64,000 nt of DNA. Source: Epiperipatus broadwayi (taxonomy: Eukaryota; Animalia; Onychophora). The notes under the pieces were generated by a model. It did not search any database. It saw only the letters and a list, made by a program, of their open reading frames with translations, and was not told the origin of the DNA. How positions within the stretch are numbered: position 1 is the stretch's first letter; each line of letters starts with the position of its first letter. The stretch is from the NCBI GenBank assembly GCA_028023455.1, contig JAQFVV010000005.1, positions 1,116,001-1,180,000 on the forward strand. The letters run 5' to 3'. Made by a program: the position numbers and the translations under genes. Shown here in pieces: positions 1 through 64,000 of this stretch.

Positions 1-290
1 ATTAGGATTAACAAAAAGGATTGAAAGCAAAATACTTGGATCAGAAAACAAACAGTTATCACGGACATTATTAGAAGGACTAAGAGACTGAAATAAATCT
101 GGGCTGGATGGATGAATAGTTGAAATCTTAAAGGGGATTCCACCAGTTTGCAAAAGATCTAGAAATAGACCATATATGAAATGGATAAACAAAACAAGAA
201 AGTTTGTCATTATGATATAGAGAAAATAGCTATGGATTGGAGAACTGGAATTCTGCAATAAATTGACAATATTTGAAAATGATGATGAGC
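1..290 (+). mobile_element. Degenerate 3' fragment of the RTE LINE family
   Basis: Resembles 4530-4820 of the intact copy (e.g. gttgaaatcttaaaggggattccaccagtttgcaaaagatctagaaatagacc) and ends in gatgatgag. Confidence 0.6.
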
Positions 291-601
291 ATATATATAT
301 ATATGTATAGACCTCACAAACACACACAAATAAACATTTTATAGTCTCATGTACACACGCATGTGCATGTTCTTCATGAATGGAGTAGTACTTTCACATT
401 TATATATATATATGCTTATCAGAGCGATGAACAGTTCTTCACTGTTTAATACTCATCAAATATAATACATCCACACATGTGTAGACATATTCTCATCATA
501 ATATTTTTGGATACACCCAATATTTATATATAAACACATATTTAAGGATATATTTATAACCGTGTGTGGACACATAATTATAAAGATTCTGTTAACAATA
601 G

Positions 602-721
<120 letters not shown>

Positions 722-1525
722 TGATATAAATTGGGGGATTCTGTAGTTAAATGGAAGAGTGTAGAAGTTATATATGTATAGCATATTTTTCATCACTTTC
801 TAAAAAGAGCTTGAAAACTATTTGAATTAGTGTAAATGGATTTACAAATAGGATCAGCTAACAAATGCTGCTTGTTAGTGGGAAAATCGAATTAAGCTCT
901 ATATAAGCTAATAAACTGGCTTTCTGCTGTCTGTTGCCAGATGTAATTTTGGTTTGCTTTTTCATTTGAAATATAATTGGACGTTGGTCTGATGATAAAC
1001 AAGGAAAAATTGCAGTTTCTAAGAAATCAATCTTCTTGTTCTGTCTGACCAACCTTATGCTGGTAAACATGGAACAAAATAATTAAAATGTATTGTGTGG
1101 GAAGTGGGGGGGGGGGGGACTTACATGAGTGAAAAAGTTTTTCATTTCTGCATCACCAATAGTTTATTTAAAGCTGTAAATCAATTTGTGTGTATGTGTC
1201 TATGCAAATGAATAAAGTAATTTCATTTATCTTCTTTCACAATCTGAAGGAAAAAAATGTTTATCAGCTCACATACACCCACACATTTATGAATATATTC
1301 GTTACACGCATATGTATACAGCGTATATATATATACGTATGACAAACATACTCAGATATATAAATCATTATATTGAAAATCTCTAATATGATATGAGCAC
1401 AGAAATGCCATTGTGAAATAAATTGAATGTTAAATAATAGATATTTAAATATTCTGAAGTTGATTACAAGTTAAAATCTGCTTTACTGTTTGACTCACTT
1501 GTAAACCTGTTTATATATATGTGTA

Positions 1526-1693
1526 GGCTGCAGAAAGGAGTTTGCTATTAACTGAAAGGAGACCCTTTGATTCCTCTTGGAGGCCTTAAAGGAACCGAGC
1601 AGGGCAAATTCCTAATGTCCACTCCATACGTTCTTGTCGTTGCAGCTGTTATTACTATGTGATTATTCATATAGTATACGAACATGGATGGGC
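1526..1693 (+). ncRNA. HDV-like self-cleaving ribozyme at the 5' end of the RTE
   Basis: P1 GGCTGCA(1526-32)/TGCAGCT(1641-47) with G1-U wobble; P2 TCCAT(1623-27)/ATGGA(1684-88), extended by GTCCA/TGGGC; P3 ACG/CGT; L3 TTCTTGT; G1648 for P1.1; P4 hairpin ~1653-1676; J4/2 CGAAC with putative catalytic C1679. Confidence 0.85.
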
Positions 1694-1852
1694 TGCTCAC
1701 CAACACGCATTAGCCAGCATGATGAGTTTATTGGCTTTTTACCTCTTGAGTTTAAGATCAAAAAACACCATGGTCTTTCCTCTCAGTGCCTGATAAGGCA
1801 GAATGAATGTTTGTGTAAATGATAAATATTTTTCCAATACATATATACAATT

Positions 1853-4805
1853 ATGACAGACAAAAATAAAGCATGGCCCTTATTCCCAGGAGGCAGTAAA
1901 GTCACCAACCAAGGCAGCGGTTGGTGGCCGAAGGCAGAGGGTGCTAAGAATCCCCTGATTGCGGACCCAGGCTGCCATTTGATGACGACTTTTTATATAA
2001 GTACTTACAACTGCAGATCACTTTCAAGTGAAGGAAGATTGCAAGAAATAGAAGAAGAACTATCTTATATTAAATGGGACATTATTGGACTTTGTGAAGT
2101 TAGAAGAAAAGGAGAAGAAACAATTGATTTAAAAAGTGGACATATACTCTATTATAAAGGCACACATATTGGAAATACAAGTGGAGTAGGATTCATTATA
2201 AATAAAAAGTGGAAAAACAATATTGTGGAGATTGATGGTGTATCGGACAGAGTGGCAAGATTAGTTATACAACTTAATAGCAGATACCAAATGCAGATAA
2301 TTCAGGTTTATGCCCCAACAAGTTCTCATAGTGATGAAGTAGTAGAAGATTTCTATATGGATGTACAAAAGGCTTTTGATCAGGGTAAACAACATTTTAA
2401 AATTGTTATGGGAGACTTTAATGCTAGAATTGGTAGACAAATGAAAGATGAAATTGCTGTAGATAATTTTGGTTATGGTAATAGAAATGAGAGAGGACAG
2501 ACTTGTGGAGTTTGCAGAAAAAGAAAAACTTTATATTATGAATTCATTTTTTGAGAAAAATGTTAAAAGGAAATGGACATGGAAGCATCCAAATGAAGGT
2601 ACAGCAGAATTGGATTATATTTTGACTAACAGAAAATACATATTTCAAGATTGTAATGTTCTTAATAAATTTAACACAGGAAGTGATCATTGATTAGTAA
2701 GGGATAAGTTACATGTTAATGTAAAACTAGAAAGACAAAAATTATTAAGAAAAACCATATTTACAGTTGATATTCCTAATCTTCAGAAACATTCTAATGA
2801 ATTTAAATTAGAACTTACAAATAGGTTTCAAGTGTTAGGAGATTTTGAACATGATACAGATTTGAATGAAATTAATATGAAAATAACTGATACACTTTTA
2901 AAAACTGCAACAAACATAGCTGGTAGAAAAAATCAGCAATTGACTAATAAAATTTCTACTGAGACTAGAGAATTTATGAAGAAAAGACGGAATATGAAGA
3001 TATACAAAAATGATGTATTAAAAAGAATTGAATATCTCGAATTTTGTAAAATGGTACGGAAAAGAGTTGAAAATGATATAAGAAAGTATAACTGAGAACT
3101 AGCAAGGAAAGCTGTAGAAGAGAATAAAAGTCTCAAGAATGTTAAACAACATTTTGGTATTTGTAGGAAATTTATATCTGCAATAAGAAAAAAAGATGGA
3201 ATTATTACTAAAAAGAGAGATGACATCATGAAATTGGTAGAAGATTTTTATCAAGAATTATATAGTAATAAAGAACAAGTACCTCCTATATCTATTACAT
3301 CTTCCAAATTGCCCAGAATTTTAAATGAAGAAGTGAGACATGCAATTAAATGTATGAAGAAAGGAAAGGCTCCAAGAAATGATGGAATTATAATTGATAT
3401 ATTAAAAGAAGCAGGTGAAGAAATAGAAACAATTTTAGCAAAGTTATATACCAAATGTCTAAATGATAAAGATGTACCGGAAGATTGGAAGAATGCAGTA
3501 ATAATATTAATATTTAAAAAAGGTGATAAAGAAGATATTAGAAATTACAGACCTATCAGCCTTTTATCAGTTTTATATAAAATTTTTACCAAGATAATTA
3601 CAACTCGTCTACAGAGAACTTTGGATTTCCACCAACCAAGAGAACCAGCTGGATTTAAAAGTGGTTTTAGTACAATAGATCATATCCAGGTATTGAGAGA
3701 AGTCATAGAAAGGACAAACGAATATGAGTTGTCATTATGTTTTGGATTTGTAGATTATGAAAAGGCATTCGATTCTATACACATTTCTTCAGTGATTAAA
3801 GCATTGGATCATCAAGGTATAGATCCAGGATATTGTCATATTTTAAAGAATATTTATAAAAATGCAACAGCAACAATTAGATTACATAATGATACTGGAA
3901 AAATCAACATTGAGAAAGGTGTAAGACAAGGTGATTCCATATCTCCAAAACTTTTTACAGCAGTGCTGCAAGAAGTATTTTGTGGATTAAAATGGGAAAC
4001 TAAAGGAGTGAAAGTAAATGGAGAGTATTTAAGTCATTTAGATTTCGCAGATGATGTAGTTGTTTTTGCAAATAATGCTTCAGAGCTGCAGGAAATGTTG
4101 CAGGAGTTAGCAGATGAAAGTAGAAAAGTAGGACTAAAGATAAATGTTAAAAAGACTAAAGTAATGTTTAATCGATTTGCTCAAAATATGAAAATAAAGA
4201 TTGATTATGAAGAATTAGAAGAAGTTAACAGTTACAAATACCTTGGTCAGATTATTAATACAGATGGAAACATAATAGAGGAAATTAATCATAGAATTAA
4301 ACTTGGTTGGAGTGCTTTTGGTAGAAATAACTTGATACTAAAAGGAAATATGCCTATGTGTTTGAAAAGGATGGTTTTTAACAAATGTGTTTTACCAGGT
4401 CTTACTTATGGATCTGAGACTTGGACACTTAATAGAAGAGCAATACAGAGACTTCAGACCACTCAAAGGAGTATGGAGAGATGTATGTTGGGAGTAACAA
4501 GAAGAGATCGAAAACGCAATATATGGGTAAGACAACAAACAGGTGTTACTGACCTTATTGAAAAAATTAAAAGATTGAAATGGAGTTGGGCTGGACATAT
4601 TGCTAGAAGAGATGATAATAGATGGACAATTGAAATTTTAAACTGGATTCCAAGAGATTGTAAAAGACCCAGAAAGAGGCCACATGTGAGATGGATGGAT
4701 TAAATAAGAAAATGTGCAGGGGTGTTGTGGAGAAGAGAAGCTAAAGATCGGAGAAGGATTAAACTTGGAGAGACCTTCATCCTGCAGTGGATTGATAATG
4801 GTTGA
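1853..4805 (+). pseudogene. RTE ORF (AP endonuclease + reverse transcriptase, ~980 aa), disrupted
   Basis: APE motifs (TYNCRSL, GLCEVRR, IQVYAPT, MGDFNA, SDH) and RT motifs (NYRPISLL, DYEKAFDS, GVRQGD, LDFADD, YKYLGQ). One frameshift near 2497 and stops at 2691, 3093 and 4701. The copy at ~15560 has GAA where this copy has the 4701 stop. The natural stop TGA at 4803 begins the tail. Confidence 0.95.
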
Positions 4806-6365
4806 TGATGATGATGATGATGATATGTGTAGACACATACAATATGTTTCATGTTAAAGATAACTGATGATTAATTCTGCCTGCAGCTCCATCTTGTAAT
4901 CAATGCATGTATTGTGTAGTAACATAAAAAAATAAAAAAATGCTAGCTTGTTTGGATCAAAAATATGTTACAGTGTGTTTTGTACTTAACTCATCATGGA
5001 ACAATTCAGTAACATTCAATTTTGTTTTAAATTTGGCAAAACTGTTACTGAAACATTTGAAATAATTTAAACTGTGTAAGGTAGTGAAGCCTTGAATCGC
5101 AAAAATGTTTTCAAATAGTTTGTAAGATGTTGTGATGATAGGAAGGAGCACTGAAGACAATTGGCAAAGGTATGAAACACACTGTCATATTTCAAGTTGT
5201 AACTCGTAATCCAGACATAAAAATGCCTTAAAATTTTTTCAGTGAATAACTAAATTATGTCATTACATAACACACGTTGGTTCAGTGATGGAACTGCAGA
5301 CAGCTTGGAGAGTAATTTTTTTACTCGGATATCTCAAGTATTTAATATTACATTCTTATTGAAGTTTTAAATATATTATATTACAATATGGCTGTATGCT
5401 GATAGTCGATTAATGTTAAAATTATAGATTTTAAAAATTATTTACGAGTCATTTTGTAAAATAATACGTTTATAACATCAAAAAAAAAAAGTAATATATT
5501 ATGCATGTATATGTGTTTATATATGGGTCCACATTAGCTTTTTATTAAAAATTATTAATAGAACTATTTAATTGTATTTTTTTTTTTAAGTATGCACAAC
5601 AAACCTATATATTAAAGGCATGAAAATGTAGAACTTGCTGCTGCATTTTAATGCAACAGTAGGTAGAATAATAGATTTTGAAATTAAAGGTTCCTGATTT
5701 TAGAGTCACCTTATTGCTAACCATTCAGTTAATTTTAAATATCAAATTTTATTTTTAACAGAAAATTTAAAATTGATTGATTGATGTTTTAATTCCTTCA
5801 AGTTGAGGTTTTTTTAAGCATATAGGAACTATATAATTTATTTATTTCATGTAGTCAGAACTTTGTTAATTAGGGTTAGAAACTGTGAAGTTTTCTGCCT
5901 GCAACATACAGTTTATTGCTAAAGAAGTCATATGACATTTGAGTCCTCTAATGAAAGATTTAAGTATTTATTAGTTTCATTCACTTAGTCTGAAGAAAGG
6001 TTTTTTAAAAATATATGTTAGTCAGTTAAGAAACAGTTATAGAACTTTTAGCTTCATGCCTGCTATTTTACCACTGCAGTACATTTGCACAATAATTATA
6101 TAATATCACGTTACTATGAAGTTATAATATTTGATTATCATGGGTGATAATTAGTTATTGGTTGCTACCTTTTACCAAAATTTTATATAGCGTCTTAAAA
6201 TTTAGAGCTTTATTATAAATTCTAATGACATTTTTGCGTCGTTAAAATAGCTGGGTTATTTTTGGAAATAGTTTCCAAGAGAAGACAGTTTAGTGAGAAA
6301 CTTATAGATATTGTAATAAAGTAAAAATATGAAAAACATAGACTTCCCAATTAAGCAAGTAATAT

Positions 6366-6727
6366 GACTAAATGCGCTAAAGCGCAGGCAGTGGTGAAGC
6401 CAAGTACAAATTGTAATATTAATTGGCTGAACCTTTTGAAAAGTTTTGTATTCTCATAATCATAGCAAGTGGGTTGTATGGGCATGATAGAAAATGTATG
6501 CGGCAAATATTTAAATATATGCAAAGTAGATTAGAAAATCCACTTTGTGGAGAGAGTGGAACATGCTTCCTTCTGATTTATAGCACGTGTTGTTAGCTAT
6601 AAGCCCTGCTTCCTTGATTTTATGTTTAAAGTCACCGACTATATATTTGATCTGACTTCTGCTCACCCAATTAATATTACAATTTATACTTAGCTTCATC
6701 ATTGCCTGCATTTTAGTGCATTTAGAC
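6366..6727. mobile_element. MITE-like element with ~60-bp terminal inverted repeats
   Basis: gactaaatgcgctaaagcgcaggcagtggtgaagccaagtacaaattgtaatattaattgg (from 6366) is an imperfect inverted repeat of ~6667-6727; no ORF inside. Confidence 0.7.
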
Positions 6728-6883
6728 ATATATTGTAATAAAGTAAAATATAAGGTAATATTAACATATCGTTATTTTGCTGAGAAATTTATAAATGTCT
6801 GAGTAAAGTAGTATATAAGAATATACAAATAATCAGAAATAGTGGGTTTAAATTACAAGAGATATATAATACTGATGTAGAGG

Positions 6884-6962
6884 CTATTGTCAAGGCAACC
6901 CCCTTTTAACAATAAAGATGGAATCCACCTTTATTGTTAAAAGGAGGTTGTTTTGACAACAG
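6884..6962. repeat. Near-perfect ~79-bp palindrome/hairpin
   Basis: ttgtcaaggcaacccccttttaacaataaag + 11-nt loop + ctttattgttaaaaggaggttgttttgacaa. Confidence 0.8.
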
Positions 6963-7065
6963 TTTGAAATTGTTGATTGTTATTGATATTGGGATTGTCT
7001 AAGCGTTGACTCATTTTTAATGATTACTTACAAACCCATTTAGCCTTGAACATTATTACACACAT

Positions 7066-7195
7066 ATATAATAAAAACACACACAATTACTTCTCTATAA
7101 AGCTGCTTTAATATTTCAACAAGCAGACTGGTTTTCATCAGAAAGCACAGCAAAAGCAGCTTTACAGAGAAGTAATTGTGTGTTTTTTATTATAT
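7066..7195. mobile_element. Short palindromic MITE-like element
   Basis: ~43-bp arms: ataataaaaacacacacaattacttctctataaagctgcttt / aaagcagctttacagagaagtaattgtgtgttttttattat. Confidence 0.7.
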
Positions 7196-9287
7196 TTTTA
7201 TTTTTTCTTTAGTTAGTTGTATATTTATTATATATATATTCATAAAGAAAGGAATGGAGAAATTAATTTTTTTTTACCAAAATATTAAGAATGACAGGAG
7301 AATGTGATTTTTTAACAGCTTGAGCAAGCATAAGAAATGGTGGTCATGCGATGTTTAATAAGTCGGAATGTGTAGCTAATTTTGATATTATCTAACTGGA
7401 TGTCAGATTGCTCCTATGATCATATAAATATCTAATGTACTTTTATCAGAAACAAAACACATTGATACTCTAATACTATATTATTTTTAAATGAAAAAAT
7501 GACATCAGTTTTCTTGTAATCATCATTTCTAATAATTTAAAAATTGCAAAAATAATAAATTGGTCTATAATGATCAAGAAGTAAGATATTCTTTTTAATA
7601 ATACATACCTTCAGTCATATGGGAAATGATTCGGTATTTAACTGTTTCAAGGAAATGACATCCTTATTGGATTTTTGAAGAATTGGTATAAGACATAATT
7701 GTTAAGATTAGCATTATGGAAAAATCATAGTTTATGAGGAGGGACCCAAAAATAACTGGAATCCCTTCTCTGATTTGTGCACCTGTTGTAATATATGCTT
7801 CTGCTGTTACATACTTCTTGCATGAATCCTTCTGAATCAATCTGCCAAATGACATTACCATGTGAAATAATGGTGCCACATAGCACATTTTTTTGTAAAA
7901 TGCATTTCGCATATTTGTCAATTTTTATAATGATTGAAAAGTTCGAACAATTTGAAATTCTAATTTTGTTTAAAGAAATTTGTAAAGAAAACAGTTGTAA
8001 TGCTTAAACCAAATTACAAGCAAGCTAATCTTATAAAAAACACAAGTTTATAATGGTTTAATTGAAATGTTAAATTCACTACCTCCCTAAAAAAGTACCA
8101 CAAGTGGATTTCATAGTCAAAACAATGTTGATTTTTTGACGCAAATGACATTTTTGTCTCAGAGTTAGTTTGTATCAATCAGCCATTTTATCTGAAAGTT
8201 TTGAAACCTTTATGTTATGTGATAAAATGTAAATGTCCCATTTTCTCGCATAGGAAAGAGTGCAAGCTTCACCCTGACAAAGTGTCATTTCTCAAGCCAT
8301 GAGTGTAAAATTCTTTTTAAATTAAATTCAGCATGACCCAGCTTATTTATCAATTTTTTTTTAATCTCGAGTGAAAAAAAATGTCTCTCTCTTTTTTTTT
8401 TTTTGCAGACTTAGAAGTGGTGAAAAACAAATGCCACAGGCATTAAAAGGTATCACTTTGCAAGTGTTTCCAGATTACTTTGAAAAATGAAAAACATGTT
8501 TATTCCTGTGTTTTGTATCAAATGGATAGTTATTTGAAAGTGATTAAATTTATAATATTTAATTACATTTCTTCAGAATTTCTACATTTTAATAGATAAA
8601 TTGTAATTTAAAAAAAAAATAAAACAGATTCATTACATTCCTTATAAAATTTCCTATAAAGTGACATAACATGACCTATCTATGACAGTTCTATATCAGA
8701 AAATAAAGTAATTGGTATCTAATTTTTTTAAGAAACTCCACAATAAATTTTTTCTTTTAGGTGTCTGTATATAATGAATGAAGATAAAGTAGCAGAGATA
8801 AATAAGTCTAAATACTTTTGGGGCTGTGAATAACACAGATTTAAAACATGGTGTAGCTAAAACAGAAAAGGAAAAAGTTTATATTTAGTGCAATGTAGAA
8901 TATTAATAATAATAATAATAATATTTTTTAGTCTTTCACATTATGAACATTTTGTTATGTAGAATCTACCTAAAATATAAAATTAAGTGATTATTGCAAA
9001 ATGATTGCTTACAAATAATAAAATGTTAGCAAAAGAATAAACATATATTAATCTTATCCAACAGAAAATATTCATCACTCATCCTTTTCTGATCAAAGTA
9101 AAATGTTTTGTAGAGCTGGCACATCAGTCAGCATTCCTGGAGAAGTTAAAGGAAATAGAGTTTGAAGAGGTGCATATTGCAAGGAATAAAACAGCCTTTC
9201 CAAGCACTTCTGCTGTTGCTCATCACTCCAGATAGCCCCCAAAAATTTCATATCCTTTTTTTTTTTAAGGCAGGCAATACATTTATC

Positions 9288-9722
9288 CAGGGATCCCCAA
9301 CCCTATGCCCACGGGCACCATGGCGCCCGCAGACCATTTTATGTGTGCCCGCCGCTATCCGAACACGATAAAAAATTATTTATCTGATACAAATAAATTT
9401 AATTTTTGAATTTTTTTTATGAATTATTGCATTATATTGTAATCAAATTGTAGGACATACTATACTTTTACAGCGTAAAAATATAAACGCCAATTATATG
9501 CTAAAATTTAATTTTTGAAATAAATATTTTTTTGTACATTATGTGTATTAATAACAATATCCAACTATAAATTTACATGTGATGTGATGAACTGTGGCTT
9601 CTCCTTAAACGAAGTCAAGAATATCTCAGCAATTATGTCCAGATAAAAAATAAATGGTGCCCGCGCTACCTGGCCAGTATTATGGAATGTGCTCTTAAGT
9701 GAAAAAAGGTTGGGGACCCCTG
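9288..9722. mobile_element. Non-autonomous hAT (Buster/Charlie-type) element
   Basis: TIRs CAGGGATCCCCAACC / GGTTGGGGACCCCTG; flanks share ATTTATC (imperfect 8-bp TSD). Confidence 0.85.
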
Positions 9723-12700
9723 ATTTATCATTTTGAATGATGTAAAACTACTAAAAGAACAGCTTGAATGACTAGCATAAAAAGTATTTTTATCTATGTA
9801 TACTTTTTTTATGATTGCACATTATAGCTATCTGCACAGATCTATCATTTGAACCCTCACTACTAATTTTGAGTGAATATTGGTGCATCATATTATGACC
9901 AATAAATTTAGTGATTGTTCAATTAACTTATTTTTCTATGCATTTGATCTGCAATTTTACTTTGTACTGTACTGGTCTATATGGAGATGCTTGGTTACTC
10001 TCAAAATTTAATGTCTGTTGGCTAAGCAAATTTAATTGTAATTAAATTGTGCTTTTTATTTAAGTTGTACTTTTTTTGGTGAGTGCAGTATTATGTATAT
10101 ATGCGCACACATGAATGGTAAAAAGATTTTAAAATTAGCTGTATATTTTACTGTAACAATTTTTATTTTTAAAAAAAACGAACATTGTCATAAATTTTAT
10201 GATCTTTCTGTTAAAAATTTTATAGAGTTAATTAGCAACAAAATTTTTTTATAGAGTTCAGAGACAAAGTTTAATTTGTAAAATTAAGAGTTTAACAAAA
10301 AAAAAAGTTTCATTTCTATTCAGCATTATAGTCTGTAAAATTCTTTAATTAAGGTAATTAATCTAGAATTTTGTAATTAATGTAAAAATGCTGGCAGCTA
10401 AAATATTTTAATCACTTGTTTACTGGTTGAGGAGATTCTTGACTGGGAGGAACAATAAGTGGTGGAGCTATGTTAATGTAGTCTATTCTATGCTATTTTA
10501 TTCTAGTCAGTTCAGCTGACTTCATTAAACTCAGTTTTATTCTGCTTGCACCGTGTTATATGTGCCCATTTTTAAAATGATCTCTGGACTCAATCCAATT
10601 GCTATATCTGAAGCCATGTGCAGCTAACGACTAAAGGACAAACTTCTCTCCAGCATGAACTCCTCTTTCACTGGCATATGCTAAATTCGCCTATTAACTA
10701 GATCCTATGAAAATATTTCAATCTATCAAGAGTATGCAATCATTTGATTAATCTGTACTGAAAGTAAGAGCTCCCAATTACTATTATTAACGTAAAATCT
10801 TTTGATGAACTATTTTATATATATATATCAATAAGTCAAGGATGCAAGGATGTATGTAAATTTATACCTTTCATATATGTATGTTAGATTATAAATATTC
10901 CAGTTTCTTCTTTTAATATCTTTGATAGATGATAAATCTATTAATAAAATACTAACTTCCTAGAATTAGTTTTTATTCTTTTAAAATTTAACAGTTATTA
11001 AAAAAGGAACTTATATCAGATTTCCCCCATTCCACTCGTCATTGTATTCTAAGCAAAAGTTAAAAGAATATAAGTTAGAAAAACAACAACTCTGAATTAA
11101 TTTTTTTAAAATGCATGTTTATTTAATAATGTCTCAGAAATCTACATATTTACATTTTTTTTTTTTTATGTATGTGTATGTGTGTATAATAATTCATTTT
11201 ATATACATGGTATACCAACTGGTAAAATAATAAGTTTTATGTTTTCATATCATATAAGCATAAAAGAAACAGATTGCCCTTTTATTTATTTCAATTTAGC
11301 AGTGGGTTCAGCTCAGTTTCTGCACATGCTCATTTATATATTTTTCCATAATTTTTTTTTTTTTTACTTACCGCATGAAATTAGCAGTCATTATTGCTTT
11401 TACATTGGGTCAAGGTAGTAAAATATCCCCTCCCTTATATATATATTCACTATTATTTTACACACATTATCTTAGGACCTATTTATTGTTCAATACAGTA
11501 CCTAGTTCCTCTCGTGGTTTTGAGTCTTGCTCCGCATATGAGCTGTGTCATAAAAATTTAGCACGTGTGAGATTGTATGATGATAAAGTCTGCCTATGCT
11601 TAATTAGTAAGTAATGTTTTACAGAGATATATACACACATCGACAATTCTCAAGCATACTGAGAGTTCCATTAGAGTTCCATTATATTCACGCTCAATTA
11701 TTTAATGAATAAAATTAATTCAAAGAGGAGAATCAAACAGTCAACTGACAAAGACAATAACTATTTATTTAAAAGGAGTTATACTAACTTAATATGGTTG
11801 AGCTAACTATAGTTCAAACCCGTCCATTAATGTGAACTCTTTGTTTATTTTTTATGTTTTACTACTGTTATTTCATTAATAAATTGTGTTGTTAAATATT
11901 AGATTTGTCTGGCATTTATTTACTGTTGTCTGCCCTACCAATTGTTTATTTTACTAAGAATCTTTACTTTCCCTGATTTCTAGAGGCAATAATTAATTTA
12001 CATATAGGTGATATAGGCGCTTAATGAATATCCAGGTCAACCAAAAATAATTATTGTAGCTAGAGAGGCCTAGTGTGCCCTCTGTTGATATATATTCGGC
12101 GCAGGATATCTTGTATAATATATATGTACACCTAATTTTATATATTCGGTCAAAGTCTTTACTGTTGTTGTCCTAGGATTTTTTTATTATTATTATTATT
12201 GAAATGCAGGCATGATAGTAAGTTAAGGAACCTATTGCAGCCATTATGCCTGTAAAATAAGGCTGTCTCAGACTTTAATATCAGTCTTAAATATCACCCA
12301 GCAGAGCTCATGGGCTTACATGAAATTTGTTGTTATCATAACAAAAGTAAACAATTTGTGATTTGATTCATTTTTTCAGCTCTATATTTTTTTCTATTGG
12401 GATATTTATTAGTTTTGCTAATTATTTCAGGTAAAAAAATTTATAAATGAAAAGTAAATAAAAAAAAAAAAAAAATGGTATTTCTCATCTGTAATGAGAG
12501 CTCTATACTCGTTATTTCCATCAAGTTCAGTGGGATTTTTAGTAGTTGATATGAAGAGCGATAGTTATATTATTAGTTTGTGCAAGTTATCTTCCAAAAA
12601 TATATTTTCTATATAAATTACTAGATGATAAAGTATCTTCAGAGTTCAATGACCTAGAAATTAGAAGAGAATCGTTGATGATGAATCTGGGTCAGAGTTA

Positions 12701-13404
12701 TTTTTTTCCATCTAAAAATTTAATGTTGTCTTTCTAAAATGTAATAAACTGAGATAATAAAAAAAAAATTAAATGATACTGTTTAAATAAAAATTCAAAT
12801 TTTGTTGTAGAAAAATATGCCAGACAACATTTGAAAGATAACAAGTGGACAGAAATATTGATATAACTCACACATACATAGTTCTACCTTTTTCCTGCAA
12901 ATTTGAAATTGAAAGGAAATTTTAAAAATTTAAAGAGAGCAACTTTATTGTGATTTGACTGGAAACTAATGTACTTTCAGAATCTTTGGCATTAAATTAA
13001 CAGTGATAATCATTGTTAAATTAACACTTATTATTTTATCACTTACAGGATGAACTTAATGAATCTTCTTAGGCTTGGAAGAATTGATATATGTTTTGAT
13101 ATTAATTGAAATGAAATTTTTAAATTTTTTGAAATAAAGAAATATGTGACGTATTCTCATTTAAATTGTAAAAAAGAAAAAAACGATGTTTTAGTTTCAT
13201 GCAAGATTTGTCAAAATAAGATTTAAAAACAGCAGTGCAAGAGAAGCAACTGGCAGTTACTTACCTTACTGAAAAATAATTTTTCCATGCAAAATGAACT
13301 TTTTTCTAATTAATTTACAAATTTTAATGTTTATTTTTTGTGTATGATTTAATCACGATTAAATGAAATCGCAGATGTTGAGATGGCAAATGCTTCAACT
13401 CTCC

Positions 13405-14390
13405 TTATCATCATCATTTTCAACCAATATCACTTTGGTTTTTCCAAATTAATTCATCTTCAATCTCTAGCATCTCTTCTTCACAACCACAGCACACTTC
13501 ATTATTTCATCCATCAATCTCACATGTGGTCTCTTTCTAGGTCTTTTTACAATTTCTTGGAATCCAGCTTAAGATTTCAACTGTTAATAAATTATCATTT
13601 CTTCTAGCAATAAGTCCAGCCCAATTCCACTTCAGTTTCTTAATTCTTTCAGTGATGTCAGTAATATCTGTTTGGTCTCTCATCCATGTATTTCCGTTTC
13701 GATCTCTTTTTGTTACTCCTAACATTCATCTCTCCATACTTCACTGAGTGATCTGTAGTTTGTATTGCTCTTCTGTTAAATATCCAAGTATCAGATCCAT
13801 AAATAAGAACTGGTATAACACATTTATTCAAAGCACCCTAACTAAATTAACTCAATGATTAATTTCATTCATTAGGTTACCAACTGTTAGTAATAATCTT
13901 ACCAAGGTCTTTGCAGTTGATAATTTCTTCTAACTCATTATTAGCAATCTTTATTTTCTTCATTTGAGAAAATCTATTTTAGTCTTTTTAACATTTTACC
14001 TTTAATCTTACTTTCTTATTGTCATCTGTTAAGTCTTGTAACAGTTGTTGAAGATCTAAAGCATTATTTGTAAAAGCAATTATGACATTTGCAAAATCTA
14101 GATGACTTAAATAATCTCCATTTACTCTTACTCCCTTTGCTTCCCATTTTATTCACAAAAAAACTGCCATAAAAAGTTTTGTAGATATGGAGTCACCCTG
14201 TCATACATCCTTCTCGATGTTAATCTTCCTAGTATCTTATGTGATCTAATTGTTGCTATTGTAATTTTATAAATATTCTTCAGAATATGACAATATTCTG
14301 GATCTATATTTTGATGATCCAGTGCTTTAATTACCGAAGAAATGCTTGTAGAATCAAATGCCTTTTCATAATCTTCAAATTCAAAGCATT
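13405..14390 (-). mobile_element. Degenerate RTE fragment (RT C-terminal half to tail)
   Basis: ORF 13537-13725 (MLGVTKRDRNGNTWMRDQT...LKWNWAG) matches the intact copy; an EKAFDS remnant lies near 14360; tcatcatcat tail at ~13405. Confidence 0.85.
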
Positions 14391-15483
14391 CCTCTGTTAT
14401 ATATACATATTTTTCATAACATATGCTGCAGTCTTAAAATAATATTTTGTAAATTTATGTAAAACTTTTTATATTTTTATTGCATTTGTATTTATTTAAT
14501 TTTTTTTTCAATTTTTATTTGTTGTTTTTGCTTTATATTTAAATGTATGTATATTAAATACTCTGGCTGAAGGCAGGTGGAGTGACAATTGCGTATTAAT
14601 ATATTAACTTTTATAGTATTATTTTATAATACATTCCTTAATGTAATTTAATCTCTTTAATTTTTGTTGTTTTGTTAACCGTTTGTGTTCAAATTGGGTA
14701 TAATTTCTTAACTTTTTTTGTTGTTAGTAGAACATAAGTTAATATTATATACCCTTATAAAAAACATACATTTAAAAATTCATTTATATGTAATATGAGT
14801 TTTACTCTACAAAGAGAAATTGATTTTACCTGTCTTCACATTTCCTAGGGAGAAGAGACAGCTGTCTGTTAATTTGTCAATATAATTTTTTTATTGTGCT
14901 TTTCAAATGAACATTTTAATGTCACCCCCACCCCCAGTTTTTTTAAATCTCGAAGACGGGCTGTCACAGGGTGACATTTATTAGTAATATTATGTCAGAG
15001 TTTTAGCAAGGGATAGTCATAAAATAATTGTCAGATCCTAAAGATGAGTCTGATATGACAGTTGTGGGATGTTTTTTTTTTTCCTTCATTTAAAATTCCT
15101 GTCAGTAAAACTTCAACTGAATATTAAAAAAATCAAAACACATCAGACAAATCACTAATGAATTTTTTTTAATAAACGATTTTCGTTTCAGTGAAGAAGT
15201 TTTGATTTTTTTTTTTTTAGATATTAGGTTAAACTATTTCCTTTTATATTCAGTTTTGCAAATTTTTTACTCACTAGTTCATCCTTTAAAAACTAGTCTT
15301 TTTAATTTAAATAAATAAAAACTCCTATCAGTTTTTGTATATTTTTTACAAAACAATCACAATTAGTTTTCTTAACATATATCACAATCATATTATAATA
15401 CCACTTAGATATCTTTTTTTTTTTTACTTTATTTAACATTATTGTACACACAATATATACATACATAATAATAATACATGGTA

Positions 15484-15675
15484 ATAGATGGACAATTGGA
15501 ATCTTAAACTGGATTCCAAGAGATTGTTAAGACTCAGAAAGAGACCACATATGAGATGGATGGATGAAATAAGAAAGTGTGCAGGGGTGATGTGGAGAAG
15601 AGAAGCTAAAGATCGGAGATGGATTGAACTTGGAGAGACCATCCTGCAGTGGATTGATAATGGTTGATGATGATG
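15484..15675 (+). mobile_element. 5'-truncated RTE 3' end
   Basis: High similarity to 4618-4815 and ends ...gtggattgataatggttgatgatgatg. Confidence 0.9.
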
Positions 15676-17629
15676 GCATACATAAATACCATATATATTA
15701 ATTGTAAATCAAAGTAAATATAACGTAAAATATTAACAGCTACAACATATGCACATTGATAGTAATTACCTCTTTCCAAAGATTTTAATATAGGATTTAA
15801 ATCTTCTTTATTTGTAAATTTCTTGGTAAAAACCTGATTGATAAATTTTAATGTTAATGCCCAGATTTTTTTCTCACAAAAGCAAGCTGAAGTATATTAA
15901 GGATTACATTTAGATTTTTCATATGGATAAATATGTTGCTGTCTCACTGTAATAGAACGCTCAACAATTCCACCTTTCAAGTCATTAGAATACACAATTT
16001 GATATTTATCAGATTTATTTTAACCTTATTATTTACAGTACTGTTGTAAGTATGCAGTACTTTTTAACACACACTTATATTTATTTAATACAGGTGCATT
16101 TTTATGTGTATTCTGCACATATAAATTAAGATTATAATATAAAAATTAAAAATAATAATGGATTTATTAATAATAAATTGAGAGAACTGCGTGTGTGCTC
16201 ATTCATTTGCATTTCCTCTAAAATAAAAAATAATAAAAAAAACCTATATATCTTTATTTATTTTTTAAAGTAAAATGAAGAGCAGTGTTAGACTTTCATT
16301 ACAATTAAATACACTCTGGATGACATTTTTTTTCATCATCCTTTTTTCATCAGACTAATAAAATAATTCTAGTTGTTTTGATGTTTTTAAGTCCATATTG
16401 ACAGTTTCCTTTCTGTTGCAAGGTGTGAGGAAACTCTTCAAACTTGAAGCTTTCTGATGCAGTACAAGAATGTTCACAGTTCTTTTTTTCTGCCACTACT
16501 AAATCAATAACTTGAATTTTATTGCTTAAATTACAATTTTTTTTAAATTTCATAAAATGTAACTATATATATATGTTGAACATTCTAATACTGTTCCATA
16601 TCAAATTTTTAGAATGATAAAAAAAAGAACAAATTATATAAGCTTTCAACATAATTGGAGAAACCTTACAAGCAAACATGATTGCATATGGATTCCAAGA
16701 TGAAAAACTGGCTGATATATCAAAAAAATTGTTAAAATTTAAGAATTTTATTGGTTTTTTTTATTTATTTGCTCTTATTGTAGCTTTACTATAAATTCCT
16801 AAATATCAAACATGATTACGTAAGATATCGGCAAAGTTTCTAAATTCAGATTATAATTTCTAACAGGTTTTTGTTCTTCTGACAATAACCCACTAAATTC
16901 TGCGTATTCTGCTCTTATGTGACTGCAGTAACTCAATGTTATTAATCTCTAAATGTCGATTTGCATTATTTAAAGGAAGAATTTTATTTGTTTGAAATCC
17001 TAAATAAATTAATTGTAATAAATTTACATATACCAAAATCTTGCATACAGAAAATATAAGTAAGAATCACACACACAAAAAATGATGTTCTGATTTATCA
17101 ATAATGTTTTCACAAGGAAATTGAATTGGCTAATTTAAGTCCAAGATTAAATAAAGGTTTTATCGCAGTTTCTAAAATTGGTTAAGTTTAGAAAGAGAGA
17201 TGTTTTAAAGTAGCTGCACAGCAATTACATCTATTTAAGTCCACATTCTGATTACTGGTTGGCAGTTACAATTTAGTCTTAATTTGTAGACTGTCTCCAT
17301 ACTTTCTTGCTTGGGATATTAACATCAAATTCCTGCAGGTATCATGTTTCAGGCAGTATCCTAACAGCTTCTGGATTGAGAACATGGCAGTTTCTTTTCT
17401 GAAGAGCTACATGAAGATATAAATAGTATACTTGTGCTGGATACTTAGCACATAATATTGCAAGTTATTACAATATTTGAATTCATCATAGCCATGTAAG
17501 TTTCGCACTTCATTGCTAATTCATTGTAAGACTATAGGTAATATCACTGCTGTTTGACGCTGTCTTTCTAGCTTGATGATAATGATTGTAATATGATTGA
17601 CTTTCATCTGCCTCTGGTCACAGTCTCTA

Positions 17630-17667
17630 ACTTTAGTTTATTAACTAACTAAAATATGATACTGTTA

Positions 17668-17703
<36 letters not shown>

Positions 17704-18000
17704 CCTTCCTTCTATGAAATGACCTTAGTTCAGAAGCCTATGCTTCTTATTATTAAAGTTTTTCCAAAACATGTTAATCCATTTAACCGACTTTCTTTTG
17801 TGTCTCTAGTCACTATCTCAATCTCTTTCTTATTTCAACTCACTCAACTAAATCAATTCATCATCAACTAACTAAAATATGATATTACCCTCAGATATAG
17901 ACTTTCTTCCATGGAACATTAGCTCAGAAACGCACGTCTCCTATTATTAAGCTGTTTGCCAAAATATGATAATCCCTTTAATTGACTTTCTTCTGTCTTA
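17630..18000 (-). repeat. Two diverged direct copies of a ~150-bp segment, probably a LINE 3' remnant
   Basis: Both start aactaactaaaatatgata (~17643, ~17867) and end with (c/t)gactttctt; the first is interrupted by (TA)n. Confidence 0.5.
17670..17702. repeat. (TA)n microsatellite
   Basis: About 16 uninterrupted TA units. Confidence 0.95.
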
Positions 18001-20045
18001 ATATTATTGTTGTTTTTTTTTTTTTTGATAACTAATTATGTTAATTAGTTGATTTTTTATTTGAATTAATTGTTTTTCACTATAATTACAAAACTGCAAA
18101 GAAATATTATATGCTTGAAATTTTTATACAATCTTATTTGAATGAAAATGTGAGATAAAGGCAATTTTTATAAAATATGGAATAGATTTAATTCATGTAG
18201 AAAAATTGGTTTTATCTATTTCACACTTAATCACCTGTTTCCATATTCAGAAATTGAATATATATATATATTGGGTCTATTTATAATCTTGCATTTTGTG
18301 ATATATTCATGCATATAACTAACCTTAGATATCAAATTTTTATATCTTTTTTTAAAAAAAGAAATTGCTACCTTTACTATTTATCTGATCTATATATAAT
18401 CAAACTTCATACTGAATTGCTTGAGTTAGCTCAGATTTAAATTAATTAAAGCTTCATATTGAGAATCATATATTATTAGTAGGAAGAATTATCACCATAT
18501 TATTGACATTTATGCAATGGTATGGTGAATCAAATAATCTAAATGATCATTTTCTGATAATCAAGCCACATTTGCTATTTATGTATGAATTGGGATTTTC
18601 TTAGCAATGACAAATATGGTCATAAATTTATGTTTTGGGGCATGAACAGTATTTTCTGAACAATTTTTTTGATAACTTTTCTTAGAAAGTTTTACATAAG
18701 AGGAAAAATTGTAAACTCTGGCTATCCCGTATTGGATTAACTTGGAGGTTTGTTTTTTAGATTCTTTATTTGGAATATATTGAAATATAGATATGAGAAT
18801 TGATCTATGGGAAAGCAAGAAAGAGTAAGATTAGAAAGTATAGAATGTGGTCTTAGAGAAGATTGCCTAGGACAATTTGGATGGAGAACTTAATGAACAA
18901 ATGTTGAGAAAAACCAGTATGGAAAGAGAACTGGTAAACACTATATGATTGAAGAAAAAAAATATTGCGATTGTTTTAAGAGATGTTTTTCTACAAAATG
19001 TTTGGATGATAAATTTTTTGGGAAGAATACTGAGCGTCGTGCCAAGGACATTTTAATGTAAAAATATAATAATCAGTAAAATTGAATGTAGTTTATATAT
19101 GAGTATGAATAAGAATAGCTGCTGATAGAATGACACAAGTGACAAAGTATTGTCTTTAGAAACATGTAGGAGATCACTGCTTTATTTTTCACTCTTAGGA
19201 ATGGTTGAAAAGTTCTTGCTCTAACGTCTTTGTTATTCAGCATGGTAGCGATAGTGGCAAACTCATTGCTAAAGATGCTTGGATCACTTATCTGCTGAGG
19301 AAAACAGCTGTGTTCATCCTGTCATTTTGATGAGGATGGAAAACTTAAGAACTAAAAGTTTTTGGATATTCTAATTGCATAAATGAAAAAAAAAAGTATC
19401 ATTTGGGTCAGTAGAATGGAATTGATATGCTCTTCCTATCATTTTTATGCTCAATTTTCATTTGACTTACTGAGTAATTGACTATATGATTATTATTGAT
19501 TGTGTAATTACATCTCTCAGCTTAATACATAGAATTTTGATTGTTTTTGATTTTTCATCGGTGCTATTGAAATTACAATTAGTTGATAAGGTTTTTCTAA
19601 TACTGCTTACTGCTAACCTTAATTTTCATAGTTTATGTAAGTTAGCTAGACTGGAAATTTAATATTATTTTTCATTATTCTTTGTAGAAGTGGTTTTGGT
19701 CTTTTCTACGGTTTGAGATTCACTTTATATGAATTAAGAAAGATTAAGCAAATTGATGTTGAGAATGTTGAATCAATAAATTTATAATAAATTATATTGT
19801 TATTTGAAAAGCAGTTTGAATTAGAAAGGTTGAACGATCAAGAGATTTTTGGAGTGAAGAATATTGCTAATATTTTTTTTTATTAGTAAGAATTGGATTA
19901 TTTTGTTAGATATTTTGAAGTTGCAGAACAAAAAGAGAGCCAGTTGGAAATATTTGTGGAGTTAAATTGTAAACTGAATTAAAGATGGAATAAGTAGTAA
20001 GATTTATTGTACAGTTTTTGTTGATGACAATGCAATACTTTAAAG

Positions 20046-20496
20046 CAGAGGTGGGCAGTTGTTTTGGCTCGGGGGCCGCACCTTTTTTTCATGACACAAT
20101 AAACACTGCTTTATTACACAATAAACACTGCTTTATTCTCCGTATTACCAAAGAAATATTTGTTTGTCCATTCTTCATTAAACACTACATTCATCACCGA
20201 TTTTACATTTTTTCGGAGAGTTCATAGTTTCACTAAAGTTGGAAAGGTATATATTTTGCTAATGCAAAGACAAAATTGAAATTAACCAGATCAACTGGAA
20301 AAGCACTGCACATCATGCCTACACTGAGCATGTGCATTGACATGGCCATTCTAGTGGAAAATACGAGGCGAATCTTCGGTTGTGCATAGAAAGAAAATCT
20401 CATTTCAAGGCGGATTTTTCTGATTGTCTTGGCAGGCCGCATAAAAACTCTTAGCAGGCCGCATGTGACCCTTGGGCCACTATTTTCCCACCCCTG
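20046..20496. mobile_element. Non-autonomous hAT element
   Basis: Imperfect TIRs CAGAGGTGGGCA / TTCCCACCCCTG; TSD CTTTAAAG vs CTGTAAAT (6/8); subterminal gcaggccgcat repeats. Confidence 0.8.
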
Positions 20497-20959
20497 CTGT
20501 AAATATCAAGAACAAATTCCCAAAATGTTAAATAGGACTTACGAAATATATAAAAAATTTGGGCTAAAAATTTCTAAGTAATGAATACCAATAAAGATGA
20601 TAAATGATTGATTGTTTAGTGAGAAGTTTCACATCGGACCTGTTTTATTTTTGTAATCAGTGTATCAATGCTTTTTTTGACTTACTCATGACTTAACCCA
20701 AATTATGTATGATGGCTAAATGTTTTTTTATATGCTAGCAAAAGGTAGATGTGAATAGAGCATCTTGTTTTAAAATTGCTAGCTACTGAAATAAAAGAAT
20801 TTGCAAGCTTTTTCTTTGGATTTGAATCTTAGGCAAGAGAGATAGAAATATACTACTACATTGTGAGGTCTTTATTAAGAGCAGGAATTATTTTATAGTC
20901 ATTAAAGTTTGAATTAAAAAGTATTTCTAATTCTTTCAAGCAAGCCCCCCCCCCCCCAC

Positions 20960-23890
20960 ATCATTTTAGCAAAATTGGAACTTCTAGGTCAATTTGTTTA
21001 CCCCATTATTTCAAAGTTTCTATTTATTTTTAATACCACTTTGCCCGGTCATTTGTTTTTTTTTATATTCAATATTTTAGATTTTAACTCAGCAATTTTT
21101 TTTTTTACTTTATCCATTCAATTAACATATGGTCTTCTAGATCTTTTACAATCTCTTGGAATCCAATTTAAGATTTCAGCTGAAAATATATTGACATTTC
21201 TCTTAACAATATGTCCTGCACTTGTCCATTTCGGTTATTTATTTCTTTCAATGATATGAATGGTAGCTATTTGGTCTCTGACTCAAATATTTTTTTTCAA
21301 GTTCATCTTTCCTCTATTTCATGGTGTGGTCTGAAGTATCTTAATTACTCTTCTGTTAATTGTCCAAAAGTCCACTGAACATTTCTTTAATCCTATGTTC
21401 TTATTATCATATGATAATTCTTACGCCATTTTCTGAAGCTCTGAGCATCATTTGCAAAAACATCTTCATTAGCAAAGTCTGTATGATTTAAATAATTGCC
21501 TTGTATTTTTATTTCCCTATCTTTCCATTTTAACCTACAAAATACTTGTAAAACTGTTGTGAAAAGTTTTGGATATATGGAAATATCTGTTTTACACATT
21601 TATGAGTTTTAATCTTGGTTTACCATGTAATCTAATCACTGCTATTGACTTTTGATGAGTATTCTTTAGAATATAGCAATATCCTGGGTCTGTATCCTGA
21701 TGGTACAAAGTTTTAATCACTATAGAAGTTATTAGAGAATTAAATTTTTTACTATAATATATAAATCCAATGTATCTTCATGGTTGAAAGCTTTAATCAC
21801 TGTAGAAGTTGTTTATAGAATCAAGTGTTTATTTGTAATATGCAAATCCAAAGCTTCATAGTAACTCATATTCTTTTATTCTTTCTACAACTTCTTTCAA
21901 TACTTGGATATAATCTACTGTGCTAAAACCATTTTTAAATACAGCTTGTTGTTTTGGTTGGTTTGAATTCAAAGTTTGTTATAAAAGAGTTGATATTATC
22001 TTGGTAAAGATTTTATATAGAATTGATAGGTCTGTAATTTCTAATATCTTCTTTACTGCTTTCTTAAATATCATTATTACTACTGCCTTCATCCAACTAT
22101 CTGGTACATCTTTATTATTTAAACATTAAACATTTGGATTTGCTAGCACTTTTCTATCTCTTTACATGTTTAATTCTATAAACATCAATAATAATTCCTT
22201 TTATTTCATGGAGTTTTTCCTTTCTTTAGAGATGTAATTGCATGTCTCATCTCTTCATTTAAAATAGTTTTCAATTCAGAAGATATATTAATTTTGTTTT
22301 TTTATTATATTATTTTTTATAGAATTCTTTCATACATTTCATGATGTCATTTCTTTTTTTAGTAATAGTTTTATCTTTTCTTCCAATACCAAAATATTAT
22401 TTTAATTCTTTTCTCTTCTATAGCTTTCCTCGCCAGTTCACAATTATATTTTCTTATATTGATTATTAACTGTTTTTCATACCATAATCAATTCTTCACA
22501 CTGGATCATTTTTAAATATTTTCATATTTCTTTTTTTTTCATACATTCTTTTGTTTTAGTTGAAAATTTACTGATTAATTGCTGCTTTTTTGTATTGGTT
22601 ATCTTTGTTACAATAGTTAGTAGAATATTAGTTATCTTATTGATCTCCTTCATTGGAATTTTTCTGATGGTAAGGAATATCCAACTATTAATAGTTCTTT
22701 TTTAATAGTCTTCATCCTTCTTGTTTTATAATGATATTTTATATCTCACTAATTGATGATCATTTCCTATGTCGAATCTGTTAGGAACATTACTATCCTA
22801 AAATACTACACATATTTCCTAATTAGTCAAAGTGTAATCCAATTTTACTATGCCTTTACTTGGATGTTTCCATGTCCATTTCTGTTTAGTATTTTTCTCC
22901 AAAAAAATAATTCATAATATACAGGATTTTTTCCCCTGAAAATTCCACAATCCTGTGACCTCTCTTCTACCATTATAATAAGGCAAATTTATTTACAATA
23001 CTTTTATTTTTCAATTATTTTTCAATTCCAGCATTAAAGTCTCTCATGATAATTTTAAAAGTTTGTTTGGGGTGATCAAAAGTATTTTGTAGATCAATAT
23101 AAAGTTCTATTTCCTCAACAAAGTGAGAACTTCTTGGCATATAAATTGAATTATCTGCATTTGGTATTTTTCATTAAGTTGAATAACTAATCTTGCTATT
23201 CTGATCAATCAATCTCATCAATTTTATTTATTATGAAACATAAATCGTGTATGCCCTCAATTGTTGTGCCTTTATAGTAAAATACCTATTCTCTTTGTAA
23301 ATCAATTGTCTTTTTATCTTTTTTCTTCTAACTTCACTACGTTCAAAAACATTCCATTTAATATTAGACAGTTCAAAATCATGTGTGATCGGTAATTGTA
23401 AGTAGCTAAATAAAAGATTTCATCCAATGTCAGCCTGAAACTGCAATCAAGGGATTTTTAGCACCTACCCCCTTCAACTGGTAAGTGCTGCCATTGCTAG
23501 TAACTTTATAGCCTCCTTGGGAATAAAGGCCATAATTTAGCTTTGTCTGTTATGATCGTAAATATCTAATAAAAATTATATATATAAAAATCTTACTACA
23601 TTCATCCTGCCTTCAAAAAAATGCAATTCCATTTTTCAGTTTAGCACTTTCAGGCAATTTAGAATAAACATGGGATTTCTTGGTCTTAAATTCACTATGC
23701 TGGCTGATGCATATTGTTGAGTAGCCTATTTATGTTATGTTTACTACATGAATAATCATATAATAATAAGTTGCAGTGCCTAGAAAGTATGGAATGGATA
23801 TTAAGAAATTTACCATGCTCAGTATCTTTAAGGCTACAAAGAGGAACAAAGGGTCTCCTTTCATTTAACGGCCAACTTTTTTCAGCAGTG
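20960..23890 (-). mobile_element. Old, degenerate full-length copy of the same RTE family
   Basis: The reverse complement of 23640-23890 aligns to the 5'UTR at 1526-1740 (tgaaaggagaccctttg, ccttaaag), ~23430-23470 to ~1940-1975, and RT remnants occur at 21393-21599. End coordinates are approximate. Confidence 0.8.
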
Positions 23891-25799
23891 GATTTTATAG
23901 TAATAAACTCCTAACTATCTATTATTGGTCTTAGGATCTTGGTGGTACTTATTTCTGGAAATTTGACAGTATTGTTAATTTTTTTTTTTTTTTTAATACC
24001 TTTATTTTACATTAATAAGGAGTCCAAGTCTCACTTTTAGATAATAAATTAGTTAAAACGACAGCTAAATATACAAATTATACTGTTAAAGATTGGTATA
24101 TAATTTTCTAAGCAATTTATATTTGTAGTGATTTAACAAAATTAGTAGTTTTTATCAAATTGCACAACAAGTGGTGTGTATGTTAAAATAGGGTGATTTA
24201 GATATGAAGGTCATGGAGTTGACAAAGATTATGTTGTAGAAATGGGATGGAGCAGATTATGGGTAAACTTAGAGTGGGGAATGGAAAGGGAAGGTAAAGT
24301 TGCCAACAAGTTTCTCTGGGCATAGTTGCTGAGAGATTCCTGACTCCGTATAAGGAGAAGTCACAGTGCATCACGTCACATCATTATGATCCAAACCTGT
24401 GAGGCACAGCATGGATATAATAGAAGGTGTATGTGCTTACAACAGATCATTAAAGCGTGCAAAAGTTTTGTGTCCAACTTCATATTAAATTAGACCTATT
24501 AAATTTACCTAAAGTAATTCTGTGGTATTTTGGGTTTATGAATACACATATAGGTTTCTGTATGTACGTGCTTATATATATTAGGTATGTATTACGACTC
24601 ATATTTGGAGTGTGGCATGTGACCTGCATGTTGATAGTTCACATCCTTGATATCTTTAAGTCTTCTTGAAATTTTATTTTAGCACGATCTTAGAATAGCG
24701 TATTTTTTTCTGTCACTTATTTTAAACTATTGCAATTACAGACATTCCATATATAATTGTTAGGGATAAAAGAAATGCTTTTTCGTAATGGGAATCTACC
24801 CATAAACATTTAGCTCTTGAAGACGTCACTTTCACCATTTCACGTTCACCGCTGGTGATAGTGGGCACTTATTAAAAACTACAAGTACCTAAATCGATTT
24901 CTAGCTGAGAAAACCAATAATAATTAAAAAATCTGTTTAATCACATCACTTAACTTCTAGGCAAAATAACGATTACAATATTTTTATGTACCATTGAGCT
25001 AAATCGCTTAGGGGCATAGTTTGTCCTGTAATCGTTTTGTTGTACTAAAAGTATAGTCTGTGCTGTTCTCTGAAAGTCATATTCCTCTTCATTGCTGTCT
25101 GTCCACTTCTATTGATATGTTTTGTGTGTTTCTGTAAATTTGAAAGAAAAAAATTGTTTTAGATTAGTTCGAAAATATTTTATATTTTGAAATTCATTCA
25201 ATTACTTTAAAGTTCCGCGCATTTTTTGTAATGTTTTTGTCAATTTATTTAATTACAATTTATCCATTTTCACTTTTTGTGACCGCTGGAGTTCTCATTG
25301 CGTTAGTAGGCATTTAGGGATGTTTTAAAAGTAGGAGGAAGATTAATCAGCGGCCGAGTCTCCCGCTGAAGCTGCTGCTGGTTTAACGAAATTTAATTAC
25401 ATTTAAAAAACGTCAGCTTATCCATTGTTTTTTTTTATTTACAGTTTGATCAAAAAAAATTTTTTAAGTGGTCGATACGTCAAAGAAAGTTTGTTGATGT
25501 TGCGCTTTTCTGTCATACTATTTGATAATTAGACTTAAAGCATCTGCCTAGCAAAAGATCTTTCAATTAAAATAATGCTTTGCTGATGTTTCACAAGTCT
25601 TTCAATTTTTTTTTTTTAATATTCAAGGCGTTTATTTTTTTGATGAACTGAAAATAAGCTTTGGAGAGAAATGATCCCCTTTTTTTGTTTTGTATTTTAA
25701 AAGTTTATTTCAAAATATATACTTAAATGTAGAACTTCACTAGAGTTAAAGTATGATGCAATGATGATATTTAAATCCTAGTATATATTCTTAAGTTAG

Positions 25800-26420
25800 A
25801 TGTAACTCGAGGGGATTTGATATCAGACTTTAGCTCCCGTATACAACCGATACACATGGCGTACATGTAAAGAAGATAAATGATATCCAATACTCGGATT
25901 TCGTGCTGAAGCAGCATTCATCATTTGGTCCATCATCTCTCTCATATATAAATTGTAAAGTGCTCAGTTTATATTAGGATAGCAAATCTTCAAACTTCAA
26001 TGGACAGACTTCAATCTTCTCCACTCTTCAATCATCCATATCCTCGAAAATCTGATGATGGCATGTCTTAAAGTCCTACCTATGTTGGGTGAGAATGACT
26101 TACAGTCAACATGGATCTCACAACAATATCAGCAAACAAGGGCTTTGAATATGCCATCATCACATTTTCAATGATATGGATGGCTGAAAAGTTTAAGTGG
26201 AGAAGATTGAAACCTGCCCATTAAAGTTTGAAGATTTGCTATCTTAATATAAACTGAGCACTGATTACATATGTGTGTGGAAGATGATGATCTAGACCAA
26301 CTAATAAGTTCTGGTTCATTATCAAATACATATATTGGAGATCATTTATCTTTTTCAAATGTATGTGATTATGTGTATTTAATGCATGAGATGGAGTGGA
26401 TGATTGAAAAGAGCTTTCAA
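25800..26420. mobile_element. Foldback element with ~300-bp inverted arms (family copy A)
   Basis: gcaaatcttcaaacttcaatggacag...cttctccact (~25980-26025) is inverted against agtggagaag...aaagtttgaagatttgc (~26196-26238); shares sequence with 49180-49646. Confidence 0.75.
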
Positions 26421-29400
26421 AATTTATGATGTAACTTTAATATCCAACACTAAGTGCATTTCTTTTTAGGAGATTGTGTATTATTTGGTTTTGTTAATCT
26501 CTGAACTTAATCTGCTACCTTTGAGAGAAGAGCTTTACATGCATACATAATAACCTATTAATCGGGACCAGTTTTAAGTGCAGGACAGCTCATATATCAA
26601 ATGGTATGCTATTCCAATATTTGTTTTATAATAACAGCATCAACGCTAATCTCACCAACCTGATTATCATGTGATATTTATTCTCCAGCTAAGAATGGTT
26701 AAATAATTTCTGATCAGTATTGAATGGTTAGTTTGATTGTCTATGGTATAGCTATCTGAAATAGGGGAAAATAGGTAAGCTTGTTTGGAAATTAATTTTA
26801 GAAAAATCTTTTCAAGATTACCTGATTTTGAACCTCCATTTATAGGCAGCGCAAGCAAATGCACAAAATTTATTCCTTAGACAATGAGAACTTAGGCCTT
26901 TGGGTAATAAAAATATATGGTTATTTAATTCCTATTCATTTAAACTATTCGATATTATGCAGACTCAAGTCAATTTTTTTGAGTAAGAAATAAGCTTATA
27001 TATGTGCTTGCATCATTTAACCATCAAATAATAAGCAATAATTCTATCTAATTATTTTTAGCTAAAGGATAAAACTCTTGTGAAACCTGATGATTTGCCT
27101 TCTTGGTTACTGATTTTCTGAAGGGGTGTTGGGGGGGGGGCTTTATTCAATAATGGGCTTTTTAAAAGATATCTTTTACTATATATGCCTATATGTGTTA
27201 AAATAAAGGTTCCCAAAATGCATTTATATTTATAGTTTTCATAACCACTGCCTGCCCAGGAGTGAATTTTTTAAAATACAATTCATAGTCTAACATTTTT
27301 TTCATTGGAGTAGTAGTGACATTAATTAAGATTTAAGATTTAGCACATGCACGCACGCCTTTGAAGCTACTTTTAATTGATTACATTAATTGATAAGGGG
27401 TATTCAAACATCTGGAATCTGTATTGTATTGAAAATCTTTTGTACCGTACTAGGAAAACTTATTCTGCACTAGTACTGTGTAACATACTCATACGTTATG
27501 TTGGACATTTTACATTTAAATTCAGAAATCCGTGCATATATATACCCACACTCTCACATGTGCCCTCATCATTATTAGCAAAAAGTGTCTTTAAAGTAAT
27601 CATTGTTAAAATGGGTCTACCCATTCATTTGCTTTATAAGACTAATCTAATGATGTGCCCTAATAATATTAGACTCCCATATCACATTTAGTAAGCTGAA
27701 GACTATACAAAATGTTAGGTTCGTGTCATATTTTAGGAATCTTGCATTCTTGAATGGAAATTTTCTAGTGTGTTTTTATATTATAAAGATAGGATCCATA
27801 TCTCACTTCTGTACAATAAAGTCCATAGAATATGGTTTTATATAAAAACAGTTTAAATTAGAGAATTTATATCATTACCTAAAATGGCTACATTTGCTTA
27901 ACATTAAATTGTGTCTCAAATGGAAGAACCATTCAGGATAAAAGTTGCTGAAGATTTTTTTTTCATTGTCCATTATCAAACCTAAGTTCATAGAAATAGC
28001 ATTAAAATGTTTTGTAAATCATTCTTTGAATTGGCACAATCATCAAAACACTAATTCTATAAACTGATAAAGATAAATTTTTCCCTTTTTGCTTTTAATT
28101 AGTTTGCAATAAAAACTTCAAATCTATATTGCATCATGATGTCTTCTTCACAGAATTGCAATTAAACGATTTCAAAGACCATCATGGATCTATTTCAAAT
28201 TCTTTGGATTTTTTTTTAGCTGTAAAACTCCTGATATGAATCCACTTCACAGTGAATAACCAGCAGTTACAAACCATTTTAAATCTAAAGCATCAAATGC
28301 TTATCCAAATTGATTAAAGGATTATATAAATCATATCTTGCCACCTATTTTGTCTGCATTATTCTCCAAAGTCATATTTGGAAGTCACTGGCAGAGTGAT
28401 AAATTTAGAGCTTAAATCCCAGATTTGATTGTCTCTGATCAAATCTGTTTCTAGAACATAACAATGTCACATTACCTAAACATTTATACTAATGTCAGCA
28501 GGTCTCTGATTTCTCTGACTAATGATTAAAATTGCATTGTATTACAATAATAATAAAAAAATTCTGCATATCTTTAAAAAGGAATGGTTTGTAAATTTAT
28601 GTCATCCTATCAAATTATTGATCAGTAAATAAGGCATTAAGTTATTATTTGCTGGAGGGTAAAGATTCCAGATTAAGTTGGTCAAATGAGTATTGATTCT
28701 TATCATAAAACAAAACTACTGTTTTAACATGATAAGCCTTCACCACTCCTTACAGTTGTCCTAATCACGAATCTAGGTCCCATGGATTACGTTTTATCTT
28801 TGTTTCCTCAGATTCTCCTGAACAATTGACATTATTTTGGCATCTTATCTTCAACTAATTCGTATATCAACCAAATCAAATGGCTAAGTAGGCAAGCAAT
28901 TCTCCAGTATTTGTTGATTTTGGAAAGCAGGTACATAATACAGTATATGATTTATTGCAAAAAAAGTGATCTCTCTTTTTTTTTTTTAATTTTGTAAAAG
29001 CCGGTTTTTCAAAAGTTTGCTTGGGTGAGAAATTTAATTTTCAAAATTATTCATTTTTTTTGTAAAAAATTAATTTAAAAAAAGTAATTTTTTTTTCTCT
29101 TTTGTGAATCTTTTTCCATTATTGACATTAAGATGGTAATCATTTAATTGAAGATTTGTTATTTTTGGTAATAATATCCAGCTGCCAGGGAAATTACTTT
29201 TTTTTTTTTTTTTTTTCCAAATCTGAATGTACATATCAGTTAACAAGTTTAGGTATGATGTTTGCTTTCAAATTGTTAACTAAAAATGGTTTAATGAAAT
29301 TATATATGTATGTATAAATCTGTTTAAAATATGCGCACATACTGTATTTGAATCTTTGGTTGAAATGTTATTTCTATTAACTAACTCAAACTTGACAAAA

Positions 29401-29894
29401 GTCTATCTGCAGTATTTATTTTCATTCATTCAATAGCAGAGTTATGATATAGGACTTCGCGTTTTTCAGCATTCTGGTTTTCTCTTTGATGGGATCAGTT
29501 TTTTCATCATCGTCATCATTGCTTTTTTTAATATTTATTATTAATCAAACAATTAATAATATTTAATTAGAAGAAATGTTTGTTAGACTGAACATGTTAT
29601 CAGACCTTATTTATATTAAAAAGATGATCTCTAAGACATCCTGAAGAAATGCATTATTGATTGCTTTCATTGGGAAGATATGGCTGAGAATTATAATGGA
29701 GAGTGCAATAAAGGCAGGACAGTGATAAAAGTAAAATTCTATGCAGATAAATTTAAGAGGTAGCATACAAGATATCAAACTAGATGATTAATTAAAAGAC
29801 CAGAACATGATGTATATGAATATACATTATTGATTAATATAGGCCCATAGACATGTTTTACCTATTCGTATTTATGAATATGAGATTTGGATAC

Positions 29895-30275
29895 TTGACA
29901 GAAGAGCAATACAGTGACTTCAGATCAAGGAATGAAGTATGGATAGATTTATGTGGGAGAAACAAAAAGGGATCCAAAGCAAACTATTTGAATGAGGAAA
30001 CAAATAGATATCATTAATATCATTGAAAGAATTAAGAGACTGAAATGGAACTGAGCTGAGTATATTGTATGAAGAGTTAATAATAGGTGAATAAGTGAAG
30101 TCTTAAACTGAATCTAGAGTATTGCAAGACTTAGAAGATGATCACATGTAAGATGTGTATGTTGGTATGATATGGATAGGGAAATTGCATCAGAGAAACA
30201 AATTAAACTTGGAATGATCTTTATCCTATTATGTGTTTGTTGATATTGGTTGAAAGTGTTGATGATGAAGATGAC
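29895..30275 (+). mobile_element. Degenerate RTE 3' fragment
   Basis: gacagaagagcaatacagtgacttcagatc ... gagactgaaatggaactg ... gatgatgaagatga tail. Confidence 0.75.
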
Positions 30276-30933
30276 TTGTGTTTCAGTGTTGAAATTTTTA
30301 TTTTTTTATCTTTCTGTATTTATCTTTTTCTTCTTCTTCTGGAATTAAGATAGATGTATTCCTTATAATGATGGTGGGAAAGAAGTAACAATATATTACA
30401 TGGATATTATTTTAATTTTGACTAAATATAAATTTATTTTTAAATTACACTAAACATTATTGTGTAGTGCTCTGTATATTCTTAGACTACAAGCAAAGGG
30501 TATGTACACATACATATTTTAGAGTATTTTTGTATACATGATTGCTGATATATGCATAGTTTTTATTTTGTATTTGTGTATTGCAACTCATAAATATATA
30601 TCGCAAAGAAATCAAGCCATATCACATGACCTTATTTGCGAGCTCTATATATAACATATATATTAATTTTGTATAAACTAAATAAATTGTAAACGGCAAA
30701 CATAGATCTATTTAGAAATAATTCTTGTGTACAGTGTTTAACTAGAAATTAAATATTATTTAGAAATTAAATCAGTCAATAATTCCAGCTGAGTAATTTA
30801 ATTACTATTTGGAATCTTGTCTGCACCAATAGAATCTTCGAAAATATTAATAATTCTCATTGGTCACTCCGGATAAACATCCATAGACATTTTAGTTACC
30901 CCACATTAATATAAATACTGAGGTTAATTAATT

Positions 30934-31062
30934 ACAGTTCTTTAGTTTTTTTCCATTCTTGGTGGCAGTGTGGTAAATCATTAATTAACATCAAGAACAC
31001 AGTTCTTTAGTCTTTTTCCATTCTTGATGGCAGTGTGGTAAATCATTAATTAACATCAAGAA
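30934..31062. repeat. 65-bp tandem duplication
   Basis: acagttctttagtYtttttccattcttgRtggcagtgtggtaaatcattaattaacatcaagaa at 30934 and 30999, with 2 differences. Confidence 0.95.
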
Positions 31063-34000
31063 TGTGTTCCTGAGGAGAATTCACCTCCTGATGTACCAAA
31101 GTGAATATGTAGGGAACTCTACAACCTAGTCTAAATTATTATTTGAAAAGCCTTTGAGAAAAATTGCTAGAGTTAGAATTATCTATTTTAAACATATTTG
31201 TTGAGCCTATGAATTTTGTTCTACAGAGGTATTCTAATTTAAGCAATTGTTTTCTTATTTATTGAGATGGTATACAGTCTGCTATTAGTTTATTAATAAT
31301 AAATTGTTTATGTCAAAACAATTGTATTCCTGATATTTTTTATACTCTTATAATTTATGTAAAATAAATTGTGATCTTATATATACATTTATCCATTAAG
31401 ACATATAATTTCTTGTATATATGTGTTAATAAAATAGAAAAATCATATAACATTACAATACTAACCAAAAAAGAAAAATTATTATAATTCTCCCACGAAT
31501 TATGGCTTCATCTATTAACAAGTAGACCTTTTCAAGTGAAATTCAACAAGATACATACAACATATGTATATAAAACATTATAGCCTTCCCATCATTCATT
31601 TCAAAAAACCAAGTTCTTTTAACATCAAAGGATATCGTCATTAGATTGATGACCTCAGATTCAAGAAAATTTATAATCATTTTACTTTTCTTTTTAATTC
31701 ATTTCTTTCATAAAGGATTACCTGTGTTGTCCAATAATATTTTATGATCTGTATTCACTTCATGAATATAGTTATGATATCTATTTTTAATTCTAATCTT
31801 ATAAACTTTATTTCTTTAATTAAGATTTAATTTACTCTGACCTATATAAATTTTGTGACAACTGCAAGTAATCTTTAAACTACACCAGTAATAGATTTGT
31901 TATCAATAGACTGATTTAAATTCATTATTAAATATTTCAAAACATTCAATTGATAGCACATTTATTCCTGGTGTTATTTATAAGGTTTCTTGCACTTGTC
32001 ATAAAATTTATATAAGTCAAAGTAGAGTAAGTCTTAATGTAAGAGTTAAAATTAATAAGAGTGGAGTTAAAAATAGATATCTTAATTCAGGGTTTGTATA
32101 TTCATGAAATGAATTAAAAAGAATAACAGCAACTGATGATAAATTTTCTTGAATCTGAGGCTATCAATCTCATGAAGACATCTTTTGTTGTTAAAGAAAG
32201 TGGTTTTTTGAAGTGAATGATGAGATGGCTATTTTGTTTTGTATATATATATAAGATCTTTGCTAATAGATTAAGTCCCCCCCCCCCCCCCCCCCCTTTT
32301 TAACCCCCCCAATTTTCCTTTTTGTTTTTTGGCCAAAAATTTTGCCCAGCGGAGGGTCATAGTCATGGAAGAATTTTAGTAAATTTTTTTTTGGCTAGTA
32401 CTATAATGTTCTATGATTTTCTAATTTATTTATCATTACTAGTTTTTCAGTAGTCAGTATTTAATATGATAATAAATATTGTAACAAATTATATCAAGAA
32501 GAACCAAATCATTTGTCTTTTTTTTATTATTCTAATAGATAGTAATTTAACTTATTGTCTACCTATTGTGCGGTTGACATTATTTGAAATTCATCTCAGT
32601 CATTAAAGAAAATACATCATGTAGTAAATAAAGAATCATATCTGACTAAAATGAATGGGAATATAATTTTTCTCTTTTTCCTATTTTTAAACCATGAAAA
32701 TAAATCAAATGGATAGAAAGGAAAATGATGCTTTAAAAGGAACAAAGAAAATGAAGGAAAAATGGAAAACAAACTTTAAGAATTAAATTTCTTAAATAAA
32801 CTTTTCCGTGACAATATGAATTAATTAACACATTTGCTTTCCATGAGCATAATTTCAGATTAGAAACATTTTCAGAAGCTGGGGATTTCTATACAATGGC
32901 CAGATTTTTTTTTTAGATAGCTGTCCCTTTGTCATTAGCTATTTGTTCCAATTATTGACTTGGTAAATGGGTATCTAGTTATTTTTTAGCTAAAGATAAA
33001 ATAATACATGAAAATCACAAAACCTTCACTAATCAGCAATTGGTTGCATGAATAATGTTTTTTTTATTATTTCTCAACAGAGAAATGCAAGAGATGAGGT
33101 AACATTAAAGGGGCATAAATTGCACAGTAATATGAATTTTTAATCATTTATATAATATAGTTATATATATTTTTGTAATTACTAATATTTAGCATTTTTT
33201 ATGTGAGTTAATTCTGCTCCAACTATATTTTAAACATAATTTTTTTTGCGCTAGCCTTTTTGCTATTCTTTAGTTTGAAATTTGGCTACTTAGTATAGTA
33301 AATTCTTCACTAATCTTTGTAAAATATAGAAACTTAGATAAAATAATTGTAGATGAGATAATTATTAAGTAGGCAGAGAAATAATTATTATTGAAAAAAT
33401 TAAGAATATAAATAATGTTGTAACATTTTTGTTAAAAATTAGGAAAAGGTATCAACAAGATAAAAATGTGGGCAAAGTGCTCTCGTGTGTGACACTCTCT
33501 TCATTACTAGTGGAAGATTTTATCATATTACATGTGTGTCAGTATATCCACAGCTCTCTGATCAGCTAAGGAACTTTATTTTATTTATCAGTGACTAAGA
33601 ATGGCTTGTTATCCTTGTAACATTTTAAATGGTTAGATCGGTTAGTGGCCAAAAAAATTCTCAACTCTCTTGAAAGAAATCCTTATATATCAAAAAAAAA
33701 CAGCTTTATTCTAGATCTGGACCTAGTTCATGGCATAAGAGTCAAAAGTATTAGCCCACTACCTCTTAAGTTTTACCAAATGTTTATTGTTCGATAACCA
33801 TGTTCTATTTAGAAATTTCTATACTCATATCAGCTAGAGATAACATGCATAATGAATAATTTAAATGATTGGACATATTAGAATACCAAGAACTACTAGA
33901 AGTAAAAATGAAATGAGTTTTTTAATATAATGATTATGTAAGGGACTCATTAAAATTTATGATGTATTTTGAGTATGGGAATAAAAGATAAAAGTAAACT

Positions 34001-34100
34001 ATGTGATCTACATACATGGACTTATGACCTTTTTTTCACTAATAATGAAGGCTGTATTGTATTATAATCTTTTTTTTTCCGCAATTAAATTAATGTAAAC

Positions 34101-34279
34101 GCTAGGAATGCTTAGATTAGAAAAGCTTTTTTAAGTTTCAATATTTGTTACAATATTATGCAAAGCAGCTTTAGATATCTTGGACTGATATCAGTCCAAA
34201 ATATTAAAAGCTGCTTAGCATAACCCAATATTATAAAAAACAACAAAACTTAAGCTTTTCTCGTCTAAGCCTTCCTAGC
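34101..34279. mobile_element. Palindromic MITE-like element
   Basis: gctaggaatgcttagattagaaaagctt / aagcttttctcgtctaagccttcctagc, with arms extending imperfectly to ~75 bp. Confidence 0.7.
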
Positions 34280-37200
34280 CCTTATATTAATTGAATTACA
34301 AGTTTTGTAAGAAAAGTTAGCAACATATATAATTACAATCTTTTTTTTGTTTGTTTAATAGTCAATGCTTGTGGCCTTTATTCTCCATCTAAGAAAATTC
34401 AATTCCAGTCAGATAAATAGTTGAATTGTGTTAAGAAAGTCACAGACAATGGCAGAACTATTATCAATAATGATCAAGAGCATAGCTTGGGATGTGCACT
34501 CTATTGGTCAATTACATCAATCTGCTTTCGGACAGATAATATGCATAGAATATGACATGATTAAAATGTCTTTACACTTACTAAAAGAAATTAAAGAATT
34601 AGACCAAAAATTTTCTCAGAATTGGATGTTCAACCAGACTTGGTCCCTAATAAACCTAAAACAAAGTGTAGTACCAATGATGAAAAGAATATAAAGTTGT
34701 AAATCCACAGATACTGAGAAAATTTGAATGAACCATTTACCTAAAACATTCTAGATAAACTTTATATGGAAGAGATCCAAGAAGTAGAAAATGCCATTAT
34801 AAAGTTATTCACCCAATTGATGAATAATAGGAAAGGGCTTTCATTTGATTAAGGGATCAGTTTTAATCAATGACCCAATAAATATATTAAGACTGCTTTA
34901 ATAATGCTTAATGGTAACCGATTTGTTTACTGTAAAGAATCTATGATATATTTTGTGTAATTTTCAGTCTTACGTATTCTATGAAAACCTGCTTTTAAGT
35001 AATTTTTATCAATATAATCCCTATATTGGATTGGCTAACCTCATGATCTACAAGTAAAGTGTATGGTTTTTATATATGGTTCATAATGATTAATCTCTCG
35101 ATATTTAAAATGTTAAATTGATACACACAGAAATATTGGAAATGCTCTTCACTTGATAAGATAAAGCTTTATAGACTAAATATCCAAATATGGTTTTAAT
35201 CATTGTCCACATGTTCATAAATTAAACAAACTTATATGTGTTTGAATTGACTAACACCATCACATATGTGATATACATGATCAGATTAATGTAAATGGGC
35301 CACTACTATGATTTCTGGAATGGGAAGTTATATGTCTTCAATTTCTGGTGATAACTAATGTCTTAATGTAATTGATATGAAATTAATTGTTTTTTGTTTA
35401 TATATACAAGCGTAACCTCTGATTTTGTTGACTGGTCACCTTTGAGATTGATATGTAAATGTCCTTCTTTTTGTAAATGATTCTTATGGTTTGTGAATAA
35501 AATTTCCTTTGAAAGATAAGAGATTTGGTGATATTCACTTTTAGGCATCGAGTGATGATGATTGATAGCTTGCGATTGATTTTTTGCCATCATTGATGTG
35601 TATATAATGATAATGCGCATTTGCTGCATGTGATATGTTTGTTTTCCTCTTTTTGTTTTTAATCTAATGCTTTTTCTTTTGCAAGTTTTCCATCAGGTCT
35701 GTTTATTAATCAGTATTCTTAATGAAAATTTAAAAGTATACGCAAATATTTGCAAGTCATTAAAGTCATGTTTAAGAAGACTGCCAGCATATCATTTATC
35801 ATCCAGTTGCAGAGAACTTTGTGGAAAAAGTTTCTTGCTGAAATTTAATTGCAGAGAAGGAGAAAAAATACTTTTAGTACGTGTTTTTTTTTTTTTAAAG
35901 GAAGGGGGCTAGAGTCGGAAAAAGTAAACAAGCAGAAGGGTATAGTATATGCGAAGAGGATCTTAACATTTCATAACCTAATGATATTATTAATTTGAGA
36001 GTTTGCTCATCAAATTACAAGGTGGAAATATCGTCGTAAAAAAACAAGATAAAGGCGGGGCTTTTGTCATCCGAGAGATATTTGTTATTATTTCTTTTAC
36101 TTTGGAAAAAGAGAAAAAGTTCTTTTCTAAGAAAATACATTATTTTTAAACCCTCTTCGAACTAATTGGCTTAGTATTGGGGGTTTGATCTCACTTTTAA
36201 AACATTTCTTTCTCATTGGGGGAAAAAAAATCAAGCTCTTTTGTAAGAAAGTACATTATTTTTAAATCCCCTATTCTGATCGTTCGTTGACAGGAACTAG
36301 GTTCGATCTCAATTTTAAAAGATTACTTAATGAATTTAAAGCGTTTATTGGCAGAGCAAAACACGTAAACAGCACCCCTCCCCCCTAGAAAAAGGATGGC
36401 GAAGTCGTGCCTTCTCATATTAGTCAAATGCTAATTCATGTGGTTTTACGACTCTTAATTTATCATTTGGTTAAATATAGTTAGAAATCCATTTACCTTT
36501 GAATAATTAGATGGCTCGTTGGTTTAGCACCAGACTGCCTGCAAAATTCTAAACTTGATTGGAAATTTAAAGCTATTTAAAAAAGTGTCTAAATTCGAAT
36601 TCATGGCTAGATTGAGCCAGATTAATGTTCAAAAAATACACTATGAAGCTTTTAAAACGCATTTTATATATTTTTTAGTTAATTTATAATTTAAGTATTT
36701 GAAATGTTCAGTTATTTATGACATAAAATGTGCTGCATTTATTTGCATTGTTCCATGAGCCGGAATTCAAATTTGGAAAGGAACCAGCAATTTTTGAGAA
36801 ACTTTTCAAATGGTCAGTCTAGCAAGACATTGATTATTGCTCAGTAATGGTTTCGACAATTTTTAAATTGGAATATACAACTATATATCAAATATAATGC
36901 CATTATATATATATATTTTTAAAGATCAAAGGTATTGGATAGGGACCAATGGAACATTAGCAGGGAACTTTTTCTACTTTTGTGACCAATGTTGATGAGG
37001 AAATGAAAATAAATGACAAGAGGAAACTTACTCTGATATTTAGGGGTTGCTTTTAAAAAAAATAAAAGTAAATCTTGGATCCAACATCTGTAGGGTTACG
37101 ACACCTTTCTCATGAATAGTGAGAACTGTTACTTCAAATTTTTATTTTACAGTCCATGCATTATTACTCATCTAATAAACCCAGATTTACCCAAGGCCTT

Positions 37201-38186
37201 TGCACTTCAGCCAAGAATACTGACCAATACTTGGATTTCTAGCTTGGGATATAGACAAAGTATTGCTAGAATTGCTTAGAAATTTTCATCTGTCTATAAA
37301 AAAAAAGATATCTTTTGCAGCCATATCATTCTGCCTTCAGTAATTCTTTTCATACTTGCTTATGAAAAACATATGATTTAAAAGCTATTTTTTTAAAATC
37401 TAATTTATAAATGTTTACAGTTTTTAACCAGCAATCTATTTGAATTATTTAAAAAACCACAAATGCTCTCAAATCACTTTATTAGATTAGAAATTATTAC
37501 ATTTTCATTACTTCAGATAAATTTTTTTAAAAGATTGATTGCCATAAACAGGGGTTATTTCCATATCTTTTTTTTTATCAATATTTATGGATACGTCTTA
37601 TATATTTGGATCTGCTATGCTAAATTACTCAATGTTTCTCAATATTCATACAGCGCTACCACACTTTTATTTATACAAGTTATTAAATAAAACATAATTT
37701 GCAAACATTTTTTGAACGATGATTTGAAATATGTGGTAATAATCTCTGCTATTAAGTGCAATTGTGAAATAGCCACCTCAGAATGAAATATTCTAGAATC
37801 AATTTTCAGACTAATTATATGCTCAGTCAACCATTATATGGAATTGTTAATTGCTATTTGAATAGCATGTGATCTCTTGAAAAATTAATCAAATTATTAA
37901 TTTTTTTTAAAAAAAGCACATTAAAAAATGTGGCATTTGTAAATTAAGTTTATTTGAACATGTAACAGCAGAAGACTTCTGGTTGAGAGTCTTCTGGTTG
38001 AAAAGCATGTTAGAAAACATTTATAATTCCAATGACTATAGTTACGTGCTTAAAGTAAATATAATAAGTAATTTTTTAGAAATATAAATGTATAGCAAAT
38101 ATTGTGAGTTATCCACAAGAATGGGCAGTCAATGTAATGCCAAATTGATCCCAAACTAGTTTCTACTTATTGGTTATCTTCTCAAG

Positions 38187-38238
38187 AGAACCATTTCCAT
38201 TGATTACTCACCCATATAAAGATGGATCAGAAATAGTT
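38187..38238 (+). other. Candidate small coding exon of an unidentified gene (EPFPLITHPYKDGSEIV)
   Basis: Pyrimidine-rich acceptor ...ttatcttctcaag, an open frame and a GTAAGT donor at 38239; protein not recognised. Confidence 0.25.
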
Positions 38239-41200
38239 GTAAGTCAATTATTGCTGTCCAATGCAGATATGATGCAATGGATGCACACCTACTAATTATG
38301 CTTATAGCCTGGGTTCAAATCAGGACTATGTAAAATTGAAATTGTTTTTAATAGCCTGGGAATCCCCCCCCCCCCACACATAATTGATCACTAGCCAATC
38401 TATTTAACCATCCAGTAATGGTTTGAAACAAAGATGGAAAAATGTTCAAGATCTTATCAACTAGCAATTAAAAAACCTAATGAATAATGTCTTTTTCATC
38501 ATTGTTTCTCTTTAGGGAACTGTTAGAATGGGTTGTTATTCTTCAAGAGGCTATTCAAAGACTTGTTTTGCTTTTAGTCAGCAACTAGAAAAATATGTCT
38601 TTATATTTCTAATTGCCAATGCTGGTTAGTTGTTTAGACAGTTGTGTAATTTTTGAATAGCAGAAGTGGCAAGTTGATGATTTGAGCCAGGAACTTTTTA
38701 CTCTTTTGAGACCCATACTCTCTTTCTACCATTACACAAATCAATGTAAATCGAAAGTTTTTGAAACAAAGAAAGAGTGGAAGTTTTATGGCTGTTTTTA
38801 TCTTTATTTAATTTAATATTAATTTTCCTTTAGTTATATATGTAATTCATTGGCATATTTATATACTTTACAAAGCAAGTTTTTTTTCTCTTGCATTTTC
38901 AGTGATGAGCACCATAATCATTATTTAATTATAATTAATAATTGTTTTGTGTGCGTGTTTGTATTTAGTAGTATATATGCGCTATATATTTCACACAAAT
39001 AAAATCATCAGTTAAACAAATAAATGAATTACAATAAATAAGTGAACGACCATTGAGTTTATTCAGTTAAGTACTTTTGAACGAATATCTTCATTATCAA
39101 AGCTGTGCGCAATATATATATATATTGTAACTTTATATTTTAGTATAAAATATAAAGATCGATATAACTGGTATAAAAATTTCTCTGTCTTCTTTTTGGT
39201 GATTTGATTGCCTTGGTTTGCGTTTTTGAACAGATTATTTTCTTGCATTCAAGATAATTTATTAGTGAGAATAAGTAATATTTTGCCTTACTTATTGTCT
39301 ATTATTTTAATGTATTTAAATTGCTTCTTTCCATCCACTGATTTGTATCAAAATGTTTAACTTTTTAAAAATTGACAACACATTAAATTTAGTAAAATGT
39401 GATTGAAAATAATAATAATTTTTATTTGTTTAAAATAGTCTTAGAAATTATTTTCATTGAAATTAAAAAAACCATTTGTTTAAGTAATTTTTAATTATTA
39501 GATAAAAATATAGTAATTACATATGAGTTTCAATGTAAAAAAAAAAAGAGCGCGCGATTAAAGAGATCGTCTGCGATAAGGTTGCTGTTAGAGAAAAAGA
39601 AAATGGTGTAAAAATAAAATGTATGTAAAATATGATAAGCTTATTTTTTAAAAATAGTTAATAAGTAAACGGATTTACCAAAAAGTTTTCTACAAATGTA
39701 AACATAATATGGTGATATTTAATAATAGAATGAAGTACTAAATTTAAAAATCTGTTTGGTTCAGCTAACCAAGTGGATCAAATCGCTAATAATTTTCCAA
39801 TACTTTAAAATATGTCGGAGCTTTCAAATTTAAGAGCAGATTTAATTGCAGAATCTCGGTATGTTTGGACTATTTTATTATTCTACAATTTGGCAAAACT
39901 AAATAGATGTTTTAATTACAGAAGTTTTTTAAATATGAAAACTTTCTTTTTTAAAAAAGAAGAGGTTTAAAATCAAAGTTAAATGTTAAAGTTATTAACA
40001 TGGTTTAATATTTCCGTTTATAATTTAAAATAATATAGCATTGATTAATTTATTTAACTTTATACTGCCAGTAATGTATTTGCTAGTTAATTTGTTTACC
40101 GTTTGAATAATGGAAACAGTCTTCAAATAATTAACTAAAACTACTTTCTAATTTTATCGTTAATTTGGAATTATTAAATTATTTGCTCTAATTAGTATCC
40201 CTAAATTTAAACGTGGATAAATAAATATTAGCCTGGATGTTATAAACTTGGAACAGTTTTATATAGAAATGTAGAATTTAATAACTTATGAAGAACATTT
40301 TCATTTAAACTTTGCCTGTCATGTTTTTGGAATTGTTTTATATTTATGGAGCCACTTAAAATCATTAAACTAAAAGTGCTTATAATATCTAAGACAAATA
40401 GATAGAATTACATTTATGGAATTCAACTATAATTATAATTATTACTTTGTGCATTTATTGTTCAAGACATTTTTTCATGGATTTCACGGATCATATTTAT
40501 TATTATAAAATGCTGTACAATTTAATTTATGTCACACGTACACCTGCTAGAATTCATGTATTTAAGTAAGAATGAATTAATTTAATTTTATTGTTATATG
40601 AACTTGTATGTGAAGTTCATGAGTTATATTTTATTAGGTTTAAATTAAATTAATGGGATTGAATAAAATACTTATTCAAGGGAATAGCGCTTGCGAAAAA
40701 GCTTGAAAATTACTAATGAATTTATGATATGTGTCAACCTCTCATGAAGTGTCTTGTGAGTCTTTCCAGAGTTCTATTCCTATACTAATGTCACTTATAT
40801 TACATTGTTGCTATGTTTTATTTTAAGCAAGATAATTTAATATATTAGTTATCCTGATTAGTGAAACACTTTTTATTATGCAAGAACCCGCATCTGCTAA
40901 AATGTTAGTGTTTTCTGAATGGTCAGAATAACTGAGGAGGATGATTTTTGCACTTTAAATGTGAAGTAAATAGTAATATTGCTTTACAATGTTAAAAGGC
41001 ATTAATCTGTGCTGGTGGTTAATCCGCAGATTAATTAATTGCCACTTTCTGTATTTTACACTTATTCCTGCGCTGGTGGTTAATCCGCGGAATTGTGTAA
41101 TTATATTTCTTGCTTTATGATGGTGTATAAATCCACAAGGCAGTCAGTATTATATAATTCCTATGTGTAGATGAATGCATCCACAGGAATATGATTTTAC

Positions 41201-42009
41201 TTCATAAATATTTATTTATTTTATTTGTTTATTTATGTATTTAGTTATTACATTAAACATCAATTATTTATTAGTCGAAAAAATTGTAAATAAATATTGA
41301 TTTATAATTAAGCTTACTGTGCTGTTGCTATTTGTCATTCATAAAATCAGAAATCATATATCTTGAATAGAGCATACATTGAAGTACATACTATTGTCAG
41401 CATGATATAAGAGTTTAGTAATATTTTGAGAAAAACATTTGAATGCTTTTTGTCCTTGGTAGTTTATGATGTGTAAGGTACAATAAAATCCCATTTACCT
41501 TTTCCATCATTTAAGCTTTGCGTAATTGATTCGAGTACATGATACAAAATTGATTGATTTTATAAACTTATAAACAGATTTACCAGATAATGACATGATT
41601 AAATGTATTTACTTAATGTTTTAATTGTCATTCATCAGTATAACAAGAGTCTCATTGATATTTATTAAATTATAGAAAAGAACCCAAGTATTCCATGTTT
41701 ATTTATTATTGCAAAGCTCTTACCTAGACTAGCATTTGTATTAAAAATCATATATGTACTTTTAAAATTCATAATCTTTAGTGGTTCCACAAATTATACC
41801 ATCTTGTTCATGGTCGGCCATAAGGTCTCATGCGATGAAAAATCGCAAATTAAGGTTTGAAGGATAATAAAATTGCATACCTATAGTTTGTTTAATGTAT
41901 TTTCACATACTATGATAGGTCTTCGCGGTACACCCTGGCTGCGACCAGATTAGATCATAATTTTATGTTATCTCATTAGTTTTGTTTGTGGTAATTTGCT
42001 CCAGATTTC

Positions 42010-42345
42010 GGTTAGTCTTTGGTGCATAATATAGATGGCATGATATGCTTTTGGTTATAGTTCTTGGCACCACAATGATGGGAGCATTTAGTTAGATTGA
42101 TGGGTACAGTTCTTGGCTGCCCAATGATTAAGCCATTGGTTATAAAGAATTCTATTACAGTTCTTGGTGCCAATATGGTAGGCATTGGTACGTCCCTTCA
42201 GTCTATTGGGTTATAGTAAGGTGGGTCTGATTATAGTAGTTCTCTGACATCAAGATATTAAGCTTGATTAATGTTGATGGTTACAGGTGAGCTCTTGGCG
42301 CCTGTCAACGTGTGGCCTGATTGTCCAATTGATGATGGTTACAAT
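42010..42345. repeat. Degenerate ~50-bp-period array of the motif ggttaYagttcttggYRcc
   Basis: Copies at ~42053, ~42102, ~42155, ~42230 and ~42278, separated by variable spacers. Confidence 0.6.
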
Positions 42346-42519
42346 ATATATATAACTAAATAAAGTTTATAATGAATTACAATATTAGATATTACAACTA
42401 ATAAATAGTGCTGATGATAATCAAATGATCAAACCATGTTGTTACTTTGCATTCTATATGTGCAATTTACATAATCATATTACTACACATTGTGTTTCTA
42501 ATACCTTTTTTTATTTAAA

Positions 42520-43560
42520 ATGGTAAATATTACAAACAAGCAATTGGAATCTCAACAGGATTGCCCACTTATAATGTTTTTGTTAATTTATTCATGGAAG
42601 AATTTGAAACACAGGCTTGATGTTTGGCCATGTGAGGGAGAGAGGTTGAATGACTTCTTAATGCATATTAATAACCTACTTCTCCAAATTAAATTCCCTA
42701 TGGAAATGGAGAAAGTTGTAAAGCTCCCTTGTTATTCTTGTTTTAAAAAATGATATCTCAACATCTATGTACAAGAGACTTACATAACATCTGAAGGATA
42801 CCTAAAGACATCATTCCAAACATCATCCATCCCAAATCTTCCCTACAGCTAAGATCTTTTTCACAAGAACATTCCTACTCCCAAATAATTTGACATTAAA
42901 AAAAGAAATCAGATGGGTGTGCTGCTTTATTAATGAATGATTATATTACCATCATTATAAATAGAGCAATTCACCAAATCAAAAACATCAAAAAGAAGCA
43001 AATGCTTCTATAGTATGCATACCTTATACAAAAAGAACCACAGAGAAAGTTGGACATGTGCTGAGATGCACATTTTCCACTAACAAAAGATAAATAGTAT
43101 TCTAATCAAATCTAATGATTTAATCTCTCTTGAACTCAATGAAACTTACATTTCATGTGGCATGTGCCAAACCACATACTTAGGAAGAAGCAAACATCCT
43201 ATAAGTGCTAAAAGAGATTAATATATTTTTATGCAGTAAAAAAATCTTCAGCACTTACTCTTCGTGTTTTAGATACTCACCATCACATAGATTTCTCAAA
43301 TACTAAAATAATATCTACATCTAACAATCACTATTAAAGAGTATTTATGGAGCTATAGAAATTAAAAAAAAACAACCCAAAAGATAAATCAATAAATCAA
43401 TCACTATACTAACAAACGTTATGAAACAATAGAATTATCCATATGGAAGAATTTCTTCAAACAAATGTGGGGAAAAAAAAAATCCACCCATATTTAAACC
43501 AAACTATTCAATAATCATATGGCACAATTATTATCTCTGCAGCAACCCCGTAATTATTAC
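42520..43560 (+). mobile_element. Decayed Penelope-like element (RT C-terminus + GIY-YIG)
   Basis: Fragments FVNLFMEEFETQA, VWPCEGERLNDFLMHINNLLLQIKFPMEMEK, a C..C..YLG-type GIY-YIG remnant (~43150-43190) and DTHHHIDFSNTKII...RVFM/AIEIKK; many frameshifts. Confidence 0.75.
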
Positions 43561-43567
43561 TTTATAC

Positions 43568-46107
43568 CAGGGGTCGGCAAACTATGGCTTGCGAGCCATA
43601 TGTGGCTCTTCAATAATATCTATATTTGTCCACAGGACCTAATCGGAATATATGTTCACAAAAAGAAAAAGCAAAAAAAAACAAAAACATTGCAATACGC
43701 AATCATAAAAAATGAAGATAAAATCAGGACAAATCCAGGACATATAGACACCTACTTTGTAGTAAAATTGAAAATAAAACTATGGATAGTTTCAATTTAT
43801 AAAATTTTTAAAAGATTTTATAACACAATCGTGATTTTATGTTTTATAAGTCTGGCAAAACTTCAGAATTAATAAGTAAGCACACGGTTGCCCTCTAGTG
43901 GACAAGACAATGGCGCAATGTGAATTCATGTTATCTAGAAGAGGAACATATTTTTTGTGTAGTTGTGCAAATGTGGATATAACATTAAATAAAATACAAT
44001 ATTTGAAGTGTTTTTCAACATGACTACAAAGAAAAGACTGAAAAAAACATTAGATGAGCATCGTGATTTTAAAACCGAATGGACTGAATCTTACACGTTT
44101 ATAGTGAACTCGGAAGGCCTTCCAACCTATCTTATTTGCCAAGGAACACTGGCACAAAACAAGAAGTGTAATTTGGAGACAAAACATGCCTCATCCAAAA
44201 CATGCCTCATCCTCTCAGTGACACGAGAAAAAGAGCAATTGAAGAACTTCAGAAACATATTGAAAAATCAAGTTCTGTATTTGATTATTGGAGACAGTCT
44301 GCCAATAACATTACTATTGCAAGCTTCATAGTAACTCAGGAAATCGCTAATAGAGAGAAACCATTCATGGATGGTGAGTATGTAAAATGTTGTTTTGTTA
44401 AAGCATCTGAAGACACTTCATGATTTCAAAAATAAAACAGATTTTAAATAAAATTAAAAACATGCCATTATCTGCCAAAACAGTAGCAGATAGGACAGTT
44501 AAAATGGCCTTAAATGTGGCCAACCAACAAATCGAGGACATTAAATTATCTTCAGCTTTATCAGTTGCAGTGGATGAGTCTTGCAACATCAAGGACACAG
44601 ACCAGATTTCCCTTTACATATGGTATATATCATCTGAGGGTCCAAGGGAACTTTTAGGATTATTGCCACTCAAGAGCCAAACATGAGGAGAGGATATAGC
44701 AAATGCTATCATCGAATGCATGGAAAAAAACAATATCATACTTGATAAAATTGTATCAATTGCAACTGATGGGACAAAAAGTATGATGAGATAGAAAAGG
44801 GGGTTTGTTTCACTTTTAAAAGAAAACATTAATCATAAAGTGATTACTTTCCATTGCATACTTCACCAGGAAGCACTTTGTGCACAAACATTTCCAGAAG
44901 AAATCAGTAAAGTTATGGACTTGGTAATTAAGATTATTAATTTTATTGCAGTAAGAGGACTTAACCATCGGCAATTTAAAGAGTTGCTATGTGAAATGGA
45001 GAGTGAGTATTCAGATCTTCTCCAATATAACAGGGTTCGATGGCTTTCCAGAGGCAACATGTTAAAAGTTTTGCATTTTGCATAAATGAAATCAAACTAT
45101 TTCTCGACAACAAGGGTGTTCAATATTTAGAATTAACAGAAGATCAGTGGTTGCAAAAATTGTATTTCATGGTCGATGTTACATCACAACTGAATCAGCT
45201 CAATCGTAAATTACAAGGTAAGGGAAATACTGCTTTTTCAATGGTAGAAGAAATTATTTTATTTGAAAAGAAATTGATTCTATTTGCTGAAGATTTAGAG
45301 AGGAGAACTTTAGTTCATTTCCCAAACTTGTCTCAATATCGTCAAGAAAACAATGCCCTCATTAACAAAGAATATTTTAAGACAACAATTTTAAACATGA
45401 GAGAATCTTTTCTTCAAAGGTTTCAGGAATTTAGAAATGGTATAGAAACTCTAGCTTTTATTATAAATCTTCTTAATGCCAATGTGAGAGAATTAAAATT
45501 TTCCCCCATTTGATATTGATGCTGGTAATTTTGAAGTATAATTGCTGGACTTGACAAGCAAAGATTTATGGAGCTCCAAATTTGTTGCCTTGGTATTGAA
45601 ATGGAAGAACTGGAAAAAGAAAAATGTAGTCTGCTGTCACAGAACCAGCAGAGTGCTATAAAAAAGGCAGACTGATTTTTACTACTTGGAATAGTCTTCC
45701 AGATTCATATCATGAGATGAAAAAATTTGCATTTGGCATTCTCAGTATCTTTGAATCTACATACTTATGTGAACAATCATTTTCTAACATGAATTTTATT
45801 AAATGTAAATTGAGGAACCAAATTACTGATGCCAACTTGGAATCATGCCTCAAATTAAAAACCACTAGTTACCAACCGGACATACAGAAACTTTCTAAGG
45901 AAATGCAAGCTCATTGTTCACACTGATTAAAACCAATGCTAACAATTTTCCGTGGGATTTAATAAAGATGTAATTAATATTGTAACTTGTTAAAGTATTT
46001 CTTTAAATTTCCATATTTGTAAAAATATATTCATGGCTCTCGATTAATTTTTAAATTGTTGCGAGTGTCAGATTTGGCTTTCCGTCTCAAAAGTTTGCAG
46101 ACCCCTG
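43568..46107 (+). mobile_element. hAT DNA transposon, Buster/SPIN (GTF2IRD2-like) group, 2540 bp
   Basis: TIRs CAGGGGTCGGCAAAC / GTTTGCAGACCCCTG; perfect 8-bp TSD CTTTATAC at 43560-43567 and 46108-46115. Confidence 0.97.
44020..45926 (+). pseudogene. hAT transposase pseudogene
   Basis: Motifs FKTEWTESY, AVDESCNIKD, IATDG, FHCILHQEALCA, VRWLSRG and FESTYLCEQSFS spread over several frames, with stops. Confidence 0.92.
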
Positions 46108-46625
46108 CTTTATACAGTTGAGGGCCGGTGTTATATGTCAACATGTCGGAATTTTATTTATATTTTATTAAACGCTGTTGCTCCCGAAAATATGATTTCT
46201 AAGACATCTTTTGCGCTGAAAATATTCATTTCAATATATATATGTCGTAAACGTTAAATTAACATAGTTCAATATATATGTATACACCATTCTCTTTTCA
46301 GTCTATGAATAAATAATCATCTATTGACAAAGAAAGGATCAAAAATAGAATGGATTCATTTTATTCCTGTTTTTTTTTAAACTATTATTGATTGGATCTA
46401 TTGTTTTTTAATTTTTTGTCAACAATGTTATTTATTTATAGCCTAAGGAAAGAGATTTATTTCAATAATTACATACATAGATAATTTAATTATTTTTTTT
46501 GTAAAGTATGCGTTATAATTTGAGTTTCTATTTTGACATTTTTAAAGTGAGAATTCTAAAAGATCAATTTATTAAGTGTGGATAAATTTTTATTGTATAT
46601 TTCTACAAATGATTTTAAATGCAAA

Positions 46626-46990
46626 GATGTTGCTCTTTTCTATATAAGTCAGACCTATACAATAAAATAATCTCTCCGTTACTTGTTAGTTTTCCCTAGT
46701 TGGCTATCCAATTCTGGGTAGGTAGACCGAGTGTGGTCCCTGCACATTTGGACTGTTAATCGGGAGACAGAGGTATCTAGAATGGTCTTGACATGGCTTG
46801 GCTTTGGGTCAAGAGTTTATTGTTTAATGGACTTGAGCCTTGGACCTCGCTGCCTGTTGTGGTGGTTGGCGCAATGCTGGACTTGTCCACCTATTCAGCT
46901 GAAGCATTTGGGTCTTTGCTTCGGGGGGGGGGACCCAGGGGGGGATCACTGGGTGATGGATAGCTTTTCAGCAGCTGGGCCATGTAGATC
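46626..46990. mobile_element. GC-rich island, possible LTR-retrotransposon remnant
   Basis: Abrupt GC rise; TG...TATAAG...AATAAA...CA layout at 46626-46746; a possible decayed CCHC knuckle (PKCFS*...HC) on the minus strand near 46870-46915. Confidence 0.3.
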
Positions 46991-48374
46991 CATGTATAGA
47001 TACCAATTTACAGATACACATTAATCAACATTATAGCAACCCTTTTATGGGTATAATTGTTGTCAAACATATGTACTTTATATAAACCTGGTCAATAATT
47101 GTTTTACCTTGTAACATTGAACACTGTAATTCTCAGCAGGTAAGTGTACCCGAAAATTTTTGTAATCTTTTAACTAATAAAGGTTACTTTTAAAAGTAAA
47201 ATAATCTCTGTGACGTAATTGTTATGTTGATATTCGCAAATGTATCCAAATAAGCAAGCAGTAATCAAGATTCTCTCTCATCGACTTTAAAGAATTATAT
47301 AGTGTCTGCTTATTAATTAACTATATCTGAAAAGGTAGACCTCTCATATTAAACTAGATCTCGGTTGTCAAATCTTGTTATTCATTAAATATTCCTTTTT
47401 TTTTTTAAAAAAAAAAAACATCTATCAACTTCCTTCCTTTAACTCTTGCAACTTATCTTTTATAATTCCTATATCTTGGAAGTGTATGTCCAATACTATA
47501 TCTCTTCAGCATGTTTACATTGCTAATTTTACGTTTCCAGTGTATCTTACCTCTTTTTTCCACTTCTCTTTTTCTTATTAATCCCATTTATGCTCCTTTT
47601 AAAACTTCTCCAATAAGCCTTTTTCTTAAATTTTATTTCTATGGGCTACAAAATAACCCAACATTTTTTAAAACGCCACTGGTTATCTAATCTCTTTCTT
47701 TCTTGCTGCCATAGTTTTGTAATCAGTTAACTACTTTGCTATATTTAAAAACACTCATCTCCTCTACAACTCAGTCTAAACTATTCTTTTTTCGTTATTT
47801 TAGTTTTATATACATTTAGTGCTAAAACATTATTTGATTGACGTAAATAATTAACTAATAAACAAAACATAATAAATATTAAATTGTTTATTAAAAAAAA
47901 AATACATTATTGATCGTAATTACACATCTCATCTGCTAAATACACTTTTTTCGTCTACGAATTTTTTAACCTAGGTGTAAAAAAGACTTTCATTATTCAT
48001 ATGTATGTGTAAAAAATAATTAAGTATATTTTGTATATCTAAGTTGTGCTTTGTTAATTGCTATCGTTTCTAAGCAACAAACTAATTGTGGCGTGTTTAT
48101 CTATATAGGATTGCCTGAAGAGATTGCTTCACAATCCTCGAGTGTTGAAACTGTCATTTACATTTTAAAGACTAGCAGGAACCTCAATTATGAGGAACCC
48201 CTTGAAGAGCCATTTTGTTAGTTTTTTAATTAATTTTGAAGTTGCTTAAAGTTTGCAAAAGCAATCCTGCTGGGGGATGGACTTTATTTTTTATTTTTAA
48301 ATAAAACAAATTGATTATTTTTGCAAACAATTGTTTATATGTATACACAAATGTGAGTTTATATAAAGTGATGA

Positions 48375-48482
48375 GTGGTGGTGATTATTTATCTTTTCTA
48401 CACGTGTGTGGTCATGTGTATCAGTAGCATGAGATAGTGTGGATAGATGAAGGTTGCTTGAAAGTTTGAGTTCAAATCCCCT
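48375..48482 (+). mobile_element. Single right arm of the foldback family (copy D)
   Basis: ...catgtgtatcagtagcatgagatag...gcttgaaagtttgagttcaaatcccc matches the right arms of copies B and C. Confidence 0.65.
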
Positions 48483-48744
48483 ATATTTATAAAATACTTT
48501 CAGTTTTTTGTAACTGAAGGAAATTCGTAAATTATTCAAAGTGATAGAATAGATATTATGATCCGTTCAGTATTAAATATTGATAATCATTATTTGCCCT
48601 TTCTCAATATAATTTAATCCTATTAGAGCTAATTAGAAGTCAGTAGTCATTATACTGCACGAAGAGGATCCTGAATAGAAGGTTTATAACCAAAGGCACC
48701 ATCTTAATTAAATTTGGGATTTTTTTTTTCATATGTCATAGCAT

Positions 48745-48826
48745 TGGCCGGGACGCGAACCCACAACCGTCTGCAACCAACTACTTGCTTGCATGGCAGC
48801 TGCGATACCTCTCGGCTAACAACCCA
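48745..48826 (-). mobile_element. tRNA-derived SINE head or tRNA pseudogene
   Basis: The minus strand reads GGGTTGTTAGCCGAGAGG (A box)...GGGTTCGCGTCCCGGCC (B box/T arm); the central region is too long and irregular for a canonical tRNA. Confidence 0.7.
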
Positions 48827-49179
48827 AGACTAAATTTGGGATTTTAAGTACAATATAATCGCGATATACAGTGTACTTTGTTCACCCCACCCCGTATTCA
48901 TATATCGTATGTAATAGCTCACGTTTTGTTCATAAACTTTGATTACAATAGAATGTGTACTGTTTATTTAATTGGAAGTATACGATACTTTTTTTCAGTT
49001 GATAATGTATTATTTACAAATATTAACTTACGATGTACAGAGGAAAGTTTAGATTACACATAATTACTTCAAATACTTTTCAACATGTACATATGATTTT
49101 TTAGATAGGTACATATGCATATATATACATTAAAATTATAGTATAAACAGAATTACATTTACGTAAATATATACTTATA

Positions 49180-49646
49180 AGGGATTTGAACCCAGACTTT
49201 CAAGCTCCCTTCAGCTTTCCAATCTATCTCATACAACCGATACACATTATTACACACTTGTGAAAAAGGTAAATGATCTATAATATAAGTATTTCATGCT
49301 GAACCAGCACTTATCAGTTGGGCGAGATCATCACCTCGCACACACTTATGTAATCAATGCTCGGTTTATGTTAAAATAGCAAAACTTCAAATTTAACGGA
49401 CAGGCTTCAGTCTACTTCACCATCCAACTCTTCAGCCTTCCATACCATTGAAAATCTGATAATGGATTGCCCAAATACCTTAATGATAAACCGACCACTG
49501 ATTATATGTATATATGTGGGAGATGATGATCTGGACCAACTGATGAGTGCTGGTTCAGATAGAATTATGTTTATTGGAGATCACTTAACTTTTTCACATA
49601 TGCATAGTCATGTGAAGGGACTTGAAAGTCTGGGTTCAAATTCCCT
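49180..49646. mobile_element. Foldback element copy B
   Basis: gggatttgaacccagactttcaagctcccttca / tgaagggacttgaaagtctgggttcaaattccc; inner inverted repeats gctgaaccagcacttatcagttgg / ccaactgatgagtgctggttcag. Confidence 0.8.
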
Positions 49647-49980
49647 ACAATTACATTTAAATTGCAGGAATATAAAGTATATCCGTATTTAAATATAAAT
49701 ATATATTGTGTATATGTTCATTATTCACATTCTCTCAAAAAATAAAAAAATTATTGTACCATATTTTTCCTTTTTTAAATAAAATAAATAATGAAGTATC
49801 AGGATTTCATTATAATTAAACACTTTCTAGGCAGTATCCTTTTTCTTCAATACCCCCCCCCCCTTACTATAGAAATGTAATAGTCTTATTATCAGTAGAT
49901 TCTGATCTTTTTAGATATTTTGAGTTTTAAATCTACCTCAGACTTAATGTAGTTTATTGCTTAAGAAAGATACTTCTCAC

Positions 49981-50141
49981 AGAAGGGATTTGAACTCGGA
50001 CTTTCAAACTCCCTATAGCTGTCCACACCATACATATATTGGAAATCATCTTTTTTATATGTATGTGCTCATGTGTATCAGTTATATAAGGTGGAGTGGA
50101 TAGCTATAGGGAGCTTGAAAGTCTGAGTTCAAATCCCTTCT
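49981..50141. mobile_element. Foldback element copy C (internally deleted)
   Basis: agaagggatttgaactcggactttcaaactccctatagct / agctatagggagcttgaaagtctgagttcaaatcccttct. Confidence 0.85.
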
Positions 50142-51039
50142 AAATTACATTGAGTTCAGAATAGACAATATACTTGTGTTTAAATATTTTATAAATTTTT
50201 TTAAATTTTCGTAAAACTTTTAGATTTATGTTTAGAAAACATGTTTATTACATGAAATGGTTTACCACATCAAAATTCAGAAAGGATAAAAAAAGTCAAT
50301 AACCCGAAGAAACATTAATAAGCATATTTTAATTTCTTTTTTTTTTACTTTTTTTTTTTTGTGTGTGTGTGGATAGCATATAATTGAAGTAATTATATAT
50401 TGATGCAATATTTATCATGACTTCACTGTACTTTTTATTTGAAAAAAGTAATTCACAAGAATATGTCAAACACAACATAAATGCATTTTTAGAAAGTTTA
50501 TATATATACATAAAGAATTGTTTTCATTGAATAAATTTCAGAATATTTTATCAATGTAATGTGATTATAAAATTATATCAGTTTATATATTTGTAGTCAC
50601 CAATTTTTCCTCCTTTCAATAATTCATAGATTAAGTATAGCCAGTATATAAAACTAAATTTATCACAACTATAACAGAATTGTAGAAAGTAAAACTGTTA
50701 TATGCATTCATCTTTAAAATGCTGAAAGGCATAACCTGACTTGTCACAACAGAAATTTTAATAGCAGACACTTTTAAAAATTCTCTGCGAGAATCCTGGT
50801 TCTCATAAGCACCACATTGCCTATTCTTAAAATTATCCTAAAATTTTAGTGTATGGTTAGCTGTTTGGGAATTCATATGATGTTTGATGTCAAAGGTTCA
50901 GAGTTGAGGTAGGAATCAATTAGAAATTTTTAAAACTTTCGAGTATTACACTTTACTGCTGCATTTTAGAATTTCATTGTAAAATAAGGAAATCCCTTAA
51001 ATCATTATAACGAAGTGTGTGAATATATAATATAAGGAG

Positions 51040-51722
51040 TTAGTCATCCACAGTATTCTGTCAAATGGGCAGGTCCAAAGAGTAGTCACATAATCAATTC
51101 ATCCATTCCATTCTTTTCCTTGCCCAGCTCTTCAATTCCATGTAACTATTCCCATCTTACATTGTCTCCCATCTTACATCGTCCAATTCATCCAGTTGAT
51201 TTTTTCCATTCTTCTCCATGTCCACATCTCAAAGGCTTCCAATCAGTTTGTAATTGTATTACTCATTGTCCATGTTTCACAACCATACATTAGTACACTC
51301 CACATATAGCATTTAATTAATTATCTTCTTAATTTTCTTTTCAAAGGTCCACAAAATATCTTCCTTCTCTTAATAAATATCTCCTTTGCCAAAGCTTTTT
51401 TTAAAATTTCATCTTCACTTCTTCCATTCGCACTCATCCAACTACCCAGTTATCTAAATCCCTTTACCGGTTGAACTATGTTATCATGGACTTCAATTTG
51501 CAATCTTTTTTTTGCATTTCTCCCTATCCATAAACACTTTGTCTTTTCAACATATTCCATACATCCTTCCAATTTATTCAACACAACTTTTCATTCTTAG
51601 CTACAAGAGCAATATCATTTGCAAATCTTTACATTTTATTATTCTACCTCCAACATTTATGTCTTCTAAATAAATATTCAAGAGAACAGGTGACACACTG
51701 CATCCTTGCCTAACTCCACTCT
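51040..51722 (-). mobile_element. Decayed LINE RT fragment from a different RTE-like family
   Basis: The minus strand gives GVRQGCSVSPVLLNIYLED and a nearby FA(D/N)DIALVA remnant. Confidence 0.7.
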
Positions 51723-52959
51723 GGAGAAATTACTAACATGTATTTATGTTATATTAAAATCTTTTGTTTAATTTGCATTAAATCTTAAAAAAAAATTTAC
51801 TGAAGCAACCAATGAAAAAAAAGTATTACAAATATATTTAATAATATGTAATTTTATTGTGAAGAATTTAATGCAAAGGAAATAATGCTGTCAAATTTAC
51901 ATATAAAAGCGACGACCTTTCAAAAGGCCGGATACATCTGGTTAACATATCAGTTGTATGAATATGTTATTATATTGGTAATGTAATATTAAGCACACCC
52001 CATGCATGGCAAAAATATTTACAATTACATTTGCAACCTTAATCCTTGATTCACTGCAAAATATATTTTTCACTCATTACCACTTGGATCTTTTGCTAGT
52101 ATGGCCACTTCACATAAAAAAAGAATGTGTTGAATTTATGTCAAAGAATAAGCCAAAACTAATAAATTGTGAATGATCCTTGCATACATTTTTCTTGTAT
52201 CATAAGCTGGCAACTTTTTCACCTCTGTCAGTTGCCATGATTATGACTAATATAATTTAGTCAAAAGTACACAAATTGCTAGCTTTATTCAGATTTTGAG
52301 TGTATCTTGTATACGTTTTTGCATATAGTTATTTTTCATATTACAGTTTGTTCAAGTATTTCTTTCTTTTTTTTTTTTGAGGACATATATTACAGCAGTA
52401 TTTTTTTGTGGTTCATTGTCTGCTTCTTTACTTTTAGATGTTTCTTTTACTTTGCTCTTTTTGTATTCTGCTGTTTTCCTAATTCAGTTATAAATCTTTT
52501 TTTCATAGCTATTTGTTCTTACTATTTAGAGATATTCTTATAATGTATTCATTCATTACGTTTATGTCAATCATATTGTAAAATGTGAATGGCCATCTCT
52601 TTGTCTTTTTTTTTTTTGGCATTGTATGTTGTCATTTTCTCCCTGGTATCTACACTTTGTTTTGTTTTATTATAATAAAATATTTCATTTCAATAAAAAA
52701 TTTATTAACAATAAATAGTGATTACATACTAATAAAGGATAAATAAATGAATAAATTGTACAATAATATGATTATATAATGTTCTATATGTCATCTGGCT
52801 AGATTATGTTATGAGAGCACAATGTTATACTCTTATGTGGTTAGGTATAGTGAGAGATTCAAAGAACTTGTTTAATGGTATTAGCATTTTTAATATAAAC
52901 ATGAATATTTTCTTTTATAAATGACTATTCTATAATGCTGGGTAGGTGGGAATTGATAA

Positions 52960-55900
52960 TCAGGAAAAGGAAAGAGCAATTAAAGACCAGGTGTCAGCAA
53001 AGACTTTACTGGAGGCAAGGAGCTGGTCACGCTTCTTGATTTTTTTGAGCGTTTGATAGAACAATGGTATGATTTGTGGCGGGGGTAATTCCATGAGACT
53101 TTTGCATCTCACTATCCATATGGAATAAAGGACAAAGGTAGAAAGCCTTATTATTGAAAAAAAACCATTATGAATGGCATTTTCGAGTGAGAAAATCATA
53201 TCAGGTCTTATGTTGGAATTGATTATAATTATATCTTTCAGAGTTTTAAGTCTTGGGCACCGGTGTATAATATGGTCTATGGTTTCATCTTCACGAGCAC
53301 ACAGACCACATATAGGGTCAATGCTGGTAAAACCTCTTCGGTGATAAAGAAACCAATTCGTGGGTAGCGCATTAAGATTTATTTTAATGATGAAGTCAAG
53401 GAATTTGGGTTCCAGACTCCATCTTTTGAAGTGTGTAATGAGTCTTTGGTTGGTTATTTTTAGGCTGGTTTTAATGGGTTGTTGATTATAGTTGATTATA
53501 TTGTATGCTTCCCATAAGGTGATTTTTTGGTTAAGGTTAAAGGATATTATCGGGTTATAAAGTTGTAGTTCTTGTATTAGGGATGCTATCCATGAACTGG
53601 AAGAGGGTGGAGGACTATCTGTCGGTGTAACTTTTTTAATAATGTTAGAGTATCCGCAGGAGAGGATCAGATTATGTAGAGTGTTGTGGGTTTTCTGTAA
53701 AATGATTGCTTGTATTGAGTGGAATGACAGTCCATTGAACCTGCGTGGTCGTTGGATACCTCGCAAGAATAATAGCAACTGTCCTTCCTCTCCAGAGAAG
53801 TTTGGTGCATAATCGGTTAATTTTATTTTGAAACTGTTTAGACATTTTAACGAATGGAAGATAATATGAGATTTTTGGCATTATGATCATGTTGAGGAGG
53901 CCAACCTTTCCATATAATGAAAGGTATACTCTAGAGAGTGAAGTGGTGATGGCTTCAGTTGAATGGAGGATTGCATCTTGAATCTCTCTTGCCATTGCAG
54001 TTGGAGTTTTGTAGATTGGAAAACCTAGGTATCTTTGGGGTTTTGCAGAAAAGGGAGAGTTAATTTGTTTACCAGACATTATCTTCCAGATGGAAGATTT
54101 GTTAAAATTTATTTGAAGTTTGGCTGTATTTCTGTTTAATATGTTCATGAGATGAGGAAGGTATTTAATGGTGGGAAGCACAACCATGATGTCATCAATA
54201 TATGCAAATACATTGAAGCTTTTATTGAGAGAGGGAAGGAAAATTCCAGGGAGGTTTTTTTCTATATCCATCAGAAGAGGGTTGATGTATGCTGTGAAGA
54301 AAAGGGCACTGAGCGGGGATCCTTGAGGGATCGACTTGTATGGCTTGAAGCCTGGTGTGATCTTGCCATCAAGAGAGAGAAAAATCTCTGTTGTTGAGCA
54401 GATTGCTGATCATCTGTACAATCCCAGCTGGAATGTCGCATTCCAACAGAATATCCAGAAGGATGTTTATCTGGACTGAATCAAATGCTGCCGCAACATC
54501 CAGCTGGACAGCAATAGGTTTTGATTTACGATGTCCTCTGATGTAATTGAACAGTGCAGTTACATTGGACATAGCATGCGAGGTTGATGATCCCTTTTTT
54601 CCGTATTGGTTTGACGAGATATGGCTAAGAATTTGAGTTTGGATTTGATCTTTAATGACTGACTCAATTATCTTGATAAGCAATGGGGTCATGGAAATTG
54701 GCCGGATACTGTTAATGTCGTTTAGTGGTTTTGCTTTTTTAATAAAAGGCACGAGTGCCACTGGGTAAAGATCTGTTATGTTTCTGTTGCCGGACGCTAG
54801 GTGATCAATCATTTTTTTAATAATTGGCACAGTGAATTGACTGAGGTGTTTGAGAAGGAAATTTGGGATGCCATGAAGGCCAGGATGAACGCCGTCAGGG
54901 AGAGATGTTATCTTCTTTTTGATTTGGATTTCCGTGATGCCATGTTCGCCGGGGTCACCAGCATCTAACCAGCTGTTTATAGGAGGAGCTCCATCTTTTT
55001 GCATTAATTGGCAGAATTGTTTGCTGATGTGCTGCATCATTGGAAAGCCAATAAGATTGGTTCCATTAGTATTAATGGATAAGGGAGTGATTTGTTTTTT
55101 ATTGTATCCCAGTGCCCATCTGAGATAGTCTCTCGTCCAGCAGTGTTGTTGTGCTAAGAAACATTTGGCTCTTCTGATGGATATATATTCTGCAAGGGAC
55201 TTTTGCTTGATTTTGTAGAGATTTTTAAGGAAGATAATTTTTTCTGTATTTGTGAAATTTTGCTGTGATGTTTGAAGTTGTATATTAATGTTTGTTAGGT
55301 CATTTAGAAGGCCATTAGGTCCTTTGATTTTCCTGGTATGGTGATTTAATATGGACTGAAGTATTCCAATGAAGGAAAACCAGCCCTCCTCAGCAGGCAG
55401 GGAAAGGATGTTTATTTTCTGGAAAAGGATCGCTTCGGTCATATTTGATTGGGTGATCATGCGCATGGTTTTACCAGGTCCATCAATGGGTGTAGGGATT
55501 GTAATAGGTGTAAGTTGTAAGATTAGAGCCATATGATCAGAGAAAGCAACAGGGGCCAAGGCTGCATCAAGGTTGAAATGGAGGTCTGGGGTGTAGAAAA
55601 CCAAATCAATCAGGGACATTTTAGTTTTAGTATAGAAAGAGTAGCTTCAGGAGGGAAGAAACCCTCTCCACACATTAATCTGCGATTTATTAGATGCAAA
55701 AATCTCTTGTTGAAGTCATTGTATGTAGTGTTAAAGTCTCCCAGAAGAATAGTAGGAGAGGCTCTGTTAGCGTTGATGGCATTTAGGATATGGATTATTT
55801 TTAGATATTGAGAGGTGTCTTTGGCTGTATATATATAAGCTATGATGATCGGATAACCCCAATAGTCTATTTCTATAACAATAATATTGGCATCTAGGAA

Positions 55901-56160
55901 TAGAATACTAAAACTGTTTGGCGGTGTTGACTTGCTGAGAAGAATACCGACTCCACCTGAAGCAGAATGGCCTATAGAAAATTAGTAAATCCGAGAGCTG
56001 AGAGAAGAGATAATATTTTATGATCAGTCTTATGGTGATATTTAGTTTCACCCATAAGAAGTATATGAGGGGAGCAGAGCGAGAACCAGTTTTTAATAGC
56101 TAGAACTCTATCAATTGAGTTGATGCCGCGAATATTAATGCCAGAAATTTTGCAGAACAT
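52960..56160 (-). pseudogene. L1/Tx1 ORF2: AP endonuclease, reverse transcriptase, C-terminal CCHC zinc finger
   Basis: Motifs INIRGIN, LMGETK, GGVGIL, LGDFN, SDH; RPISM, LDVAAAFDSV, PQGSPLS, FAYIDD; CGLCAREDETIDHIIHRC. Frameshifts near 55975, 55655, 54385 and 53770. Confidence 0.92.
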
Positions 56161-56166
56161 GATAGA

Positions 56167-58799
56167 TTAATCCAAAACGTCCTCAGCAAAGTGTACCAAG
56201 TCAATGTGGGGCATCTCCATGTTAATGAGTTCTGATGTTGTTTGGAAATCAGAGTCTTGTGATTGAACTTGTGGATGGATTGGTGATATATTTGTTGGTT
56301 GAGGAAACGCATCCATGAAGTCTTCGATGTCTGATGAAGTAGTGTAATCTGTCTGAGATTCGTCAGATGGATCAATGGTATCGATGGTTATAGGATCCAT
56401 GATTTTCCTCTTTTTTTCTATGGATTTGTGAAGCTTTGTGCTGGATATATCTGAGATTTGTTTGCTAGCGGGTGGTGGTGAATAATGTATTGGATGGGAG
56501 CTGTCATCATCAGAGCTTGATTTATCTGAGCGAATTGATTTTCTTTTAATTTTCTTATTTGTATTTTGGGTATTTGTTGTGTTGGTTTTTGGGGTTTTTT
56601 TAAGTTTAGTAGTGTAGTTTTCTTTTTCCTGTACTTTTGATGAAAGTGTTTTTTTATTGTTATAAGAATTTGGTTTAAATTTTAGATCTGAGTCATTTTC
56701 GGTTTGCTGTAACTGTTGTGAAACATTAATTATGCTGACTTTCGGGTTGAGTGTTTGATAAGTCTTTTCATCTGGATGGTTGATTACTGCAGGCGTTGAA
56801 GAATTGAGGACAGTTTGTGGATCACTTTGTTTAGGTTTATTAGACTTAGCTGGCCCGAATGATGATGCATCATTGGTTTTAAGCTGGGTGGGAGTTGTTA
56901 TAGATGAATTGTTTTGAAATTTTTTAAGTGTATTTTCTTCATCGCCTGGGTTTTCCTTGCTCTCGTTAGATGGTTTGGTCATATTGTCTTCTTTTGTAGA
57001 AAGAGTTTGGCCTAGCATTGTTTCTCGGGGATTAGTACAATATGTATCTAATGAATGATCTTGAGTATTATTGGTTTGAGAGATTGGTTTAGTAGCAGTA
57101 TATGTTATTGCTTGGTTCTCTGATTCACTACTATTAGTGTAGAGGTTGGTGTTTGTTCTTTCTTGAAGATTTTCATTTTGAAAGATAGGTTTGGATGTGA
57201 AAGGATTTGTTGGAGGATTTATTTGAGTCAGATTGTCTGGGTTTGTGAGGTTGCTGTTTGAATTAGTCCCATGTGGTGATTGTCTATTTAAGGATGTGGT
57301 AGCCGTATTAATAGGTCTACCAGGGCATCTTTGAACTTTATTCTTTTTAATACCACAGTGTATGCATATTCTTGCTGCACAATCTTTAATAAGGTGTGTT
57401 CTTTGAAGGCAGAAGAAACATTGTGGCTGTACTCCCCTGAAGGTCAAAACCATAGGAGAGCCTCTTGCAGTAATAATGGTGGGTATAATGTTTTTCTTTA
57501 AAGTAAGTGTGAAGACAACTGTATTGGACAGAATTTGATCTTCGAAGTGAGGGTTTAGTAGGTGTTTAAATTTACAAACTGAACCATAATTAATAAGGAT
57601 GTCTTGTAGTTCTTGTTCTTTCAAGTGGGCAAGGCAGTTTTGAATTCTGCCAGATAGTGTAACTGGACGGTTCATATCTATGGAGCAAAGTATATAATTT
57701 CCCAAAGATCGGTAGTTATTTTTAAAGTTCATACGGTCCGCCCATGTTTTAAACTCAACGATAACATAGCGGTCATTGGGATGATTAAGGATCATGTGAA
57801 TGCCTCTGCCTAATTGATTTTGATTGATTAGACTGTATAATTGTTCTAGAGGGAACTTATATAACGCACATTGTTGATTTGTTATGGCTAAGATTAACGA
57901 CTTATCGCTGTAGTAGTTTGTAAACGATTTATACAGAGTGTTGGGAATCGTTTTGTTGAACTCGTTATTTATTTTTAGGAACATGTCATCATTAAGATCG
58001 TTTATATTAAATGAGACATTTTCCAGAGTGTTTGATTCTTGTTCTGTGTCTAATTCTGAGATATTCAAATATAGTTCATTGAAATTATCGGCCTTAATAT
58101 TTTCGGAGATGCTCTCAGAATTTTTAGACCTTACGATATTTGCGTACGTAGTGGAATTTTTCAATATTGGAAATGAGGAAATTGGTTTAGATTGCAAGTT
58201 GGCTGATGTAGCAATGGATTGTTCTGTGCTATAATCTTTGTTTGTTTTGGAATGAGGTTTATTAGTTTTAAAATTTATTTCTTCTTTTTGATTTTTAAAT
58301 TTACTGTTGACAAACTGTAATGTGACAGCGCTGGTTTTGTCGACCTCTGGTGGAAAAGTTTTAACTTTAAAAAATTCGCCGATATCATCTTGTTGGAAAT
58401 TTTGTCTATTATTTTCAGATATGGTTTTCGGGGTATTATAGGGCAAAGAAAATTGCTCATTAGAGTCTTCTGCGGGAGCGTAAAATCTTCGGAGAGGAGA
58501 TGATTGGTTTTTGCTTGTATTGTTAAGGATTTCAATAGTTTCGCTTGATGAGATATTTATGCTATTGTTTATATTAGGGTAAGTTGAATATTTTCTAAAC
58601 TTTTGTTGATATTTGCGATGGTGTTTTCATTTGATTTATTGGTTTGTGGGTTTTTATTTGTAGTAGAAGTTAGTTTAGTTGCATTTAGATTAGATCTAAG
58701 GCTATAATATTTACGACCGATGGCTGCATTGCTAGGTTGAATGCTGAGATCGGGGTTAACATTAATTTGAGAGTTATCGATTATATTATCACTTTCCAT
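56167..58799 (-). pseudogene. L1/Tx1 ORF1 (~877 aa if one frameshift is repaired)
   Basis: The 76-aa ORF from ATG 58799 joins the 759-aa frame by one frameshift near 58580-58620. Contains an RRM-like region and FRGVQPQCFFCLQRTHLIKDC. Ends 6 nt before the ORF2 ATG. Confidence 0.85.
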
Positions 58800-58820
58800 A
58801 ATAAATAATGTTTAAAACCG

Positions 58821-58943
58821 ACTTACCTTGAATAAAAGACGTAAAGGTAAGGGGACAATCGTCCCTGTCTTCTTGAAACTGAATCGCTAAGGGACGCTTT
58901 TAATAAGACCAGTTGCAAAGATGGCTGCCAAAAGCGGAAGTCC
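58821..58943 (-). promoter_or_regulatory. L1 5'UTR with ETS-type (ACTTCCG) and YY1-type (GCCATCTT) motifs and a 5' splice site CAAG|GTAAGT
   Basis: The element begins GGACTTCCGCTTTTGGCAGCCATCTTTG; the donor lies at the 58827/58826 boundary. Confidence 0.6.
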
Positions 58944-59221
58944 TATAATAAAATATTTTAGTTTTTTTTTCTTGGGATCAGCATTTTTCTGTCATTGATT
59001 ATACTATAGATAACGATATCATAGTTTTTTTTGTTTAAGGTAATAATAAACTATAATTTAAAAGATTTTCCTGTGCAAAATTATATTCTATTAAAAGATT
59101 AATATATTGTTATTTATAACCCCAAGGTAGGTGTTAGGTAGTCAAAATATAACAAAAAATATTGGCTAATATTATTAGAATATATATTTAGGAATTTCGA
59201 AGATTTTAATATATATATATA

Positions 59222-60155
59222 TTCCCAAAACTTTTTACAGCAGTGCTGTAAGAAGCATTTTGTGTATTAAAATGGAAGCTAAAGGAATAAAAGTAAGTAA
59301 ATGGGGATTATTTAAGTCATTTAGATTTTACAGATGATGTAGTTGTTTTTGCGAATAATGCTTCAGGGAGTGTTGCAAGAGTTATCAAATGAAAGTAGGA
59401 CTAAGAATAAATGTTAAAAAGACTAAAGTAATGTTCAATAGGTTTTCTCAAAAGATGAAAATAAAGTTTAATAATGATGAGTTAGAAGTTAACAACTACA
59501 AATATCTTGGTCTGATTATTATTACAGCTGGAAACATAATCGATGAAATAATCATAGAATTAAAGTTGGTTGGAGTGCTTTTGATAAAAATAACTTAACA
59601 TTAAAAGGAAATGTCTATGTAAAAAAAAAAAAAAAGATTCAATCATATATCACATGACCTAGTTTTTAAGCTTGTAAAAAAAAATAAAATAAAGACCTCT
59701 GCTAATTGCTCTATCAAGCTTTATTGATAAATGCCAACAAAGCATTTAAAAATCTCTATCTAGAAACCACTCCCCAACCTGTTTGAAAAGGAAGATTTTT
59801 AATAAATGTGTTTTACCAGTTCTTACTCCTGGATCTGGCCTTGGATGCTTAACAGGAGAGCAATACAGAGACTTTAGATCATTCAAAGAAGTATGAAGAG
59901 ATGATACTGACATCATTGAAAGGATTAAGAGATTGAGTTGGGATGGATATATTGCTAGAAGAGATGATAATAGACAGACAGTTGAAATCTCAAATGGGAT
60001 TCCAAGAGGTTGTAAAAGACCTAGAAAGAGACCACATGTGATGGATGGATGAAATAAGGAAGTGTGTGGGGTAAGGCTAGAGATCAGAGATGATTGAACT
60101 TAAAGATCTTCGTCCTGCAGTGGATTGGTAATAGTTGAAAATAATGATGATAATA
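59222..60155 (+). mobile_element. 5'-truncated, internally rearranged RTE copy
   Basis: Starts at PKLFTAVL coding sequence; ORF 59389 (KVGLRINVKKTKVMFN); unrelated insert at ~59620-59790; gataatgatgata tail. Confidence 0.85.
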
Positions 60156-60834
60156 TTTTACAAAAATATTTAAATAATAGTCAATTGTAACATTGATAAA
60201 AAGTCTGGTAGATAGTTAAAATGTAAAAACAAACAAACTATAAAAAGCATATTAAAATCTGTCATTCATTAATATTATAAAATAAAAAATTAAGTGCTTT
60301 TAAAATCTTTGAAATATATATATAAATTTGTAAGATACTTAGGTATTGGTTAAGATTGCATCCATGAGTTATTTAACTGGAATATATATATGCATGATTA
60401 AGGTATTTATTTTTAAATATATCCATTTACACATATATCTAAAAAGTTTAACATTTCTAAAAAGGTAAATTGTCTATAGATTTGCAAGTATTAGTAATGG
60501 AATGAAATTTAAAAAAAATAGATACTAAGAAGGCAGAGATAGCTAGAAACTTGGATAGATTAGGATTTTTATGAAATTACTTTCTCGGTCCAAAGGAAAA
60601 TCAACAATTAATGTAGCAGAATATTTCAGGAGTTTGCCGTTGCTTGCCACATTCTTAGTGCAACTTATTATCTTATATTAGATCAAGGTGCGAAGAATTC
60701 ATAATAAGAACCTTTTATACCATTAAAATGCTTTTGTTTTGGGACCAAATATTTATAATTTTAAACTTGCAAAATGAAGGGAAGGTCTGTCTTTCTAACA
60801 TATTTAAATTTTTCTTATCGATAATTTCTCCATT

Positions 60835-61070
60835 TCATTCCAACAAACTTTTTTATTTATCCAGTTTGTGTGGTCTTTTTCTAGATTTTTATAATCTCTT
60901 AGGATCCTGACTAGGATTTCAATATCCATCTTGTTTTGTTATTATTTCTAGCTATTTATCTAACATAACTCCTTATTCTTTCAATTATGTCAGTGATATC
61001 TGCTTGAGTTTTCATTCATGCACTTATATTTAGATTTTTTCTTGTTACTCTGAATATTCATACTCATTGT
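60835..61070 (-). mobile_element. Degenerate RTE 3' fragment
   Basis: gtggtctttttctagatttttataatctcttaggatcc matches the reverse complement of the RTE 3' region. Confidence 0.6.
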
Positions 61071-62157
61071 GTGGCTTAAAATCGGTATTTATCACATATT
61101 CAACATGCAGTATGTAAGAGCGGGTAAAACTTATTTATTAAAAATAAAAATGTTTTCAAGCACATGGGCATTTCCCCTTTAACTTTTATATATTATGTTT
61201 TATATATTGTTTCTATTTGCATTAATAATCTATAATTATTATCTTTTAATAATATGTACTTTGGGAAAAAAGAAAAAATATATTACGTTTGTTGATACTG
61301 GATATTTATTAATGATTTTTTTTTTTTTTAAATCTTACAATCAATCTAATTTATACTTAAAAAATATTTTTAGTGGCAATTGTGTTTTAAAAATCTTCTC
61401 TGAATGATAATAAGTTCAACCACAGTAAACAATCTTAGAGAGAGCGTTGAACTGATTTGAAAAATGAAGGAGATTGAGAAGAACTACAAGTCATTTTAAT
61501 TATTTTGAAAAATCTAAAATGAAGCACCACCACCCTTTTTCTCGTTTTTCTCCCTCATTAAATTTCACTTAATTTAATTCTGTACAATACTGTGTGTGTG
61601 TGTGTGTGCTTTTTTTGGCTTGTAAAACCTGCCTCCAACCAGATCATTTAGCAAACAATAATTTATATATATGCATATGTATGCTTATTGTATGTTATTG
61701 CATACAAATCTCCTACACTTCATCAAGCTATCTATCAGTCTGGTTTTTCCCCACTCTGTTCTCATACAGCATAATTTCCTTCATCTTTAACATCCTTTCA
61801 ATATTTTTCTTAAAACATCCATAATTTTCATAAACATGCATCCAGTGCAGTTTTTTTTTTTTAAATCCCTTAATAATATATATATATTATAACCGAAAAG
61901 TTAGTCAACAGCAAATTGGCTCGCATGGAATAACAGTATTGATTTCAGCTTGATTAATAATAAAAGTGCAAACATCAGATTTTAGTGTATCATATAAAGG
62001 AAGAATAACCATGGTCTGTGAATGAAGATCCATTTCTATTGAAATCCATTTTACTAGGTTTTATGAATTAATTTCAACACACACATATATATATATATAA
62101 TGAAACATGTTTTTGGGAATAACATCTTTTACCTGCGAAAACATTTCTTTCAACATA

Positions 62158-62990
62158 CAGGCAGTCCCCTATTTACGAACTTAATTGGTTCCTGATGTGT
62201 GCTTGGAAGTTGAAATTATTTGAAAGTAGATATATAAAAAAACATCAGAAAGGATTTTCAAAATACAGTATTTATTTTTTATTGATTAGTATCTGGAGTT
62301 TTGTTTACAAATTTATCAATAGTTAATTGAATTTTATTCTTTTTCTTCTCTTGATAAAGAATTCTGTGTCTTTTTCTATTGCCCTTCATACATGAGATAT
62401 ATATACTCTCCATGCTAGTCAAAAATTTGTCAAGATGCATGAAGGCTTCATTCATACTCTTGATCGTCAAACTCTTAATATTAAGTTCATTATCAGGTTC
62501 TTCTTTATTTTGTATTTCATTCATCTGAGTGAGATTGCATTAACTCAACAATATATTCATCAGTGACATTGCTTGTTACAAATTCAACAGCCTTTTTGAT
62601 ATTGATCTTCAACTCACAAAGCCAAAGATTTCTCCATTTCATCCATTACTCTGCCATGTCTTTTTGAAACAATCTTTGAAGAAATATTTCCACAATTTTT
62701 AACGTATTCTTTAATTTTGTTCTTGTTTTTCACAATTGTGTATATTGTTGATCGGTTTAAATTACATGAATGTGTGATTGAAGCAAAATGTTCACCATTT
62801 TCAGAACGTCTAATTATATCCATTTTTATCTCGACCATTTGGGGTTTATGAGACCTTGATTTCTTTTTGGTTGTATCAATACTGCTGTTTTTTTGTTTTT
62901 CACTCATGTTTTTAATCAATAAGAATGGAAAAAATTCACCAAAACAGAAATATGTACAGTGTATATGTAACATAATTGCGCACAAGCTAC
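62158..62990 (-). mobile_element. Internally deleted Tigger/pogo element
   Basis: TA|CAGGCAGTCCCCTATTTACGAAC TIR at 62158; CENP-B-type HTH (IKMDIIRRSENGE...LNRSTIYTIVKNKNKIKE) lies next to a Tigger-type C-terminus (QLTIDKF); DDE core absent; second TIR not seen. Confidence 0.85.
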
Positions 62991-63324
62991 TTTTAAAAAC
63001 AAGATGATCCTGTTCAAGACAGTCTGTGGTGATGCTAAAAATAAAAGTAATTAATGTTAGAGAGATGGGAAGATTTACTGTATTTTATATAAGTTCTTAT
63101 TGTTCACTAAAATATACTTTTAATTATTTTCTAAATCCCAAAGTTTATCTTTCTTTAGAAAACATTCAATTACGAATGTATGTAAATAGTTTTTTTTATC
63201 AGCTACTGTAAATTTGTAGCATTAATTACTAAAAGGAATTTTTAATTATTAAAGTACTAAAATACTGTATAATTTTGAATACCCATTTCTTTTTACAGCA
63301 TATAGCATTAATTATATGTGAAAG

Positions 63325-63492
63325 GGCTGCAGAAAGGAGTTTGCTATTAACTGAAAGGAGACCCTTTGATTCCTCTTGGAGGCCTTAAAGGAACCGAGCA
63401 GGGCAAATTCCTAATGTCCACTCCATACGTTCTTGTCGTTGCAGCTGTTATTACTATATGTTTATTCATATAGTATACGAACATGGATGGGC
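63325..63492 (+). ncRNA. HDV-like ribozyme, second copy
   Basis: Same P1/P2/P3/L3/J4-2; putative catalytic C63478; P4 is TACTATATG/CATATAGTA. Confidence 0.85.
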
Positions 63493-63646
63493 TGCTCACC
63501 AACACGCATTAGCCAGCGTGGTGAGTTTATTGGCTTTTTACCTCTGAGTTTAAGATCAAGAAACACGATGGTCTTTCTTCTCAGTGCCTGATAAGGCAGA
63601 ATGAATGTTTGTGTAAATGATAAAGATTTTTCCCAATTATACAATT

Positions 63647-64000
63647 ATGACAGACAAAAATAAAGCATGGCCCTTAATCCCAGGAGGCTGTAAAGTCACC
63701 AACCAAGGCAGCGGTTGGTGGCCGAAGGCGGAGGGTGCTAAGAATATCCTGGAGGTGGACCCAGGCTGCCATTTGATGACGACTTTTTATTTAGGTACTT
63801 ACAACTGCAGATCACTTTCAAGTGAAGGAAGATTGCAAGAATTAGAAGAAGAACTCTCTTATATTAAATGGGATATTATTGGACTTTGTGAAGTTAGAAG
63901 AAAAGGTGAAGAGACAATTGATTTAAAAAGTGGACATATGCTCTATTATAAAGGCACAAATATTGGAAATACAAGTGGAGTAGGATTCATTATAAATAAA
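63647..64000 (+). CDS. RTE ORF N-terminus (APE domain), open to the window edge
   Basis: 118 uninterrupted codons, MTDKNKAWPLIPGG...TYNCRSL...GLCEVRR...SGVGFIINK. Confidence 0.85.
   Translation, partial: MTDKNKAWPLIPGGCKVTNQGSGWWPKAEGAKNILEVDPGCHLMTTFYLGTYNCRSLSSEGRLQELEEELSYIKWDIIGLCEVRRKGEETIDLKSGHMLYYKGTNIGNTSGVGFIINK

Follow-up and report, generated by a model that had tools for sequence, protein, structure and literature searches.

The human CPEB3 and HDV ribozymes share the same double-pseudoknot topology, with a G1.U pair at the cleavage site. They are compact, since their J1/2 spans a few nucleotides and P1.2 is missing, and they are not known as parts of retrotransposons. The RTE elements are retrotransposons reported to be without a promoter of their own, and the Agam-2 ribozyme was reportedly linked to an RTE by Ruminski in 2011. 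HDV-like ribozymes are by now established at the 5' ends of RTE, R2, R4, and L1Tc elements (PMC3774820; PMC6765202, citing Ruminski et al., 2011), which agrees with the first-pass annotation of the present locus, where those at the 5' ends of RTE, R2, and L1Tc were treated as a known class. A known HDV-like ribozyme with a structured side domain is Agam-2-1 from mosquito, in which a J1/2 domain called P1.2, together with a P2 extended from the usual ~7 bp to 12 bp, makes cleavage approximately 1000-fold faster, to a degree set by the stability of P1.2; P1.2 with its short linkers and the extended P2 draw P1 and P2 together (PMC4908430). In R2 elements, J1/2 is very large (216-498 nt in silkmoths), the spacing from P1 to P1' ranges from 23 to >700 nt, and a part of the silkmoth J1/2 loop is required for cleavage for reasons that are unknown (PMC3774820).

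The whole stretch of DNA analysed here, 64,000 nucleotides long and referred to as the window, contains an RTE-type non-LTR retrotransposon of 3299 bp at 1526-4824 (+) (Table 1). Its size, its endonuclease and reverse-transcriptase domains, its tail, its target-site duplication, and its nearest proteins would place it in the RTE clade, whose members measure about 3.2-3.3 kb, encode an AP-endonuclease and then a reverse transcriptase in one frame, and have a very short 3' UTR closed by a short tandem repeat. The nearest named proteins to its endonuclease are the RTE-derived 'craniofacial development protein 2-like' proteins, and a close endonuclease relative was not found in the protein collection, where the best were 57-62% identical. 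This copy is dead because its coding region is broken: the translations shift frame near 2500 and run into stops at 2552, 2691, and 3093. The locus is read, with high confidence, as a dead copy of a very abundant RTE whose first 168 nt encode an HDV-like self-cleaving ribozyme, for which we infer catalysis. The window is dense in RTE debris; other fragments of the same or related families lie at 13437-14389 (-), 15478-15675 (+), 21100-23888 (-), 29854-30274 (+), 59219-60154 (+), and 60869-61061 (-), mostly 5'-truncated and 65-92% identical.

Table 1. Features of the RTE element, its ribozyme, its copies in the window, and related loci (positions are those of the window unless a locus is named).
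Feature	Position	Strand	Description
Target-site duplication, 5' copy	1518-1525	+	ATGTGTA; G1526 likewise recurs after the tail
P1, 5' strand	1526-1532	+	GGCTGCA; predicted cleavage 5' of G1526, the element's first base
J1/2	1533-1616	+	84 nt: 3-nt linker, rod-like hairpin 1536-1613 (78 nt), 3-nt linker
P2, 5' strand	1617-1627	+	
P3	1628-1630 with 1638-1640	+	ACG/CGT, 3 bp
L3	1631-1637	+	TTCTTGT, 7 nt
P1, 3' strand	1641-1647	+	TGCAGCT; followed by GTT (to 1650)
P4 hairpin	1653-1662 with 1667-1676	+	10 bp, 4-nt loop, RNAfold -10.8 kcal/mol
J4/2	1679-1683	+	CGAAC; presumed catalytic C1679
P2, 3' strand (ribozyme end)	1684-1693	+	
Conserved hairpin	1696-1726	+	CTCACC ... GATGAG; adjoins the ribozyme 3' end
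Endonuclease part of RTE frame	1853-2554	+	233 aa, stop-terminated; Pfam Exo_endo_phos, E 5e-08
Reverse-transcriptase part	3228-4703	+	491 aa; Pfam RVT_1, E 2e-36
(GAT)n tail	4803-4824	+	Element 3' end
Target-site duplication, 3' copy	4825-4832	+	Same letters as the 5' copy, directly after the (GAT)n tail
Second copy of the same RTE family	63325-64000	+	95% identical, different flank, ribozyme complete, cut off by the window end
Old RTE copy	23888-21100	-	70% identical, decayed
Lineage B	L013, L005, L006		5' UTR ~75% identical to the window
Lineage C	L015		Ribozyme 470 nt before the matched endonuclease residue, versus 471 nt in the window
Lineage D	L076		
Lineage E	L031 179-283		44-nt J1/2, without P4
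Compact relative	L069 62-146		J1/2 of 0 nt, 8-nt L3, 2-bp P1.1, J4/2 CUAAAA
Relative	L008 1-70		Cut by contig start; J4/2 CUAAG as in Agam-2-1

The region 1526-1693 holds the full HDV-like nested double pseudoknot, in the strand order P1, P2, P3, L3, P3', P1', P4, J4/2, and P2'; the first-pass annotation had claimed all of these elements in the correct order, and every one of them was recovered. An HDV-like ribozyme is expected to have a P1 of 6-7 bp that begins at the cleavage site with G1 opposite U or C, a 3-bp P3 around an L3 of 7-8 nt that forms P1.1 with bases following P1', and a catalytic cytosine that opens J4/2 ahead of the P2 3' strand. P1 has 7 bp here and includes the claimed wobble at its first pair (G1526.U1647), with -10.1 kcal/mol. 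P2 was likewise confirmed as a helix and found to be longer than it had been drawn, being composed of 10 bp with C1622 bulged (-11.0 kcal/mol in a duplex fold). G1648 is able to pair with C1633 of L3, which gives a P1.1 of a single Watson-Crick G-C pair. In the second copy of the family, P4 keeps 9 bp and its loop differs.

The frequency of such an arrangement was estimated with a descriptor that demands P3 of 3 bp, L3 matching U.C..G., P1' of 7 nt with a terminal U and a G next to it, CGAA, 5 bp or more in P2, and 7 bp in P1 beginning with G1.U. On both strands of the 64-kb window it returned only 1526 and 63325, both of which are RTE 5' ends. As controls served 150 random windows of 64 kb that matched it in dinucleotide composition. 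The P3/L3/P1' core alone was found 1.55 times per random window and the core with J4/2 and P2, without P1, 0.007 times (150 windows each), while the full descriptor had 0 matches in the 150; the full motif is expected approximately 1e-4 times per window, before demanding that P1 start at the element's first base, a property that the descriptor did not use. A mere chance likeness of an AT-rich 5' UTR to the HDV drawing might still be argued from the fact that the descriptor was composed after the candidate had been seen and that Rfam offers no match. The margin is large, however, and the fold is found again, with compensatory changes, in lineages independent of one another; the random-window controls, the lineage covariation, and the J1/2 shuffles described below refute this explanation, which retains a negligible probability.

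The Rfam HDV-type models gave no match in the whole window at the gathering score or in 1400-1800 at E<=10, and none of them (HDV_ribozyme, CPEB3, drz-agam, and others) matches five related loci either. Since the compact relatives escape the models too, these misses are uninformative and are a limit of the models, not evidence against the ribozyme.

The 5' boundary was examined with Logan contigs from four runs placed on 1300-2100, which show the DNA boundary of the family and not RNA ends or cleavage; assembled contigs also tend to break at repeat boundaries anyway. The great abundance of the family is apparent from the contig depth, which rises approximately thousand-fold between 1516 and 1542, and from the 62,456 contig pieces placed there from the DNA run. 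Matching contigs stop on the left most often at 1526, with 365 contigs in the DNA run X1, and the same position ranks first in runs X11, X20, and X17 from three other organisms, followed by 1527-1529. The claim that the predicted cleavage site is the element boundary beside the target-site duplication therefore holds, 1526 being modal family-wide, with an ambiguity of one base: the duplicated target is ATGTGTA, or ATGTGTAG with G1526 counted in.

The frequent family variants in the ribozyme region are CpG transitions, located at 1596/7, 1629, 1639, 1679/80, and 1706 with similar frequencies. The presumed catalytic C1679 is itself in a CpG and is replaced by T in about a third of the family depth, as at the other CpGs. 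C>T or G>A at CpG constitutes nearly all of the frequent family differences (1596-1706), each at ~30-40% of depth, a pattern read as the mark left on dead copies by a host genome with CpG methylation. The variation of the ribozyme within the family is, on the same kind of evidence, interpreted as neutral decay of dead copies. The majority form in organism J carries C1605>T, which changes a G-C pair of the J1/2 stem to G.U. Copies of the family were rejected as a test of covariation, their variants being plain CpG decay with no covariation signal, and the 70%-identical copy at 23888 (-) was set aside as simply decayed.

A metagenome scan with alignment of relatives returned 80 RTE loci. HDV-like ribozymes, either homologous or analogous, are located upstream of the endonuclease on the coding strand in L013, L005, and L006, in L015, in L076, in L031, in L069, and in L008. 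Among the remaining candidates, L001 has the downstream hairpin with a decayed-looking ribozyme core, and L002 was too short to use. The core was compared among four to five independent lineages aligned by hand. G1.U is retained in lineages A, C, D, and E. The P1 positions 2-7 change on both sides yet stay paired among lineages, with the exception of an A.C at position 2 in L076; all five proximal pairs of P2 change on both sides and stay paired (L015, L076, and L031); and the third pair of P3 is G-C in the window and C-G in L015, L076, and L031. The first-pass annotation had made covariation in P1-P3 across copies a test of the structure: it was observed across lineages (P1 positions 2-7, P2 pairs 1-5, and P3 pair 3) and not across copies of the family.

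The single-stranded parts are conserved in letters. L3 reads UUC(A/U)(C/U)GU in all lineages, where position 5 is U in the window and C in every relative and in Agam-2-1. The GUU after P1' is invariant in 5/5 lineages, and ACGAAC, which comprises J4/2 with the presumed catalytic C, is identical in lineages A-D. In the relatives, the P4 sequence is unrelated to that of the window and still forms a hairpin, except in L031, which has none. Because the topology, the chance controls, the family-wide boundary, and the covariation across four to five lineages point the same way, it is very probable that this RTE begins, exactly at its 5' end, with a genuine HDV-like ribozyme fold that selection has conserved in the lineage.

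Lineage B differs at the very start of the ribozyme, where the strand collinear with P1 pairs at 5/7 positions only, if P1 is not taken to be interrupted by an insert of 38 nt. In these elements (L013 1328-1372; L005 218-262), the sequence begins with GG, followed by the 38-nt insert and then GCCCC, and GG and GCCCC together pair perfectly with the P1' strand GGGGCCU. The insert folds into two hairpins (-16.9 kcal/mol, z -3.1) that represent a tandem duplication of ~19 nt, and it is common to two copies with different flanks. In lineage B, a structured insert thus seems to interrupt P1 at a distance of two bases from the cleavage site. An alternative P1, made of AGGCTTC in stem a with GGGGCCT, was rejected, since this pairing is absent in other lineages and would destroy P1.2. 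In L076, the first 98 bases are an exact inverted copy of 585-682, with the junction <=2 nt from the predicted cleavage site G97; this inverted repeat could be a fold-back artefact at an RNA/cDNA end or an assembly chimera.

The sequence directly 3' of the ribozyme is also conserved and constitutes a further hairpin. The majority of the family has G at 1719 and 1722, which gives 6 bp (CTCACC/GGTGAG); both changes are private to the window copy. The hairpin is present in the relatives L015 (1577-1612), L001 (446-477), and L013 (about 1534-1570). Its stem covaries, being AGCTGAC/GTCAGCT in L015 and TCTGCCA/TGGCAGA in L001, and its loop is conserved as AACACGCA ... CCAGCG. Because the conserved sequence extends 3' into this hairpin, the UTR would have functions besides cleavage. 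The same observation can be turned into a different explanation of the whole region, in which the conserved HDV-type fold no longer cuts, or cuts too slowly, the end at G1526 is the start site of an internal promoter, and the UTR serves only translation or protein binding. The U at L3 position 5, where all relatives and Agam-2-1 have C, and the P1.1 of a single G-C pair are compatible with a ribozyme that has lost its activity. Against this, a family with this L3 has multiplied until its contig pieces number in the tens of thousands, and its 5' boundary lies sharply and exactly at the P1 base; P1 covaries between lineages, which is relevant only if P1 forms, and four lineages share an unchanged ACGAAC with its presumed catalytic C. 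Promoters of their own are, moreover, reported to be absent from RTEs (PMC6765202). A non-cutting fold is accordingly considered improbable, and efficient cleavage by the family's own L3 variant is likely, if somewhat less so than the fold itself.

In the preferred reading of a cleaving ribozyme, the RTE, having no promoter of its own, would be transcribed within longer host transcripts, and its 5' UTR would fold into the nested double pseudoknot. C1679 in J4/2, together with the core made of L3 and P1.1, would then catalyse cleavage of the bond 5' of G1526. The RNA of the element would start at its own first base, and every new copy would begin there. The P1.2 rod on its 3-nt linkers and the 10-bp P2 may hold the far ends of P1 and P2 together, from which faster folding into the active state would follow.

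The J1/2 domain was described by the first-pass annotation as ~85 nt long and folding by itself; it comprises 84 nt and folds exactly into the three helices that were named. The predicted fold has an MFE of -29.5 kcal/mol, accounts for 77% of the ensemble, and has a z of -3.2. RNAalifold on lineages A, B, and D gives 25 J1/2 pairs, 10 of which are changed on both sides. When the pairs are counted, 91% of cells are paired, compared with 28-50% in controls with slid partners, and none of 500 shuffles equalled this on any of the measures. L013, L076, and L015, folded independently as single sequences, give the same plan, which consists of a closing stem, a 5' bulge, a short covarying helix, two small internal loops with a GG:CC step between them, and a variable hairpin. 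The short helix is found as CTG/CAG, CTGG/CCGG, CAAG/CTTG, and CAGG/CCTG. The internal-loop letters GGAGAC ... (A)ACCGA are kept in four lineages despite the changed helices, and the endonucleases of the lineages sharing these letters are 31-57% identical. P2 is extended in the relatives as well, having 11 bp in L015 and 8 bp in L076, compared with 10 bp and one bulge here.

The J1/2 insert is best read as an activating domain of the P1.2 type, a role that we infer from its anatomy. A clamp in which short linkers and an extended P2 pinch P1 and P2 together would fit this anatomy better than a function in translation or in binding of the reverse transcriptase, as had initially been considered. 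Because L069, L031, and L008 carry far more compact HDV-like ribozymes, the peripheral J1/2 domain is judged to be lineage-specific within RTEs.

A competing view holds that the main task of J1/2 is to bind, in a sequence-specific way, either the protein encoded by the element or the translation machinery that would act on the uncapped, cleaved RNA, and that it is more than a clamp. It draws on the helices, which have diverged with compensatory changes around loop letters (GGAGAC and ACCGA about GG:CC) that were kept, on HDV-like ribozymes of other non-LTR elements that are reported to promote translation (PMC6765202), and on the silkmoth R2 element, where part of the J1/2 loop is needed for cleavage (PMC3774820). 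However, L031 and L069 do with a J1/2 of 44 nt and 0 nt, and the domain is therefore not essential to RTE ribozymes generally. The clamp, in addition, already accounts for the stable hairpin, the short linkers, and the long P2 (PMC4908430), and the two roles are not exclusive. A platform as the main role is thus regarded as possible and rather doubtful. It may similarly be suggested, tentatively, that P1.2 exceeds a generic clamp through its conserved double internal loop (GG-AGAC on the 5' side and AA-CC-GA on the 3' side), whose letters persist although every surrounding helix has changed in sequence. If true, the loop would make a defined tertiary contact or be bound by the ribosome or the protein of the element, and it would link 5' processing to translation or template recognition.

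A ribozyme of this kind would explain how tens of thousands of RTE copies share a start base without a promoter. As a natural case with a large peripheral domain, it is also a well-supported addition to the HDV-like ribozymes. Annotators can use it to recognise full-length RTE 5' ends sharply, and curated RNA models currently miss it. The conserved loop in J1/2 is a concrete, mutable target with which a function of such domains beyond clamping P1 and P2 could be examined. The kind of ribozyme found in the window, including a large side domain in J1/2, is already described. No description was found for the conserved P1.2 loop, the hairpin 3' of the ribozyme, or the split P1 of lineage B, which are possibly new; as far as the ribozyme goes beyond the available literature, it possibly does so only in the conserved loop inside the J1/2 domain.

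Compared with Agam-2-1, the window ribozyme is likewise a large HDV-like ribozyme that would cut at the element's own first base, with a short linker, a structured J1/2 hairpin (P1.2), a second short linker, and an extended P2 (12 bp there and 10 here), and P3 is ACG/CGU in both. The two differ in P1.2: that of the window, at 78 nt, is about twice as long as the ~35 nt of Agam-2-1, conserved internal loops interrupt it, and the two sequences are unrelated. L3 reads UUCUUGU here and UCCACGU there, the first P1 pair is G.U instead of G-C, and P1.1 has one G-C pair instead of two. J4/2 is CGAAC here and CUAAG there, P4 has 24 nt here and is very long there, and the Rfam drz-agam model does not match the window ribozyme.

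The CPEB3 and HDV ribozymes have a 7-nt L3 starting with UUC with G at position 6 and a C followed by GAA in J4/2, as in the window ribozyme, and differ from it at L3 position 5, which is C in them and U here. The L3 of L013 and L015, UUCACGU, is the same as that of CPEB3.

R2 elements, also of the non-LTR type, likewise carry an HDV-like ribozyme at the 5' end, where it frees them from a co-transcript, and P3, L3, and P1.1 are conserved in them with a covarying P1 (PMC3774820). They belong to another clade, however, are site-specific in 28S rDNA, and are often cut upstream in 28S sequence. The J1/2 loops of R2 share little sequence between species, whereas both the fold and the loop letters of the J1/2 domain in the window RTE are kept across lineages.
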